Part shown: piece by piece, positions 1 through 64,000 of the stretch | Numbering within the stretch: the stretch's first letter is position 1 | How the letters are laid out: every line of letters begins with the position of its first letter | IMG/VR virus record: IMGVR_UViG_3300037067_006336 | Coordinates: 98,118 to 162,117 of that record | Length of the DNA: 64,000 bases | From: a virus | Taxonomy: Duplodnaviria; Caudoviricetes | Strand: one strand, 5' to 3' | Position numbers and translations under genes: made by a program | Notes under the pieces: model-generated | The model's database searches: none | Seen by the model: only the letters and a program-made list of their open reading frames with translations | Told to the model about the DNA's origin: nothing

Positions 1-7
1 CCTGCAC

Positions 8-1591
8 TTGAAGGACGAGGAGAAAGGTTGGATACAGGTGAAGATGCGTGATTACCAGTCCAAGTTATTGTCTCTTTATGATACGGAGAAATGGAACATC
101 GTCATGTTCCCTCGGCAGTCTGGAAAGACTACCACGACTATAGGTGAGATATTACATTTCGTGCTTACCAATATCGACAAGGATATAGTTTGCATAGCCC
201 AGTCCGACAAGGTGGTAAGGGAGATTCGAAAGAAGTTACTGGAGGCTTTCTCCAAGATACCATTCTTCATGCAACCAGGCTGTATAGCCGTCAACAAGGA
301 AGGTTTCATGTTCGACAACGGGTGTCGTATAACCGTGGGTATAGCTGCTGAATCGGTAGTGCAAGGTTACGCACTTGATTTCCTTTACATTGACGAGTTC
401 GCGTACATCAAGAACACCATGGTACGCAAGTTCTGGAACAACATATACCCGACATTAATCAATAACCCCAAATCCAAGTGCATCATAACATCCACGCCTA
501 ACGGCAGGAACCTGTTCTGGGAGTTATGGGTTGGGTCGGAGATGAAGAACAACCGGTTCCACAGTTACCGGATATACTGGTATGATGTCCCAGGACGTGA
601 CGAGAAGTTCAAGCAGGACACGATAGTGAACATGGGACTCGAGGGTTGGGAAATGGGTTTCGAGTGTTCGTTCGACACCCAGTTGAAATCCGTTTTCGGC
701 ATAATGGTTCAAAAGGCATTGAGGGCATCCCAGCTAGTCATGAAGGAAGAATGGGCAACCGAGGAAGGTACCACGCTGGACGGGTTCGAGATGTTATCAC
801 GCGACACGTGCGATTACGACTTCAAGAGGGATTACTTCTTGATAGGTATCGATATAGCCGAGGGACTCGAGCAGGATTCATCAACCATCAAGATACGCAA
901 GATGGAGTGGGACAAGAACCTTAAGAAACTAACATACCGTAGCGTGGGGGTGTTCCATGATAACAACATATCGGTCGAGGATCTTGCGATAAAGGTAATG
1001 GTCATATCAAGGTTGTTCGATCCTGGGAAAGTAAAGGTCATCGTAGAGAATAACACGTACGGCGGGGAGTTCTTCACGCACATGAGGAACTTGAGGAACC
1101 ATGACAGGGATTACTTCGATTTCAACATGGATATCATCGCCAAGTTCATCAGGGATTCGAAAGGTGATTACGAGTACGGGATCAGGAGGTCCAGGAAGAA
1201 CAAACCAGTTGATGTCAAATCGTTCACTAGTCTCGTGTCCAACAACATCATGATAGAATCTAACAATACCACCATAGAGGAGTACCTGAATTTCGGCAGG
1301 AAGAAAGATAACACGTACGCCGCCAATTACGGGCATGATGACCTGGTGATGGCTGACGTGGCGATATCACACTTCATAAAATCGAACGATATAAATTGCC
1401 GTGAATTCCTGAAGATGACCGAGGGAAACTTGAGGTGCATCGCGAATGACGAGGATCAAGAAGTACTGGCGAAGAAAGCAGCAGAAGCGATGTTGAAGGA
1501 CATATACGTGACATCTAACGGTTTCAAGGTAAGGGATCATGAAGAGGAATACGCGAGAACACACGGTTCGGATGAATGCGTGTACATGTAA
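8..1591 (+). CDS. terL: Terminase large subunit (T4 gp17-like), probably 5'-truncated by the window edge
   Basis: Walker A PRQSGKTT, Walker B LYIDEFA, motif III ITSTPNG, nuclease IGIDIAEG and HDDLVMA. Confidence 0.93.
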   Translation: MKDEEKGWIQVKMRDYQSKLLSLYDTEKWNIVMFPRQSGKTTTTIGEILHFVLTNIDKDIVCIAQSDKVVREIRKKLLEAFSKIPFFMQPGCIAVNKEGFMFDNGCRITVGIAAESVVQGYALDFLYIDEFAYIKNTMVRKFWNNIYPTLINNPKSKCIITSTPNGRNLFWELWVGSEMKNNRFHSYRIYWYDVPGRDEKFKQDTIVNMGLEGWEMGFECSFDTQLKSVFGIMVQKALRASQLVMKEEWATEEGTTLDGFEMLSRDTCDYDFKRDYFLIGIDIAEGLEQDSSTIKIRKMEWDKNLKKLTYRSVGVFHDNNISVEDLAIKVMVISRLFDPGKVKVIVENNTYGGEFFTHMRNLRNHDRDYFDFNMDIIAKFIRDSKGDYEYGIRRSRKNKPVDVKSFTSLVSNNIMIESNNTTIEEYLNFGRKKDNTYAANYGHDDLVMADVAISHFIKSNDINCREFLKMTEGNLRCIANDEDQEVLAKKAAEAMLKDIYVTSNGFKVRDHEEEYARTHGSDECVYM

Positions 1592-3312
1592 ATAAACACG
1601 TGTTAAAAGTGAAAGTAATGGAAAACAAGATGACAGCCCGAGTGAAGGGTATGATACAACGGTTCGATAACCCTGTCAAGAACAGCAGGGACAGACAAGA
1701 GTTAATCATGAACATGGAAAACATGGTATCCAGGCTAAAAGGTCAACTCAGTACCTTGGTAATAACTTACGGTTTAGGATCATACTTCTACGAGGAAGGT
1801 GTTGATGGTGTTAAAACATGTAATACTGAGATGTTACCCAAGGCTGGTATAAAGGATAACGAACTTGTTATAGAGCACTTGAAATCCCTTACCATCGCTA
1901 ATTTACCGGCAGGTGTCAAGGGGTACATCAACGTGACCGGGCACCCTTATATTGGTGGGAACGGTTACGATCTTGACGTACCTGTCATTGATGAGGAATT
2001 CAAGATTGGTGTTAGCCAGGTATCGATGAACAACCTGCAATCGAATAACAACGCTCTTGAAAAGAAAGAATTGTTCTGGTTAACGGCTTCATGTACCAAC
2101 ATAGAGGTAAACGGTGTAAAAGGTTTATTATTGCTGGAATTCCCCAACGGGAAATTTGACGTGGCAGAATCTACCACGGGGGCAAAGGTGACATATTATG
2201 ATAAAAAGATATACTTTAACACCAGGAAGGAAGCCGTGATGTCTGCCACCGAGAGACTCACTCCTGAAAACATTAAGAATCTTGGAAAGGCAATAGGGGG
2301 CTACCTGTCCACCAACGGTACGTCTAAACCTGTAACACCTGCTGACATAAAGATGTTCGGGGAGTTCAAGGTTTACAACGATACATTGAGAAAGGAAGCC
2401 CGTTCCAAGAGGGTCAAGGAGAAAGAGGAAAGGCAAGCTTATAAAGAGGAATTCAGGAAGGAATTCGAGGTTTTGAAAAGTGAAGGAATCGACACACGTG
2501 TCCACCAGGAAGCACCCGCTACCAGGTTACCATTGATAGAACTCACTGGTAAGGAAACCATCGAGCAGTTGAAATCATTACTCGCGACTAGGTCGCCATA
2601 TTACGATACGAAAAATTCTAAATGGGACACGGTAGATTCATACCGGCGAATGAATAAATCGGAACTATTGGAACTCGTGAAGATTTACAACACCAACATT
2701 GAGAACGGTGGTGATGGTAACATATCGACGTTTAGGAACGAGGAGTTATACATTGCTAATAACAAGGTAATGGAAGATATCAATAACTGGTTGAAACTAG
2801 GTGGTGTTGATATTGACATGGTACCAGATTCTATCAAGTTAAAATTGAAAGCAAACTGGGAAAAATTCCTGGAGGTGAACCTTAACGGTGTGGTGTCGGA
2901 GGCCGATATACCGGTTGCCACCGCGAAGATGAAAGCACTATTCCAACCGGTGATAGACGAGTACGGTTACGATATCGAGAACTTGAAAGGTTCGAACAAG
3001 GCGGAGAGTGTCAGGGTAGGTGATACCATCACACTGGAGGAATACGAGATGCTGGATGATTCGTTGAAACAGTACTTCACACCTAACAGGGTAAAGGGTT
3101 ACACCAGAACATTAACACCGTTCGAGTTGCAATTCATATGGGATATAATGAATGCCGATACCCGTAAGAGATTAGTTACAACAAGGGATATTAACGGCGA
3201 ACTAGCACCTAACGTTATCATGAAGAATCACGGCGAATTAAACAGGGAAGAGATGATACTAGTTAACAATATGATTAAATCTTACATGTTCGGGAAGATT
3301 GTCAAAAATTAA
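1576..3312 (+). CDS. Hypothetical phage protein (true start may be ATG 1618)
   Basis: Long ORF directly after terL; no motif recognised. Confidence 0.6.
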   Translation: MRVHVNKHVLKVKVMENKMTARVKGMIQRFDNPVKNSRDRQELIMNMENMVSRLKGQLSTLVITYGLGSYFYEEGVDGVKTCNTEMLPKAGIKDNELVIEHLKSLTIANLPAGVKGYINVTGHPYIGGNGYDLDVPVIDEEFKIGVSQVSMNNLQSNNNALEKKELFWLTASCTNIEVNGVKGLLLLEFPNGKFDVAESTTGAKVTYYDKKIYFNTRKEAVMSATERLTPENIKNLGKAIGGYLSTNGTSKPVTPADIKMFGEFKVYNDTLRKEARSKRVKEKEERQAYKEEFRKEFEVLKSEGIDTRVHQEAPATRLPLIELTGKETIEQLKSLLATRSPYYDTKNSKWDTVDSYRRMNKSELLELVKIYNTNIENGGDGNISTFRNEELYIANNKVMEDINNWLKLGGVDIDMVPDSIKLKLKANWEKFLEVNLNGVVSEADIPVATAKMKALFQPVIDEYGYDIENLKGSNKAESVRVGDTITLEEYEMLDDSLKQYFTPNRVKGYTRTLTPFELQFIWDIMNADTRKRLVTTRDINGELAPNVIMKNHGELNREEMILVNNMIKSYMFGKIVKN

Positions 3313-3321
3313 TTTAAATAT

Positions 3322-4794
3322 ATGAAACCAGAATTACTAAGGAATTATGATAATTCCAGGGAAGATTACCGGTATGCGATCAAGGATGGTGATACTGGAA
3401 CATTCCTCAACAACGATCGAATCACAAGTACGTCACTAGTGTTCACCGGTAACTTGCAGTGGTACTACACCCTAGATGATGTTTGTTACAAGGGCAACGG
3501 GGACAAGATGAACATCTTTGATGTTTACAACCATCTGAAAGCATGTTCCAAACTACACGACGTGCTCGGCGATGACAGATGTTTAGCATTCATCATAGGT
3601 TATGAACAAGGGGATGTAAGGAACAAGATCACGGTTAACGATTTAAATTCAGTATCGACAACACTTGATGAATCATTCGATAAATCAACCATGTTGTTAG
3701 CAGTTTGTTTCGACTGGATGTGCAGGTGGTATTGCAGGACAAAGGATAACAGTACCGGGATGTTCACGTTTGGAAAGTTCTTCGAACATTCAACCAGGTT
3801 GAAATTCGATATAGATGCCATCAGTTACATAATTGAAACGTTACATGCTAACGGGTATGATCCAAAAGCATTAGAATCTTTCAATGTTAACGAGTTAATT
3901 GATATTGATGAACACGGGGAAGTGATAAATAGACCGTGGAATATAAGGTATTTTGACAAGTTACCTTCCTTGAAAGAAGAATCCGACAAGGTAAGAAACG
4001 GGGATATCATACATGTTTACATCAAGGATGACTTCTTCATTACATCAAATGATAGGTTTGTCGTTGTTAACGGTGCAAGTACCGGTTCTATGCCGGATTA
4101 TACCAGGGTATGCGTGATGGATGGTTCAGGTTACTCGTTCGACAGTAACATGTCATTAGCCAACGCTGTGCGATTGGCTAGTAACATGGATGAGCGTGAT
4201 TTCTGGATGTGGCCTGACACCGATGCCGTGAAGCTCATGACCAAACTAGTCAATGTTGGTTATTTCAACCGTTTATCCGCCACACGGTTCGAGCCAACCG
4301 TTAAGGGTGTACGATTCTGTTATGGACTGGAAGACACCAGTACTACCAACTTGAACGAGGCGGAACAGGAACAAGGTGACAAGAAGCAACACCCTTACCA
4401 CGCGTTCTTCCGCTCGAAACTACGGGGACACGGTGTAAACTCACCATCGGAACTAGATGACACGACAAAAGTCAAATTCTTCAACGAGGTAAAGAAGGGT
4501 TGGAAGAATATGAAGAAGAAAAAGGGTGATGAAGACAAGAACTTGAACGAATCATACAAGGAGTTCCCGGTGTTGAACGAGTACAACAAGATAATCGGGT
4601 TACTGCTTGATAAATACAACACACCATCATACACCAGGTTGGGTGAAAATGACAAGAAGAAATTCATGTTGGAACTAGAGCAAGGTATAGAGGCTATAGA
4701 TCGCAAGTGCAACCTCATGCAATCGGATAACAGTTTCAACCTTAACCCTGGTCAAATGTTCGACATGAACCAAACCAAATCCATAACCGATTAA
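3322..4794 (+). CDS. Putative internal head protein, paralog of 4805..6412
   Basis: Shared N-terminus MKPxLLRxY..YAIKD; C-terminal PYHxFFRxKL..SPS.L..KFFN.VKxGW module; several LNE motifs. Confidence 0.5.
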   Translation: MKPELLRNYDNSREDYRYAIKDGDTGTFLNNDRITSTSLVFTGNLQWYYTLDDVCYKGNGDKMNIFDVYNHLKACSKLHDVLGDDRCLAFIIGYEQGDVRNKITVNDLNSVSTTLDESFDKSTMLLAVCFDWMCRWYCRTKDNSTGMFTFGKFFEHSTRLKFDIDAISYIIETLHANGYDPKALESFNVNELIDIDEHGEVINRPWNIRYFDKLPSLKEESDKVRNGDIIHVYIKDDFFITSNDRFVVVNGASTGSMPDYTRVCVMDGSGYSFDSNMSLANAVRLASNMDERDFWMWPDTDAVKLMTKLVNVGYFNRLSATRFEPTVKGVRFCYGLEDTSTTNLNEAEQEQGDKKQHPYHAFFRSKLRGHGVNSPSELDDTTKVKFFNEVKKGWKNMKKKKGDEDKNLNESYKEFPVLNEYNKIIGLLLDKYNTPSYTRLGENDKKKFMLELEQGIEAIDRKCNLMQSDNSFNLNPGQMFDMNQTKSITD

Positions 4795-4804
4795 AAATTT
4801 TAAC

Positions 4805-6412
4805 ATGAAACCACTATTATTACGTCATTACAACGAGTATGACAGGGATTTTAACTACGCGATAAAAGATGTTGAAACAGGTAACTTCCTTTACGTTGAT
4901 AAGATGAACATGTTATCATTCACGCCAGCCCTGATATGGTATCCGGGGGATGGGGTTGATTCCGGTAACGGGGTTATATTGAACATCACCGAGCTTTACA
5001 ACACGTTGAAATGTTCTGAAGGTTTGCTTTCCACGCTGGGTGCTAATACATGTCTTGCATTCATAGCTACCAAGGATGGTGACGTGAAATGGAAGGTAAC
5101 CCGTAACGATTTCGATCATGTTCGTGAATCTATAGCTAAGACATTCAATAACGATGTGATGTCTGTTGCTATCTGTGTTGATGGGTTATTCAACTGGTAC
5201 TCACGTGTTGGTACGGGTAGTTCCACGGGATTCGGCTTGAAATCACTAGAGGTATACCTGAACAATCGAAATGTCAATGATGCAATAACTTACTTCATAA
5301 CGAAAAGAATAAAAGATGAAGGTTTCAACATGAATAGAACCAATAATTTCAACCAGAAGGAGGATTTAATCGATGTTGATGAGAATGGTAATTTAGATGA
5401 AAGATCCCCTGACATTAACCGGTTTAACAAGTTACCACCCTTGCACGAGTACGCCCCCACCTTGAAACGAGACATACCGTTCTCGTTGATGATGAACAAT
5501 AATATCCGAACCACCGGTAAATTCTGCGTGTTACCAGCTTCTAGTGCCGAGTTGCTTGAGGGTTTCACCAAGGTTGGTGAATTTCGTGATGGTATTTACA
5601 TGTTTGTTGAAGAGATGGCAATACCCACGATGCTGGGACTCATAAAAGGCATGGACAACCGGGATTTCTGGTTATGGGATAACACGGACGGGGTAAAATT
5701 GATGGAAAAGGCGATAGACCTGGGGTATTACCGGCAGGTGTTGGTTGCTCAATTCGAGATAACCGCGGATGGTGTTAGTGCTTACCATGAAAAGCATGAC
5801 ACGATGGTAAATTTAAACGAGGATGAAAAGGAAAACCCCTACCACTTGTTCTTCAGGAACAAACTAGAGGAATACAATATCGATTCCCCGTCCGACTTAA
5901 ACGTTGAAGACAGGGTAAAATTCTTCAATGATGTAAAGGAGGGATGGAAGGGAAAGAAGAAAAATGTCAAGTTGAACGAGTCGGCAGGTTTAACCGGTAG
6001 CATCGTGAAATACAATGACATTTTCCACGAACTACTTGACAAGTACAAGGTAGGTTCATTCACCCGCTTACCGGGGTCAAGCAGGAAGAAATTCATGGAA
6101 GAAGTGGAAAAGGGTATAGAGGAATTAGAAGGATCAGCAGACCTTAAACAACTAAACCAGACGAAGAAACAATCGATAACCAAGGTTAAACCTGAAGAAG
6201 GGAAGATGCACGAGGTACTGGGGGTAGACAAGAACAAGAAGATTTCCGATGTTTACAAGAGCGGTGCATCGCTGGCTAAAGCCTTGATAGGTAAGGTTGG
6301 AAGGGGGAAAGCCGCAGGTATGATCAACTATGCCGCCAACATATCATCAAGGGAAGACGTCTTCGACGAAGCCTCGAGATGGTTAGGTGATAATCCCCAG
6401 CAATCCAGTTAG
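4805..6412 (+). CDS. Putative internal head protein, paralog of 3322..4794
   Basis: Same motifs as the upstream paralog plus an extra C-terminal segment. Confidence 0.5.
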   Translation: MKPLLLRHYNEYDRDFNYAIKDVETGNFLYVDKMNMLSFTPALIWYPGDGVDSGNGVILNITELYNTLKCSEGLLSTLGANTCLAFIATKDGDVKWKVTRNDFDHVRESIAKTFNNDVMSVAICVDGLFNWYSRVGTGSSTGFGLKSLEVYLNNRNVNDAITYFITKRIKDEGFNMNRTNNFNQKEDLIDVDENGNLDERSPDINRFNKLPPLHEYAPTLKRDIPFSLMMNNNIRTTGKFCVLPASSAELLEGFTKVGEFRDGIYMFVEEMAIPTMLGLIKGMDNRDFWLWDNTDGVKLMEKAIDLGYYRQVLVAQFEITADGVSAYHEKHDTMVNLNEDEKENPYHLFFRNKLEEYNIDSPSDLNVEDRVKFFNDVKEGWKGKKKNVKLNESAGLTGSIVKYNDIFHELLDKYKVGSFTRLPGSSRKKFMEEVEKGIEELEGSADLKQLNQTKKQSITKVKPEEGKMHEVLGVDKNKKISDVYKSGASLAKALIGKVGRGKAAGMINYAANISSREDVFDEASRWLGDNPQQSS

Positions 6413-6436
6413 TTAATAAAAAGGTATTACCTGTTT

Positions 6437-6468
6437 ACCCGTGTATTTTAAACGATACACGGGTTTTT
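6437..6468 (+). terminator. Intrinsic terminator
   Basis: ACCCGTGTAT / ATACACGGGT 10-bp stem followed by a T-run. Confidence 0.75.
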
Positions 6469-6477
6469 CATTAAATA

Positions 6478-6485
6478 CAGGATAT
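6478..6485 (+). promoter_or_regulatory. CAGGATAT promoter-like motif (first of about 14 copies)
   Basis: Recurs as YRCAGGATAT, mostly intergenic, just upstream of gene starts (see findings). Confidence 0.6.
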
Positions 6486-6625
6486 GAAAATAAATTTAAA
6501 ATTTAGGAATCATGACAACAATCAAGAAAAGAAAATGGGACAAGAAAACCGTTAATCACATCGAAATAAAAAAGTACCGTGAATTCCGGTAAAATAGATC
6601 ATCCAGGTCAAAATATTTAAAATTA

Positions 6626-8557
6626 ATGACTAGAAGATTAAAGAAATCAACCGTAGAGTTGCAGGTGGATTCATCGGGAGAATTCCAGTTCAAGTCGGAG
6701 ATAGACCGTATCCTCGATAGGCCAGGCACCTACATCGGTTCCGTGATAACGGAGATAACTGACCTTATGTTATATGTTCCATCAACAAACAGCATGCAGT
6801 TGTTAAAGGGAAAACAGTTCAATGCAGGTTTACTGAAACTTGTTGACGAGGTGATAACCAACTCAACGGATGAATACAAGAGACATGGAGGCATAACAAG
6901 GGTAGATGTAACCGTTAACACGGATGGTCACGTGACGGTGCTCGATGACGGTGGGATACCGGTGAAAGTCCACGGGGAATCAGGTTTACTCAACCCCGAG
7001 TTCATTTTCGGGACGATAGGGACATCATCCAATTACGATGATAACGTATCGAGGGAATGGGCAGGGTTGAACGGGCTTGGTGGCAAGATAGCTAACATAT
7101 ATTCTACGCGTTTCAAGGTAGAGACATGTGACCGCAAGAACAAGGTAACGGTGGATTGGTATGATAACATGAAGCACATAAACAAGGATTTGAAAGCGTA
7201 CAGGTACGGTTTCGACGTGGTACCCAGCGCCGATCATTACACGCTGGTTGATTACAATATCCAGTTATCAAGGTTCGAGCTTGAAACCATCCCGTTATCC
7301 ATGTTGAGGGTATTCCAGAAACGTTGCATAACAGCGGCGGCATCTAATCCCGGTCTCACCATCAACTTCAAGAGCGACGCCTTTGAAGGGAAGCTTGATT
7401 CAACGTGGTACTTCAAATCATTCGATGAATTCGTGAGGTTACACGTGACACCCGATCTCATGGAAGGTGCGATCACCTGTAGCCAGGCTAAATTCAAGGT
7501 AGTGTTGATACCGGGTGATACGAACACTGTCGGGATAGTTAACGGCTCAGATTGTCACTCGGGTAGTCATGTTAACAAGATAGAATCACAAGTTACGAAT
7601 GCCGTTCTCGATTACTGCAAGAAGAATGATATGCCCCTCATAACCGAGAAGGATATCACGTCCAGGTTCGGGCTTTATATCGATGCACGCGTCCCGAAGC
7701 CGTCGTACTCCTCCCAGTCTAAAGAGAGGTTGACGATGAAACTAGGTGACTTGCTGAATTTAAACGATAACTTCTTGACCAGCGTAACCAGTAGCAAACT
7801 AGTTGCGTTATTGAAAATATTCTACGAGGTAAAATACGCCGAGGAGAAGAAGAAAGAGATAAACAAGCTCAATAAATTGCTGAAGGAAACGGTAACTAGG
7901 AAGTTGATACCACCTCAAGTTGTGGACCGTGACAGGAACGAGTTATGGTTGTTCGAGGGTGATTCGGCATCCAATGGTTTCAGGATGAAACGTAACTTGT
8001 TCCAGGGGGCGTACTTGTTGAGGGGTAAGATACCTAACACGTTCAACCTGTCAAGGTCACAAGTTACCGAGAACGTTGAACTACGAGAGATACTGGCTTA
8101 CCTTAACCTGAGGTTTAACGACCCGGTTCACAACCTGAAGAACATAAAGGTAAAGAGGATAATACTAGGTACTGACATGGATCACGACGGGAACCATATA
8201 TGCTCGCTACTAGTGGCTTTCATGGGGGTACATTTCCCCGAGGTACTGGCTGCCGGGATGGTGTACCGGGCATTATCACCCATCATAATATGCTCGAGGA
8301 AGGGGCAACCCAAGATGTACTTCTACGACCTTAAATCATTCGAGCAAGCAAGGGTTCCGGCCTCCTGGGAAATAACATACACCAAGGGTCTAGGAGGGCT
8401 AGAGAACGATGATTACCGCCAGATGTTACGCAACCAGAAACTAATAAGGTTCATCATGAACGACGAGAAGGACGTGGAATCAATAAAAGTATGGTTCGAC
8501 AAGGACACTACCTCCAGGAAGGAATTGATAATGCTCGATGGTAACAAGGATGTTTGA
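6626..8557 (+). CDS. Type II DNA topoisomerase ATPase/TOPRIM subunit (T4 gp39+60 / GyrB-like)
   Basis: RPGTYIGS, EVITNSTD, GLNGLG, EGDSA, LRGKI, DMDHDG, KGLG. Confidence 0.93.
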   Translation: MTRRLKKSTVELQVDSSGEFQFKSEIDRILDRPGTYIGSVITEITDLMLYVPSTNSMQLLKGKQFNAGLLKLVDEVITNSTDEYKRHGGITRVDVTVNTDGHVTVLDDGGIPVKVHGESGLLNPEFIFGTIGTSSNYDDNVSREWAGLNGLGGKIANIYSTRFKVETCDRKNKVTVDWYDNMKHINKDLKAYRYGFDVVPSADHYTLVDYNIQLSRFELETIPLSMLRVFQKRCITAAASNPGLTINFKSDAFEGKLDSTWYFKSFDEFVRLHVTPDLMEGAITCSQAKFKVVLIPGDTNTVGIVNGSDCHSGSHVNKIESQVTNAVLDYCKKNDMPLITEKDITSRFGLYIDARVPKPSYSSQSKERLTMKLGDLLNLNDNFLTSVTSSKLVALLKIFYEVKYAEEKKKEINKLNKLLKETVTRKLIPPQVVDRDRNELWLFEGDSASNGFRMKRNLFQGAYLLRGKIPNTFNLSRSQVTENVELREILAYLNLRFNDPVHNLKNIKVKRIILGTDMDHDGNHICSLLVAFMGVHFPEVLAAGMVYRALSPIIICSRKGQPKMYFYDLKSFEQARVPASWEITYTKGLGGLENDDYRQMLRNQKLIRFIMNDEKDVESIKVWFDKDTTSRKELIMLDGNKDV

Positions 8558-8559
8558 TG

Positions 8560-9280
8560 AAATAAGCATCATGATATCGAACATACCGTGTGTTGTATGA
8601 CTATCATGATTGTTTTGATGTGATATGTTTATGTATGATCATGATAGTCATACAACATGATGCAATGTGTTCATGATGTGTATGTGAAAAGTATACACGT
8701 TTAATAGAACATGATGACTAATACTATATCAATGGTGTCATGATCATGTTAAACACATCATGAACATCTCAAACATACACTCATTGGAATCATGTTCATG
8801 ATAAGAATACACATATTAAGTACATCATGATCATCTTAAGCATATACATATCAAGCATATCATGAACATAGAAGCATACACGTTGAATTGATCATGATGA
8901 GTAATACTATACAAGGGTATCATGATCATGTTAAGCATATACACATAAAGTACATCATGATCATGTTATACACATTATCGAATACATCATGAACATCTTA
9001 AGCATATACATATTAAGTAGATCATGATCATATTAAGTATACACGTTGATAGAGAATATTGAGCAATAATATATCAAGGGTATCATGATAATGTTAAGCA
9101 TATAACACATAAAATACATCATGATCATGATATACACATTATCGAATACATTATGATGATATCCTTTTAACAGCATATGATGTTATAATGCATATTTGAT
9201 AACTCATGATAATGTACACAACATGTTGAGTTAGGTTATCAATTATATCATGATGTTTTGATAGAAACGTAGTCAAAACA
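8560..9280. repeat. Non-coding ATCATGAT-rich repeat region with a 20-bp inverted repeat and three imperfect 165-185 bp tandem units
   Basis: TGTTGTATGACTATCATGAT 8591-8610 with perfect reverse complement at 8638-8657; units start near 8691, 8874 and 9037. Confidence 0.8.
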
Positions 9281-9324
9281 CTTATGGACAATCTTACAGG
9301 ATATAAAAACTAAATAAACATACC

Positions 9325-10185
9325 ATGAAGTTACTAGCATTCACTTACAATGAACCTGTTTACTCGTTAAAGTTACTCGATACTGTAAAACATCAATCAC
9401 ATTCTTTCGTGTTTGACAGCAACCATACCGTTTCAAAACATAACCAGGATAATTACAAGGATTTATTCGAAATATTAAGCAGTACACCTGGAAAAACATC
9501 ACTAGTTCATGATATGTGTCAGCACGGATATCGTGAAACTTTAACGTTGAAAACCTTTCTTAAATTAACGTTACCTAAATTAGAGGATTTATTTAATATC
9601 AACGAGAAAGTAACCATAAACGTTCATGAGGGTATTTTATATCATGTCGGAAACATAATAGACGTATCCAATTTTTACTTTTTACATGGTTACGAAGATA
9701 TTAACGAGGCATGGAAAGGGTTCGGTTTCAAGGAAGGATTGCACACAAATGATGTAATCCACGCTATGTGTTTGATGATGTTAGGCTCGTATGTTACCCG
9801 ATACAAGAGTAATAATATTCCTTCACCAATCCAAACCAACCCACAAACATCACTTGTCGATACATTTCGTTCCAAACTAGCATCGAAACAACCAAACCCT
9901 GATATATTCGATCACCATACTGTGTTAGCTTTCGGGAAATACAAAGGTAAAAAGATTTCAAGTATGATTGAAAATGATCCTGGGTATGTTGTTTACCTAT
10001 CTGGTCACATGTTGAATTTCACCTTGGACGAGTATGTATTGAACTTCGCCAGGTTGTTGATAGAAGAGAGAAAGCAACACCTGAAAAGCATGTCCGACAG
10101 AATATCAATGGGTAAACATACCGGTAAGACATTCCAGGAGTTGAAAGATAACGAACCCGGGTACTTCTCGTGGTTGATCAAATGA
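9325..10185 (+). CDS. Hypothetical protein with two FGKYKG-type (DUF3820/ExoX C-terminal-like) motifs
   Basis: LAFGKYKGKKI..DPGYVVYL and MGKHTGKTF..EPGYFSWL. Confidence 0.55.
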   Translation: MKLLAFTYNEPVYSLKLLDTVKHQSHSFVFDSNHTVSKHNQDNYKDLFEILSSTPGKTSLVHDMCQHGYRETLTLKTFLKLTLPKLEDLFNINEKVTINVHEGILYHVGNIIDVSNFYFLHGYEDINEAWKGFGFKEGLHTNDVIHAMCLMMLGSYVTRYKSNNIPSPIQTNPQTSLVDTFRSKLASKQPNPDIFDHHTVLAFGKYKGKKISSMIENDPGYVVYLSGHMLNFTLDEYVLNFARLLIEERKQHLKSMSDRISMGKHTGKTFQELKDNEPGYFSWLIK

Positions 10186-10389
10186 GGGGGTGGTTGTTTT
10201 CGAATTTGATCCAGGTGTGGTAAAGATTCCATATCAAAACGATAAAGGAAACCATGGAGATGATTTAGATGATATTTCAGGATTCAATAATATTATTTTA
10301 AGCTGATGATAAAACATGCACCAGACCACGTGTTATTCAGGGATGGAGAGAATACATAAAGAACACTATCAAGGAAAATAAATGATAAC

Positions 10390-11106
10390 ATGAGGAAATT
10401 AAAGAAAGAAGAATTCAACGGGAAGGAAGATATACCTGGGTTAACCAGGATCATAACCGGCATTACCAAGAAGTACAGGGGGAAAATATCCAGGTTAATA
10501 CTCTCTGATATAGAGGATGACCTGGTTGAATTTCATGACAGGATAAGATTCGATGTGGTGGAAGACGGTGATGTCGTGATAATAACCCACCAGGATGATG
10601 AACGTGTCTTCATCGTGAAGAATAACAATTTGACGTTGAGAACAATTGTTAAAATGTATTCTGACAAATTCAACATGAGCAGGTACGAGGGGTTCATGAC
10701 TCAGGACATTAAAAATATCCATGATGATAAACCAGTAAAGATCAAGAAAATCACGGGTAACCTCGATAATTTAAGGGAAGTGTTTATACAGGTTGATTCA
10801 ATGTTGAAGGGGAGACCGATATCGATCAGTTTATTACATAATACATTACACGAGTTCTACGATCCAAACAAGTACGTCATATTTATTAACCAGCTTTGCA
10901 AGGTAGACGATAACCACTTATACGGCGTTGATATCATATCGTTGAAAAAAGGGGAAAACATCATTGTTAACGTGTCATTCGGTAACATCACGACAAACTT
11001 ACCGAAGTTGTATTTGAAAGACCTTGATATAAAAGAATTCATGCAGGTAGAGAACGGGGTGGTAAAGGTGTATGACAGGATATACAGGGAGGTAAAAAGT
11101 AAATAA
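10390..11106 (+). CDS. Hypothetical protein
   Basis: ORF only. Confidence 0.55.
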   Translation: MRKLKKEEFNGKEDIPGLTRIITGITKKYRGKISRLILSDIEDDLVEFHDRIRFDVVEDGDVVIITHQDDERVFIVKNNNLTLRTIVKMYSDKFNMSRYEGFMTQDIKNIHDDKPVKIKKITGNLDNLREVFIQVDSMLKGRPISISLLHNTLHEFYDPNKYVIFINQLCKVDDNHLYGVDIISLKKGENIIVNVSFGNITTNLPKLYLKDLDIKEFMQVENGVVKVYDRIYREVKSK

Positions 11107-11108
11107 TC

Positions 11109-11759
11109 ATGGAAATACTATCTAAGTTCATCGCGTATTGGAAATCACGGAAACTATTACGCTCGTTACGGGTGCTGGCATCAACGAGCATGCACCACGA
11201 TTCCTTCCTGTCCAGCAATGCCAGGACGATATCATTCAAGGATTGTTGCAAGTTACTGGGAAGGATTCATGACACGAGTGTCAGGGGTAAATTTACCCAC
11301 CTGGTATCATCTAGTCCAGGTTCTTTCTACCCCGTTTCAAGGAGGATTGTTTTTAACGTTGAACACGGTAACTCATCAAGCTTGTTCGATGGTTTGAACC
11401 TAACCAATATGAAAGAAATAATACCTTTCTCCGGGTTAGAACCACACGTGTTCGACGGTTTCATATTGTTTTACACCGACACGTTCATAGACTCGAGGGC
11501 ATATTGCACCATGGAGGTAACATGGAGTGATGGTTCCAATAATATTACGACATGGGTAGAGAGTTACTTCAACCTTGTTAACGCGGATTACCACCTGTCA
11601 GTTGATATGACGAAGAGGATGGAGAACTTCAACAACTTCATACAGACGCTTTGTGCTGATCACTCCAGGAATATCATTAACACGTCAAAGTGGTCTAACA
11701 TCCAGTCAACCATGAAACCAGTATCAGTAACGATAAAGTTAATCCATGAAGATATTTAG
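11109..11759 (+). CDS. Hypothetical protein
   Basis: ORF with CAGGATAT at 11076 upstream. Confidence 0.55.
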   Translation: MEILSKFIAYWKSRKLLRSLRVLASTSMHHDSFLSSNARTISFKDCCKLLGRIHDTSVRGKFTHLVSSSPGSFYPVSRRIVFNVEHGNSSSLFDGLNLTNMKEIIPFSGLEPHVFDGFILFYTDTFIDSRAYCTMEVTWSDGSNNITTWVESYFNLVNADYHLSVDMTKRMENFNNFIQTLCADHSRNIINTSKWSNIQSTMKPVSVTIKLIHEDI

Positions 11760-12250
11760 CAAGATTTCCAGTCACTTTAAAAGGAAGAGACTAGAAAGTA
11801 AATTATTAGTTTTGATAGGTTCACTTGAACTAGGTTGGGAACTAACACTACATAATTTGTGCTGGTTCATTGATGATTTTTACCGTGATAATAAAGATGC
11901 TACCAGGTTGGATGAAGTTACCAATGCTGAATTTGCTGAATTTGAAAAATCTTATCATCGTGTACACCTTTAATAAAAAGAATGGGCGTGGATAATTATT
12001 TAGATTGTATGTTATTCAAATTCAAAATAATGAAAAAGATAATAAAAAAGGTATTATACAAGTATGCTATTGATCGTGTAAGTTACCGGTCGAAAATAAA
12101 TTTATCAAGGATAAGCCGGTTAATGGCTAAAAAGGTTGTTTCTATTGATCTATTACCTGTTATAGGGATTGAACACCCATACGTAACCATCAGTTACCTT
12201 GATGCGATTTATAAAAATAAGCATTTTACCCCGTCAAAAAAATATCTTAA

Positions 12251-12601
12251 ATGACAAAACATTGTTTAAATATGGAATCTGTTCAAGACAACCCCAATAC
12301 AGGTGTCATAAGTGGGATTAATCACGGGTTAAAAATTGAAATTGTTTCCATCAATGATAAAATATCTATACATTTCATGCATGTACCTGAAGGATTTAAT
12401 ATCATGAACCTGACATACGAACACCATCAAACCAAGGTTATCGGGAAGTTGAAGCAATTTAACCGCGTGAAACTACTTGAAAAATGGAAAGAAAACAACG
12501 GTAACCTGGTAGAAATATTCACGGGGATCCTACGGGAGAGAGGGTGGGACTTTAATAAATTCCCTAACCCGGTTGCCTATGCTGTTTATTATCATGGTTA
12601 A
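12251..12601 (+). CDS. Hypothetical protein
   Basis: ORF only. Confidence 0.45.
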   Translation: MTKHCLNMESVQDNPNTGVISGINHGLKIEIVSINDKISIHFMHVPEGFNIMNLTYEHHQTKVIGKLKQFNRVKLLEKWKENNGNLVEIFTGILRERGWDFNKFPNPVAYAVYYHG

Positions 12602-12647
12602 AACCATATGCGAAAACGGTATTAAGTTATGTTAATAAAATTTAATA

Positions 12648-14072
12648 ATGGCTAAGAAAGATAATAAAACACCATCCCCCATCAACGGAGACACGTGCGA
12701 GGTGGTGGATAAAAACGTCCGATCATTCCTGGGTAACGAGCTGCTATCATACTCGAAATACGTCATCGAGACCAGGACTATGCCATCCATCATGGACGGT
12801 TTACGAATAGGTGCCAGGAAGATAACATGGGCGGCGATGACCGGTGACCTGAAATCAGCAAGCAAGGTAAAGATGATGTCTTTGATAGGTGATACGTTCA
12901 AGCTGGAGTACCACCACGGGGATTCATCCCTGCTCAACACCGTGATACAACTGGGATCAACCCACCTTAACAGGTTCGCACCACTAGAGATAATAGGGCA
13001 GATAGGGTCGTTGAGAAACCCCGAATGCAAGACAGCCCCCAGGTACATGCACGTTAGGAAATCACCCTTCATGGAGATATTGAGAACCGACATGGAACTG
13101 CTCGAGATAAAGGTGGAGGAAGGCATAAAGACGGAACCAAGGTTCTTCTTGCCGGTGATACCCATGACGCTGGTGTGGCGCACGAGTTCCCCGGGGTTCG
13201 GGTTCGGTTTCCGGGTGTTCTCGTACTCGTTCGATAACATCATTGACAATTGTATCACGTCCATACTAGAGGGTAAGTGTGACACCCCTGATAATATGAG
13301 TTTGATGAAACCACAGGTTGAAGAGATAAAGGATCACAACATGATCTACAATCAATCCAGGGATTCTTGGTACAACGTGGGGGAATCTAATATTGAAGGT
13401 GACATGTTGATCGTCACTGATCTCCCGTACGATGTATCTTTCCAGTCATACGAGGAACACCTTAACACGCTGGTAGATGAGAATTACATCGAGTCTTTCC
13501 AGGACTTGTCCAGCGATAACAAGATACGGTACATCATCAAGTTCTCGCAGGGTAGGTTGAAGGTACTGGAACGTGACAAGTGGAGTTTCTACAAGAAGAT
13601 GTTGTTGTACGTTAAGGTTACCAGGGACACGTTGAACTGTCTTGATTCAGACGGGAAGACAATACTACACTTCGATAACCCGTACCAGTTAATAGATGCA
13701 TTCGTCAAGCGCAGGATCGTGTACTATTCCATGAGGAAGGATAAAACTATCAAACACCTGGAGAACATGATAGACAATACCAGGCACACCATCAAGTTCA
13801 TCAAGCTTGTTAATGATGGTTCAATCGTGATATCCCGCCGAAAGGTAGAGGATATAAAGGTAGATCTCGACAAGTACTCGTTGCCACATGAATTACTGGA
13901 TATTAACGTCTCAAAGCTATCACTGGATGGTATAACAACACTCGAGACACTGGTTTCAACATCGATTGAGAAGCTCGAGTACATACAAGGAACGCCGGTA
14001 AAAGAAATGTACATATCAGATTTGATCGACATCAAGAAGAAATATTCCGGTATCGAGGTTTTTGAATCATAA
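12648..14072 (+). CDS. Type II DNA topoisomerase breakage-reunion subunit (T4 gp52 / GyrA-like)
   Basis: DGLRIGARK, YHHGDSSL, catalytic APRY. Confidence 0.92.
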   Translation: MAKKDNKTPSPINGDTCEVVDKNVRSFLGNELLSYSKYVIETRTMPSIMDGLRIGARKITWAAMTGDLKSASKVKMMSLIGDTFKLEYHHGDSSLLNTVIQLGSTHLNRFAPLEIIGQIGSLRNPECKTAPRYMHVRKSPFMEILRTDMELLEIKVEEGIKTEPRFFLPVIPMTLVWRTSSPGFGFGFRVFSYSFDNIIDNCITSILEGKCDTPDNMSLMKPQVEEIKDHNMIYNQSRDSWYNVGESNIEGDMLIVTDLPYDVSFQSYEEHLNTLVDENYIESFQDLSSDNKIRYIIKFSQGRLKVLERDKWSFYKKMLLYVKVTRDTLNCLDSDGKTILHFDNPYQLIDAFVKRRIVYYSMRKDKTIKHLENMIDNTRHTIKFIKLVNDGSIVISRRKVEDIKVDLDKYSLPHELLDINVSKLSLDGITTLETLVSTSIEKLEYIQGTPVKEMYISDLIDIKKKYSGIEVFES

Positions 14073-14080
14073 AAATTATT

Positions 14081-15397
14081 TTGATGGGGACACGTGTTTT
14101 CAGGTTGAACGAGTTCGTCTTACTAGAGTTGAACGACGCGAACGATGATGTTGATTTTTACAAGGTAATGAACGAGGTGGATGGTAACGTTCCCCAGTTC
14201 GAACCTGTCAGCTCTGATTTCAACAAGATCATATGGGATAACGGTGTTTACAAGCACAGGTTGAACAAGGTTTACACAAATGCTGGTTTGTACGTCCCCG
14301 GGCAATTAACGGGGCGTGTAAACAGCGTGGAATATTCCAACGCCAGGTTCCTCTTGAAACAGGGGTTCTCCTTTGACGACGTGTTCGGCTTGCACTTCAT
14401 CATCAAGGATGTTACCAGTAACACCGTCTTGACATCATGCCTTAGACAGGTGCTTGATTTCAGCGTCCCTGCAACACCGTACTTCAACGGTGCCGACCAG
14501 TTCACGGCCGAGACCACCATCATGATACCGCTATCATCAAACGTGCTGGTGGCACAGGTCACGACGGTGACGAACGATGATATATCAGATTCAGGTAGCA
14601 ACATCGGGCTAGTGTACAATTACCCGTACGAGTTCGTTCCTCTCATCGAGGATAAACCAGTACCGGACTTCATAGTTAGCAGCCTTTCACTGGATGATAA
14701 CCATTACATCAGGGTACAAGTATCAACAACCGAGAACAAGACCGTGGAACAATCGGTGCTAGATTACTTCGGGCTGGAGATAGCTGATATCAATGTTACA
14801 CACGTCATAGATTACGGTAACGAGGAACTTGGATACAAGTCGTTGAGGGTATCTAACGAGGATAACAGGTATCTTCCCGTCAACGTGGGGTTGAACCTGC
14901 TGGAATTCGGTAATTCCATGATAACCATAACATCTACCACGGAGATAGAGGTTGACGGGAAATTGATGAAAAGACAAGCCACCTTGAACACTGATTTATC
15001 GGTTATCAACCCGTACCTGGTGTCCTTGATAACACATCCTGACACGTTGTACCCTGTTGAAGTGAACAACTCCACGATCGTGCAGAACACCATAATAGAG
15101 ACCAGGGAACAGAGGGAAATCATAAAGGTGTTGCAACCTGTATTCGCCGAGATGATTAATGACTCCTTCAAGTTCGAGAGGAAGAACATATACTTCGACC
15201 GTCTAACGTCGGCATCCTACCTCAGGATAATAAAGGATGACAAGAATGACGAACAACTAATCGCATCGCAAATTACCGTGGATAACAGGTATTACTTTGA
15301 CCTGTCACAAGCCACGCCCGTGGTTGCGAACGGCTCGTACCAGTTACTAGACATGAACACCTTGAAGGTATTCGGGTCGGGAACCTTTACCGTGTAA
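14081..15397 (+). CDS. Hypothetical protein, possibly a virion protein
   Basis: Acidic, V/T/N-rich composition; no motif recognised. Confidence 0.5.
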   Translation: MMGTRVFRLNEFVLLELNDANDDVDFYKVMNEVDGNVPQFEPVSSDFNKIIWDNGVYKHRLNKVYTNAGLYVPGQLTGRVNSVEYSNARFLLKQGFSFDDVFGLHFIIKDVTSNTVLTSCLRQVLDFSVPATPYFNGADQFTAETTIMIPLSSNVLVAQVTTVTNDDISDSGSNIGLVYNYPYEFVPLIEDKPVPDFIVSSLSLDDNHYIRVQVSTTENKTVEQSVLDYFGLEIADINVTHVIDYGNEELGYKSLRVSNEDNRYLPVNVGLNLLEFGNSMITITSTTEIEVDGKLMKRQATLNTDLSVINPYLVSLITHPDTLYPVEVNNSTIVQNTIIETREQREIIKVLQPVFAEMINDSFKFERKNIYFDRLTSASYLRIIKDDKNDEQLIASQITVDNRYYFDLSQATPVVANGSYQLLDMNTLKVFGSGTFTV

Positions 15398-15441
15398 CGC
15401 AGGATATCACATAATATATTAATAATCTAACATAATGTTTC

Positions 15442-18400
15442 ATGATGGTCAATTCTTCGAATGTTCTAACGGCAACGGAGATCGATAATAACCGTAACAA
15501 TATACTCATCAGGGTTGATGAAGCTGTCATGAAACATGTTTCCTCGTTTGTCAAGAGGAAGACAAGAGACATACGGGAGTCCTTGAAAGCAGAGTTCCCC
15601 GGACAGCCGGAGAAACATGTTGTACCGGTTGAAACAATCGATAAGATAAGATCCGAATACGTTTCCAGCCAGGAAGTTGCAGATTTCAGGGAATACCAGG
15701 TTGAATCGCTTAACTCCGAGGTTGAGAACTACATGCAGTTAAGGTCCAGGTTGAACATGTTGAACGACCTTAACGAGTTCTCGGCCGATATCGAGAAGAT
15801 GGGCATACAGGTTCATGACGGGGAATACATGTCTTACGGGGACTTGATTGAAAAGTTACCATCGTTCAATGATACCTTCGGGAACATGATTGCATCAAGG
15901 AAAGAAACCATTTCTACCATGATTTCGTCATTCAAGGGCAAGTCATTGGAAATGGATGAACTCGGTATGTTATTCAGGTTGCACGAGATGTACGCAATCA
16001 AGCGTGATCACCCCGACATTGATTTATTCAACAAGTACGAGTTCAACACGAACATAGATTACGCTAACGAGCTATCAAGGTTGTACCTTGCCAGATCCGC
16101 GAATGGTAACAACGATTCCAATATAATCAACGACCTGGTTGACAACAGGGGGGTAGCATCGGTTAAATCAAGGAGGAACATCATAGGGAACAAGCTTCTA
16201 GGTATGCTCCTATCGAACGTTGACAACAAGTTTTCCATGGTAACTAATAACAGGGTTACATGTTTGAGCAACACCTACGTGACGGATGCAACCGTAGACA
16301 CGAGGTTCACCACAAGGACCATAGGGGAGTTACTCATGGAGATAACATCCGATAAGAAGGCCAACATGGAGAAGGTTGACAGGCAGCAGGTTTACATGAC
16401 GTACGATGGTTCGAGACCTGGTACTGATGGGTACCACAAGTGGAACGGTTTACAGGTATTCGACATAGACTTGAAGGAATGGGAAGGTGACGTGAGTTAC
16501 TTGAAATCAGCATTACACAAGTACTTGTTGAAGTTCCACTGGTACCTTTGGACGTGCAAATCAGCATCTGGAAAGGGTATACACGTTTACACCAAGGTGT
16601 CACCGGCCCATCACGTTTACCTTGACTTGGAAGATAACGAGAGGTTGTCGAAATACTGGTACTCGGTTAATTACATGACAAAGGAGACATTGATAAACGA
16701 TATACTGCGCAGGATACACGACGGTAAATCATCATTGAAATTCGATGATGGCGCGTGGTTGACAAAACATGATAACCGGTTCATAGATAACTCGGTGGGG
16801 CGCATAACATCCGGTATCAGGTTATCGTACGACCCTATGCCACTTGTTAACCCTGGTTTCATGGACCTGCACGTTTCCGTGTTCCTCCATGAAACAACAG
16901 ACGGGGTAAATTCCATGAAGTTTATCAAGGAGGTGTTCAACAGGGCGTACAAGAAAGAATACCAGGTAGAGAGGGTAAAACGTTACGTTGCAATGATAGA
17001 CGAGCTCTCCATAGAGGAGGACAAGAGGGATAAACCAGGACCTATCAACCTTTCATCATACGTCAACATATCAGGTGACTCAGGGGGCATAAGGCCGTTA
17101 CCGAGGAACTCGATAAAGTACATCACGCGTTACAACGTCTGTAACACCCTGGCTGCCATAATGGGAAAGGATGGGTTACAGGTAGCACACGTGCTTCTCG
17201 ACTCGAAGGGTTGTGGTAACGCCAGGGAGATAAACGCGTTCTACTCTTGCGCGCTATCGAACAAGAAAGAACCATCGAAACTAGGCTTGAACATACTCGA
17301 GAAGTACGGTGTCATAAAGAACGTGGAACCAGAACTAGAGAAAATAGTGGAGAAGGGGTTCAAGGATGACTTGAGGACCATGATAATGAACGTTAGCGGT
17401 GATTCCGTACTGAAGGTAACAAGACACACGATAAACCTTGGTGAAGAAGAATACCTTGGTGATGTGAAGAAACAAATCATGTCCAAGGTAATTTCATCGA
17501 AGATCAACATTTTATTATCCCCCGCCGGGTCGGGTAAGACCGAGATGATCAAATCACTAGCCAGGGATGGGAAACGCGTGATGCTCGTGTTACCATTCAT
17601 ATCTGTCATAAAGAACAAGGTGGAGAAAGACCCCGAGATACTGGAATTATTCGCTTGTTACTACGGTTCGAAGGATGTTAAGACGATCGAACCTGGTATC
17701 AACGCGGTGACAACGTTCGACAAGTTCTCGAGGGCTAATTACGAGAAACTATCAAGGATGTACGACTACATATTCATAGATGAATCCCACCTGTTGTTCA
17801 CGTCCAGTTACCGTATCGAGGCAACATCTAATTCAATAAGGAAGATAAAAGACCTGTTCCACGTATCATCGAACGATCCGTACTCCGCCAAGTTATGCTT
17901 GATGACAGGCACGGAGACGGGGGAAACGTACTTCTTCGGCAACGTGGCGAACGTTATAACAGCATCGAAGAAATCCAACGGGAAGGACATGGAGTTCATG
18001 TTGTGCGGTGACACGCTTGATTGCACGACGAGGGTTGCCAAGCGTGTGCATGATTTCATAAACGAGGGTTACAAGGTATTGATACCTACCAACAAGGGGG
18101 AAGTTTACTCGGAGAAGATAATGGGCATGGCATCACACATCCTGGGCAGGGAGGTAAAGTACGGTTACTACAAGAGATCGAACACCGAGCAGGAGATATG
18201 CAGGCTGGTGAACGACATGAACACCACGGGTGACTACGAGGTTATATTCTGCTCGAATTACCTTAGCGTGGGGGTAGACATAAACGATGACTGCAAGTTC
18301 GCCTCGATTTACCTGGGTAACTTCTCCGGTTACGAGGTAGAGCAGTTCAACGCTAGGATACGCAAGACCGGCATCAAGTCCGTGTACTGCGTGCAGACCG

Positions 18401-19587
18401 AGAACAGTTCGGGGGAAACGAACGACCTTCTGCTGGCCGAGCCTCAACTGGTGTTGAAGATAACCGAGGCTGACAGGGAAGCGTTCCTGGATGACAAGGA
18501 GATAGCATCGGCCAAGCAGGAGTTCACCGGTCATTACGACCCCGTCCTCCACAAGATAACCACCCCCGGTTTCTCCTACCTTCACGGAAAGATACAGTTC
18601 AACCTGGAGGAGTACGAGCTAGTGTCATTCGAGACCAAGTACGTGGAATGCATGCAACACCCGGTGAAGGTGGCACGAGAACTATCCAATTACGGTTACA
18701 ACGTTAGCGTGTCACCAGAGTTCAACGGCATGGAACTAATGATGCAGGCCGAGTTGAAACGCGTGGGCATAGAATCCGCTAAACAGGAGAAGATACGCAA
18801 GCACACGTTACTAGTGGGTACTTTCATCGACCTGGTTACCAAGAACAGCCACGTTAACGACCACGGGCTTGAATACCACGGCGTGATTGACTGGATGATG
18901 AAGAACCCTGACCTCATCATGGAGGACAGGGACATGGAGCAGCACGTGGAGATAACGTTCGATATATTCTCCACCCCTACTAGTGTCAAGGTTAAATCAC
19001 GGGAGGCATTCGACAACATGGTCAAGAATGCCAGGTACCTTCTATCCAGGTACTCCCCGCAGAAAGCCGTGTCTATCATAAACCAGTACGTTGATGATAA
19101 CGGTGTGCTGAAGCAATCGAACTTCAAGAGGTCCATCAACCTCTTGAGGCTTGTTGACGGGGCTGATGCAAACGAGTTGAGCGACCCGTTATCACGCACC
19201 ATCGAGAAGGTTTACGAGTACGTTGACAAGTTCGAACTCGATGCCAGCTGGCACGTTAGTTACAACGGGTACATGGCACAAGTTGACGAGTGGACAAACT
19301 CCTACATAGACATGCTCGGCATAAAGGTAAACTCCGTGTACGGTTACGAGAAGGTAAGGGATTCCATCGTTGAATTGATAAACGACATATCTAGCAGGTC
19401 GAAATCCAAGTATGGTTTGAGGTTCATTTACAACAAGATCCCGGACCAGGATTCCAACGTGATACTCAACAAGCGAAGCGTGGATGACATCATATCAAGG
19501 ATGTTCAAGCTGGGTAATGACATCAAGAAGCAACAGGTTAACAAAACAAGAACAAGACACGTGACGTTACATGACGGGGGGTTTTAA
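15442..19587 (+). CDS. Large primase-like plus superfamily 2 helicase fusion
   Basis: VFDIDLK and SASGKGIHVY (AEP/VirE N-terminal-like); SPAGSGKT, FIDESH, SVGVDI, QFNARIR. Confidence 0.75.
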   Translation: MMVNSSNVLTATEIDNNRNNILIRVDEAVMKHVSSFVKRKTRDIRESLKAEFPGQPEKHVVPVETIDKIRSEYVSSQEVADFREYQVESLNSEVENYMQLRSRLNMLNDLNEFSADIEKMGIQVHDGEYMSYGDLIEKLPSFNDTFGNMIASRKETISTMISSFKGKSLEMDELGMLFRLHEMYAIKRDHPDIDLFNKYEFNTNIDYANELSRLYLARSANGNNDSNIINDLVDNRGVASVKSRRNIIGNKLLGMLLSNVDNKFSMVTNNRVTCLSNTYVTDATVDTRFTTRTIGELLMEITSDKKANMEKVDRQQVYMTYDGSRPGTDGYHKWNGLQVFDIDLKEWEGDVSYLKSALHKYLLKFHWYLWTCKSASGKGIHVYTKVSPAHHVYLDLEDNERLSKYWYSVNYMTKETLINDILRRIHDGKSSLKFDDGAWLTKHDNRFIDNSVGRITSGIRLSYDPMPLVNPGFMDLHVSVFLHETTDGVNSMKFIKEVFNRAYKKEYQVERVKRYVAMIDELSIEEDKRDKPGPINLSSYVNISGDSGGIRPLPRNSIKYITRYNVCNTLAAIMGKDGLQVAHVLLDSKGCGNAREINAFYSCALSNKKEPSKLGLNILEKYGVIKNVEPELEKIVEKGFKDDLRTMIMNVSGDSVLKVTRHTINLGEEEYLGDVKKQIMSKVISSKINILLSPAGSGKTEMIKSLARDGKRVMLVLPFISVIKNKVEKDPEILELFACYYGSKDVKTIEPGINAVTTFDKFSRANYEKLSRMYDYIFIDESHLLFTSSYRIEATSNSIRKIKDLFHVSSNDPYSAKLCLMTGTETGETYFFGNVANVITASKKSNGKDMEFMLCGDTLDCTTRVAKRVHDFINEGYKVLIPTNKGEVYSEKIMGMASHILGREVKYGYYKRSNTEQEICRLVNDMNTTGDYEVIFCSNYLSVGVDINDDCKFASIYLGNFSGYEVEQFNARIRKTGIKSVYCVQTENSSGETNDLLLAEPQLVLKITEADREAFLDDKEIASAKQEFTGHYDPVLHKITTPGFSYLHGKIQFNLEEYELVSFETKYVECMQHPVKVARELSNYGYNVSVSPEFNGMELMMQAELKRVGIESAKQEKIRKHTLLVGTFIDLVTKNSHVNDHGLEYHGVIDWMMKNPDLIMEDRDMEQHVEITFDIFSTPTSVKVKSREAFDNMVKNARYLLSRYSPQKAVSIINQYVDDNGVLKQSNFKRSINLLRLVDGADANELSDPLSRTIEKVYEYVDKFELDASWHVSYNGYMAQVDEWTNSYIDMLGIKVNSVYGYEKVRDSIVELINDISSRSKSKYGLRFIYNKIPDQDSNVILNKRSVDDIISRMFKLGNDIKKQQVNKTRTRHVTLHDGGF

Positions 19588-19592
19588 AATCG

Positions 19593-19916
19593 TTGCAGGA
19601 TATACATGTAAAACCATTTAATTTTAAACCATATCAAGTGAACCAGGAAGTAATAATCGCCTCGCCGGGATCAAACGGTTTCGAGACACGTTCAATCAAC
19701 ATGCAGGACACATCCACCAACGAGTTTAACATCAACGTTAACGAGATGACACATGACGGTGTTTTCCCCCAGGGTACCATCGTTTGCCTGTCAACCCCTG
19801 ACATGGTTAAATTCCTGTCAAGGTACGGCAAGCGAAAGCAGTACCACGAGTTGAAACGCTCGGTAAGACAGGGCACGTTCATGATGCTCGTGTTGCACGG
19901 GAAGAAAAAGAAGTAG
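19593..19916 (+). CDS. Hypothetical protein (start probably downstream of the CAGGATAT at 19596)
   Basis: ORF abutting the next gene. Confidence 0.45.
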   Translation: MQDIHVKPFNFKPYQVNQEVIIASPGSNGFETRSINMQDTSTNEFNINVNEMTHDGVFPQGTIVCLSTPDMVKFLSRYGKRKQYHELKRSVRQGTFMMLVLHGKKKK

Positions 19917-19917
19917 C

Positions 19918-21573
19918 ATGGAAGGGGACGACATCAGGGATGAGATAAACACCTCGGCGTTGAGGCTTGGTGTTACACCGGCATTGACCGAGACCGAGAA
20001 AGTACAGGTAATGAGGGAGGTATTCCACCGGGAAGTGTCCGGGAGGAAGGTAGATGACCTGAGCGGGTACTTGCTGAAATCCTTCAAGAAGTTAGACGGT
20101 TTCAACTACCGGTGGAACTCGTTGATAACATCTTCCCCGCTGTTATTCGAGGATGTAGACTACACCAGGGTAAGGGGTAACATCGATAACCGGGTAACGG
20201 ACGAGGAAAGGGAAGCATACAGGCGCGGGGAGTTACGGGAACTCTACGTGACGTTCGAATCGATGTTGATGTGCAACCTGAAGTACTTCGACCGCATCAT
20301 GAGGTTCTGTACCATCGCATTCAACAAGTACGTGAGGCTGGATGACGAGGAGACCACAACGCAGCACATGGAGGAGTTACCTATCTATCTCACTCTTACA
20401 CCTACCCAGGCATGGTGTGCCGCCATGGTGGATGCATCAAGCACACCGTGGGAAATAGAACACGGGTGGGGTTTGAAGATGAATAACCAGGTTTCAAACA
20501 AGGATAAATCCCCGCTAGAGTCTAACTGGGAGAAGTTGTACAAGAACCCTGTTTTCAACATGTTCGTGAAGTACTCTGATTACATCAACGAGACATCGAA
20601 TTTCAGGGAGTGTAAGATGAAGGATGTCATGGATAACCGGAAGCTATCAAGATTGTGCCAGAAGTTCACCTCATCTAGCGCGGCCCTGTCGGAGGACCAG
20701 TTATCAAGCGTGTTCGGTTACGTGGAGGAAATAGAGTCAATCACCAGGAAACTGTACGATTCATTGTTCGATTGCCTGTACGACATGTTCAACGGTGACG
20801 AGACCCAGTTCGCGATATACGTGTACACCAATGAATTCATCATACACAGTTCCAAGTTCTCCATAAAGGTATCAAGGGACGAACACGGTAAGATAATGAA
20901 GGAATACACGGCGAACTCCTTCGAGTGCTTCCTGGCTGAAGAGGGTTTGATCCCCTCGATGAGGGCGCAGATAGAATGGGCCAGGTACTTCTCCCCGAAC
21001 AGGTATAATTACGACAAGAACATACTGGTATCACTACTTGCGAAGATGCTCAAGGATGATTACAAGTCCGTGAACTGTCTGAAGCGAATGAACAGGTACG
21101 GTGTCGTGTCGAAGATCACGTTCTCGGGTATATTCAACAACGTTTACATCACGGAGGAATTCCTAACGGACAACAGGGTGATAAGGACTTCCAAGGTATG
21201 CATGTCTAAAGAGAACGCCGCCAGGTACGTTGTTAACCGGGGTTACTGGTTGTTCGGCAATTTCGAGGATGCCGTCAAGGTGGTTGATGTAACCAGGGAT
21301 AACATCGTATCACATTACACCAATTACTGCGTCCCCGTCATGCACCACATGAAGGATGTCTTGAAGTTGTACCAGCAGGAGAAGAACGCCATTATAGACA
21401 TACTGTTATCGGGTAACATACACCCGAGCAGGTTGTCGAATAAGGACATCAAGTTCTCCACGAGCAGGAAGGTAGACGCGAGGGCATTGATGATGGAGAT
21501 GGCGAAGAAGGCAGACAAGGACGCGTACAGGAGGAAGAAAACATACTGGCGTGTCATGGAAGATTCAACGTGA
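19918..21573 (+). CDS. Hypothetical protein
   Basis: 551-aa ORF with phage-typical codon usage. Confidence 0.6.
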   Translation: MEGDDIRDEINTSALRLGVTPALTETEKVQVMREVFHREVSGRKVDDLSGYLLKSFKKLDGFNYRWNSLITSSPLLFEDVDYTRVRGNIDNRVTDEEREAYRRGELRELYVTFESMLMCNLKYFDRIMRFCTIAFNKYVRLDDEETTTQHMEELPIYLTLTPTQAWCAAMVDASSTPWEIEHGWGLKMNNQVSNKDKSPLESNWEKLYKNPVFNMFVKYSDYINETSNFRECKMKDVMDNRKLSRLCQKFTSSSAALSEDQLSSVFGYVEEIESITRKLYDSLFDCLYDMFNGDETQFAIYVYTNEFIIHSSKFSIKVSRDEHGKIMKEYTANSFECFLAEEGLIPSMRAQIEWARYFSPNRYNYDKNILVSLLAKMLKDDYKSVNCLKRMNRYGVVSKITFSGIFNNVYITEEFLTDNRVIRTSKVCMSKENAARYVVNRGYWLFGNFEDAVKVVDVTRDNIVSHYTNYCVPVMHHMKDVLKLYQQEKNAIIDILLSGNIHPSRLSNKDIKFSTSRKVDARALMMEMAKKADKDAYRRKKTYWRVMEDST

Positions 21574-21771
21574 TGTGCAGGATATTTAAAATAATGTTAT
21601 ATCATGAATAAATAAAACAAGATGAAAATACCATTCACGGTATTCAACCTTAGATAACACGGGTAAACGAGTTGTTTTAAAGGTTAGCAACAAAATGTTG
21701 TACGGTGGTGACCCTCTTGTCATAAAGACACGTGAGGATTATAAAGTTTTCAAATTATTAACAAGCAAGAT

Positions 21772-22044
21772 ATGAAAAGGAAAAAGAACCCGAACAGGAA
21801 TTTACTCCTCGTGGAAGTGAAGATAAAGAAATACATGAATAAGGATGTTATCAAGGATATGTTGACGAGCGTTAAAAACAATACCAGTATGTTTGCTTCA
21901 AGAGGTTATAATGTGGTGCTCATACCATCTTCCAGGAACATGATAACCATGGTTGACGGATGCATAAGATCCAGGGGCGATCACGAGTTGTTCAAGAAGA
22001 TGACATTGCTTATGAAAAACAAAAAATCAAAGGTAAGATGTTAA
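21772..22044 (+). CDS. Hypothetical protein
   Basis: ORF overlapping the thyA start. Confidence 0.45.
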   Translation: MKRKKNPNRNLLLVEVKIKKYMNKDVIKDMLTSVKNNTSMFASRGYNVVLIPSSRNMITMVDGCIRSRGDHELFKKMTLLMKNKKSKVRC

Positions 22045-23021
22045 CGAAAGAACAGGAAAAAGAATTAGAGTGTTTTAACATTGTACTAAAGAACCGTGCC
22101 GGTAACGTGGAGAACGAATACGCGTGGATGTTAACCGACGTGTTGTTAACCGGGAAGGAAAGGAGTAACAGGACAGGTATAAAAACACTGGTAAAGCACG
22201 GGAACTTCATGAAGCTTGACGTTACCGGTGGCAAGTTCCCCGTGTTAGCAGGCAAGAAGATGTTCCCCCACATGGCGTTCACCGAGATGCAATGGTTCAT
22301 GAACGGGAGGACGGACATCAAGTACATGAACGATCGTGGGGTAAGATACTGGGATAAATGGGTGCTACCGGACGGGACTATAGGGAAATCATACGGTCAC
22401 CAGTTCCGTGATTTCAACGGTGTTGACCAGCTATCGAGAGTGGTGGATATCATGACAACAGACATCGACTCCCGTCGTAACATACTATCATTATGGAACC
22501 CTGCCGACCTCCACGACATGGCGCTTGAACCATGTGTTGACAGGTACATGGTAGAGTGTGACCCGGTAAACCAATCGGTTATAGAGGTTGACCTTCACGT
22601 CACGCAGAGATCGTGTGACATGTTCCTGGGTGTTCCTTACGACTTCATGCTTGTTACATCATTCATCAACGTCTTGTGCGCACATGCCAGTATGATCACG
22701 TCGAAATATTACACCCCGAGGACAATCCACTACACGTTTGATAACTACCACGTGTACGAGAACCAGGTAGATGCATGCATGCAGTACTTGAGGAACGTGG
22801 TAGGGGACAAGGATGGTTGTATCACGAGCAATACCGCGATCATGGGGTTAGACGATATTTACATATGTGGGAAATACCCTTCTGACGTTGAACTAACCAT
22901 CGATCACACCCTGGAAGCCATTGGTGCATCATTCGATTTCGAGAAGAAGACATGGGGGTGTCTGAAGTTACGCAACCTCCCCTCGGTCAACGGTATTATT
23001 AAATGTGATGTAGCGGTTTGA
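22038..23021 (+). CDS. thyA: Thymidylate synthase family protein with Asp in place of the conserved substrate-specificity Asn
   Basis: NRTG, YGHQFR, DQL, SRR..LWNP, ALEPC, QRSCDMFLGVPYD, HVYEN. Confidence 0.88.
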   Translation: MLTKEQEKELECFNIVLKNRAGNVENEYAWMLTDVLLTGKERSNRTGIKTLVKHGNFMKLDVTGGKFPVLAGKKMFPHMAFTEMQWFMNGRTDIKYMNDRGVRYWDKWVLPDGTIGKSYGHQFRDFNGVDQLSRVVDIMTTDIDSRRNILSLWNPADLHDMALEPCVDRYMVECDPVNQSVIEVDLHVTQRSCDMFLGVPYDFMLVTSFINVLCAHASMITSKYYTPRTIHYTFDNYHVYENQVDACMQYLRNVVGDKDGCITSNTAIMGLDDIYICGKYPSDVELTIDHTLEAIGASFDFEKKTWGCLKLRNLPSVNGIIKCDVAV

Positions 23022-23025
23022 TACC

Positions 23026-23538
23026 ATGGAAGAAATCGATATAAAAATAAACAAGTCAAAGGTTGACCGAGAGTTGAAGTCATACCCCCGTGGAACAATA
23101 TTCCCATCCATCTATGGAGGTTTCTGGCATAGGGTTTACGGTGGTTTCAAATGGTGTAACGGGGCAACGTTCCCGGGACCAGGAGGGGACTGGTGCGGGG
23201 AGGTGATACTACCATCAGGGTGGTGTTTCATCAACGGTGACAAGTGTAAACCATATGTAATCATGGGTATACACGGGGATAAACTCATGATTTGTCATGG
23301 TGATGTGATAATACATACACATGTGTCAACGGTCGAACCATACGATAAAGAGGCGTGTAATGTACTGGAGGGAATAGAGAACCGTTTACATAACCCGCAT
23401 ACGATTGAAACACTGGCTTTTTGTTCAATTTGTGATAAACCTTACGTACTCGGGTTTCATATACAAAACCGCACTTACCTGAACACCTTTCTTGATATGT
23501 GTCATAACTGTTCGGATGAGGTATTGCACCAAGGGTAA
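23026..23538 (+). CDS. Hypothetical protein with C-terminal CxxC..CxxC
   Basis: CSIC and CHNC. Confidence 0.5.
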   Translation: MEEIDIKINKSKVDRELKSYPRGTIFPSIYGGFWHRVYGGFKWCNGATFPGPGGDWCGEVILPSGWCFINGDKCKPYVIMGIHGDKLMICHGDVIIHTHVSTVEPYDKEACNVLEGIENRLHNPHTIETLAFCSICDKPYVLGFHIQNRTYLNTFLDMCHNCSDEVLHQG

Positions 23539-24017
23539 TGATTGATAGTATGAATATTTTGGGATTTAACATTATTTAATAATGGAAGAAAGTAATAAAT
23601 TCTTGGATGAGTTACAAGGCATTGTAATGAACAAGTTCAGGAGCGTAACCAATATCCTCAAGGTTTTAAACGTTTACCACGTTGGTTTCATGGTGGATGC
23701 CAGCGAGTTGTTAACAAGGTACGGGTTAACGGGGTCACGGTAGGGTTGGATTTCCACTATCTTGAAAAATGTGATAACAAGGTAGCATACATGTACAAGG
23801 GTATTCCTATAAAACCTGTTGCATATTATAACCGTCCGGACAATTACCGGGAGGTGCCAACACTAGAAATCCTACGCGAGTGCATCAAGCAAGACAAGTA
23901 CAACCCGGACATCAAACACCTGGAGTGCCCTGGTAAACCCGAGGGTAATTTCGTCATGCACCATCGGGTTTAAACAAATATGCAGGATATAGAGATTGTA
24001 TTTAAAAATATTAAATA

Positions 24018-24275
24018 ATGGCTGGGACAGTTTACATAAAGGTGCGAGGGGAATATAACAACATCATAATCAAGAAATTCAAGTGCAAGGATTCAACCAG
24101 GGCGCAACAGTTATTCAAGAGGGAGAAACGAGCGACAGATTACCGTTTCGTGGATAAACACGGTGATATCCCCAGGTCATGGCTTAACCACCAGGAACCA
24201 AGGATAAAAGAAACCATACCGGTCACTCTCGAGGGATTTGAAGCCTTGATGAAATCAAGGGGGATGACGTGGTGA
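24018..24275 (+). CDS. Hypothetical protein
   Basis: ORF 35 nt after CAGGATAT at 23983. Confidence 0.55.
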   Translation: MAGTVYIKVRGEYNNIIIKKFKCKDSTRAQQLFKREKRATDYRFVDKHGDIPRSWLNHQEPRIKETIPVTLEGFEALMKSRGMTW

Positions 24276-24303
24276 ACCGTATGAAAATATAAAAATACAT
24301 GAT

Positions 24304-25020
24304 ATGATTTACATGGGTTCCAAGGCTAGGATCAAGAAAGATATCCTCCCCGTCATACTACAACACAGGAAGAATCACAAGCAGTGGTACGTGGAGCCTT
24401 TCACAGGCGGTATGAACGTCATATGTGATGTCCCGGGTAACAGGATAGCGAACGACATAAACCCTTACTTGATATCAATGTTCAAGGCCTGTTTAGATGG
24501 ATGGAAACCATGTTATATAACGGAGGAACAATACAAGCATATACGGGATAACAAGGATAATTACCGTCCTGAACTAGTTGGCTGGGCTGGTTTCTGTTGT
24601 AGTTTCGGTTCTAAATTCTTCGGTGGCTACGTCGGTGGAGTACGATTGATTAAACGAGGAGACGGTAGTTTTGGCAAGCGTGACGACCAGAAAAATTCAT
24701 ACATCAACTTATCACGCCAACTTGATAAATTACGAGGTGTTGTTATTTTAAACAATGATTACAAGGAATTATTTATACCACCAAAAAGTATAATATACTG
24801 TGACCCGCCATACAAGGGAACCACTGGTTACAAGGTTGATTTCAACCATGTTGAATTCTGGGAATGGGTAAGGGTTAAAACACTGGAAGGACACCATGTG
24901 TACACGAGCGAGTACGATGCACCACCAGATTTCAAATGCATATGGGAAAAGGAATTAATATCTTCTTTAAGATTTGATGGCACTAAATCAACCGAGAAAT
25001 TATTCGTTTACAATCCTTAA
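24304..25020 (+). CDS. DNA adenine methyltransferase (Dam/D12 class)
   Basis: YMGSK, YVEPFTGG, NDIN, YCDPPY. Confidence 0.9.
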   Translation: MIYMGSKARIKKDILPVILQHRKNHKQWYVEPFTGGMNVICDVPGNRIANDINPYLISMFKACLDGWKPCYITEEQYKHIRDNKDNYRPELVGWAGFCCSFGSKFFGGYVGGVRLIKRGDGSFGKRDDQKNSYINLSRQLDKLRGVVILNNDYKELFIPPKSIIYCDPPYKGTTGYKVDFNHVEFWEWVRVKTLEGHHVYTSEYDAPPDFKCIWEKELISSLRFDGTKSTEKLFVYNP

Positions 25021-25030
25021 AAATATTACC

Positions 25031-25489
25031 ATGAAGAATACAATAGTCGTTGACATAGACGGCACGATATCGAATGACTCACACAGGAAGCATTACCTTA
25101 CCGGCAAGGTGAAAAACTGGGAAGCGTACTTCGGTGCTTCTATTCATGATGAACCTGTCAAAGACGTGATCGAACTCGTTAACAGGTTGTGGGAATCAGG
25201 TATGAACGTGGTATTCTGCACCGGTAGACCTGAATATACCAGGGATATCACGATAAACTGGATATGGGTTCATTTCCCAACAAGTTTCACGAATGAGATG
25301 GAATACTCTTTAATCATGAGACCCAGCGGTAACACCGAGGGTGATGACACGTTGAAAGTGAAGATGCTGGAAGAGGCAGGGTATTCACCTGATGACGTGT
25401 TATTCGTGATAGATGACAGGAACAGGGTCGTGAAATCGTGGAGGGAAGCAGGGTACACATGCCTGCAACCGGTGGAAGGAAATTTTTAA
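25031..25489 (+). CDS. HAD-family polynucleotide 3'-phosphatase (T4 PseT C-terminal-like)
   Basis: VDIDGT, CTGR, MRP, IDDR. Confidence 0.85.
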   Translation: MKNTIVVDIDGTISNDSHRKHYLTGKVKNWEAYFGASIHDEPVKDVIELVNRLWESGMNVVFCTGRPEYTRDITINWIWVHFPTSFTNEMEYSLIMRPSGNTEGDDTLKVKMLEEAGYSPDDVLFVIDDRNRVVKSWREAGYTCLQPVEGNF

Positions 25490-25503
25490 TAATTTATATT
25501 TAT

Positions 25504-25900
25504 ATGATGAACAAGGTAATGGTTTTCCTGTCAAACAGGGAAAGACTTGAAAACGAGTTGCTGGAAATAAGACAACAACTGGAAATTGAAAAGAAGATAC
25601 TGGCTGATACCAGGGAAGAAATCGAGGAAAACAATCCTTGATTTAAACGAGGAATGGTGCATAAAGCGCTCCGAATTCGAGAGGTTGTCATCCAGAGTGG
25701 ATAACATGGATGAAGCTGTTGACTTGATGGAGCTAGGCAGACAGTACGCGGCGATGACGTACGAGAGGGATGTTGCGTTAGAACAAGTTAAATCGTGGAA
25801 ATGTGAATATGACTCCATGCTGGACAAGTATATTACAACAGTTGATAACCAGAACGAGTACTTGAAAAACTTGCTGAGAAGAAAACAGTTATTAACATAA
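25504..25900 (+). pseudogene. Coiled-coil gene apparently split by a +1 frameshift in an A-run near 25627-25630
   Basis: Removing one A joins ..EEIEE to TILDLNEEW.. in frame. Confidence 0.45.
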
Positions 25901-25963
25901 TGTAGATTGGGTGGTGACATCATAAAACCGTTGATGTATGTAATAACTGGAGGGAATAAAATC

Positions 25964-26230
25964 ATGGGCAAGGAATGCTTCACGTGCGCTCACAAGTCTA
26001 TTAACGCAACGTTAAAAGAAGAAAATGTTAATTCAAAGGTAGAACACCTTGGTGAAACCTATGAAATAGTCTGACATATACCGTCTATTGAATCTAAATG
26101 TGACTTGACCGGTAACACCATAAAACAAATCGATCCCGCGTGTTCCAGGTACGAAGGGAATAAATCAATGGAAGAGATAAGGAAACAATTGTCATTAACG
26201 GCCAGGAAAATTCGAGAAGGATCGTGTTAA
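25964..26230 (+). pseudogene. Small Cys-rich ORF with an internal TGA at 26072-26074
   Basis: MGKECFTC..EIV*HIPSIESKCDLTG..PACSRY..; the frame stays open for about 51 codons after the stop. Confidence 0.4.
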
Positions 26231-26314
26231 ATACACTGTCAATGACTTGTTATTTTTAAACAGTTATCACATAAAAATATTTTATTAACCTTTAAACGGA
26301 AATAATATACTAAA

Positions 26315-27430
26315 ATGAGAAAATTAGCCTCGATACAAAGAATCGGAAATTTAGAGCCGATACAAAATGCAGATGTAATTGAAAAAGCCACGGTACTGGG
26401 ATGGTATTTAGTGGTTAAAAAGGGTGAATTTTCAATAAATGACTTGTGTGTTTACTGTGAAATTGATTCTATTTTGCCCGAAAAACCAGAGTTTGAGTTT
26501 TTAAAAGATAAGAAGTACAGGGTTAAGACCATTAAACTCCGCGGTCAAATTTCACAAGGTATCTGTTTCCCGCTTTCCATTTTACCTGGAAATACAAGGG
26601 TGATAGAGGGGTTAGATGTTACAGGGGTACTTGGAATTAAAAAATGGGAACCTTACCAGGATGAACAAAAATGCGTAAGACAAACCGCTAAAATAATGTA
26701 CCCTGGATGGATGCCACGATGGGTTCAAAGGATAGTACATGAATTCAAGTTCGTTAGAGAATATTATCGCCGAAACTCGGGACAAAAAAGTTTCCCTTCT
26801 TTAATCCCGAAAACTGATGAAACCAGGGTACAGGTTTTGCAATCCTTAATTGATAAATACAAGGGTGTAAAATGTTATTACACTGAAAAACTTGATGGTA
26901 GTTCCATAACCATTTACCAGATAAACGGGAAGTTCGGGGTTTGCAGCAGGAATATTGATCTAAGACGCGATAAAACAGATAAATTCTGGAAAACTGTTTT
27001 AGCACACGATTTAGAAAACAAGTTCAAGAAGTATTTCGCTAATGAAAATATCGCGTTACAAGGTGAACTTATCGGTGAAGGGATACAAGGTAATAAATAT
27101 CGTTTAAAAGGTCTGGATATTTATTTTTTCAATGTATTTTTCATAAAAAGATACGAATATGGGAACATTAACGATCTTATTGATGTTTGTGAAAAATTAC
27201 ATGAAAAAACCGTACCGGTACTTGATACTTGTTTTGAATTGGTAAATTCCATACCCGAACTAGTGGAATTAAGCAAGGGAACAAGTAAATTGAATGAAAC
27301 CATGCGGGAAGGTATCGTTATTCGCCCTCTTGTAGAAATAGAAGACAAGGAAATTCATTGCTAACTAGTTAAAAATAGGGTTTCATTCAAAAGTGTCAAT
27401 CCCGAATTCTTACTGAAACACGGGGAATAA
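26315..27430 (+). pseudogene. RNA ligase (Rnl5/DRB0094 family) with a premature TAA at 27362-27364
   Basis: MRKLASI, EIDS, LRGQISQG, PKTDETR, TEKLDGSS, QGELIG, EGIV; motif V RVSFKSVNPEFLLK lies in frame after the stop. Confidence 0.8.
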
Positions 27431-27456
27431 CGTATCCCTATTTTAATTTACCATTG

Positions 27457-27504
27457 AAACAACCATGACAGGAACCCCTTGAAAGTCCCCGTCATGGTTG
27501 TTTT
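27457..27504 (+). terminator. Intrinsic terminator
   Basis: AAACAACCATGAC / GTCATGGTTGTTT stem with T-run. Confidence 0.7.
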
Positions 27505-27552
27505 ATTTCACCCCGCAGGATATGAGAACTGGAACATTATAAAAACATAACC

Positions 27553-30500
27553 ATGAGAATATTACATTACGCGGACGTGCAGGTGAAGGACGAGGGTCAC
27601 GCACATCTAAGGAAACCAACGTCAACGGTATTGAGGGACATAGAGGACATCGTCCGTTCCAGGAACATCGAGTGTGTCGTCATACCAGGGGACCTGTACG
27701 AGCACTGGAAACCAACCGAGGTAGAGAGGAAGATGGTGTACAACCACCTTACCAGGTTACTATCGATCGACACCTTGAAGGAACTGGTGCTCATAGACGG
27801 GAACCACGACATACCATCTGACAGGATCAGCACGGAGGATAACAAGAACCACACAGCCCTGTCCGTGTTGAAAGACATGGTTGATTGCATGGGCACGGCA
27901 CACAAGGACAAGTTACGGTACTTCGTGAACAGCGGGGTATACCAGTCGATAACATCTCCCGAGGTCATGTTCCAGGTGTTCTCCTTGAATGACGGTACGT
28001 TCCCGGTAATGGTGGATGACCTGGAGGGTAAATCGGTGATAGGGGTTTATCATGCGATGATGCGCGAGTATGCCCTTGATAAGAAGATACCACTTAGGCA
28101 GGATGTGTTAAACTCCCTTGACACCATGGATGTTTTCCACCCTGGTTCGGTGGTAATGGCCGGTGACATACACGAGCCGTGGGAATACTCCAGTGATAAC
28201 GGTGTCATGTTCCATTACCCGGGATCAACACAACAACACACCCACAACGAGGGTAACTTCGCGGTATTCACCAACGACAAGCATGATTTCTCACCAACCC
28301 AAGCCAAGCAAGTACTGTTACACGATGTGTCAGGTGGGAAAGTATCGACATCCTCCATCAAGTTACCAGCGCGGGTATACTACCAGACGGTTGAACTAGA
28401 CAGGGAAATAACGATTGAATCCTTCAAGGATAACTTTGACATGCTATTTGACACCATCAATGTCATGTCGGAGACGTTGATGCTTGTAGTCATGAAGGTT
28501 AAATCATGTACCAGTCTACTGTCAAGAGAGATGGAGATACGGGATCATATCGTAATGAAGTTCAATGGTTCGAAGGTAAGGTTACACATTGAACCATTCG
28601 AGTACTCCAAGGTAGTTAGCGAGCAATTAGCATCTACCAATAAAGTCGTACAGGAGATAATGACCGGGAAGGATGAACATGACGACAAGGAACAACAATC
28701 CTCTGTTGATTCACTATCGCTAACCAACGAGCAGATAATAAAGTTATTCAAGTCCGTATCATGTGAGGCGGTTAAGAACTTGAAACTAGAGGATGTAAGA
28801 CAGGCTGACGTGCTAGATATACTTGACAAGACCTTCATAGAGCAGTTATCCATCACGAACACAGGTAACAAGAGGTACTCGATAGAGTTACTAGAGATAC
28901 AGACATCATCAGGTTTCATGATGCTGGCCCCCGGTAATAATATCACGCTTGACATACCAGGGTTGACAAGGATAACAGGATCGAACGGTCTAGGCAAGAC
29001 AACAATGTACAACATGCTGCGGTGGGCCATAAAGGGGGTGTTGTACGATTGGATGAAGATGAACAACATGGTGAGGAACACGGAACCCGTATTCAACAAC
29101 AAGGTCGTGGGGCATGATGTTGCGGATTGCTTGCTGAATACCAGGGTCAACGGCACGATTGTCAAGATACGGCGAGTGGCATCAAGGACATGGAAACCAT
29201 CTACCACTGACAAGCAGAAACTATCTGACAAGAGAATGAACCATGTTGCATCTATAACAAGGTCACTAACACTAGAGATTCACAAGGTGGTCGATGGGGA
29301 GACAAGGGTTAACAAGATCACGGATGATGAAGCGCAGAACTTGATCAACACGTGGTTCGGTAACGTCATCGACACCATAACCATACTCGATGCCCCCAAG
29401 CTATCAGCGTTGTTGAAGAAGGAACCAGATGATTTGAACTCCATGGTACTTGACATGGTCGGTGTGGATTACCTGGTGAAACTGGAGAATAACCTACCTG
29501 TTGTCAAGAATGAATTGATAGACATGAGTGTTCCGAAAAGGAAGAAGGATATCATAATATCGGAAAGGGACTCGATCAAGCAGGAGATATCTGATAATAA
29601 TACCAGGTTGACGGGTATACGAGATCACATCGATGAATCATTAAAATTAAAAGGGAACATCGAGGATGAATTACAATCGATCAATGGAAGGTTGATCGAT
29701 ACAGGTAACATAAAGCTCATGATAGATGACAAGGAGAAGGAAATAACGGTTATCGATACTAAAGTTGACTCGTTCGTTACTGTGGAACTCATGACACGTG
29801 ATGAAACAGTGCATCATGAACCTGTTAAGGATGTTAGTTACTTACATGAGATGGAAGCAAACCTCAAGTCCAAGAAGGCATTGATGGATAGTTTGATTGT
29901 CAAGGTTGAATCGAGTATGGTCACACTTACCAAACTAGATCATGACGTACTCGATTCCAAGTCATCATGTGTTAACAAGCTAAATAACATCATCGATAAT
30001 CTTACCATCAAGAAAGACGAATTACTATCAAGTAAGATATCATGTTTCAATACTGCTATCAATGCTTGTTTAACCATACATGACAAGTTCAAACAGAAGC
30101 AGGTTGATAACAACGAATCGATATCCTCTATCAACATGACGATATCAAACATCCGTAATGATATATCAAGACTCGAGAAGTCAATGATTGATGGTGTATG
30201 TGACAAGTGTGGTTCGATACTTGATGGTGACAAGGATACTCATGAAGCACATGTCATCAAGGTTAAATCAGACATCATGATGTTGGAACAAACATTAGGT
30301 GAATCGATATCAAACGTTACAAAGCTATCAAGTACATCTAACACCATATCATCATACGTTACAACATACTTCAATACCATATTGAGACTTAAGGATCATG
30401 ATACATCAACATTACTTGATGACATGTTAATACTTGATCGAACAGGTATGAACACAGTTATATTCATCGATGAAGTAAACAGGATTAATCATGATATCGA

Positions 30501-31599
30501 TAATGTAACACGAGATATCATGACATGTTCTACCATGATCAAGGATATAAACAATGGTATCATGATCGATAGTGTGGATAGCATCGATATCATCAAGGAA
30601 GAATATGATACCATGAAATCAATGGTATCGAGACGTGATGAGTACAAGGTTATTCATGATGGTATTGTTGAATCAACATCAAATGATAAGAACAAGTTAT
30701 TGAACGATGTAATCATGATAGAGACAAACATCAAGGAGTTTAATGATGGTCATGATATCAAGGTAAGAGAGTACATCGATGCATTGAACAAGCAATCCGA
30801 ACATAATACCATTGTTGACAAGCACAATCATGATGCGATGGAATCAAGGATGGCACACGAGGTAAACATCATGCAAGCCTCGAAAGCAAGGGAAGAACTA
30901 GTTAACTTGAACGGGAAACTACCTTTTTACCTGGAATTGTTATCATTACAAGAGGGTAGGACAAACCAGTTAACATCATTGAACGCCAGCATCGATCAAA
31001 CTAACACCCTTTTAATATCATGTAATGACAAGCGTGTTAACGACGAGAACAAGCTGTTAATACTTGACAAGGAGTACAACGATTACATGGAATACCAGGT
31101 TAAGAACGAGGTTTACAAGGTTTACTCTAAACTGGTAACAGGTGATTTCAAGGGAGTTGTGTTCGAGTATTACAGGACGTTCCTGAACAACACGTTGAAC
31201 AACCTGCTAGGTGATGTTTACTTCCGTTTGTTCTGGGATACGAGCGGGGTATTGATGCACCTTGATTTCAGGAACGGGGTAATGTCAAGCCAACCTGTTA
31301 ACCAGTCCAGCGGGATGGAATCGTGTTTCCTGGCACTAACACTGGTATATACCATGCACTTGTTAAATGTTAAGAACTCCATATCGCATATATTCATAGA
31401 CGAGATCAGCGGCATGTTGAACGACGGGAAGGGCTTGAAACATGATGCCAGGAATTACAAGGAACTACTGGTAATGGTACTGTCCAAGTTCACCCACAAG
31501 AATGTCGTCATAATAGACCACACCATAGAGGAGTTGTTCGAGACGTACAATTACGACGTGTTACCAGGGGAGAAAGGTTCCGTTTACATTGGCAGGTAA
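27553..31599 (+). CDS. SbcD (Mre11)-SbcC (Rad50) single-chain fusion nuclease/ATPase
   Basis: LHYAD, PGDLY, DGNHD, GDIH; GSNGLGKT, coiled coil with CDKC hook, SSGME signature, FIDE. Confidence 0.88.
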   Translation: MRILHYADVQVKDEGHAHLRKPTSTVLRDIEDIVRSRNIECVVIPGDLYEHWKPTEVERKMVYNHLTRLLSIDTLKELVLIDGNHDIPSDRISTEDNKNHTALSVLKDMVDCMGTAHKDKLRYFVNSGVYQSITSPEVMFQVFSLNDGTFPVMVDDLEGKSVIGVYHAMMREYALDKKIPLRQDVLNSLDTMDVFHPGSVVMAGDIHEPWEYSSDNGVMFHYPGSTQQHTHNEGNFAVFTNDKHDFSPTQAKQVLLHDVSGGKVSTSSIKLPARVYYQTVELDREITIESFKDNFDMLFDTINVMSETLMLVVMKVKSCTSLLSREMEIRDHIVMKFNGSKVRLHIEPFEYSKVVSEQLASTNKVVQEIMTGKDEHDDKEQQSSVDSLSLTNEQIIKLFKSVSCEAVKNLKLEDVRQADVLDILDKTFIEQLSITNTGNKRYSIELLEIQTSSGFMMLAPGNNITLDIPGLTRITGSNGLGKTTMYNMLRWAIKGVLYDWMKMNNMVRNTEPVFNNKVVGHDVADCLLNTRVNGTIVKIRRVASRTWKPSTTDKQKLSDKRMNHVASITRSLTLEIHKVVDGETRVNKITDDEAQNLINTWFGNVIDTITILDAPKLSALLKKEPDDLNSMVLDMVGVDYLVKLENNLPVVKNELIDMSVPKRKKDIIISERDSIKQEISDNNTRLTGIRDHIDESLKLKGNIEDELQSINGRLIDTGNIKLMIDDKEKEITVIDTKVDSFVTVELMTRDETVHHEPVKDVSYLHEMEANLKSKKALMDSLIVKVESSMVTLTKLDHDVLDSKSSCVNKLNNIIDNLTIKKDELLSSKISCFNTAINACLTIHDKFKQKQVDNNESISSINMTISNIRNDISRLEKSMIDGVCDKCGSILDGDKDTHEAHVIKVKSDIMMLEQTLGESISNVTKLSSTSNTISSYVTTYFNTILRLKDHDTSTLLDDMLILDRTGMNTVIFIDEVNRINHDIDNVTRDIMTCSTMIKDINNGIMIDSVDSIDIIKEEYDTMKSMVSRRDEYKVIHDGIVESTSNDKNKLLNDVIMIETNIKEFNDGHDIKVREYIDALNKQSEHNTIVDKHNHDAMESRMAHEVNIMQASKAREELVNLNGKLPFYLELLSLQEGRTNQLTSLNASIDQTNTLLISCNDKRVNDENKLLILDKEYNDYMEYQVKNEVYKVYSKLVTGDFKGVVFEYYRTFLNNTLNNLLGDVYFRLFWDTSGVLMHLDFRNGVMSSQPVNQSSGMESCFLALTLVYTMHLLNVKNSISHIFIDEISGMLNDGKGLKHDARNYKELLVMVLSKFTHKNVVIIDHTIEELFETYNYDVLPGEKGSVYIGR

Positions 31600-31632
31600 G
31601 GTAAGTATCAGATAATTTCAAAAATAAAGAAA

Positions 31633-34272
31633 ATGACAAAACAAGTACGAATCCCGGCAGGAACGCTGGGGTATTTCAAGGGTGATGACCTGGCAGCTAG
31701 CGTGTGGTACTCCAAGTACAGGACGGGTAACGAGATTACTCCTGACGACATGTTCGACAGGCATGCATCCGTGATAACTTCGAAATTGATCGATAGGTTA
31801 ACAGGTTCAAGAGATTTCAAGGATAGTGAAACATTCTCCAAACTATCACCAACCGGTAGGGAAATAATAGGGAACATGTGTGATCTGGTTAACTCCGGGG
31901 AGGAAGGAAGGTTGAAATTTTTCAATATGGTGAGGGATTTCGTGAACTTCGACAACATGGTTCCAGGGGGTTCTATGATGCAGGGACTCGGTAACACGGG
32001 GTTATTCACATCACTTTCAAACTGCTTCGTGGCTGGTCAACCACATGATTCGTACGCTGGTATAAACAAGAAAACCTCAGAGATAACCGAGCTCATGAAG
32101 AGACGCGGTGGTGCAGGCCTTGATTTGAGCACGATACGCCCCAGGGGTTCCAGGGTTAACAACCAGTCCGGTACGTCTAGTGGCCCGTGCTTGTTCGCCA
32201 ACCGTTACTCCAACATAACACTCGAGGTGGCGCAGGAGGGAAGACGCGGGGCGTTGATGCTCACGCTTGACATCAAACACCCGGACGCACGGGAGTTCAT
32301 CACCATGAAGCAGGACAAGACCAAGGTTACGGGGGCTAATATATCCGTGAAGATCGGTGATGATTTCATGAATGCCGTGGTAAACAACCAGACGTACTAC
32401 CACGTGTTCCCGTGTGATGTAAAGGTAGACACTTCCAACACCGGGTTCCAGGATGTAATGAATAAACCCCACGGGGAACTCGTCGTGTTCTACCCGTCGG
32501 AAGATTACCTTCACGATGTACCGGAAGGATGCAAGGCAGTGTACGTTAGGCCAGTAAATGCCAGGGAACTGTGGGATACCATCATACAGTGCGCGTGGAA
32601 CACTGCCGAACCAGGCATCATATTCCCTGGTAACTGGGAGAGGGGGGGAACGGATTACCACTACCCTCGTTACAGACCGGTGTCAACTAACCCGTGCTCG
32701 GAAATACCGATGCAAGCTTATGACAGTTGCAGGTTGTACGCGGTGAACATGTACAAGCTGGTCGATAACCCGTTCACACCTGGTTCCACGTTATCCATGG
32801 AAAGGAGTCGCAGGAATTTTTACCTCCAGGCTTTCATCGGGGACGTTATCATCGACATAGAGGTGGAACATATCAACAATATAATAAACAAGGTAAAAAC
32901 ATCAAGTGATCCTGTTGATCTGGTAGATTCTGAAGTAAAATTATGGGAGAACGTGTTGAGGGAAACCATCTCTGGTAGGCGTATGGGTTGTGGCTTCCTG
33001 GGGATGGCTGACATGCTGGCAGCACTAGGTGAGAAATACTCCAGTGTTGACACCATAAAGACAATATTCAAGGCAAAACTTGAATCAGAACTAGACGCTA
33101 CCGTGGACATGTCCATGATGTTCGGTATGTTCTGTGGTTTCGACCCATCACTAGAAAGGGAGGAATCAAACAAGGAAGGAACGTTCTTGAACATGCTGAG
33201 CAATAATTTCAGACCTAAATTTGAACGAATGATGGAACATGGTAGGCGGAACGTGTCGTGGTCAACAGGTGCCCCCACCGGGTCATTATCGCTCATGACC
33301 CAAACCACCCCAGGTATAGAACCGTTGTTTTTACCTTACTTTGAACGCAGGAAGAAATGCATACTAGCAACTGACAGGGTTGATTACATAGACCCGAATG
33401 ACGGTCAGAAATTCACCGTGTTCCTTGGTTTTCACGTTCCTTTCATCGACTGGGCCATAATGACACACGGCGTTAACCCGCGCGAGATATCCAGGAAAGA
33501 AGTAGATGAACTGTTCACTAGAAGCCCGTGGTACGGTCAACTTGCCGCTGATTTGAGCATTGAAGAACGTGTAAATGTCCAATCGGTTGTTCAATCACAC
33601 ACCACTCACGCCATATCATCCACCATAAACCTACCGGCAGATGTCAAACCATCCATAATATCCGATATTTACATGGAATCATGGAAGGCTGGTTTGAAAG
33701 GAAACACCGTGTACCGTGAAGGTTCCAGGGGTGGTGTCATCGTTAAGACAGGTTCCAACCTTGATACCAGTACAGGGAAGGGTAGACCCATCAACCTTGA
33801 TGCCCGTTACTACCGTTACAAGGACAAGGTTGTTATCATCGGGTTGGATTCCAACAACAAACCTTACGAGATATTCATACTATCTGCCGAAGATATCAAC
33901 GCACCGATCATATTCAACACCTACGATTACATAGATGGTTACATAACAAAGGAATCTAGTAACTTCTATTCTTTCACGGCGACAACGTTCGACATACCTG
34001 ACCTTGAATCCATACAGAACGGTGACAAGCAGTTATCCCTCTTATTGTCACAGATACTACGACACGGTATACCGATCGTGAAAGTAGTGAAGAACATAGA
34101 CAAGTGCGAGCCGATATCGGGTTCATTCTCTTACTTCTTGAAGAAAGTATTGACTACTTTCATCGAGAACGGCACCGAGAGCGGGGAGAAATGCCCGTCA
34201 TGCGGGGGTAAGATAGCGTACCAGGACGGGTGTAACACCTGTTTGAGCTGCGGGTTATCAACCAAATGCTAA
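31633..34272 (+). CDS. nrdJ: Class II (B12-dependent) ribonucleotide reductase
   Basis: SLSNCFV, RRGALM, ANISV, EPG, TNPCSE, APTG, SSTIN, C-terminal CPSCG..CLSCG. Confidence 0.92.
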   Translation: MTKQVRIPAGTLGYFKGDDLAASVWYSKYRTGNEITPDDMFDRHASVITSKLIDRLTGSRDFKDSETFSKLSPTGREIIGNMCDLVNSGEEGRLKFFNMVRDFVNFDNMVPGGSMMQGLGNTGLFTSLSNCFVAGQPHDSYAGINKKTSEITELMKRRGGAGLDLSTIRPRGSRVNNQSGTSSGPCLFANRYSNITLEVAQEGRRGALMLTLDIKHPDAREFITMKQDKTKVTGANISVKIGDDFMNAVVNNQTYYHVFPCDVKVDTSNTGFQDVMNKPHGELVVFYPSEDYLHDVPEGCKAVYVRPVNARELWDTIIQCAWNTAEPGIIFPGNWERGGTDYHYPRYRPVSTNPCSEIPMQAYDSCRLYAVNMYKLVDNPFTPGSTLSMERSRRNFYLQAFIGDVIIDIEVEHINNIINKVKTSSDPVDLVDSEVKLWENVLRETISGRRMGCGFLGMADMLAALGEKYSSVDTIKTIFKAKLESELDATVDMSMMFGMFCGFDPSLEREESNKEGTFLNMLSNNFRPKFERMMEHGRRNVSWSTGAPTGSLSLMTQTTPGIEPLFLPYFERRKKCILATDRVDYIDPNDGQKFTVFLGFHVPFIDWAIMTHGVNPREISRKEVDELFTRSPWYGQLAADLSIEERVNVQSVVQSHTTHAISSTINLPADVKPSIISDIYMESWKAGLKGNTVYREGSRGGVIVKTGSNLDTSTGKGRPINLDARYYRYKDKVVIIGLDSNNKPYEIFILSAEDINAPIIFNTYDYIDGYITKESSNFYSFTATTFDIPDLESIQNGDKQLSLLLSQILRHGIPIVKVVKNIDKCEPISGSFSYFLKKVLTTFIENGTESGEKCPSCGGKIAYQDGCNTCLSCGLSTKC

Positions 34273-34277
34273 CTGGG

Positions 34278-35387
34278 ATGAAAGTCAATAATAATTACTA
34301 CGATGCACCGTTGTTCCCCTACGAGTGGAACCTGGAGGATGCTGTTTTCAAGAAGGACAAGGGTAAGGTGTTCTCGTTCTTCTCGGGCGGGGGTGGCTCC
34401 ACCATGGGTTACGAGCTGGCGGGTTTCGACGTTATCGGGTGCAACGAGATAGACCCCAGACAGATGGAGTTATACGTGGCTAACCACCACCCCGTGCACG
34501 CTTACCTTGAACCTATCCAGGAGTTCATCAAGAGGGGTGACCTAGCTGCAGAATTGTACGACCTGGACATACTGGACGGTTCATTCCCGTGTACCACGTT
34601 CTCGATGTGCGGGAAGCGGGAGGAAGTGTGGGGGGTAGAGAGGAAGTACGCGGAGGGTAACTACAACCAGGTGCTCGATACCCTGGCCTTCGAGTTCATC
34701 AAGGCGATCGACAAGTTCCGCCCGAAGGTCATCATAGGGGAGAACGTCACCGGCTTGCTCATGGGGGATGCCGTGCATTACATCCGGCGCGTGCATCACG
34801 AGCTGGCGAGGATCGGTTACCTGTCGAACCACCACGTCGTGAGGGGGGAGGAACTAGGTTTACCCCAGAAGAGACACCGGGTCTTCATCACCGGCATACG
34901 CGAGGACCTGGCGGTTTCCTCGGGTTTGTGTGTGAAGAGCAGGTTCATAAGGCAGGTTCCACCTATTGATCTAACGTTCAACTGCAAGCCGGTAACGTAC
35001 GGGGAGATAGAGCGTGAAGACACGGGTGATACGTCATGCTTGATAAATGATGGGATACAAACACATAAATGGTGGGGATTGGCAATAATAAAAGGCAAAC
35101 AAATGTGTGATGTTCATCCCGCAGGTTATTTCAGTAACCCGCATATATGTTACCCTTCCGAACCAGTTTCAACCATTATGGCATCATCGTACATGTCCGG
35201 GAACCTAAATTACAGGGTTTGCAGGGGGTTGAACCGTGTGGAATTGTGCCTTGCATCATCGTGGCCACTTGATTACGATTTCAAATACCAGAAACACTCC
35301 CACGTGCTAGGCATGTCAGTACCACCCATCATGATGGCGAACGTTGCAACGAGGGTTCATGAACAGTGGTTGTCAAGGCTGAAGTAA
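34278..35387 (+). CDS. DNA cytosine-5 methyltransferase 1
   Basis: FSGGGG, DGSFPC, ENV, QKRHRVF, MSVPP. Confidence 0.92.
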   Translation: MKVNNNYYDAPLFPYEWNLEDAVFKKDKGKVFSFFSGGGGSTMGYELAGFDVIGCNEIDPRQMELYVANHHPVHAYLEPIQEFIKRGDLAAELYDLDILDGSFPCTTFSMCGKREEVWGVERKYAEGNYNQVLDTLAFEFIKAIDKFRPKVIIGENVTGLLMGDAVHYIRRVHHELARIGYLSNHHVVRGEELGLPQKRHRVFITGIREDLAVSSGLCVKSRFIRQVPPIDLTFNCKPVTYGEIEREDTGDTSCLINDGIQTHKWWGLAIIKGKQMCDVHPAGYFSNPHICYPSEPVSTIMASSYMSGNLNYRVCRGLNRVELCLASSWPLDYDFKYQKHSHVLGMSVPPIMMANVATRVHEQWLSRLK

Positions 35388-35615
35388 TTCTATTCACAGG
35401 ATATAATCAAAAATAATTAATCACATCATGATAATAATAACCGTAACCATCTCGATACTAGTGGTGTTAATTTTAATATTATCACTTTATGTATTCGTAT
35501 CAATGTAACATGTAACGTGGAGAGGTACTTGAACCTTGTTAACATAACACCTTCACAGTTCAAGTCTAGCTTGCACGAGTCAACAATGAAATCTTTAATC
35601 TTTAATTTACACAAT

Positions 35616-35987
35616 ATGAAAAAGTACATTGGAATTTCTATTCTATTGGTAGTGATCGCGCTGGTTGCCACCGGTTCAGTGGTATTTTACACCAACATGG
35701 GTCACATGAAGGAATACTTCGAGAACAAGAGCAAGAAGATGAAGCTCGCCAGTGATGAATCGGTTGACTCGCTCAACTCGGTAATAACATTCAAATGCAG
35801 GGAAATAGATTCCTTGCGAGTTGTCATAACATCCGATTCAGCAGCCATAGCGAACTCTGTGAAAGCCAACAAAGAGTTGAAACAAGTTGTCACGAACCTT
35901 AACAACGCAATAAACCACCAGAATACCATGGTGAAAACGTTGAGTGAACAGGTATCAAGGTTGACAAGTGAAACAGGTAAGAAATGA
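35616..35987 (+). CDS. Membrane-anchored coiled-coil protein (spanin-like candidate)
   Basis: MKKYIGISILLVVIALVATGSVVFY followed by a coiled coil. Confidence 0.4.
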   Translation: MKKYIGISILLVVIALVATGSVVFYTNMGHMKEYFENKSKKMKLASDESVDSLNSVITFKCREIDSLRVVITSDSAAIANSVKANKELKQVVTNLNNAINHQNTMVKTLSEQVSRLTSETGKK

Positions 35988-36024
35988 TACCAAATATATC
36001 AAAAGATGGAAAGCCAACAACTAA

Positions 36025-37155
36025 ATGAACAATAATTACTATGATGTCTCTTTGTTCCCCTACGAGTGGAACCTGGAGGATGCTGTTTTCAAGAAGGGTA
36101 AGGGGAGGGTGTTCTCCTTCTTCTCGGGCGGTGGTGGCTCCACCATGGGTTACAAGCTGGCGGGGTTCGACGTGATCGGGTGCAACGAGATAGACCCTAA
36201 ACAGATGTCACCGTATGTCACCAACCTTGATCCAAGATACCCCTACCTTGAACCTATCCAGGAGTTCATCAAGAGGGATGAGCTCCCAAGCGAGTTGTAC
36301 GACCTGGACATACTGGACGGTTCATTCCCGTGTACCACGTTCTCCATGTCCGGTAAACGAGAGGAAGTGTGGGGGGTAGAGAAGAAATACAAGGAGGGCA
36401 ACTACAACCAGGTGCTTGATACCCTCGCCTTCGAGTTCATAAAGGCGATCGACAAGTTCCGCCCGAAGGTCATCATAGGGGAGAACGTCACCGGCTTGCT
36501 CATGGGGGATGCCGTGCATTACATCCGGCGCATACACCACGAGCTGGCGAGGATCGGTTACCTGTCGAACCACCACGTCGTGAGGGGCGAGGAACTGGGG
36601 TTACCCCAGAAGAGACACCGGGTGTTCATCACCGGTATACGCGAGGACCTGACGGTTTCGTCAGGTTTGTGCGTGAAGAGCAAGTTCATCAGGCAGGTTC
36701 CCCAGCTTGATCTAACGTTCAACTGCAAGCCGGTTGTTTTCTCGGAAATTGATGATAAAAACGACGATAGCATCGTGATGTACGGGGATAGAAAGGGGAA
36801 ATTAATTACATCAGTTAAGAATGCAAAGGAATCAGGGTTCAATAAAGTATCGGAATACTTGAAATCAACAGGGAATAAATCATCGTTATTCTCATGGATT
36901 ATCGTTAAACACGATGAGGTTTTACCAACATTATGCACGTTACATGGAACCAGATATTTTGACAATTCTCTGGTGCATCCCGTGCATGACAGGTGCTTGA
37001 ACAAGCTGGAATTATCCAGGATGTCAAGTTGGCCACTGGATTACGATTTCAACGGTTTCTCCCCCGCGTACATGATGGCCATGTCAGTTCCTCCCATCAT
37101 GATGGCTAATGTTGCAACGAGGGTTCATGAACAATGGTTATCAAGGTTATCATGA
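36025..37155 (+). CDS. DNA cytosine-5 methyltransferase 2 (paralog with a different target recognition region)
   Basis: Same motifs; near-identical DNA to copy 1 outside 36735-37029. Confidence 0.92.
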   Translation: MNNNYYDVSLFPYEWNLEDAVFKKGKGRVFSFFSGGGGSTMGYKLAGFDVIGCNEIDPKQMSPYVTNLDPRYPYLEPIQEFIKRDELPSELYDLDILDGSFPCTTFSMSGKREEVWGVEKKYKEGNYNQVLDTLAFEFIKAIDKFRPKVIIGENVTGLLMGDAVHYIRRIHHELARIGYLSNHHVVRGEELGLPQKRHRVFITGIREDLTVSSGLCVKSKFIRQVPQLDLTFNCKPVVFSEIDDKNDDSIVMYGDRKGKLITSVKNAKESGFNKVSEYLKSTGNKSSLFSWIIVKHDEVLPTLCTLHGTRYFDNSLVHPVHDRCLNKLELSRMSSWPLDYDFNGFSPAYMMAMSVPPIMMANVATRVHEQWLSRLS

Positions 37156-37207
37156 TACGAGGGTAATTGCAATTTTACAGGATATAATGATACAATAATA
37201 AAACACC

Positions 37208-37666
37208 ATGAATATAAATGTAACCAACCTCCCATCGTTCAAGGTAACAATCATACCCTACACCGGGAGGAACAAGAACATGACAAACGATACGTTGGAT
37301 GCGTGGGTCGGTATAAATTATCATGATGCTTCCAGGGGTGGTAATGTCTTGTTACCAATATCTTACAGTGAATCTTTTGGTTGTGATGTACACGAATTAA
37401 CGAACACTTGTAACTGTTTTTTCTACAACCCGTTCGGTGATGTGTTCGCCAGGGTGTACGAATCCAGGATGGAAGTTCTTGATTTCATACCGGTGAATTG
37501 GTACAGGGTGTTACAAGTTGTGGCACTTACCGGTTACAAGTTTAAATACAAGCTAGAACCAGGTGATATCAACAAGTTATCAATACTTGGTGACGAAGAT
37601 TTAATAAATGCATGCAAGAAGGGGGATACAAGTCCACCCGTGGATGTCATTGTCAAACCAATTTAA
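37208..37666 (+). CDS. Hypothetical protein
   Basis: ORF 30 nt after CAGGATAT at 37178. Confidence 0.5.
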   Translation: MNINVTNLPSFKVTIIPYTGRNKNMTNDTLDAWVGINYHDASRGGNVLLPISYSESFGCDVHELTNTCNCFFYNPFGDVFARVYESRMEVLDFIPVNWYRVLQVVALTGYKFKYKLEPGDINKLSILGDEDLINACKKGDTSPPVDVIVKPI

Positions 37667-37672
37667 ATTGAA

Positions 37673-38143
37673 ATGAAGAAAATCAAATCAGTAACGAGCA
37701 TCTTATTATTTTTAACACTCGCGGTTTTACCCGTGAAGGAAACCCTGTCTTTTAAGATAACTGCCACTAACGACAGGATCAGCATAACAAGGTGGGACAT
37801 ACTGGTGGAAGCGATAGCCACCGTGGAGAGTGACAAGATGGAATACGCCGTCGGGGACTCGATGAACTGGGGATACCTCCAGATAATGCCGATCTACGTA
37901 AGGGAATGTAACAGGTTACTAGGACAGGAGAAATACACGATACTGGACGCGTTCGACAAGTACAAGTCAATAGAGATGTTCAACCTGTACCAGACATTCA
38001 AGAACCCTGCAAGGGACCCGTGGAAAGCGGCAAGGCTTCACAACCCAACCGCTGGGACATGGTACGCGAGCAGGGTAATGAAGGTTTACAACATGTTGCT
38101 CGTTAAGTACGCTGGTGATGACATTTACAGGATAGTAGGGTGA
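37673..38143 (+). CDS. Secreted lysozyme-like / lytic transglycosylase
   Basis: N-terminal signal peptide; AIATVES, GYLQI, ARLHN. Confidence 0.7.
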   Translation: MKKIKSVTSILLFLTLAVLPVKETLSFKITATNDRISITRWDILVEAIATVESDKMEYAVGDSMNWGYLQIMPIYVRECNRLLGQEKYTILDAFDKYKSIEMFNLYQTFKNPARDPWKAARLHNPTAGTWYASRVMKVYNMLLVKYAGDDIYRIVG

Positions 38144-38537
38144 AGCATATTTTAAAAACTTATGAATAAACATCCCAGGTGTATTAGTTTAGATTTTATA
38201 CCCGTCATACCTGTTAGTGAATGAGGGGCTAAAAGCCAAATGTTAATACAATAAATATATAATAAGTTGATTATAAGACGTAAAAGGTCGAAACGTTATA
38301 ATGCAAGATGAAATAAATGGCTGCGAATAACGAGCGAATAAAATAAATTGGCGAACCACACAGCGAATTTGCGAAGGATTACTATTATATAACTAATTAT
38401 GAAATTAAGAAGCGGAATAAAATACAGCTAAAATAAGCCATACGGGGCAAAGATGGAGAAGATATGTGCTGAATCTCACGGAATTCCCGTGTTTCAAAGC
38501 TACGAGGAACTTTGTTATCACTTTAAAATAAAGTAAG

Positions 38538-38849
38538 ATGGAAACAATACTAGACTTGGGCAACGAGGCATTCTTCCTCGCTAACGGCTTTTATAAAAAA
38601 GTCAGGACAAGTAAAAAAAAAAAAAATGATAAAGAAGACTACACGGATATAGTGTGTTATGACTACCCGATTACCGATGACATGAAAGTTGAAGTCGTGT
38701 ATTCATTCGACTGTTCAGGTGGTAATTACAATCATAATCGCACATCAGTAGTACTTGATTGCGTGCACACTTCATTCGACATGAAAGTTTCTTCTCAAGT
38801 TGAATTCATGGCGTACGTTGGAGTTCTTGAAATGATGTTTAAAAAATAA
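38538..38849 (+). CDS. Hypothetical protein containing a 14-A tract
   Basis: ORF; A14 at 38613-38626. Confidence 0.45.
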   Translation: METILDLGNEAFFLANGFYKKVRTSKKKKNDKEDYTDIVCYDYPITDDMKVEVVYSFDCSGGNYNHNRTSVVLDCVHTSFDMKVSSQVEFMAYVGVLEMMFKK

Positions 38850-38859
38850 TTCTCATATT

Positions 38860-39228
38860 ATGGTAATAGGATTTAAACAAAGGTTTATAAAACCAATTTT
38901 AGAAAAAACAAAAATACACACTTTTCGTGAAGACATTCCAGATAGGTGGAAAGAAGGAAAGAAAATGCACATGGCAACAGGTATACGATCTAAAAGATAT
39001 AATCAATTTTATTTAAGCACCTGCAAATCTACCCAACTAATTGAAATCATCTGTCCTTCTGACTATATGAATGAAACTATAGTAAAAGTTGATGGACGAG
39101 AACTAAATCAAGATGAACTTCGCCAATTAGCTTATAACGACGGTTTCGACAATCTAGTTGATTTCTGGATGTGGTTTACCGATGGATTTAATGGTAAAAT
39201 TATTCACTGGACTGATTTACGATATTAA
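38860..39228 (+). CDS. ASCH/PUA-like domain protein
   Basis: FKQRFIKPIL.KTKIHTFRE..LAYNDGF..F..WF. Confidence 0.55.
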   Translation: MVIGFKQRFIKPILEKTKIHTFREDIPDRWKEGKKMHMATGIRSKRYNQFYLSTCKSTQLIEIICPSDYMNETIVKVDGRELNQDELRQLAYNDGFDNLVDFWMWFTDGFNGKIIHWTDLRY

Positions 39229-39253
39229 AAATTACAAATATTAATTAATAGTT

Positions 39254-39718
39254 ATGGAACTAAAACTAGACAAGAATACAGCCAAGGAGCTGTATCCAAC
39301 CACGCCACAGTGGTTCCAGAGAGTGCTGAAGAATACCTTCGGCGAGGAGATAACTAGGAAACGCACGTTCGAAGATATCAAGACGTACGAGGATGCAGTG
39401 TATGAGATGCCAGTTGACAACGAGAACATCATCCATGACACCGACAACATGGACGTGGTGGCTTACAAGAAGTTAAAACACGTGTTGAAAGTGATAAACG
39501 ATGGGTGGATACCAGACTGGTCAGACAATAGGCAGCAAAAGTACTACCCATATTACACGGTTCTGCCTTCTGGTTCCGGTTTTTCGGATGCGAATTGCAG
39601 CTTTGCGAGCACGTTTACGTCTGTCGGCTCTCACCTTTGCACTGATAGCAGCGATAAGGCCATGCACATGGCAAATAACTTCAAGGAACTTTACGAGCAA
39701 TTTTTATTAATCAAATAA
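39254..39718 (+). CDS. DGR target protein 1 (VR1 at 39560-39640)
   Basis: VR differs from TR only at TR adenines; VGSHLC resembles the end of a C-type-lectin-fold VR. Confidence 0.88.
   Translation: MELKLDKNTAKELYPTTPQWFQRVLKNTFGEEITRKRTFEDIKTYEDAVYEMPVDNENIIHDTDNMDVVAYKKLKHVLKVINDGWIPDWSDNRQQKYYPYYTVLPSGSGFSDANCSFASTFTSVGSHLCTDSSDKAMHMANNFKELYEQFLLIK
39560..39640 (+). repeat. DGR variable region VR1
   Basis: 81 nt; 14 mismatches to TR, all at TR A positions. Confidence 0.95.
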
Positions 39719-39728
39719 CACAAGTGTA

Positions 39729-40130
39729 ATGACAAAAGTAAATCAAGGGTCGAAATTCGACTACACGACAATCAAAACATTCGATGATGCATGCGCCAAG
39801 CTTGGCATCAATCCAGAATCACTACCAGTGGTGGAAAACCTGCCTGACGAGTTCAAGAAACCCGTGGTAGCCGGGTACAAGCTCATGGTTATTTTCAAGG
39901 CCATCAACGACGTTTGGACACCAGACTGGTCAGATAGCGACCAATACAAGTACTATCCATGGTTCAGGGTTCTGCCTTCTGGTTCCGGTTTTTCGGATTC
40001 GGCTTTCTTCTGTGCGAACGCGCGTACGGTTGTCGGCTCTCGCCTTTGCACTTCCTCAAGTGAGAAGTCAATGTACATAGCCAGGACGTTCGAGCAGGAG
40101 TACAAGGATTACTTCTTGATCGAGCAATAA
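39729..40130 (+). CDS. DGR target protein 2 (VR2 at 39969-40049), paralog of target 1
   Basis: IKTFDDA, W.PDWSD..QYKYYP, VGSRLC. Confidence 0.88.
   Translation: MTKVNQGSKFDYTTIKTFDDACAKLGINPESLPVVENLPDEFKKPVVAGYKLMVIFKAINDVWTPDWSDSDQYKYYPWFRVLPSGSGFSDSAFFCANARTVVGSRLCTSSSEKSMYIARTFEQEYKDYFLIEQ
39969..40049 (+). repeat. DGR variable region VR2
   Basis: 81 nt; 18 mismatches to TR, all at TR A positions. Confidence 0.95.
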
Positions 40131-40163
40131 CGATCAACAGGGTAGTGCGCCGCGTTGCTGCCA

Positions 40164-40244
40164 GTTCTGCCTTCTGGTTCCAGTTTTTCGGATACGAATT
40201 ACAACTATACGAACACGAATACGAATGTCAGCTCTCACCTAAGC
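40164..40244 (+). ncRNA. DGR template region (TR)
   Basis: AAY/ACG-rich copy with 22 A; flanked by 8-bp inverted repeat TGCGCCGC (40146) / GCGGCGCA (40250). Confidence 0.95.
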
Positions 40245-40338
40245 TTATTGCGGCGCAGGCCTTACCACTTGGTAAAAAATAATACAATTTAACGGGGCGT
40301 TGGTAGCGTAAGCGAAGGCGACTTTTTAAAGCAAAAGA

Positions 40339-41589
40339 ATGAAAAGAACAGGTAACTTGTACTGGAGGATATGCAGTGTTGACAATCTCATCAAGGCAGA
40401 CTCTATAGCCCGCAAGGGTAAGTTGAAGCAACCGGGTGTTTTGCAGCACGACCGGGAGCGAGAGGCGAATATACAGGCGCTACACGTGATGCTGAGGGAC
40501 AAGACATACAAGACATCGGAATACACCACGTTCACCATCTTCGAACCCAAGGAACGGCTTATTTTCAGGTTGCCTTACTACCCAGACAGGATAACGCATC
40601 ACGCCGTGATGAACGTGCTAGAGCCAGTGTTCGTGTCTATATTCACTGCTGATACGTTCAGCTGTATCAAGAAACGAGGCATTCATGCCGCTGCCAATGC
40701 GGTTAAAGACGCATTGAAGGATGCTACAGCCACTACGTATTGCTTGAAACTCGATATAAAGAAGTTTTACCCAAGCGTTGACCACGAAGTGCTCAAGCAG
40801 TTGCTACGCCGCAAGTTCAAGGATAATGATCTACTGTGGCTACTCGACGAGATAATAGACAGCACGGATGGACTACCGATAGGCAATTACCTGAGCCAGT
40901 ACCTGGCTAACTTCTACCTCACGTACTTCGATCACTGGTTGAAGGAGACAAAACACGTCAAGTACTACTTACGTTACGCCGACGACATGGTGATACTATC
41001 TGGAGACAAGCAATACTTGCACGATCTTTTAAAAGATATAAAACAATATTTAAACGACAACCTCAAGCTTACCGTGAAGGGTAACCACCAGGTGTTCCCT
41101 GTCGATGATAGGGGCATCGACTTCGTTGGTTACGTGTTCAGGCACACCCACGTGCTGCTAAGGAAGAGTATAAAAAAGGACTTCGCCAGGATGATGGTGG
41201 GCAACAAGAACAGGCAATCGATGGCCTCCTACTACGGTTGGCTTGCTCACTGCAACAGCTACAACCTACTAAAGAAATTCGACATGATTGATTTTAAAGA
41301 ATTGAAGATAAAAGCCCCCGACAAAGGTTTCGAGGGCGACAAGATAAAGATGCAGCGGCTGGTGAACCGCCAGATAATAGTTCACAAGTACAAGATAGAG
41401 GACTCTAAAGTTTACAAGGACAGGGGAACGGGCAAGTGCCTGCAGCTGCAGGTGTCGCTAAACGGCGAGAAGCACGTGGTGTTCACATCAGCGTCTGGTC
41501 TCATCGACGTGATAACGCAGATAGAAGAGGCAAATTTCCCGTTCCAGACTACTATAGTGAAAGAGGGAGAGAGATTTTTATTCACATGA
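40339..41589 (+). CDS. DGR reverse transcriptase with about 100-aa C-terminal extension
   Basis: KLDIKKFYPS, GLPIGNYLSQ, RYADD, IDFVGY. Confidence 0.95.
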   Translation: MKRTGNLYWRICSVDNLIKADSIARKGKLKQPGVLQHDREREANIQALHVMLRDKTYKTSEYTTFTIFEPKERLIFRLPYYPDRITHHAVMNVLEPVFVSIFTADTFSCIKKRGIHAAANAVKDALKDATATTYCLKLDIKKFYPSVDHEVLKQLLRRKFKDNDLLWLLDEIIDSTDGLPIGNYLSQYLANFYLTYFDHWLKETKHVKYYLRYADDMVILSGDKQYLHDLLKDIKQYLNDNLKLTVKGNHQVFPVDDRGIDFVGYVFRHTHVLLRKSIKKDFARMMVGNKNRQSMASYYGWLAHCNSYNLLKKFDMIDFKELKIKAPDKGFEGDKIKMQRLVNRQIIVHKYKIEDSKVYKDRGTGKCLQLQVSLNGEKHVVFTSASGLIDVITQIEEANFPFQTTIVKEGERFLFT

Positions 41590-42100
41590 AAAAGTTAGTA
41601 AAAATAGCAATTGTTGCTCCTTATGCATTGTTGCTAATTCTTTCTAAAGGTCTTGAGTATGCTCATTTATTTTTTTATGATGTAATTTCCAAAATTCCAA
41701 AAAACACAATTATAATACCAAATGTAATATTAATACACACATTTAGCATTATAATTGTGTTACAAGTTAATAATTCATAGTTAATGAACCATCACCCACG
41801 TTAATGTTTTTAATAATGATACCAGGGAAAATTTACGTGGTCGTTTCGATGTAATACCCACTCATTTAACGGTGAAATATTATTACTACATGTTATTTAT
41901 GGGAGAAATGTATTACATGTTAACGTGAGACGGTAAAGAAGAACCAGTTCATACATCCTTAGGTTTGAACAACGAGAAGTAAGCAAGGAATGAAGCCGTG
42001 AATATATTATCTTCACAACCTTATAATATGGTGATTGATCCTGACACGATTAAATTCGAGTGGGATTACACTTTGTAAAATCAAATAATTATAACATATC

Positions 42101-42988
42101 ATGAAAATAAAAGAGGTTAAAAAATTTGATAGTAAGATAAATATGGAATTTGAATCCGGGAACCTAACCGGGGAATGTTACGTTAAGGGGGATAAATATT
42201 TTCTAGTCCGTGATAATGACGTGTTACAGGTGAACAACGATTCCTTTTCAATAAAATTACTGGATGTCGATACACTGGCATTAATACTGAGATTTGACAG
42301 ACCTTACGGTGGGACATACTCCAAGATCCCGAGGGAAGAATTCAACACAGTCTTGAATAACGTTATCTTGAAACTAGGGATTTCCAGCGACGAGTTTAAA
42401 GTGGTTGAAGATACTTCAATGTATGGTGATATAAAGGTTGATGAAACAAAAGGTATTGATGCATATGCCGAATTATTGAAACGGCTTAATATCCAGGCTG
42501 CTGAATTATATCGGGAAGAATTGGTACAGGGACTAATGAAAGTAGGGGGTTACACCAAACAATACTCCAGGTTTATAATATGGATTAACAAGTACCGTGA
42601 ACTGTTTAAAGATGATAAGGAGAAACTTCTTTCACCATCCAACCTGTCTGAATTCATGGACGCATATGGCATACGGGATTACAAGGTATTGTATTCTACA
42701 GATGCATTACTGGTTACATCTATCGAGGAAAACGGGATAATACACCACGGATTCATCGGTATACCACCGGATAAAATTGTAGAAGTACTTTCAATATTTC
42801 GCGAGGGTGGTAAAAACCTTTTAAAATTCATAGTTGAAAACATGGTTGATGACATTGATAAAACTATTGAAACATTAAAGGTTAATGGTTTCCAGGAACA
42901 CACCGATTATATCATCAGGAAGGATCCAGCTTTCAAGGAATACTGCAATATGAATGTTGAAGATCGATTTACAATGTTACAATACTAA
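42101..42988 (+). CDS. Hypothetical protein
   Basis: ORF only. Confidence 0.5.
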   Translation: MKIKEVKKFDSKINMEFESGNLTGECYVKGDKYFLVRDNDVLQVNNDSFSIKLLDVDTLALILRFDRPYGGTYSKIPREEFNTVLNNVILKLGISSDEFKVVEDTSMYGDIKVDETKGIDAYAELLKRLNIQAAELYREELVQGLMKVGGYTKQYSRFIIWINKYRELFKDDKEKLLSPSNLSEFMDAYGIRDYKVLYSTDALLVTSIEENGIIHHGFIGIPPDKIVEVLSIFREGGKNLLKFIVENMVDDIDKTIETLKVNGFQEHTDYIIRKDPAFKEYCNMNVEDRFTMLQY

Positions 42989-43015
42989 AGATCATTAAAA
43001 TTAATTCATAAAATA

Positions 43016-43981
43016 ATGGATAAAATATTCATATACCACTCGAAAGACCCCGACGGGTTAACGTGTTACACCCTCGGCACGTTGATTGAAAATTTTAACT
43101 CGAAGTGCGAGTTCATTGGCTGGGACAGGGAACCTAACCCTGGTTGGGAACAGTTCATCAATGACGGTATTAACCCCCGGTTATTCATATTCTGTGACAT
43201 CGCCCCCACTAGGGAACAGGCGGTATCACTGTTGCAACACGGCAATTACATCCATGTATTCGATCACCACCCGACATCATCGAAGGAATTAACGGGTATT
43301 ATGATCGATGCGTGCAATGGCGAACCACGCGTGTTCTACCCTGGTTATGGTCTTGATGAAACAGTATCCGGTTGCATGGTGTACTTCAAGCACAGGTTCG
43401 AGATACTGGTTAAACAGGTCAACATCCTCGGTGATCTTCATGTTGACCTTATCGACCTACAAAGGAAAGTAGAGATAGTATCATCATACGATACCTGGCA
43501 GTTCGTGAACGACAAACCTGGTAGCGTGGAGTTCATCAATAACGTCCACAATTACTTGAACACGCTAGTGATGAACAGGGACGAGTATGCTTCTAACTTC
43601 ATCGAGTCGGATATCCGCAACATGAACTCCAAGGGTAGTATCGTGTCAAGGAACAACATTATGCTAGCCAAGAAAGCACTAGACAGATCTGTACAACTAG
43701 GACCAACCACGGTACTGTTACCGTCTGTTGACGTGACGTTAGAGGTTAATTCAATGACATGGGAGAAATACCCTGGGGCACAAAGGTTCGTAACATTCAA
43801 GGTCGAGTTCAATACCAGATTCGAAGCAATAATGAAAGCATCAATACGGTCCAAGGATGGATCGGCAAGGGTAATAGCAGAGAAGTTCGGGGGAGGTGGT
43901 CATGATGATGCTGGCGGTTTCTCCATCAAACCAAACGATGTAAGCAAGTTACATCGTTTCATACTAGATAATTACTTTTAA
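43016..43981 (+). CDS. DHH/DHHA1 phosphoesterase
   Basis: YHSKDPDG, CDI, FDHH, SIRS, GGGGHDDAGGF. Confidence 0.88.
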   Translation: MDKIFIYHSKDPDGLTCYTLGTLIENFNSKCEFIGWDREPNPGWEQFINDGINPRLFIFCDIAPTREQAVSLLQHGNYIHVFDHHPTSSKELTGIMIDACNGEPRVFYPGYGLDETVSGCMVYFKHRFEILVKQVNILGDLHVDLIDLQRKVEIVSSYDTWQFVNDKPGSVEFINNVHNYLNTLVMNRDEYASNFIESDIRNMNSKGSIVSRNNIMLAKKALDRSVQLGPTTVLLPSVDVTLEVNSMTWEKYPGAQRFVTFKVEFNTRFEAIMKASIRSKDGSARVIAEKFGGGGHDDAGGFSIKPNDVSKLHRFILDNYF

Positions 43982-43992
43982 GATTTCACGTC

Positions 43993-44538
43993 ATGAAGGA
44001 TAAGAAAATACCGCTGGTTAAAGTAATTGAACAAACACCAGGTTATTCTGAAACGGTTTACCTGGATACGAGGAATACCAGGGAGGTTAAAGACAAGTTA
44101 GTATCATTGCAACAATTATCAAATTCTAGGAGGGCAAAGGTAGCCTGCATAATGGAGGTTATGGATCACCATCTTGAGGTGTGCTTCCGGTTCAATGGAG
44201 TCAACCATGTTTTCCAACATATTTATAAACCAGAACAAAACCCTCTGGAGAGACCTGATGGTGTTAGCCAGGATTGTGTCATACACGCCGAGGAGGATTG
44301 CGTTAGGCAGTTCGTAAAATCAAATAAGAATAGCATGTTCCCCAAGGGGTATACCACGCGTTTCACCGTGTCACACGCCCCTTGTATGAACTGTTGCAAG
44401 TTAATGGTGATGGTTAACGTCACGGAGGTAAGGTACGTTGACAAGTACCGGGAATCTTTCGATACACCGGTTTGTGAGGGACACGTTACGCCAAGGGAAT
44501 ACCTTGAGTTACACGGTGTCACAGTCAGTAAAATTTAA
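43993..44538 (+). CDS. dCMP deaminase family protein
   Basis: HAEE and APCMNC zinc motifs. Confidence 0.82.
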   Translation: MKDKKIPLVKVIEQTPGYSETVYLDTRNTREVKDKLVSLQQLSNSRRAKVACIMEVMDHHLEVCFRFNGVNHVFQHIYKPEQNPLERPDGVSQDCVIHAEEDCVRQFVKSNKNSMFPKGYTTRFTVSHAPCMNCCKLMVMVNVTEVRYVDKYRESFDTPVCEGHVTPREYLELHGVTVSKI

Positions 44539-44542
44539 AACC

Positions 44543-44923
44543 ATGAAGGAACTAGATTTGAAAGTAGGTAACAAGTATTTCTTCACGGGGAAAGTATCCC
44601 CGGGGAACAACCTGTTATCGTGTTACGGGATGGTGACAGGAACGGAGAAAACAGGTGATGATACCATGATTTACCTGGGTGATGCTATTTTCATAAACAC
44701 GTCAATGAAGATCAGGAAGGTAGGTTGTGTATTACATAGGGGAAGTGTCAACCATTTCATAAAACATTCATACCTTCTTGACATAAAACCAACATTATTG
44801 AAGGAACCATTGTTTCACGACTTGATGAACAAACCGGAACACGAGGTGCTTAACATCTTGAAACGAGATGATAACCCGTGTGATATCAACAAACCAGGAA
44901 TTATCCTGTACCAGGGACGGTAA
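44543..44923 (+). CDS. Hypothetical protein
   Basis: ORF from ATG MKELDLKVG. Confidence 0.45.
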   Translation: MKELDLKVGNKYFFTGKVSPGNNLLSCYGMVTGTEKTGDDTMIYLGDAIFINTSMKIRKVGCVLHRGSVNHFIKHSYLLDIKPTLLKEPLFHDLMNKPEHEVLNILKRDDNPCDINKPGIILYQGR

Positions 44924-45179
44924 AGGAACGGTAACCTTCCAGGATGAGACAGGGATACTGCTCAGATCGAACGATGTTCAATTCACAGATTTATTGAATC
45001 TTAAGCAAGCTATAGAGTACCACCTTGATGGTGTTACTAGAACAAGGGGGAATTACATTATCCAAACGTACTCCGGTAACACGCGTGTGGATTTCAAGGA
45101 TAATACCGTGAGGTCTGCTTTCACGATACCCTTCGAAAACCTGGAAGAACTGGTGGAATTAATCGGGATGGTGGTTTAA
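44868..45179 (+). CDS. Hypothetical protein
   Basis: ORF only. Confidence 0.4.
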   Translation: MITRVISTNQELSCTRDGKGTVTFQDETGILLRSNDVQFTDLLNLKQAIEYHLDGVTRTRGNYIIQTYSGNTRVDFKDNTVRSAFTIPFENLEELVELIGMVV

Positions 45180-46643
45180 GAATAGATTAAGGCAAAAATA
45201 ACCTTATATCACCTAAAATAATATGAATGATAAACCTTAAATATTTGGATAATGTATCAATACAAGGAATTTTACAAATTTTTATGTAAAAAGGGTTACG
45301 TGAAAGAAATAAGAATCACCGACATGTTGGAACAACAATCATACGTTATAAGGGCACGATCAAGGAAAGGTGGTTACGACAACATCGTGCGCCAGATGGT
45401 GATAGCCGCTAGTTTTTACGGGGGAGAATTCTGTGACAGTGTACTGTGACATAATCAATAACGATGATAGTAGTTCAGTAATCAGATATGAAAATAATGT
45501 TACCGGGTATATAAAATCATCTTCCTGGTATTAAAATTACTATTGAAAGCGAAAATTTGCATTAACCTTAACATATATTTAATCATGATTTACCAGCAAG
45601 GACAAAATTACATACTCAGGGGGAATAACCCAGAAGCTTTCGACGTTGCAGTTGGTTGTTATCACTCGAAAGATACCATCGGAAAATTAATATTCAGTAA
45701 CATAACCTTCACCAGGAACGGGGAATTGAAACAAGGTGACAACGTTTCCATCGATGTTGATTTCATCGATTCAACCAGGGAAACCAAGCTTGAACCCGGA
45801 ACCGTTACATTGAAGGAATTGAACAAGGCTTCACTATCCAGGACAGACACGGAGAAGATGTTGCAATTCATAACCGATAACAACATAGACGAGAAAGAAT
45901 GGATGAAACTATCCCTTAGTGACAGGGTGGTTAAACCAGAATACCATCTTTCATTCGTTATGTTCCTGCTTGATGATAACAGTGACCCTGTAATATTCCT
46001 GGACAGGGAAAATATTTCAAAAGCAAGATATTTAATGACTGGAATTTATGGTTTATCTTTTCTCAACGTTCAAGATTTTTTTACCGATACATCTAAAATA
46101 TCCGCTGAATTAGAAAAATTAAGAAACAATAATCTAGTTATAAATATCGGTAATTTCCCTGGTAATATTGATAAGAAGACCTGCATCGTTACCTTCGTGG
46201 CAGCGACGGGAGAGATTATTCTCGAGAATACTGACACGGGAAGCAAGAAGGAATTGAAGCAACGCAGTGGTTCACCTTTTTATGAATCGTTCCCCGCGTA
46301 TCCTTACATCAAGGAAGATGTTGTTTTCAGGTATTACCCGGAAACAAATAAATTCACGAGTGATCGTAAGTTGGAAGACATCGAGGGTGGTATACTTTAC
46401 ATCAATAAACTGGAAAATGACATACAGGTGAAAAAGAAACAGTTACTTGATAAAGTAACGGATATATTCAAAAATGCCAGGGTGAATGATGGTGAGAAAC
46501 TACTGGATTACTTCAAATCATCAGCAAACGCGTTGAAGAAGGAACAAGGCGTCAAATCCAAGCTGGAAGCCAACTCTATGAGCATGCAGGAGTTCAAGGA
46601 AGCAGAGAGGGTAAAAGCAAGGGAAAAGGCAGAGTTGAAAAAG

Positions 46644-47804
46644 TGTCAAGTTTCACAAGGTTGTTTATGATAACTTGTATTAATTATTTTCAAAGATAAA
46701 ACTTTATTTTTAAATTCATCAGGTTTTTGTAAAAATATTTCAGGTTTAATTTCAAACCATTTTTCAATAGCATCAAAAGGCGTTTTCACATTAAGCTCTT
46801 TTCTCAAACTACCGTGCCTTCTATAAAGAATGTAATACATCAAAAACTTTAATAGTTCTTCTTGCATTTCATCCTTATTATTATATTCATTTATCTTAAT
46901 TGTTTTATTTTTTATAATTCCATTTACTCTTTCAACCATTCCATTTGTTTTAGGAGTTGCAGGTTTTGTAAGCCTGTGTTCAATATTATTCTCATTACAT
47001 ACAACATCTAATTTAGATGGCTTTTGACAATAATGTCCAGTTTTAGATTTTATTAATTTGTTAGTAAATTCAAGACCGTTATCAGTAAGAACATGCGAAA
47101 TTTTAAACGGAAAAAATGCTAAACATTTGTTCATAAAATCCTCAGCATTTTCAGATGTCTTAGCGTCATATACTTCATAATACATAGTTCTTGTGGCCCT
47201 GTCTATTGCAACAAAAAGATAGAATTTTATGCCATCAAATTTGGGCATATAAGTTACATCAATATGCAAATATCCAGGTTCATATTCTTTAAATTTTTTG
47301 GCTTTGTCTTTTTCTTTCTCCGGTACTTTATTTATTTTCTCAAGAACAAAAGTTCTGTAAACAACACTTCTTGTAATACTAGGATTAGTTATCATAACCA
47401 TATCCAGTATTTCATCTAAAGACAGCCATGTAGATCGTCTTATTGTGGAAATAAGTGTTTTTTCAAAGTCATTCAAGGCATAATGGATTGTATGCGGTCT
47501 TGAACTTTTGTCTTCAAAATTTTCCCTGTTTTTCCATTTGCTAACCGTTGGTTCTGATATGTTATACTTATTTGCAAGTTCTAAATTTGTTAAATTACTC
47601 TTGCTAATTTCTAAACGAACGTGTACATTTGTACTTGCGTTTGAGTGATACTCTTGCTTCATGTTTTTGTTTTTTAGAAAATACAAAATTAAGCAAGTTA
47701 TCATTTATAATGCTACTTCCCCCTTCCTTTGCTTCGTTCCGCTGCGCTCCACTTCGCAAAGGAAGGGGGAAGTTTATCCATTAACAACGTGGTGAAACTT
47801 TACA
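46644..47804 (-). mobile_element. IS481-family insertion sequence, 1161 bp
   Basis: TGT..ACA ends; 22-bp terminal inverted repeats matching 19/22; AAAAAG duplicated at 46638-46643 and 47805-47810; markedly AT-rich. Confidence 0.93.
46646..47704 (-). CDS. IS481-family DDE transposase
   Basis: N-terminal HTH, PGYLHIDV, AIDRATR, LTDNGLEF, PKTNGMVER. Confidence 0.93.
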   Translation of the reverse strand: MITCLILYFLKNKNMKQEYHSNASTNVHVRLEISKSNLTNLELANKYNISEPTVSKWKNRENFEDKSSRPHTIHYALNDFEKTLISTIRRSTWLSLDEILDMVMITNPSITRSVVYRTFVLEKINKVPEKEKDKAKKFKEYEPGYLHIDVTYMPKFDGIKFYLFVAIDRATRTMYYEVYDAKTSENAEDFMNKCLAFFPFKISHVLTDNGLEFTNKLIKSKTGHYCQKPSKLDVVCNENNIEHRLTKPATPKTNGMVERVNGIIKNKTIKINEYNNKDEMQEELLKFLMYYILYRRHGSLRKELNVKTPFDAIEKWFEIKPEIFLQKPDEFKNKVLSLKIINTSYHKQPCET

Positions 47805-48356
47805 AAAAAGGATAAAAACGAGGAATCAATAAACAATTACATTGAATCCAACAACATACCAGGTTCAATAACGGAATTCAAGGAAGATACAAGGGTGAGA
47901 CCGTTGAACGACATAACGAAGGGTGACGTGGTACTTTACACGGAGCCGGTGTTCGAGGGATCGTACCCCAGGGTTACATACTCACATGACAGGACCATAC
48001 TGGCACTGGTACTGAAGGAATCATACGGCACCAAGGGGCAACACACATTCACCTTGAGGGTTATAGACTGTGATGACCCGGCACTAGACGCGGGCGAGAA
48101 CATAACCAGGAAGGGGAGGAACGTGTACAAGGAATGCAGGGGTATACAGTTATCCAGCCAGGAACAAAGACAACAGAAACATTCACGCAAGGAGGATGCG
48201 ACGGAAAGCAAGTACTGGGAATGGTACAGGGAAGCCCACGACGAGGGGAAAACGTGGAAGATGGAGAAGATACCATCATGGTTTTTGAAGAAACACGGTT
48301 TGGAAAACAACTAACCACCAGCACTTTACGGAATTGATAAAACATAACGTGAAAAT

Positions 48357-48389
48357 TAACCCGTCAACCTACCCATGATTGACGGGTTA
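48357..48389 (+). terminator. Hairpin, probable terminator
   Basis: TAACCCGTCAA / TTGACGGGTTA. Confidence 0.6.
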
Positions 48390-48446
48390 TTATATTATTA
48401 CAGGATACATGTAAACAGGGATGAATACCCAGTGATATTAAAGATT

Positions 48447-48720
48447 TCCAGGCATGGGTTGCTCATGGTAACCCGCTTTTACCAGGTGGCGGTACTGGAC
48501 GGGGGTTCGAATCCCCCTAGCTCCACTTCCATTTGAAGAACCTGGTGGGTGATAACAGGTTAAACCACCCGTACCGGGGCTAAAAGGATTTAGACATACC
48601 GAGGATACTGGTAACGAGTCACGGCCTGGATGCCAACTAAATGGCAAAACAATTGAAATGGAAACAGTAGACGCCAAGGTAGTGTCTATGTCTCCGGTGC
48701 ATGCTAGAGTAGCATGCTAG
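48447..48720 (+). ncRNA. ssrA: Circularly permuted (two-piece) tmRNA
   Basis: 3' tRNA-like end GGGGGTTCGAATCCCCCTAGCTCCA (to 48525) precedes 5' end GGGGCTAAAAGGATTTAGAC (from 48576); G3-U70 pair; cross-piece helices; tag frame 48643-48720. Confidence 0.85.
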
Positions 48721-48726
48721 TGAAAC

Positions 48727-48752
48727 GGGGCGGGGATTGCTCCCCGCCTTCA
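48727..48752 (+). terminator. GC-rich hairpin after the tmRNA tag
   Basis: GGCGGGGA / TCCCCGCC. Confidence 0.5.
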
Positions 48753-48888
48753 CCACTGGTAAAAATTTGAAAAATAACGATACGAAGTATGGGAAAGATG
48801 AAGAAACTAATAACAGTACCTGTTATATGGGTTACTTGCGTGATGATAATATTACTATCTTGGGTATTCTCCAGGAAAATATCATGAT

Positions 48889-49245
48889 ATGGAAGAAATT
48901 TTGAAACAACACACCGGTAATGACATCGTGGTTAAACACGACAACGCTTTCAGGTACGGGTTCCCGTGGATTGGTATTCAAACATTTAAATCAGGTAAAA
49001 TGAACAAGACGTTATCGAAACAAGAAGCCTTAGACCTGATGGGGAAAGGCATAAAAGTTACCCACCATTTCTTCAGTAAAAAGGAATGGATGACACTTGA
49101 CAAGGATGGTAAGCTGCTTACCGAGGACGGTTGCACCAGGAGCGTGGATGAATTCTACCAGTACAGAAAGGGGAAGGAATGGGAAGTAGGTTACTTCGTG
49201 TTCGTTAACAGGAACTTGGAACAGGTAGGGGTTGAAGTACGATAA
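48889..49245 (+). CDS. Hypothetical protein
   Basis: ORF only. Confidence 0.5.
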   Translation: MEEILKQHTGNDIVVKHDNAFRYGFPWIGIQTFKSGKMNKTLSKQEALDLMGKGIKVTHHFFSKKEWMTLDKDGKLLTEDGCTRSVDEFYQYRKGKEWEVGYFVFVNRNLEQVGVEVR

Positions 49246-49269
49246 ATGTTGTTTTAAAGATGAATAGAA

Positions 49270-49911
49270 ATGGAAATTGAAAAGGATACACATGAAATAA
49301 CCCTGCCAAGGGTGCAACTTGAATTGTTGGAATCTACCATCAAGCAACAAGATGAAAAGTTAAAGGAACTGGAGACCTACAAGGAATCAAGAACCACCAC
49401 GCACGTTTTATGCATATCTATTAACGGGGTATACAATAATATTGATACTTTCGATATCGAGGGTATTGGTTATAATGAAGAAAAACTCAAGTTAAGAAGT
49501 GAATCCCAACACCTTTACGGTAATATCATTGCTGATGTCACCGATAAGATGAACAAGTCAAGGGCGTATGCGGAAATACAGGTTAATGATGAGATAAACA
49601 TATTGAGGCGTCAGTTGATGGAAGTTAAGGACAAACTCCAAAAAGAAAGACAAGAAACAAGGGAACTGGAAAAGAAATTTAACCAGTCTAATCGTGAGAT
49701 TGAAAAAGTACATGATGCCCTGTCAGAATGTTCTAGTCTTTCCAAATTTAATATTGTGACAATTACATTGATTGGTATATTTTTGGTGGTAAACCATATT
49801 ACCAACCATAAATCTTTATCCATGATAGTGGTAGCATGTTGTATATTATTCACGGTAATCTCCAACATAAGTATGATCCAGATAAAAACAAGTAAAAATG
49901 ATGAATCCTAG
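49270..49911 (+). CDS. Coiled-coil protein with two C-terminal transmembrane helices
   Basis: Heptad-rich body; two hydrophobic C-terminal segments. Confidence 0.5.
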   Translation: MEIEKDTHEITLPRVQLELLESTIKQQDEKLKELETYKESRTTTHVLCISINGVYNNIDTFDIEGIGYNEEKLKLRSESQHLYGNIIADVTDKMNKSRAYAEIQVNDEINILRRQLMEVKDKLQKERQETRELEKKFNQSNREIEKVHDALSECSSLSKFNIVTITLIGIFLVVNHITNHKSLSMIVVACCILFTVISNISMIQIKTSKNDES

Positions 49912-49937
49912 AGCATGATAACTGATAGATCACGCTA

Positions 49938-50294
49938 ATGAAACACATGAACAAAGAATTTATATTATGCGCTTCCATATGGGTTAACGATGGACAGGAA
50001 CATGGGCAACAACCTGTAAATATTGATACCGGGTTCGTTATTTGCGGTAGAAGACACAGTAACTGCTACCAGACCATCAAAGATTTGAAAGGGGATGTAA
50101 GCGAGTATTTCAAATCTTTAGGTATCCGGAATGAGAATCATAGAGAACACCAGGGATTCATAACATCCCTAGACAGGTATGTTGACCGTAAGGAAGGATG
50201 GGTCATCGCGAAAGCAAATAACCAGGTTCAATTCGGCCTGGTTGCAAGTGAAAACGAAGACGATTCAATACTCATATCGGAGAACCTGTATTAA
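49938..50294 (+). CDS. Hypothetical phage protein
   Basis: ILCASIW, ICGRRH, QGFITS..YVDRKE, SENLY. Confidence 0.55.
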   Translation: MKHMNKEFILCASIWVNDGQEHGQQPVNIDTGFVICGRRHSNCYQTIKDLKGDVSEYFKSLGIRNENHREHQGFITSLDRYVDRKEGWVIAKANNQVQFGLVASENEDDSILISENLY

Positions 50295-50325
50295 ATTTCC
50301 AATAATAACTTTTAAAAATGATATT

Positions 50326-50784
50326 ATGAAAATAACGTTAGAATACAAGAATAAGATGAAAATTCGCTTGATATTAATCTTTTTAATCACATCGATAATA
50401 CCTTGCTCAATCATCAACACCATGTACGACTTGTTACAACAGGTGATCACGAATGAACTTGCCAGGATATTATCTTTCATACTGGTGACGATACCTATTT
50501 GTATTATATCGGTTTTATCGGTATCTCTTTTCATGATGGATAGTTATATCAGAAAGAAGTTCAAAAGCGTTAAGAAACCACCTCCTACTTTTATTCGCAC
50601 AGGGAATGTCATGAGATCGCATGACTTAATCCTTCTCGATGAATACGGTGGTATACACACGGATTGTTATTACATGGAAGAAACAGGGAAAGGTGGAAAG
50701 TGGATTAAACGAATCAATGCAACACATGATGAACTTGAAGGTGTGAAAGGATGGTACCTGGAGCCGGAGAGGGAAGTAAAATAA
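50326..50784 (+). CDS. Membrane protein
   Basis: Two hydrophobic helices. Confidence 0.45.
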   Translation: MKITLEYKNKMKIRLILIFLITSIIPCSIINTMYDLLQQVITNELARILSFILVTIPICIISVLSVSLFMMDSYIRKKFKSVKKPPPTFIRTGNVMRSHDLILLDEYGGIHTDCYYMEETGKGGKWIKRINATHDELEGVKGWYLEPEREVK

Positions 50785-51059
50785 TATCATGTAATCAATA
50801 ATTTTAAACTATGACATATCTAGTGAAAATAAAAGGGTTAGTTGTTAAAAAGGGGAATAAAGGGTGGAATCCCATCAAGAAGAAATGGGAAACTGCTTAC
50901 ACCATATTGAACATGTTTACCGTGGTTAAATACGGGATTGCAGTGTTCAAGGGTCCAAAATACAGGGTAAAAAGAAGTTACGGGTTACGTTTTAAACCCA
51001 TGATACATCATTTAAAGGTAATGCGTAAACATCCCAAGATTATCATGATAAATTAATAT

Positions 51060-51280
51060 CAAACCTAACATTGATATGTATATGATTAATACGATCATGA
51101 TGTCCTTGATGTGTTATATGTATGTGTTTGACATGATCATGATCCCATTGATATGTTATTACTCATCATATTCGATGTATGGATGTGATTAAGGTTGACA
51201 TGATGTCTTTGATATGTATATGTTTATGAGAATCATGATCCACTTACATCAACCTGGTATTGATACACGGGTTACAAACA
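51060..51280 (-). repeat. Inverted copy of the 8.7-9.1 kb repeat unit
   Basis: Reverse complement reads ATGATGAGTAATAACATATCAATGGGATCATGATCATG, similar to CATGATGAGTAATACTATACAAGGGTATCATGATCATG near 8893. Confidence 0.65.
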
Positions 51281-51332
51281 TGTTACAGGATATAAGAGAT
51301 GTTCAAGATATTCAAAATAAAACCATACCATC

Positions 51333-51638
51333 ATGAATCAATTAAAGGAGAATCCAACGAGCGAGGAGAAATTAAAACGCGAGCGTGAAGTATTCGAGGA
51401 CAAGGTTTTCAAGGAGAAGATAGCAAGGTTGTCATCCTCGTACCAGGATAACATCCGAAAGTTCAACGATGATGAGAAACGTTTGAAAGAACTGGAGAAA
51501 CTAGAGAAGTGGGACGAGTGGTTCGCCTTGCGCAACGGGGAATGGAACGACCTTAACATCAAGGTCAACATGGAACACGAGACTTATGACACGTTCAAAC
51601 AATTCCACGTGCCAAACAACATAACATTACACAGGTGA
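51333..51638 (+). CDS. Hypothetical protein
   Basis: ORF after CAGGATAT at 51286. Confidence 0.55.
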   Translation: MNQLKENPTSEEKLKREREVFEDKVFKEKIARLSSSYQDNIRKFNDDEKRLKELEKLEKWDEWFALRNGEWNDLNIKVNMEHETYDTFKQFHVPNNITLHR

Positions 51639-51778
51639 ACAAGGTATCAAGATGTTGCAAAACGACATCAAATTTCATCAGGTGTTTCACCTTCACTATC
51701 ATGATGTGGTTAATGATAAGATGCATGGTGATATGGAGACAATTCAAGTACTGGTTGGTTAATTGAAAATTTAATATC

Positions 51779-53614
51779 ATGGATAATTTAGATAATATAA
51801 GGAAATTACTTACCCCGGAAAAACAAGATTTACTGACCACGTGGGTAGATGCTTACACGGATTACTCCAACGGGGCACAATCCATGCCGGATGCCGTTTT
51901 CGATGAGGTGACGAGAGAATTACAGGCGTGTGGCATCGAGCAGGTGGTAACGTTCATCAATAACTCACTGGAGGAATTGGACGGTGATGGTAAGTTGGAA
52001 ATCAACGATAATCCCGATATGAATTCCAGGTTGATGCTATCGCTAGAGAAGATAAAGTTCCAGGATATGACACCCCGGGAAGTTGCAACCTCCATACTCA
52101 AATGGGTTGGTACCGGGAAGAAATACTACATTGGACCGAAATTCGATGGTTGTGCCATCGGGAAGAGGGACATGAAGGTTCTGACCAGGGGAGGACTCGA
52201 CCTTACTTCGGTCATTGGATCATTAATAGATAAACTACCAGGGGATGTATCCACGGGTGAACTTGTGGTGAAGAAATCAATTTTCAGAGATAACCTGTCA
52301 AAGTTCGACGGGACAGGTGAATACGAGAATACAAGAAACTTCGTTGGTTCGGTAGTGAAGAGTCACTCGGTGTTCAGGAATTATTCCCAATATTGTGACA
52401 TAGTGGGGTTGACGGATGGCAAGAACCCGTTACTGGACTCCACGTACATCGATAATGATGGCACACGGGTGAAGACATGGAACGAGTTAAATTTGGAAGA
52501 TTTAACCAGGCTGGATAAGATACACGATGGGTATCTAGCGACATGCCCGTACGATATAGATGGGATTGTTATCTCGGTATTCGAGGATGGTCCAAGGAAA
52601 GTGAAAGACAAGTACCCCCTCAACATGATAGCCGTTAAATTCAGTGGTGAAACCATAGAGACCACCATCAAGAAGTTGAACTGGGATCATACGAAGACAG
52701 GTAAATTAACACCTGTGGCCGATATTGAACCGGTGTACTACAACGGTGCAACCCTTGAGAGAGCCAACTGTTACTCGCTGGATTACGTCAGACGGATGGG
52801 TATAGGAGAGGGTTCTAGGGTACTGGTAACAAGGTCAGGCGAGATAATACCTGCTGTCGTGAAGGTGTTAACCAGGTCAACAACCATCCACCTGGACATG
52901 AAGGGTAAAGTGATCATCGGGGCACACGTGTTCGATGAATCCGTGATGAACGCGTCTAACACCCCGGAGAAGTTCACCTTGGCATTGAAATTATTACAGC
53001 TTGACGGTATAGGACCTGTCAGCTCATACATGATAGGTAACGTTGTCAACAATGATGTGATAAACCTGTTCGACATTTCCTTGAAACCACGGATCAGGGA
53101 GGTACTCGGGAATGACAAGTGGTACAAGTTCCAGGATTTCTACAACATCAAGACACTATCGCTGGACCAGGTTATAAACCTGTTGCAGTTCAACGGCGTG
53201 GCTGTAACCACGTCCAGGAAACTAGCATTATTGCTGTCAACCAAGGACAAGAAACACGAGGAAGGAATACCTGTCGATACCATCAAGAGGGTACTAACAG
53301 GGGATGGTTTCTCCAGGGTTCAAGATGCTGTAAGGAGATTGGCATCACACGGCATCAAGGTAACTAACCCGGTCGAGGTAAACGATACCACGGTAACATT
53401 CGAGATGTCAGGTGACTGGGAAGTCATGACCAAGGAAGAGTTCAAGACAAGACTGAAGCACGTGTTACCGAACGCGGTACACACCACCCTTACAAGGACA
53501 ACAACGTACCTTTTCGTTGACAGGTTAACATCGACAACCGGTAAGGCTAACAAGGCCAGGAAATACAACGTCAAGATGGTTACATACGAGGACGCGTTGA
53601 AGGGGAAATTTTGA
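51779..53614 (+). CDS. ligA: NAD-dependent DNA ligase
   Basis: MLSL, PKFDG, TRG, ENTRN, DGIV, AVKF, RSGEIIP, BRCT TGKANKARKY. Confidence 0.9.
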   Translation: MDNLDNIRKLLTPEKQDLLTTWVDAYTDYSNGAQSMPDAVFDEVTRELQACGIEQVVTFINNSLEELDGDGKLEINDNPDMNSRLMLSLEKIKFQDMTPREVATSILKWVGTGKKYYIGPKFDGCAIGKRDMKVLTRGGLDLTSVIGSLIDKLPGDVSTGELVVKKSIFRDNLSKFDGTGEYENTRNFVGSVVKSHSVFRNYSQYCDIVGLTDGKNPLLDSTYIDNDGTRVKTWNELNLEDLTRLDKIHDGYLATCPYDIDGIVISVFEDGPRKVKDKYPLNMIAVKFSGETIETTIKKLNWDHTKTGKLTPVADIEPVYYNGATLERANCYSLDYVRRMGIGEGSRVLVTRSGEIIPAVVKVLTRSTTIHLDMKGKVIIGAHVFDESVMNASNTPEKFTLALKLLQLDGIGPVSSYMIGNVVNNDVINLFDISLKPRIREVLGNDKWYKFQDFYNIKTLSLDQVINLLQFNGVAVTTSRKLALLLSTKDKKHEEGIPVDTIKRVLTGDGFSRVQDAVRRLASHGIKVTNPVEVNDTTVTFEMSGDWEVMTKEEFKTRLKHVLPNAVHTTLTRTTTYLFVDRLTSTTGKANKARKYNVKMVTYEDALKGKF

Positions 53615-53634
53615 AATTTTAAAATAATCAAGAT

Positions 53635-54030
53635 ATGACAAGGGAAGAAGCAAAAGAAGCTTATGATAAGTTGCAAGAATGCATCAAAGATGCTGGAGAA
53701 CAAGCACTCAAGTTGAAATCAATCATCGATGGTCGCGATACAGATGAAGAAACTATCAAACGTGCTGAAGAACGTTTCAAAGAACTGATCAGTGGGGTAA
53801 CTATCCAACCATACGATGGTGGCATAAAATATCACCGGGGTGATGAATGGATACTTGACCAGGATTTCAAAAAGAAAGTAGTTTGCATCAGGTATTCGTT
53901 GGTATGGGGTGTTATTGAATCGGAATTTGGTTTTAATGATAATAATATCAGAGAGTTAACCACTACTTGGGTGAATAAACACCTCGGTTGCGAGGGGTTC
54001 ACAACATATTGTCAATTTGCCACTTTTTAA
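53635..54030 (+). CDS. Array-associated small protein, copy 1; C-terminus encoded by repeat 1 and spacer 1
   Basis: Ends ..WVNKHLGCEGFTT-YCQFATF*; WVNKHLGCEGFTT spans the repeat. Confidence 0.8.
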   Translation: MTREEAKEAYDKLQECIKDAGEQALKLKSIIDGRDTDEETIKRAEERFKELISGVTIQPYDGGIKYHRGDEWILDQDFKKKVVCIRYSLVWGVIESEFGFNDNNIRELTTTWVNKHLGCEGFTTYCQFATF

Positions 54031-54268
54031 ACTCGGTGAATAAACACCTCGGTTGCGAGGGGTTCACAACAACAGCATTCGATGTAACTAGTAACACGTT
54101 GGTGAATAAACACCTCGGTTGCAATGGTTTTACAACCGAGACTATTGAGACCTTGTAACATCAAAGGGTGAATAAGCACATCGGTTGCGAGGGGTTCACA
54201 ACGTGTATGATAATACCCATTATAATCCCCCGGGTGAATAAACACCTCAGTTGCTAGGGGGTCACAAC
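53970..54268. CRISPR. CRISPR-like array 1: five 36-nt repeats, four spacers (29, 30, 30, 30 nt)
   Basis: GGTGAATAAACACCTCGGTTGCGAGGGGTTCACAAC at 53970, 54035, 54101, 54167 and 54233; last three carry substitutions. Confidence 0.9.
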
Positions 54269-54451
54269 TCAGTTCTTTAGCTTGTGTATAACGGACAGGT
54301 GTATGAGCCGTGTCTGATCAGAATTAACAAATTGTAACGGCTTCTAATTAGCATTGCTTATACGCCATGTTAGCAATCTTTAAAAATTATGGAAATTGAA
54401 AAAACATTTATCGTTGAAGGGGAAATTTTGAAATTTTAAAATAATCAAGAT

Positions 54452-54859
54452 ATGACAAGGGAAGAAGCAAAAGAAGCTTATGATAAGTTGCAAGAATGCA
54501 TCAAAGATGCCGGAGAACAAGCACTCAAGTTGAAATCAATCATCGATGATTCCAGGAATAACGAGGAAGAAACTATCAAACGTGCCGAGGAACGTTTCAA
54601 GGAACTGATCAGAGGGTTAACTATCCAACCATACGATGGTGGCATAAATTATTACCAGGATGATGAATGGGTACTTGGTCAGGATTTTAAAAACAAGGTA
54701 GTTTGGATAAGGTATTCGTTAATATGGTCAGTTTTTGAATCGGAATTTGGTTTTAAATATGATAATATCGGAAAGTTAACCACTACCTGGGTGAATAAAC
54801 ACCTCGGTTGCGAGGGGTTCACAACGGTGAAGTGGTTTGGCAATCGTTCTATATGGTGA
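54452..54859 (+). CDS. Array-associated small protein, copy 2
   Basis: Paralog of 53635..54030; ends ..WVNKHLGCEGFTT-VKWFGNRSIW*. Confidence 0.8.
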   Translation: MTREEAKEAYDKLQECIKDAGEQALKLKSIIDDSRNNEEETIKRAEERFKELIRGLTIQPYDGGINYYQDDEWVLGQDFKNKVVWIRYSLIWSVFESEFGFKYDNIGKLTTTWVNKHLGCEGFTTVKWFGNRSIW

Positions 54860-55152
54860 ATAAACACCTCGGTTGCGAGGGGTTCACAACGCTGATCGAC
54901 AACAAGAGTATCAAGGACATGGTGAATAAACACCTCGGTTGCGAGGGGTTCACAACCGAATTTGGCGCCGAGCTGAATGCTTATAGGTGAATAAACACCT
55001 CGGTTGCGAGGGGTTCACAACCGCCAAGGGGTTACCCGTCAACGGGAAATGATGAATAAGCACATCGGTTGCGGGGGGTTCACAACACGTGATAGACCCT
55101 GACAAACTATGGAGGGGATGAATAAACACTTCGGTTGCGAGGGGTTCACAAC
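54790..55152. CRISPR. CRISPR-like array 2: six 36-nt repeats, five spacers (29, 30, 29, 29, 30 nt)
   Basis: Repeats at 54790, 54855, 54921, 54986, 55051 and 55117; spacer 54891-54920 matches 62529-62558. Confidence 0.92.
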
Positions 55153-55192
55153 AAGAGATCATCAATGGACAACATGTTAAATTTATTTTGAA

Positions 55193-55567
55193 ATGAAAAC
55201 AATACGTTATAAACAAGGGAAGTTAAAGGTACTTGCTATCAAATTATGGTTGGCAACTTACGGGGTAAACGCGTATGGTAAGTACAGGTTAGAACTACGT
55301 GCGGGTGACACGGGGTTAATGTTATGCATCTACCAATCCAGGCGGAAACCGTTATTCAGGAACCTTTACGTGTTGTCCGTGTTGTTCTTCCCGTTGGTGT
55401 CACTGTTGGTGTTATTCAAGATAGTAGGCATCATCATTTCACATTACGTTAACGGTGCCGTTAACTTCTACAAGGATTCCGCGTGGGTTGAAGGAATAAG
55501 GTTCTTCAACTGGATAAACATAATTTTAATGTTTATTCTAGGGGTATTATTAATTTTTAAATGGTAA
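55193..55567 (+). CDS. Membrane protein
   Basis: Hydrophobic helices. Confidence 0.5.
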   Translation: MKTIRYKQGKLKVLAIKLWLATYGVNAYGKYRLELRAGDTGLMLCIYQSRRKPLFRNLYVLSVLFFPLVSLLVLFKIVGIIISHYVNGAVNFYKDSAWVEGIRFFNWINIILMFILGVLLIFKW

Positions 55568-55572
55568 GTTCC

Positions 55573-56007
55573 ATGAATAAATTTCTTTACCACGTTACCA
55601 TGGAAAATAACATGACCGGTATCCTGGCTAATGGTTTACTGGTTAACTCGGGTATGAGAAGCCCGTTCACCCGTTTCAGCAAAGATAAGATCATAAGTTC
55701 ATATTATGAAAAATACGGGATGCAACCATTATTCCTTACGAATGATGTGGAACATACTATTAAACAGTTAGGTAAAAATTCAACCCGGTCTTGCATGGTT
55801 TTAAAAATTGATGTGACCGGTTTAAATATGGAAGGAGAATTCGATTACCTTGAAGAAAAATGGTATATGTTTTACAAAAACAGGGAATCGATGATTGATA
55901 ATATGAGGGGAAGAAGAGGTATCACGTTCATTTCCAAGGAAAATATAAAACCATCGTTAATGGTCTTTTGTCCAGAAATAACGACTATCATTAACAATAG
56001 ATATTGA
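55573..56007 (+). CDS. Putative ADP-ribosyltransferase/Tpt1-fold protein
   Basis: LYHVT..N..GILANGL, LFLT, VLKID. Confidence 0.4.
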   Translation: MNKFLYHVTMENNMTGILANGLLVNSGMRSPFTRFSKDKIISSYYEKYGMQPLFLTNDVEHTIKQLGKNSTRSCMVLKIDVTGLNMEGEFDYLEEKWYMFYKNRESMIDNMRGRRGITFISKENIKPSLMVFCPEITTIINNRY

Positions 56008-56405
56008 ATAATTTTTCATTATGGAATTCAAAAATATTGATATAATAAATCATGATATAACCATTATTTGTAAAAAATACCAGGAAGAACGTCCAAGCGG
56101 TAGGTGGTATATAACCACTAATGGTTTAAACCAGGTATCTAAAATTCTAGGAGGTAAATACTCGAATTTAACAACTAGTCAGAAAAAGAATTTTAGACAA
56201 GATTGTGTAAGTCAAGCACAAGATTCAATACCAATTGAATAACATTTGTCACCGGTAAATAGGGGTTATTTTTAATAAACCTTGATTACAACCACATCAT
56301 GATAAAATAATAACATGGTTATCATGAAACGAGGGTTTCAGTCACCGTGCAGGATATAAACCTGGTAAATAATACCCGAAATACCCGATTAAAAATCCTA
56401 CCATC

Positions 56406-56717
56406 ATGGAAAATAACAAGAAGTATAATTTCAAGGAAAACGTGTTCATAGCTTTCGAGGTGGAGGACGTGTACTGTATAGGTTTCACAATACTTGATAC
56501 AAAAGGGGATAAGGTTGTAAACCTGGTAGGTAACAACGGGAAGACAGGGAAGATAAGGTTCGATGAGATCGAGAACCCGCGTGTACTTAATATCCTTGGG
56601 ACGTTCGATGGAAAGAAGAAACCCATGAGCCCACCACCATCATTACACGAGGGCAACACCAGCATTGAGCAGATGGTAAAATCCATAGAAAGGTTACATG
56701 TCATCAACCTTAACTAG
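56406..56717 (+). CDS. Hypothetical protein
   Basis: ORF after CAGGATAT at 56350. Confidence 0.55.
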   Translation: MENNKKYNFKENVFIAFEVEDVYCIGFTILDTKGDKVVNLVGNNGKTGKIRFDEIENPRVLNILGTFDGKKKPMSPPPSLHEGNTSIEQMVKSIERLHVINLN

Positions 56718-56771
56718 GTTGTTTTGAACCATTACGAGGATATTTGGATAATATTAAATAATTTTTAAATC

Positions 56772-57728
56772 ATGAATGAAACAATAAAAGAGAACAACAA
56801 GAGGTATTCCAACATAGAGGTTTGCTTGATGAACCTCGTGAGCAGCGGTAAGAACACGTTCGACGAGTTGAAAGCTGGTTCCGGTGTTAACGACCGCGAT
56901 TTCAATGTTGTCCTCGAGGGGATGTTAGCCAAGAACATACTATCATACAACAGGAATACAGGGAAGTACGAGTACGTTGAACCACTTGAAGGCGAGATAC
57001 TGGTGCTGGACGGAAACGTGTTGTTACCGATGACTGTCATCACGTTGGGTAACAGGAAGATAGTTAGCAGGGGTAAGTACTACGAGTTCCCTCTTGATTT
57101 CGATGTCAGGCGCATCGTCTGGAATGTGAAACTAGACCCGAGAACCAATTCCACGCTGGTTGACCTTATACAGAACTCGGTACTCAAGGAGAAGAAAGCA
57201 AACATAACACAGGTAGAAGCTTACAAGAACCTCGTGAACAAGGTAATACCATATTCCAAAAAAATAGGATTGCTACTTAACGTCGTGGGTGATGAAGCAA
57301 CTGATGTACACGTTATGTTCAAGGTTCCGATCACAACGGGGGACATAACTTTCGAGTTCTGCAAGTTCAAGGTAAGATCCTTGATATCGACACCCGAGAT
57401 GATAGATGAACTAAAGAAACCAGCTAACGAGAGGGATTACACGAACATAAAATTAAACAGGATACACGACCTGACGGATTTCACATACGTGAACAACGAG
57501 ATCCCGGTATCTAGTGGTGATGGTTTCATAACCGTTGCACGTGTTACCGGGATCAAGAAATTCTTGCAGTTAACATACTTCAAGGTTGACACCACCGGTA
57601 ATTACACCAGGTTGAACACCGAGGAATTACCACCCGATACTTCTACTGATAGGTTCCAGGAACTTTTCAGCGGTTTACCCTCGATGATACTAGCATCATC
57701 GAATTTCAACGTGGAGATGACGGAATAA
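56772..57728 (+). CDS. Hypothetical protein, possible N-terminal winged helix
   Basis: TFDELKAGSGV..FNVVLEGMLAKNIL..TGKY pattern. Confidence 0.45.
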   Translation: MNETIKENNKRYSNIEVCLMNLVSSGKNTFDELKAGSGVNDRDFNVVLEGMLAKNILSYNRNTGKYEYVEPLEGEILVLDGNVLLPMTVITLGNRKIVSRGKYYEFPLDFDVRRIVWNVKLDPRTNSTLVDLIQNSVLKEKKANITQVEAYKNLVNKVIPYSKKIGLLLNVVGDEATDVHVMFKVPITTGDITFEFCKFKVRSLISTPEMIDELKKPANERDYTNIKLNRIHDLTDFTYVNNEIPVSSGDGFITVARVTGIKKFLQLTYFKVDTTGNYTRLNTEELPPDTSTDRFQELFSGLPSMILASSNFNVEMTE

Positions 57729-57754
57729 CATACAACCAAATAATAGAATTAAAC

Positions 57755-58462
57755 ATGAATAATAAACAGAGCATGGATGTTGCCGATAGCCCAATGTTAG
57801 CTTTCAACAACATAATTTCAAACCTTTCAAGCAAGCTTCTATCCATTTACAACATACAGGAACAGGAAAGGGAAATTTTCATCGACTCGCTAGTATTCGA
57901 TGACAACTCCATAACGATATTGAACAGTGCCAGGGTTTACCTTGATAACGGTGATCTGAGATACAGGTTCAACGGTTCTTACGACAGGGATATGTTAGAG
58001 GGGTTCGTGTTGAAAACAATAACGAACGCGCATGACATCGAGCATATATTACATCATTACATGTACGTATTGGATCGTATGAAAGATGTTGATGTTAGCA
58101 TTGATAACCAGTTCGTGAGGGATTTGATCAACATGATGTCACGAGAGGAAGTACCACCTTACCCCGTTTTATTGCCTTACAAGATAAAGATCGAGAAACT
58201 GTATGACACTAGTGACCGGTTAACGGACATCATTTACAACAGGTACTCGTACTTCATTAAGTTCCGTGCCGGGAACGGTAACAAGGGGTCTATTGAATAC
58301 ACGCTCATAAAGTGCATCTCATCAGAACTTGACCCGTCGAAATCAATGTTGAATGTAAGGTATGATGAGATCGAGATACTGAAGCAAGGATACTTCAACA
58401 AGACAGGTGCTTCCAAGTTCATAGGGGACTTGTTCTTTTACGGTGAAATAGACGAGAACTAG
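57755..58462 (+). CDS. Hypothetical protein
   Basis: ORF only. Confidence 0.55.
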   Translation: MNNKQSMDVADSPMLAFNNIISNLSSKLLSIYNIQEQEREIFIDSLVFDDNSITILNSARVYLDNGDLRYRFNGSYDRDMLEGFVLKTITNAHDIEHILHHYMYVLDRMKDVDVSIDNQFVRDLINMMSREEVPPYPVLLPYKIKIEKLYDTSDRLTDIIYNRYSYFIKFRAGNGNKGSIEYTLIKCISSELDPSKSMLNVRYDEIEILKQGYFNKTGASKFIGDLFFYGEIDEN

Positions 58463-58475
58463 CAAGATAATTGAA

Positions 58476-60257
58476 ATGGATAAAGAAGAATCAAGGAAAT
58501 ACACGGTATCGGATATAACGGCAGCCATTAAAGAATGCCTCAAGGTATCGCCCCAGGTAAAGGCAACAAACGCGGTTGTAACCGCCACGTTCAACATATT
58601 AAAAGCAATGCACGTGGACGGGATGAAACACGTGATACTAGAGGCAGGTACCGGCACGGGTAAGTCCGTGATAGCATACATGGTACATTTCTGTTCCGCG
58701 TACCTGGAAACAGGGGGGTATCATCGTGACAAGTTAACCTATTACCTGACCTCGTCGAAGATGTTGCAAGAGCAGTGTTCCAACGATATAACCAGGTTCG
58801 ATTTCCACGATTACATGTACATGTTGAAGGGAACGGTAAATTACCGGTGTCTTGCCGGGAAGGATTTGATGTATCCTGACAGGCCGTGTGCTGGAATGAA
58901 AGGGGATGAGCTTTACAGGCATCACGCTTCATGTGTCGATGTGTGCCCGTACAAGATGGCAAGGGAAGAAGCATCCAACAAGGATTGTGCCGTGTTGAAT
59001 TACGCGTACTTCCTCACGGTGATGAACTCGTCTTTCAACCCGTTCTTCACGAGCAGGCAACTAACGATATGTGACGAGGCACACCTGGTACCTAATGTTG
59101 TAACGGGGATGTATAACTTCGAGGTAAACCGTTACCTGGTTAACCAGTGTACCAACTTCTTGAGGGAGATTGAGTTGAATTTCGGGTCTAAAATCCCTAA
59201 CTTCGAACGCGGGTTATCACTGCTATCGAGTGCCGCTAGCTTGTTCTCCAACCACGGGAGGAACCACGATACGGTTGTCCGGTACTTCAACATCATGGAA
59301 CAGTACAGGGTTATACATTCAAGTATCATAAAGGCATTAACAGGGGATGGTGGTGCTGGTGGTTATCTTATTAAGGCTAACAAGCTGGCAGAATCACTTG
59401 AAGAACTAGGTAACAGGAAGGAAACACTCGATAATTTGGTGTCGAGACCTTCCGATATATCGTTTGAATCAGAACTAGTATCCGATACTGATGGAATGAA
59501 GATATACAAGCATATCTTGAGGGACTTGTCGGAGACAAGCATGATACGGGAGAAGTTCTTGAACAAGATCGAAGACGGCTTGTACATGAGTGCAACGTTC
59601 CCACCCTTCGATGATTACGCCACGACAATGGGGTTCAATGATGGTGAATGGGTAGGTTTTTCACTACCATCAACGTTCGATTACTCGAGATCACCTGTTT
59701 ACCTTTGTAACTCCGGTTACTTGAACAAGGCAAATTTCGATTCTAACATTGACAAGTGCATCATGGACACGTTGAAAATATGCACGGAATACCACCCGGT
59801 AGAGAAGGGTATCATACATACATCAACATTCGAGATAACCAGGAAACTGGAAGAATCAGCAAGAATGATACCTGGATTGAAGGAACGTTTACTCACGTAC
59901 ACCACCCCTGATGAGAAAGAAAAATGCATTGACTTGATGAAGAACTCGAGCAGACCTTACATCATTGCCGGTCCGAGCCTGTACGAGGGCATTGACTTGA
60001 AAGATGACCAGGGAAGGTTCAACATACTGTTGAAAGTTCCATACGCCGGTATGACATCATACGTGAGATCCAAGATGGAACGTTACCCGGGTTGGTATAA
60101 TGATGAAACAGTCATGAAGATCATACAGGCCATAGGTAGGACTAACCGGAATCATGATGATTACTCGAGTACATACCTGATCGATTCTTGCTTCAACAAG
60201 ATAATACACGACACCAACAACATCATAATATCAAGGTTAAAGAAAAAATACATCTAG
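58476..60257 (+). CDS. DinG/XPD-family helicase
   Basis: EAGTGTGKS, KGTVNYRC..CPY (Fe-S region), DEAH, MSAT, EGID, QAIGRTNR. Confidence 0.9.
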   Translation: MDKEESRKYTVSDITAAIKECLKVSPQVKATNAVVTATFNILKAMHVDGMKHVILEAGTGTGKSVIAYMVHFCSAYLETGGYHRDKLTYYLTSSKMLQEQCSNDITRFDFHDYMYMLKGTVNYRCLAGKDLMYPDRPCAGMKGDELYRHHASCVDVCPYKMAREEASNKDCAVLNYAYFLTVMNSSFNPFFTSRQLTICDEAHLVPNVVTGMYNFEVNRYLVNQCTNFLREIELNFGSKIPNFERGLSLLSSAASLFSNHGRNHDTVVRYFNIMEQYRVIHSSIIKALTGDGGAGGYLIKANKLAESLEELGNRKETLDNLVSRPSDISFESELVSDTDGMKIYKHILRDLSETSMIREKFLNKIEDGLYMSATFPPFDDYATTMGFNDGEWVGFSLPSTFDYSRSPVYLCNSGYLNKANFDSNIDKCIMDTLKICTEYHPVEKGIIHTSTFEITRKLEESARMIPGLKERLLTYTTPDEKEKCIDLMKNSSRPYIIAGPSLYEGIDLKDDQGRFNILLKVPYAGMTSYVRSKMERYPGWYNDETVMKIIQAIGRTNRNHDDYSSTYLIDSCFNKIIHDTNNIIISRLKKKYI

Positions 60258-60259
60258 GA

Positions 60260-60805
60260 ATGGAAATAAAATCAGAAAAAGTTTTAGCGGCATTGTTGCT
60301 ATGCTTGAGACGTGACACCATGAAATTAAACACGAGGTTCACTGTTGAAGGTAACGGTGTATCGATATCGTATGATGTTAATGGTAAATGTTACTCGTTA
60401 ACATCAAATGTCCAAGGGATACCAAGTAACAACTCGTGGAAACCAAATATCGATGAAGTGATCGAGGTAGAGGAACAAATTGATGACACATCAGAACTAC
60501 AGGATAATTACACCGAAGTAGTTAACAGGATAAAGAGCATCATACCCGCGGTAGGGTTGAAACCATTACTTGACACCGTGATGAACTTGATGACCTTCGA
60601 GGAGAACAAGGGCATTTATTTCAACTTCACGGACATGAAAGGAGTTATACACAAGCTAGATACAACGGACGGTAAAACGTTCACCCTTGATGGTGAACCG
60701 TTCGACACGATAATGGCTAACTACCTGTTATCAAGATGTTTCCATGACAGGTTCGAGATAGATTGCATGGAATGGATCACGGACAAGGCAGAACGCAAGT
60801 TTTGA
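60260..60805 (+). CDS. Hypothetical protein
   Basis: ORF from MEIKSEK. Confidence 0.5.
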   Translation: MEIKSEKVLAALLLCLRRDTMKLNTRFTVEGNGVSISYDVNGKCYSLTSNVQGIPSNNSWKPNIDEVIEVEEQIDDTSELQDNYTEVVNRIKSIIPAVGLKPLLDTVMNLMTFEENKGIYFNFTDMKGVIHKLDTTDGKTFTLDGEPFDTIMANYLLSRCFHDRFEIDCMEWITDKAERKF

Positions 60806-60807
60806 GC

Positions 60808-61569
60808 ATGTCAATGGAATTAACGAAACCAGTGGTAAGTTACTGGGGGTGGGGGAACCCTTGTCTCAAGATTGATCAATGGTTACCGCGGTTAACGGGG
60901 GTAAACATCATAAGGACAAGGACATTAACCACGGAATTCATTAATGTTTGCCTGTCTAACTCTAACAGGATTTTCCTTCACGTGGTGATAAGCGGGATGG
61001 GTAAAACACCATTCGAGCCGAATACACCAACCGTGAGGGAAACGTTCACGATGTTGAAATCACTGTTTGATTCAGGTTTCCCTTCCAGACAAGTTCTCGT
61101 GGTTGTTGACCCCGTGATACCAAACGACAACGGTTTGAATTCCCTGAAACTATTATTACGGTTGTTCAGCGAGTTCCCGACACTCAGGTTAAGGTTCATG
61201 AGGTTCCGGGTACTGAAGTACGGGGAGGATAACAGGATCAATAATTACAACATACGTTACAGGATGAAAGGATACCCTGCCTTGAGGGAGTACATCGTTA
61301 ACGTGAATTCATTCAATAAATCCTACAGGGATATCATCAACAAGTACAGGTCTATTATAACCGTGGATTCCGGGGAGGAACCACTACTGGGGTCAAGGGA
61401 ACTCCTGACACTAGGTTACAAGAACGAGTGGGTTGAACCTGACGGGACGGTTTCGAAAGTAATCAATTATGCGAACGGCAACAAGTACGACCCCATCGTT
61501 AACGACCTGTGCCAGGGTAAACCGGTAAGGTGTTCTACAAGGTGCGTGTTGTGTCCTTACAGGTATTGA
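60808..61569 (+). CDS. DUF1848 / radical-SAM-like protein
   Basis: FEPN.P, VDPVIP, C-terminal CSTRCVLCPY. Confidence 0.4.
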   Translation: MSMELTKPVVSYWGWGNPCLKIDQWLPRLTGVNIIRTRTLTTEFINVCLSNSNRIFLHVVISGMGKTPFEPNTPTVRETFTMLKSLFDSGFPSRQVLVVVDPVIPNDNGLNSLKLLLRLFSEFPTLRLRFMRFRVLKYGEDNRINNYNIRYRMKGYPALREYIVNVNSFNKSYRDIINKYRSIITVDSGEEPLLGSRELLTLGYKNEWVEPDGTVSKVINYANGNKYDPIVNDLCQGKPVRCSTRCVLCPYRY

Positions 61570-62418
61570 TTGGGGAAATTGCATTAAACATAAAAATTAA
61601 TAAAATGGAAACAATTAATAAAGAACCTGGTTTCGAGAAAGAATTAAATAAAGCACATAAGATATTTGGGGAGTCATTAGGTATGACCAAGTATGAATTA
61701 AGGGTGAGGGTTCGCGAGCATGTCAATGGTAGGAGGATTATGCTAATAGAAGACATCGTAAGTGTGGTAGCTTCCATACGAACCAGTATGAATAACAATA
61801 TATTATCACGGTGAATAACATTACAATTAAATAATTTTAATACTATGATGACAATTAAGGGAAAAATCGAGATAAAACACAGTTAATAGGTAAACAATTA
61901 CTGGTTGGTGATGAACCACGCGGTAAAATTATAGATTATGATCCAACAACAGGTGAAATCACGGCCGAAGTTGATGATGTAATCATCGAGTCATTACGGG
62001 ACAGGTTGCATGAACCGGTTGAATATAACGATTTCATTATCGTGAATTCGTCATTTACCGTGAAGAAACCATACAAGAACGAAACACAATTTAACCAGTA
62101 AATAATTAACATCATGAAGAAGTTAAAAGTAACGTACATCGATAATGGTATGATCAAGGAAGTTATATTGTTATCTAGTTCCTGGTGGAGCATTGGTTCT
62201 GAAATGAACAATGCTGGTATTTATGACCTGGATAAGGTATTGGAAATAAAGGTTATACCGTCAGAAACAACAGACAGGACAATTGGAATATAGGTTTTAA
62301 AACCTCGATTCCCCGTTCTCGGCAGTCATGAAAAACATTAAAAATAATTGGAAAAATATATAAATGCCCGGGGGTATCGACATTACCTGCAGGATATATT
62401 GAACACAAGTAATGAAAT

Positions 62419-62700
62419 ATGGGAAACACCAGCAACATCACTACGGTAGACACGATGAAGGTAAACTGGAACAAGTTAACACTGGGCGAGTTCATGAAGG
62501 TGGAATCGGAATACCAGTTATCTGGTAAGCTGATCGATAACAAGAGTATCAAGGACATGATAATAGTGGAGATATTCGGGAACAAGTACCAGGTAACAAG
62601 TACCATTTACAACAGGATCAAAGCTTGCAAGAACAATGATACCAGGTTGAAGATGATGAATGATGTAACCATAACACATTCCCCGCTGGAGGAACTTTAA
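62419..62700 (+). CDS. Hypothetical protein containing the protospacer for array 2 spacer 2
   Basis: ORF 29 nt after CAGGATAT at 62390; match at 62529-62558. Confidence 0.7.
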   Translation: MGNTSNITTVDTMKVNWNKLTLGEFMKVESEYQLSGKLIDNKSIKDMIIVEIFGNKYQVTSTIYNRIKACKNNDTRLKMMNDVTITHSPLEEL

Positions 62701-62731
62701 ACAATATAATTTAATCAAAAAAGTAATAATC

Positions 62732-63289
62732 ATGGATGAAAACTTAAGTGAAAGTCTTGGAACAGACCTTCAAGAAGGAGCCGTAACATCACCGGTTAAA
62801 AAAGAAAAAAGAATCCAAACCACGGAGGAAAGAGAAATACTCGTGAAAGGCTTGGAAGCAATCAAGAATTCAGGTGCTAGTCCCGAGTTGCTAAAGGTTG
62901 CCGAGCTAGCTATCGACTGGAATTCAGACAAGGAAACCACCGGTATTGCTAAAACAGTGTGCATCGAGTCATTCGGTGATATCGAGAAATTGAAAGATTT
63001 CACCACGTCGAGAATCGCTTCTGAAATTGATGAATTCAACGCCATCTCGAAGATCGTCCCAGTAATAAACAACATCAAGTCATTCTACGCTCGTCGACCT
63101 GGTGTCGGTCCACGCCAGCCAAAAACAAAGAAAATTCCCCTTGTTCAACTCGTGATAGATAACACTACTTACAGCGTTAACAAGTCTTACTTCGAGTCGT
63201 TGAAAGATATGCCTAGAGAGGAGAAAAGGGCTGCTATCCTGGCACATGCTGACACGAAGGCATACGAGGAAAACTTCGAACGCTTGTAG
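62732..63289 (+). CDS. Hypothetical protein
   Basis: ORF only. Confidence 0.6.
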   Translation: MDENLSESLGTDLQEGAVTSPVKKEKRIQTTEEREILVKGLEAIKNSGASPELLKVAELAIDWNSDKETTGIAKTVCIESFGDIEKLKDFTTSRIASEIDEFNAISKIVPVINNIKSFYARRPGVGPRQPKTKKIPLVQLVIDNTTYSVNKSYFESLKDMPREEKRAAILAHADTKAYEENFERL

Positions 63290-63638
63290 GAAACTAAAGA
63301 CAAACACCATGTGTTTGATGCCTGTCATACAACGCTGTTAGTGCGGGAGTACTTGAATTCCCCCGCTTGTCATTAGCTTTACAAGTGCTACCAGCGTGAC
63401 AGGTTAAATATACATGGTGAAATGGTGGGTGGTCGAAAACGTGCCTTGATGGCGTTACCACCCCTGGGGTGATACCAATGTAACCGGGAAAGTCACCTTA
63501 TTTTTACACGGGGTACTGGTTGTTAGAACATGAATGGACACACGTGAAATATTTTCTCTTTTCTTTGAAACTCGGAAATTACCATCACATCAGGCTATTT
63601 GAATTAACCACCTTAAAACGTTACCAATCATGTACCAA

Positions 63639-63664
63639 GTGGGGTTCGAATCCCCACTACCCCA
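63639..63664 (+). other. tRNA-like T-arm and acceptor 3' strand without a recognisable 5' half
   Basis: GTGGGGTTCGAATCCCCACTACCCCA. Confidence 0.35.
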
Positions 63665-63693
63665 CTTTTCCACTTCAATTCTCCAAGTTCCAG

Positions 63694-63728
63694 GCGGGAA
63701 CGATCCTAACAGGGCGTTCCCGCTTTTT
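63694..63728 (+). terminator. Intrinsic terminator
   Basis: GCGGGAACG..CGTTCCCGC followed by a T-run. Confidence 0.7.
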
Positions 63729-64000
63729 AATTCTAAGGTAAATACATGATAATTTAAACACGTATAAAATGGATATGAATAGATCAGCATACCTAACATG
63801 GAAAAAGAAAAACGTGACGTTGCGGGGTATCAAAAACAAGGAGAACTTGGAGGTTCCAAACAATGTGTACCCATCGTACGGGGCTGGGTTGTACACGGCC
63901 TTTTTATCAAATATGAAAATGGCCAAAGGTTACGGGGATGTTTACCTTGTACTGAACGCGAAACCATTGAAACCGGGAGTTGTTAACAACGTGAATGAAG

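Follow-up and report, generated by a model that had tools for sequence, protein, structure and literature searches.

A phage gene family whose last twelve codons double as repeat 1 of a CRISPR-type array without cas genes, growing from the gene end

Cas-less arrays and solitary repeats are known in viruses, where they have been described as non-coding elements. Arrays of this kind aimed at sibling viruses are documented in the Sulfolobus portogloboviruses SPV1 and SPV2 (Medvedeva et al. 2019, PMC6858448). Phage-borne repeat mimics, the Racrs, have been surveyed after masking of confident ORFs, with no type VI examples found (Camara-Wilpert et al. 2023, PMC10651486): units embedded within genes would thus be missed by design. 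In Flavobacterium, type VI-B arrays acquire spacers through the Cas1/2 proteins of type II-C, acting in trans; both types have 36-bp repeats and share the leader-distal repeat end (PMC8092290). Finally, Cas13b is sequestered by a repeat that follows non-invader RNA, and plaquing was raised about 1000-fold (PMC13187072). In this work, we describe a locus in which the repeat is supplied by a conserved protein-coding gene, an arrangement that recurs across many uncultured phage lineages and looks undescribed so far.

The window, i.e. the whole 64,000-nt stretch that was analysed (positions 98,118 to 162,117 of a 162-kb jumbo phage contig, IMG/VR record IMGVR_UViG_3300037067_006336), contains two tandem modules, each made of a small gene (131 and 135 aa) and an array (5 and 6 repeats, respectively). 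Their elements, and the genomic matches of their spacers, are the following:

53595–53634, + strand: beginning of module A, comprising the final 20 nt of the ligase gene and a conserved upstream segment; left duplication boundary
53635–54030, + strand: ORF-A, 131 aa, unannotated phage protein family, supported by dN/dS, family membership and predicted fold; 126 bits to the family profile
53970–54268, + strand: array 1, five 36-nt repeats (from 53970, 54035, 54101, 54167 and 54233) and four spacers
54006–54034, 54071–54100, 54137–54166 and 54203–54232, + strand: array 1 spacers A1, A2, A3 and A4
54269–54411, no strand: array 1 trailer and inter-module spacer, non-coding; the part covered by the related contig L014 aligns without visible difference
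54412–54451, + strand: start of module B, copy of the ligase 3' fragment and conserved upstream segment
54452–54859, + strand: ORF-B (135 aa), the family gene in its second copy; family profile score 139.8 bits
54790–55152, + strand: array 2, six 36-nt repeats (from 54790, 54855, 54921, 54986, 55051 and 55117) and five spacers
54826–54854, 54891–54920, 54957–54985, 55022–55050 and 55087–55116, + strand: array 2 spacers B1, B2, B3, B4 and B5
62529–62558, + strand: protospacer of B2, inside the + strand ORF 62419–62700, with one synonymous mismatch
Contig positions 1821–1849, 3406–3435, 27607–27636, 65268–65296 and 67881–67910: the remaining five protospacers, outside the window

The two copies of the duplicated unit begin at 53595 and 54412; the offset between modules is 817 nt at first and 820 nt beyond a 3-nt in-frame indel. 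The left edge of the unit falls inside the gene for the NAD-dependent DNA ligase located upstream, in its final 20 nt; the duplication therefore arose within the phage. A sigma-70-like site is predicted at 53597–53625 and a promoter-like site at 54414–54442, and the upstream segment of module A is unchanged in module B and in contig L014, where ORF and array have decayed together. The junction leading from array 1 through the trailer to module B is found again in an independent assembly from another sample.

All elements of the ORF-into-array architecture proposed in the initial annotation are present. Both ORFs cross repeat 1 in the only repeat frame devoid of stop codons: the final 20 codons of ORF-A fall in repeat 1 and spacer A1, while ORF-B, after crossing repeat 1 and spacer B1, terminates where repeat 2 starts, which accounts for the differing protein tails already reported (YCQFATF* and VKWFGNRSIW*, respectively). 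As in a generic CRISPR array, direct repeats (11 of 36 nt, in total) alternate with unique spacers of 29–30 nt, with a period of 65–66 nt. The AT-rich non-coding leader of such arrays is missing, as the initial annotation had it, the sequence located 5' of repeat 1 being coding. Other early observations on the arrays hold as well: gene-proximal repeats are identical and distal ones degenerate in both arrays, and no spacer is common to arrays 1 and 2. Mismatch counts climb away from the gene.

The two ORFs are not chance reading frames, given a dN/dS of 0.42–0.46 between them (1.0–1.5 in two shifted frames), the distribution of their differences over codon positions (13/6/20) and the fact that the sole indel is in frame. 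They belong to an unannotated phage protein family of 246 representatives, only 20–35% identical to each other, most of which align through the repeat-encoded segment. The fold is predicted with confidence (pLDDT 91.7, about 94–95 for the repeat-encoded residues), and in the model the repeat-encoded residues are the conserved, confidently folded end of the final helix. The predicted fold has no convincing known relative, weak structural matches being mostly to small helical nucleic-acid-binding domains. Family genes sit among candidate counter-defence genes (NUDIX, NAMPT, methyltransferases), and neighbours vary between loci, with no conserved partner gene seen to adjoin the modules.

A search for homologues ending in arrays had been proposed beforehand, and the fusion turned out to be a family-wide property. 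In at least 36 of 149 representatives the C-terminal motif is repeated with a 22-residue period, reading into further repeat copies, and ten lineages checked at the DNA level have the same 36+30 layout as the arrays described above. Arrays seen in the DNA of L143, L146, L148, L149, L168–L172 and L181–L184 are made of a 36-nt unit and spacers of about 30 nt, with a period of 63–70 nt, mostly 65–66; in one case (L148) two tandem modules are found. Three members (L144, L145 and L147) feature instead a single native unit, the homologous 36 nt occurring once, as plain coding sequence. Since the unit is a single-copy coding segment in these members and encodes the conserved end of a folded helix, derivation of the repeat from the 3' end of the gene, raised earlier as an alternative, is its better-supported origin. 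Differences between the repeat units of different members are largely found at synonymous sites, and the family shows no conservation of repeat hairpin strength. Taken as a whole, the last 12 codons of this gene family serve as repeat 1 of a CRISPR-type array which lacks cas genes and grows from the gene end.

Spacer gain is polarised, as in CRISPR arrays. Sibling phages from different samples (L168–L170 and L172) have the trailer spacer and the degenerate last repeat in common and differ in their gene-proximal spacers. The protein P0098 differs from that of L145 mainly by an insertion of 22 residues, corresponding to one repeat and one spacer, with the native tail retained: a single insertion event. 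Judged from these comparisons, the arrays behave like CRISPR arrays with growth at the gene end. The sibling arrays, the mismatch gradient and the 22-residue insertion also support the earlier proposal that every spacer addition at the ORF end rewrites the protein tail.

Six of the nine spacers match the contig of the phage itself with 0–4 mismatches (A1, 0; A2, 1; A3, 1; B2, 1; B4, 0; B5, 4), shuffled spacers giving 7–12. Differences between spacer and protospacer, present in four of the six, are all synonymous or conservative; the other two spacers are perfect against the carrier. Since the contig is 73% complete, six out of nine is about the figure expected if all spacers were self-derived. 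An origin of spacers from mobile elements, typical of CRISPR arrays in general, is thus observed here as phage DNA, and, by these matches, most spacers of this jumbo phage come from its own lineage. The figure differs in other carriers: nine spacers from three other phages have no match on their respective contigs, and none of seven is self-derived in a contig which is 81% complete. The closest relative of a target gene is 44% identical.

Four of the six self-matching spacers are same-sense when taken on the + strand, where the two perfect ones would give guides against the phage's own mRNAs; given these two, the guides would have to derive from the antisense strand for self-targeting to be avoided, and on that strand each repeat scans as terminator-like.

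The initial annotation had recognised no cas gene, and this extends to the whole 162-kb contig, where a six-frame profile search detected no Cas13b, Cas9 or Cas1. Pfam and PADLOC scans of the large ORFs gave no Cas domain above the curated cut-offs, and no effector candidate was found in the contig. Nor is Cas13b present in five further carrier contigs, one of them a complete phage genome of 51 kb.

The lengths of repeats and spacers agree with the 36-nt repeats and 30-nt spacers of type VI-B (10.1101/092577). A VI-B covariance model, built from nine arrays in genomes holding Cas13b, matches family units at the exact 36-nt boundaries in several lineages (L143, L145, L149, L168/L172, L181 and L184), with best scores of 24.1, 23.1 and 21.9 bits (E from 5e-4 to 6e-3), other units being weak; all these matches lie on the strand antisense to the gene. 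The repeats of the window do not match the model on either strand. VI-B repeats have complementary GUUG/CAAC ends and a U-rich loop, while those of the window, on the + strand, end GGUG...CAAC and have a loop which is not U-rich. As for type II-C, the corresponding covariance model matches neither the family units nor the repeats of this phage, and the window arrays lack the repeat match and Cas9 which would place them in this type. Because the units are VI-B-like only in antisense and VI-B arrays grow at their 5' end, in guide orientation, the geometry is inverted with respect to canonical VI-B; growth polarity relative to repeat orientation resembles that of II-C. Exact 20-mer scans of genome, metagenome and viral collections turned up no bacterial array whose repeat matches, and a BLAST search with two arrays against 400 Bacteroidota genomes returned only noise. 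The cultured relatives of the tail sheath are mostly from jumbo phages of Bacteroidota.

The 36/30 geometry, the polarity and the repeat likeness point to a dependence on host CRISPR enzymes. We consider it rather probable that the unit is a gene-embedded repeat mimic, extended by the adaptation enzymes of the host and put to use with one of its effectors, probably Cas13b. The terminal 36 bp of the gene would have a double role, as the end of the final helix of the protein and as a CRISPR repeat, of the 36-bp-repeat/30-bp-spacer class of Bacteroidota (types II-C and VI-B, served by one common Cas1-Cas2 machinery). During infection, host adaptation enzymes would take the embedded unit as an integration site, each event duplicating the 36 bp and inserting a 30-bp spacer beside the gene; because integration takes place there, the cas-less array would extend outward and the protein tail past the unit would be rewritten each time. 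Array RNA may then load the host effector, most likely Cas13b. Guides derived from the phage's own lineage would fit a use against sibling phages in the same cell, and lone units or harmless guides would, in addition, act as decoys that tie up Cas13b. A stronger version, which we regard as unlikely, makes family and embedded repeat a purpose-built unit: the repeat would be offered to the host adaptation machinery to collect guides or decoy guides, and these would be co-expressed with the small protein, which, its tail reprogrammed with each spacer, would handle their RNA or host Cas13b, or, at the extreme, serve as RNA-binding core to a guide system that needs no Cas protein.

Alternatively, interference with Cas13b could be the main role, the repeat mimics of the transcript loading the effector with harmless guides, or pairing in antisense with the repeats of host pre-crRNA and thus blocking processing, possibly with the protein as co-inhibitor. 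Such an anti-CRISPR function is possible, if less probable than use of the arrays with a host effector. The + strand, to judge from the gene layout, is certainly transcribed, as an mRNA running into the units; four of the six self-matching spacers, being same-sense on it, would be harmless, and solitary units exist in the family. When extraneous crRNA was overexpressed, plaquing rose about 1000-fold, and Cas13b processing is blocked when a leader RNA pairs with a repeat (PMC13187072); repeat-mimicking RNA anti-CRISPRs are widespread and often located beside acr genes (PMC10651486), which the candidate counter-defence neighbourhood recalls. However, the scans and the BLAST search described above found no matching host repeat, the repeat of this phage does not itself score as VI-B, the two perfect spacers would guide against the phage's own mRNAs, and a decoy role leaves the build-up of sibling-like spacers unexplained. 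It is somewhat more doubtful that the arrays are idle by-products, arising because the 3' end of the gene happens to resemble a host repeat and is mis-integrated into by Cas1-Cas2 ("neo-CRISPR"), with only the protein mattering. Off-target integration spawning arrays has been documented in E. coli (Nivala et al. 2018, as cited in 10.1101/148544), and accidental capture in an infected cell is expected to yield self-derived spacers. The unit evolves under protein constraint, as seen in the largely synonymous differences between members; three lineages have no array, and ORF and array decayed jointly in L014. Against this, arrays are present in at least one quarter of a family with 20–35% identity, always in equal register, and VI-B repeat likeness is found in several lineages despite the low protein identity. 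They last long enough for siblings from different samples to have trailer spacers in common, the whole module is tandemly duplicated in two unrelated jumbo phages, and no self-derived spacer is found among the seven of the 81%-complete carrier contig.

The initial annotation also saw here a candidate for an undescribed RNA-guided system. Architecture, growth at the ORF end and origin from the 3' end stand; autonomy, with the small protein serving as partner, is not supported. A small protein binding or processing array RNA together with a phage partner, independently of Cas proteins and installing its own spacers, appears very improbable: with no effector candidate in the contig and no conserved partner gene beside the modules, it would have to rely on a protein of 100–130 aa without catalytic signature, an unlikely integrase or nuclease, and the complete 51-kb carrier genome holds no Cas13b. 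A geometry kept strictly at 36/30, the polarity and the likeness of the repeats fit instead known host machinery (PMC8092290). The physical fusion of protein and repeat throughout the family, a fold whose weak matches are mostly to small helical nucleic-acid-binding domains, and the about 27% of the genome left unassembled would leave room for such a system. Hardly credible, in turn, is a host array with anti-phage spacers, captured by recombination or joined by the assembler. Phage-matching spacers would be its expected content, and recombination with host arrays has been proposed, in discussion, for leaderless phage mini-arrays (PMC6858448). The first repeat is, however, a native coding sequence of the phage family, single-copy in relatives; the duplicated unit includes the ligase 3' end; the junction recurs in an independent assembly, and equal architecture in many unrelated ones. 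The family-wide, gene-embedded unit in practice refutes this explanation.

The gene-embedded arrays look like an undescribed phage route into the host CRISPR machinery, and form a class of phage-borne CRISPR elements overlooked by current pipelines by design. They provide a natural, register-exact series of array birth, from a single unit to one spacer to a multi-spacer array; with it, how arrays originate, and what sequence the II-C/VI-B adaptation machinery requires, can be tested directly. If used with or against Cas13b, they may be a phage countermeasure or hijack aimed at an effector for which only one protein inhibitor is named in the literature cited here, the main survey of RNA inhibitors having found none. 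Own-lineage spacers would be the bacterial-virus counterpart of the CRISPR-mediated competition between sibling viruses of archaea.

Among known systems, the likeness to SPV1 and SPV2 is in the array lying in a virus genome without cas genes, in spacers turning over between close relatives, in point mutations at the carrier's own sites (here for four of the six self-matching spacers; in SPV1 and SPV2 for spacers matching closely related viruses), and in the presumed need for host adaptation and interference enzymes. Their arrays are intergenic, lie behind host-like non-coding leaders and hold one or two spacers, whereas here repeat 1 is the last 12 codons of a conserved gene, no non-coding leader is present, up to five spacers are found and two of them match the carrier perfectly; the former belong to archaeal types I/III, the latter probably to Bacteroidota II-C/VI-B.

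Racrs are similarly phage-borne repeat mimics without cas genes, and the single-unit members of the family, with candidate counter-defence genes nearby, resemble solitary repeat units. Racrs are, however, small non-coding RNAs with their own promoters (PMC10651486), while the unit described here lies inside a coding gene under purifying selection; a functional likeness, as decoy, is possible.

With the VI-B arrays served in trans by II-C Cas1/Cas2 in Flavobacterium columnare (Hoikkala et al. 2021, PMC8092290; Smargon et al., 10.1101/092577), the present arrays share 36-nt repeats and 30-nt spacers, the lack of adaptation genes of their own, a terminal motif at the repeat end distal to the growing side and, for several family units, a score with the VI-B repeat model. 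They differ in having no cas13b, in the likeness being antisense to gene and growth polarity, in the failure of the window's own repeat to match the model, and in coding sequence taking the place of the leader. The mRNA of the gene, ending in the unit, would fit the Cas13b-sequestering configuration, in which the repeat follows non-invader sequence: bacteria prevent sequestration by a leader that folds back on the first repeat, while the phage would exploit that same configuration.

In neo-CRISPR loci, too, a repeat-like sequence is duplicated and a spacer inserted outside the canonical locus; as cited in 10.1101/148544, these loci (Nivala et al. 2018) were obtained at scattered sites in E. 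coli cells over-expressing Cas1-Cas2. In the present family the event is recurrent and register-exact at one conserved phage gene in many lineages, and this recurrence suggests a selected property rather than an accident.

The two tandem modules lie as follows.

53595-55152, two tandem modules, each a small ORF followed by an array
53635-54030, ORF of module A, 131 aa
54452-54859, ORF of module B, 135 aa

Both ORFs run without a stop into arrays of 36-nt repeats and 29-30-nt spacers, with 5 repeats in array 1 and 6 in array 2. The repeats next to the ORFs are identical, the far ones are degenerate, and no spacer is common to the two arrays. The ORF-into-array layout described in the initial annotation, the degeneracy towards the array ends and the exact tails of both ORFs were all recovered. 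The absence of recognizable cas genes, noted there for the window, extends to the whole contig, where a six-frame profile search detected no Cas13b, Cas9 or Cas1; no large ORF contains a Cas domain scoring above the curated cut-off, and a Rfam scan of the module region returned only noise. On the minus strand, between 53982 and 55023, intrinsic-terminator-like hairpins followed by a T-rich tail occur at 9 sites, versus 1.5 expected from shuffled sequences.

The window makes up the final 64 kb of the IMG/VR contig, which has 162,117 bp and is 73% complete according to CheckV; the tail sheath is closest to that of phage PAU and to those of Tenacibaculum, Chryseobacterium, Flavobacterium and Prevotella jumbo phages. 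No cultured phages related by DNA were found, IMG/VR holds no close relatives of the NAD-dependent DNA ligase gene upstream of the modules, usable as a synteny anchor, and the conserved 27-mer of the module has no exact match in viral or metagenome collections. The left edge of the duplicated unit falls within the last 20 nt of this ligase gene: the unit includes the ligase 3' end, and the duplication therefore occurred within the phage. The first 137 nt of the two modules (53595-53731 and 54412-54548), which take in an upstream segment and the initial 31 codons, show a difference at 1 position, and the same stretch is almost unchanged (165-301) in L014, a 676-bp ENA contig from sample ERZ27247358, while divergence over the remainder of the gene is about 12%. 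Such a pattern points to gene conversion, or to a constraint on the nucleotides themselves (a promoter or an RNA element, for instance). L014 is a close relative, covering the trailer, with the end of array 1 before it and module B after it; its ORF is frameshifted after about 50 codons, its array has decayed to two degenerate repeats, and a different sequence lies downstream. Two genes downstream of array 2, a 148-aa ORF (55561-56007) gives a weak, sub-threshold match (E 0.006) to Tox-ART-HYD1, an ADP-ribosyltransferase toxin domain.

The ORF is a real gene, belonging to a real family. Between the module copies, dN/dS is 0.42-0.46 in the ORF frame versus 1.0-1.5 in the two shifted frames, differences at codon positions 1, 2 and 3 number 13, 6 and 20, and the sole indel is in frame. 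An exhaustive profile search collected 246 family representatives at E <= 0.001, most of them 95-160 aa long, and most family alignments cover the profile positions encoded by repeat 1. An AlphaFold model built on a 96-sequence alignment reaches a pLDDT of 91.7 (an earlier one, from two sequences, was too poor for use, with a pLDDT of 58) and predicts a four-stranded sheet between a pair of N-terminal and a pair of C-terminal helices; the last of these helices ends with the repeat-encoded residues 112-124, whose pLDDT is about 94-95. No match to either ORF was found with Pfam, PHROG or PADLOC, Pfam gave nothing consistent across 96 family members, a sequence profile search of the PDB revealed no relative of known structure, and Foldseek with the better model retrieved nothing from the PDB at E <= 0.001. 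A likeness to the RecX fold was discarded, the best Z of the wide VIA-align search, 5.5, being under the noise guidance of the tool.

In the ESM Atlas, the three closest clusters contain only hypothetical proteins and are 96-100% viral. Cultured phage genomes lack the family, a search with the family protein and the array spacers giving one chance match only, and the family profile has no match in 121 sampled genomes of the bacterial family including Riemerella and Chryseobacterium. In the lineage of L168, one of the carrier sequences, the family gene is found close to two DNA methyltransferases, a NUDIX gene, a phage-encoded SmpB and a DUF192 gene, and in the carrier L144 close to NUDIX and nicotinamide phosphoribosyltransferase genes; the neighbors in L168-L172 and L144 are candidate counter-defence or takeover genes. 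Two long proteins, P0158 (760 aa, from a JGI contig of 148.5 kb) and P0044 (588 aa), each contain 4-5 matches to the family profile, and the open frame of P0158 spans at least two tandem modules with their arrays.

The gene-into-array architecture, reported in the initial annotation for this DNA, recurs in the family. Homologues about 30% identical share a C-terminal motif, V-E-E-H-F-K-L-K-G-V-T-P, followed by unrelated tails, and in 36 of 149 representatives the motif is repeated with a period of 22 residues, up to five or six times; this count is a minimum, since the array is concealed from the protein sequence wherever the first spacer contains a stop codon. At the DNA level, arrays arising from the last 12 codons of the gene were recognized in L143, L146, L148, L149, L168-L172 and L181-L184, all featuring a 36-nt unit in constant codon register, spacers of about 30 nt and a period of 63-70 nt, mostly 65-66. 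In three further carriers (L144, L145 and L147) the homologous 36 nt are present in single copy, as ordinary coding sequence: the repeat is therefore native to the gene, as its 3' end, and arrays have grown from it repeatedly. Gene-plus-array fusion is, on the sequences compared, a trait of the family. A second, unrelated jumbo phage, represented by the 212-kb IMG/VR contig L148 (GC 29%), also carries two tandem modules (4155-5061), one with degenerate repeats, the other with four perfect repeats and a degenerate fifth.

In their behavior these arrays resemble CRISPR arrays, and they differ among close relatives in a directional way. Mismatches to the first unit, counted from the gene-proximal to the distal repeat, are 0,0,1,3,4; 0,0,1,1,1; 0,0,2; and 0,1,1 in four family arrays, and likewise rise away from the gene in both arrays of the window. 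Length differences among proteins of one 90% cluster stem from array differences: L168-L170 contain four spacers and L172 two; the spacer at the trailer end and the degenerate final repeat are common to them, while the gene-proximal end differs. Similarly, the family protein P0098 is near-identical to that of L145, except for a 22-residue insertion, corresponding to one repeat plus one spacer, which precedes the same native tail. The mismatch gradient, the common trailer spacers and the P0098 insertion indicate that growth is polarised at the gene end, and the earlier suggestion that spacers are added at the ORF end, rewriting the protein tail at each gain, is borne out by the gradients, by the comparison of L168-L172 and by the same insertion.

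All nine spacers (A1-A4 of array 1, B1-B5 of array 2) were compared with the whole contig, and 6 of them match it: A1 and B4 perfectly, A2, A3 and B2 with one mismatch each, and B5 with four. Shuffled spacers reach 7-12 mismatches, and the three unmatched spacers are at the same level. The protospacers are scattered, at contig positions 1821, 3406, 27607, 65268 and 67881 and window position 62529 (contig 1.8, 3.4, 27.6, 65.3, 67.9 and 160.6 kb). The single mismatches of A2, A3 and B2 are all synonymous third-position C/T changes, while those of B5 are two synonymous and two conservative. Six matches out of nine is about the figure expected for a 73% complete contig, were all nine self-derived. 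Judging from these matches, this phage draws its spacers from its own lineage; the nearest homologue of one target gene, 44% identical, is too distant for a comparison with sibling strains. Among nine spacers from three other carrier phages, a complete 51-kb genome included, no self-match was found, which makes self-matching a peculiarity of this phage. In all six cases A is the fourth base 3' of the protospacer (in the + strand orientation of the spacer), a weak hint of a PAM which may be due to chance; the Flavobacterium columnare PAM is absent at the six sites. Spacer positions 10-13 contain all three single mismatches, which, at this sample size, may also be chance.

Read from the + strand, the two perfect spacers run antisense to the local genes, and the four mismatched ones have the same sense as the genes they match: one with 472 aa, the end of one with 220 aa, a 93-aa ORF and a baseplate-like gene of 240 aa. 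If guides were made from the antisense strand, it is the four mismatched spacers that could pair with mRNAs of the phage itself, the two perfect ones being harmless; a self-avoidance pattern of this kind has been reported for archaeal virus mini-arrays (PMC6858448). However, the association between mismatch and orientation is not significant (about p = 0.07, with six spacers only). Antisense guides are also disfavored by the scans, in which every repeat of the window scores as terminator-like on the antisense strand and a promoter-like site on the + strand precedes each ORF, although the promoter scan, based on sigma-70, has limited value for a presumed Bacteroidota host.

An array scan found many loci with a similar repeat 3' end and period. 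The closest repeats are found in Bacteroidota genomes, all with Cas13b, three of the Cas13b genes adjoining the array; a larger class of repeats, with a different interior, adjoins Cas9. A covariance model built from nine VI-B repeats matches, in part weakly, the units of several other family members at full length, with the exact 36-nt boundaries of the codon register and always on the strand antisense to the gene, with the following scores.

L143, 24.1 bits
L184, 23.1, 21.6 and 21.0 bits
L145, 21.9 bits
L168/L172, 18 bits
L149, 17.5 bits
L181, 11-13 bits

A model of Bacteroidota II-C repeats has no match in these units. Genuine VI-B arrays carry their variant repeats at the 3' end in guide orientation, while the guides of II-C arrays read towards the end that grows (also PMC13187072, PMC8092290); in the phage arrays, therefore, a VI-B-like unit goes together with a II-C-like geometry. 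In the phage described here the VI-B model is silent on both strands: its repeat is therefore not canonical VI-B, and its assignment, on the + strand, to Cas13b was rejected. A 20-mer of the repeat has no exact match in viral, genome and metagenome collections, a BLAST search of two arrays against 400 Bacteroidota genomes gave scattered short matches at noise level, and neither these searches nor the array scan found a bacterial array with a matching repeat. In one of the sequences scanned (L113, G001 contig 16, 2528100-2530640), a 1739-aa open frame adjoining a VI-B-type array gives weak, piecewise matches to the Cas13b model, and may be a divergent or fused Cas13b.

These arrays are most simply explained by a host Cas1-Cas2 which would use the terminal 36 bp of the gene as a repeat, because of the 36/30 geometry, the polarised growth, the single insertion and the lack of cas genes. 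No Cas13b was found in six carrier contigs, one of them a complete genome. Supply in trans has a precedent in Flavobacterium, where VI-B arrays lacking adaptation genes are filled by the II-C machinery, both types of array having 36-bp repeats with a common end distal to the leader (PMC8092290); in the unit of this phage the same terminal motif lies at the end facing away from the gene. An autonomous RNA-guided system built on the small protein is judged unlikely, the 27% of the genome that is missing being a point in its favor.

The arrays might also be a pure by-product of host adaptation at the gene end, of no benefit to the phage. This reading does not fit well with a recurrence in exact register among family members that share only 20-35% identity, nor with trailer spacers that persist in common, nor with the fact that two unrelated jumbo phages have each duplicated the module in tandem. 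Three kinds of gain to the phage are conceivable. Guides might be aimed at sibling phages through a host effector (cf. PMC6858448), or the repeats might act as a Cas13b decoy: a repeat placed after a non-invader sequence has been shown to sequester Cas13b, increasing plaquing about 1000-fold (PMC13187072). Alternatively, antisense repeats might block the processing of host pre-crRNA.

Several components of this arrangement have known counterparts. Arrays without cas genes are known from viruses (PMC6858448), solitary repeat units as well as RNA anti-CRISPRs have been described (PMC10651486), and so has, according to the citation of Nivala et al. 2018 in 10.1101/148544, the off-target birth of arrays. 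A recent preprint on phage CRISPR-like regulatory RNAs makes no mention of Cas13, type VI or Bacteroidota. In the literature searched, we found no conserved coding gene that supplies the repeat with its last codons and from which arrays grow out in many phage lineages. The survey of solitary repeats, which reported no type VI examples, masked confident ORFs (PMC10651486), and would for this reason have missed a class of repeats embedded in genes.

Follow-up and report, generated by a model that had tools for sequence, protein, structure and literature searches.

Where the spacers of two CRISPR-like arrays in a large phage genome were taken from, and what they could do for a carrier whose own gene one of them matches almost base for base, are the questions raised by this locus. 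The carrier is a large lytic-type uncultured phage. Its IMG/VR virus record (162,117 bp, linear, a metagenome assembly estimated to be ~73% complete) codes for a T4-type portal and terminase, a family B polymerase, ribonucleotide reductase, and topoisomerase subunits, as well as for three C5 and one N6 DNA methyltransferases, a reverse transcriptase, and an integrase-core (rve) protein. The window, i.e. the whole stretch of DNA under analysis, is the final 64 kb of the 162,117-bp record, and the positions given below are those of the window unless they are named as genome positions. The genes of the record lie on the - strand as far as ~69.4 kb; from there to its end they lie on the + strand. 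No Cas family is present among the 25 (of 29) Pfam families listed for the 75 largest ORFs of the ~73% complete record, and no tracrRNA-like anti-repeat (a complement to the repeat at >=24/36 or >=17/20 positions) was detected in the 162 kb. A tracrRNA encoded by the host is a possible alternative source to a phage-borne one.

The arrays are composed of a 36-nt repeat, present 11 times, and nine unique spacers of 29-30 nt; in the whole record there are no further copies of the repeat outside the two arrays. Each array follows a small ORF on the same strand, and the two modules are arranged in tandem:

53597..53625, + strand: promoter-like site of small ORF copy 1 (match to the consensus only, 9/12)
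53635..54030, + strand: small ORF copy 1, 131 aa, running through repeat 1 with its stop within spacer 1
53970..54268, + strand: array 1, five 36-nt repeats and four spacers; repeats 3-5 decayed
54414..54442, + strand: promoter-like site of small ORF copy 2 (match to the consensus; hexamers the same as in copy 1)
54452..54859, + strand: small ORF copy 2, 135 aa, running through repeat 1 and spacer 5 with its stop in repeat 2
54790..55152, + strand: array 2, six 36-nt repeats and five spacers; final two repeats decayed

The last 36 bases of each small gene are repeat 1 of its array. In both arrays the gene-proximal repeats are identical, while the distal ones carry 2-4 changes, and since the decayed repeats are always gene-distal, here and at the homologous loci, the arrays show polar growth at the gene end. 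The starts of the two modules (53595-53731 and 54412-54548; 137 nt, with the promoter-like site included) are 99% identical and the remainder 88%. The two copies of the small ORF are 79% identical to each other, with a dN/dS of 0.43. The repeat of this phage, when folded alone, forms an outer and an inner stem (-13 kcal/mol, z -3.7). No CRISPR repeat family was returned by an Rfam search across the arrays, and nothing matched the array region among GenBank phages at a permissive threshold. A 676-bp ENA contig (L015:1-676) is identical to the window over ~200 nt (54247-54450), from the end of array 1 to the start of module 2. Beyond the identical part it contains a copy of small ORF 2 with a broken frame, decayed repeats, and a different spacer, which points to a close relative whose second module is dying. 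As an independent assembly reproduces the junction and then continues into a decayed gene and another spacer, the array locus is genuine and its turnover is quick.

The spacer that was noticed in the first-pass annotation is spacer 6, the second one in array 2. This spacer, its target, and the five further spacers that match the record are as follows:

54891..54920, + strand: spacer 6; 29/30 bases, same sense as the ORF that it matches
62529..62558, + strand: protospacer of spacer 6, codons 37-47 of ORF 62419-62700
62419..62700, + strand: ORF bearing this protospacer, 93 aa
54006..54034, + strand: spacer 1; exact, 29/29, at genome 1821-1849 (upstream of the window), in antisense orientation to the block of - strand genes at that site
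54071..54100, + strand: spacer 2; 29/30 at genome 27607-27636, in a 472-aa gene, same sense; synonymous difference at an Asp third position
54137..54166, + strand: spacer 3; 29/30 at genome 3406-3435, across the end of a 220-aa gene, same sense; synonymous difference at an Ile third position
55022..55050, + strand: spacer 8; exact, 29/29, at genome 65268-65296, in a 783-aa gene beside a baseplate gene, antisense
55087..55116, + strand: spacer 9; 26/30 at genome 67881-67910, in a baseplate-like gene, same sense

The match of spacer 6 to its gene was reproduced as first described: 29 of 30 bases agree on the same strand, and the single mismatch, where the spacer has C and the gene has T, is at the third base of an Asp codon and is synonymous. 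None of 100 dinucleotide-preserving shuffles gave such a second match, and its BLAST E value against the whole 162-kb record is ~7e-10. The matched ORF belongs to no Pfam or PHROG family, and a search among 5.8 billion proteins returned only itself. The comparison of all nine spacers with the whole genome by BLAST, which the first-pass annotation had proposed, added five matches to the one reported, so that six of the nine match the phage's own record (E 1e-11 to 0.01); the target sites of the added five are all upstream of the window. Two of the six matches are exact, three have one synonymous third-position transition each, and one (spacer 9) has four differences, two of them synonymous and two replacement. 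Three spacers are without a match, which is about the number to be expected if all nine came from this lineage and a quarter of the genome is missing. No theme is common to the targets, which are unrelated genes from early-looking as well as structural regions. Searches of the target genes against Pfam, PHROGs, and PADLOC gave a match (baseplate-like) only for the target of spacer 9, and a search for relatives of the 783-aa gene returned none. The flanks of the six protospacers show no consensus motif.

The distribution of the differences is informative as to the origin of the spacers. In total, 7 of the 178 matched bases differ (3.9%), and 5 of these 7 differences are synonymous in the target genes. 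Such a proportion is improbable (~0.02) under unconstrained drift of the spacers, assuming that ~28% of random changes are synonymous, and the differences are thus attributed to divergence of protein-coding genes, the genome of the donor and the present one being as different as relatives are. At 3.9% divergence the probability that a 29-mer is identical is ~0.31, and ~1.9 exact matches are expected among six, compared with the two observed. The exact matches therefore need not come from this very genome, and, their number being the one predicted by chance, there is no depletion of self-matching spacers. Spacer 6 and at least five of the other eight spacers derive from this phage's own lineage, the donors being most likely co-infecting relatives of ~96% identity or the phage's own ancestors. 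This agrees with the earlier suggestion that the spacer had been taken from a close relative. The arrays are also, as had been proposed, genuine CRISPR-type arrays of acquired spacers and not protein repeats: the repeats are of fixed length with unique spacers between them, the arrays are polar, and the spacers are copied from mobile-element DNA, six of nine from this record and with mostly synonymous differences. The assignment of the donor is the new element here, with two thirds of the spacers, exact matches included, coming from the lineage of the carrier.

This content is not shared by the related phages. In nine related phage records, 0 of ~24 spacers match the record in which they are found, where ~5-6 matches (completeness-weighted) would be expected at the rate of this phage, and the kin-derived spacers are accordingly atypical and peculiar to it. 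A 4.7-kb metagenome contig of a different phage (L143) has an array of 10 spacers (L143:2985-3690) behind a homologue of the small gene, with the repeat that is the closest to that of this phage. Spacer 6 of the L143 array matches a 523-aa gene of the present record (genome 10860-10895, upstream of the window) at 29/32 positions (E 3e-5; the best shuffled control sequence reached 73% identity). By this match, gene-fused arrays do hold sequence of other array-bearing phages.

The small protein has at least 216 homologues at E <=0.001 in a full HMMER search. In the alignment, the repeat-encoded residues 113-125 correspond to the conserved C-terminal motif of the family, and in many homologues this motif is repeated ~10 residues further on, as produced by an in-frame 66-nt period. 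The array begins in the last 36 nt of the gene at 9 of 10 IMG/VR loci, in two ENA/Logan contigs, and at 27 of 40 metagenome loci, some of which duplicate IMG/VR loci, while several others end at contig ends. The gene-plus-array design is thus present at ~30 loci in unrelated uncultured phages, each with a repeat of its own (the mean column identity among phages is 69%). The homologous arrays hold 1-10 spacers, mostly of 30 nt, with the decayed repeats on the gene-distal side, and several genomes have two gene-plus-array modules. Nine loci, that of the closest homologue among them, have the gene and no array. Other large phage contigs with two modules are L167 (10132-10400 and 13600-13900) and a 336-kb contig represented by both L159 and L180; one array of L167 contains the same spacer twice in succession. 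A hairpin common to the family and maintained by compensatory changes was considered and rejected, the fold and pair counts on 30 repeats not exceeding those of shuffled controls. We did not find an array fused to the coding end of a conserved gene described in the papers that we searched.

The 11 array-bearing phage records, with GC contents of 25-50%, have the small protein as the only protein common to all of them, and consequently no phage-encoded integrase, effector, or partner is evident. The confident model of small ORF copy 2 (pLDDT 92.6), in which a small alpha/beta domain comes after a long helix, has no standout match in the PDB (Foldseek E >0.7; best VIA Z 5.2), and the Atlas neighbours of the protein are viral hypothetical proteins only. 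The small ORFs returned nothing from Pfam, PHROGs, or PADLOC. The family was not detected in GenBank phages by tblastn with two members as queries, or in 401 sampled Bacteroidota genomes.

Several features bear on the strand from which the arrays are read. The modules run in the same direction as all the neighbouring genes, a promoter-like site precedes each small ORF on the + strand, and it is towards the 3' end of this strand that the repeats are decayed. Read on the - strand, each repeat is a terminator-like hairpin followed by a T-run. Taken together, these sequence features favour the + strand as the one transcribed. Guides of the + strand would be antisense to genes in the case of two of the six matched spacers (1 and 8) and sense in the case of the other four (2, 3, 6, and 9). 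Because spacer 6 has the same sense as ORF 62419-62700, a + strand guide cannot pair with the mRNA of this ORF.

The type of the arrays was judged from their format and from the repeat. In F. columnare both the II-C and the VI-B arrays have 36-nt repeats and 30-nt spacers, and the VI-B array, which is without adaptation genes, receives its spacers in trans from the II-C Cas1-Cas2 (PMC8092290). The same format is seen in F. branchiophilum. The repeats of the phage family show 16-23 identities in 36 ungapped positions with Flavobacterium VI-B repeats (19 for this phage) and 10-19 with the II-C repeat, with ~10 +/- 2.7 expected by chance. For the repeat of this phage alone, the values are 19/36 with the F. 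columnare VI-B repeat in either orientation and 10-11 with the II-C repeat; the repeats are partly palindromic, so the identity leaves either orientation equal. The VI-B array of F. columnare is transcribed from the leader into the array, and a short motif at the leader-distal end of its repeat is common with II-C (PMC8092290). The phage repeats carry the five-base leader-distal motif of Flavobacterium at their gene-distal end, and the termini are similar. A Cas13b-type effector is probably the one involved, a lead with partial support that rests on the format and on the identity of about one half. The orientation of guides towards mRNA is a weak criterion for VI-B, since most of the newly acquired spacers in F. 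columnare do not target mRNA (PMC8092290).

A host with the same repeat was sought in several collections. The 3' 20-mer of the repeat is absent, as an exact match, from 185,579 species genomes, from IMG/VR, and from 241 million metagenome records, and a profile of 30 family repeats gave no match in five Bacteroidota genomes, a comparison of low power. A scan of the species genomes with a 10-mer common to the family was tried as well; it returned only assorted unrelated CRISPR arrays and gave no link to a Cas type. The sole look-alike is an orphan array of five 36-nt repeats with ~30-nt spacers on a Flavobacteriaceae chromosome (L077:4305-4608), flanked by a CBASS-like operon with a caspase-like gene and by a two-component system, with no cas gene within 8 kb.

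As a whole, the explanation that we prefer, tentatively and at somewhat less than an even chance, is that the spacers are derived from kin, were captured in trans by the host, are used as + strand guides, and act against related phages. Each tandem module is a small conserved phage gene of which the final 36 bases also serve as repeat 1 of its array, and the array is extended on the gene-proximal side. New spacers would be inserted by a host adaptation complex acting in trans, for which the filling of Cas13b arrays by the type II-C Cas1-Cas2 is the model; capture and use by host enzymes would follow from the absence of cas genes among the families listed for the ~73% complete record. The module would be read from the + strand along with the small gene, and the repeat-spacer units could then be loaded by a class 2 effector of the host, probably Cas13b-like. 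The most likely effect would be directed at close relatives of the phage that share its cell. The captor of the spacers, the identity of the effector, and the occurrence of interference are parts of this scheme that we infer.

Of the functional readings, the targeting of kin phages comes first, with capture as a by-product as its close rival. It is favoured by the L143 spacer that matches this phage and by the precedent of the mini-arrays of archaeal viruses (PMC6858448). Against it are the two exact self-matches: a DNA-targeting effector would strike the carrier, and with + strand guides and an RNA-targeting effector these two spacers are complementary to the phage's own transcripts. The protospacers also have no flanking motif, and there is no strand bias towards mRNA (2 antisense, 4 sense). 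Further points against the preferred explanation are that no host array with this repeat was found in the collections searched with the exact 20-mer, that the ~24 spacers of the related phages have no matches in their own records, and that no relative with the spacer alleles was found.

In the by-product reading, the gene imitates a host repeat at its 3' end and its transcript soaks up the effector, in the manner of an RNA anti-CRISPR, while the Cas1-Cas2 of the host sometimes inserts abundant phage DNA behind it, the spacers being scars with no targeting role. We consider this only a little less likely than the targeting of kin, and much of the above is accommodated by it: exact self-matches occur at the chance rate with no sign of selection against self-targeting, the protospacers have no flanking motif and the spacers no strand bias, the arrays are short and decay quickly (a relative has a decayed copy), and no array follows the gene in nine members of the family, one of them the closest homologue. 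Self spacers are also abundant and seemingly harmless in the VI-B arrays of F. columnare (PMC8092290), and anti-CRISPR RNAs that mimic repeats are known (PMC10651486). On the other hand, there is no host repeat to compare with, none having been found in the collections searched; the spacers of the related records miss their own genomes, though their own DNA should be equally abundant; the L143 spacer that matches this phage resembles sampling across phages; and the repeat is conserved as protein-coding sequence, with a family-wide RNA fold unsupported. A more elaborate form of kin targeting appears decidedly improbable to us, namely that the small gene and its array are a self-contained phage device for distinguishing kin from self, which would sample near-identical competitors and exclude them by means of an RNA-guided effector of the host, the carrier being spared by synonymous recoding of its protospacers and by the orientation of the guides (exact matches only where the guide cannot pair with the phage's own transcripts).

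The first-pass annotation had offered, as a second possibility, that the array is transcribed from the minus strand and that the guide of spacer 6 regulates the phage's own gene, the single mismatch becoming a G-U wobble. The arithmetic of the wobble is correct for this spacer, but two of the three single mismatches, i.e. those of the other two such spacers, would give A-C on that strand. Extended to the whole array, the guides together with a host effector would tune the phage's own genes, ORF 62419-62700 included. In accord with this, every matched target is within the phage's own genome, in genes or at gene ends, and guides of the - strand would render the four mismatched spacers antisense to mRNAs and the two exact ones harmless, a partition that, given two exact matches among six, arises by chance in 1 case in 15. 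The + strand promoter-like sites before each module, the 3' decay, the orientation common to the neighbouring genes, and the terminator-like form of every repeat on the - strand speak against a minus-strand guide; the targets are unrelated genes, early-looking and structural, without a common theme; and the spacers of the related phages, which do not match their own genomes, rule out self-regulation as the function of the family. We therefore hold regulation of the phage's own genes to be very unlikely. An error of assembly, by which an array of a host or of a rival phage was joined into the contig or two strains were mixed, the self-matches then not being on one molecule, is barely credible. 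The record is indeed a linear, ~73% complete metagenome assembly, and spacers at 0-4 mismatches to one phage have the look of a host array directed against it. However, the matched protospacers are on either side of the arrays, the gene family to which the arrays are joined in frame occurs in phage contigs only, and the junction of the array 1 end with module 2 is the same base for base over ~200 nt in the independent ENA assembly. Mixing of strains within the contig is possible, yet it would leave the origin of the spacers unchanged.

A few archaeal viruses and prophages are known to carry mini-arrays directed against related viruses. Those described by Medvedeva et al. (2019) are found in cas-less carriers, have spacers against closely related viruses, and depend on the CRISPR machinery of the host (PMC6858448; review PMC11656645). 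The present arrays are similar in that there are no cas genes and that the spacers match the carrier's own lineage at 87-100%. They are different in size and in the origin of the repeat: the published mini-arrays hold one spacer or two, and their repeats are identical to those of the host (PMC6858448), whereas here there are four and five spacers, a conserved phage gene supplies repeat 1 with its coding 3' end, and no host repeat was found for it by the exact 20-mer search. The mini-array carriers mostly differ from the spacer at the homologous site (PMC6858448); in the present case 4 of the 6 matched spacers differ from the carrier, and two match it exactly.

With the VI-B arrays of F. columnare (Hoikkala et al. 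2021) the modules have in common the 36/30 format, the lack of adaptation genes, the probable direction of transcription from the leader side into the array, the leader-distal motif, and the self-matching spacers, of which the F. columnare arrays acquire many with no obvious harm (PMC8092290). Unlike those, they are on a phage and not beside cas13b, with a protein-coding gene in place of the leader; the acquisition motif reported for F. columnare (PMC8092290) is not seen beside the six protospacers, and the identity of the repeats is about one half. The RNA anti-CRISPRs of Camara-Wilpert et al. (2023) are non-coding solitary repeats with at least 90% identity to known host repeats, and the pipeline used to search for them masks confident ORFs (PMC10651486). 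What the modules share with these is a repeat-like element, carried by a phage lacking Cas, with which an effector of the host could interact, and the array-less members of the family carry a single unit at the gene end. The unit described here, unlike theirs, is part of a coding sequence and has spacers behind it, and no counterpart of it is known from a host.

Among the gene-fused arrays found repeatedly in uncultured phages, those of this locus have the clearest assignment of a donor so far. They show CRISPR-type capture at work on phage genomes in the course of infection, and indicate that arrays borne by a phage can record, and perhaps attack, its close relatives. Spacer matches from phage to phage are, moreover, a way to link competing phages in metagenomes. 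The exact self-matching spacers raise the question of how they are tolerated by the carrier. If a host effector of the Cas13b type is involved, the modules would be a naturally occurring example in which phages arm or disarm an RNA-guided RNase.

Some other elements of the window are described for completeness. Just 3' of the arrays, a 148-aa ORF (55561-56007) shows a sub-threshold Pfam match to an ADP-ribosyltransferase family (E 0.006); a search for a solved relative returned none. An ADP-ribosylating anti-CRISPR is known from elsewhere. Two tandem paralogous genes of ~375 aa each (34266-35387 and 36025-37155) have blocks of 185-300 nt in common, spaced by 1741 nt and ~90% identical, and two further array-bearing phage records contain homologues. 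The non-coding gaps at 8730-9156 and 51071-51239 are occupied by short repeats, dense and in phase, with a palindromic six-base core; they have an iteron-like look and had also been noticed in the first-pass annotation. A permuted tmRNA gene with a 25-residue tag peptide was located at 48433-48811 by ARAGORN.
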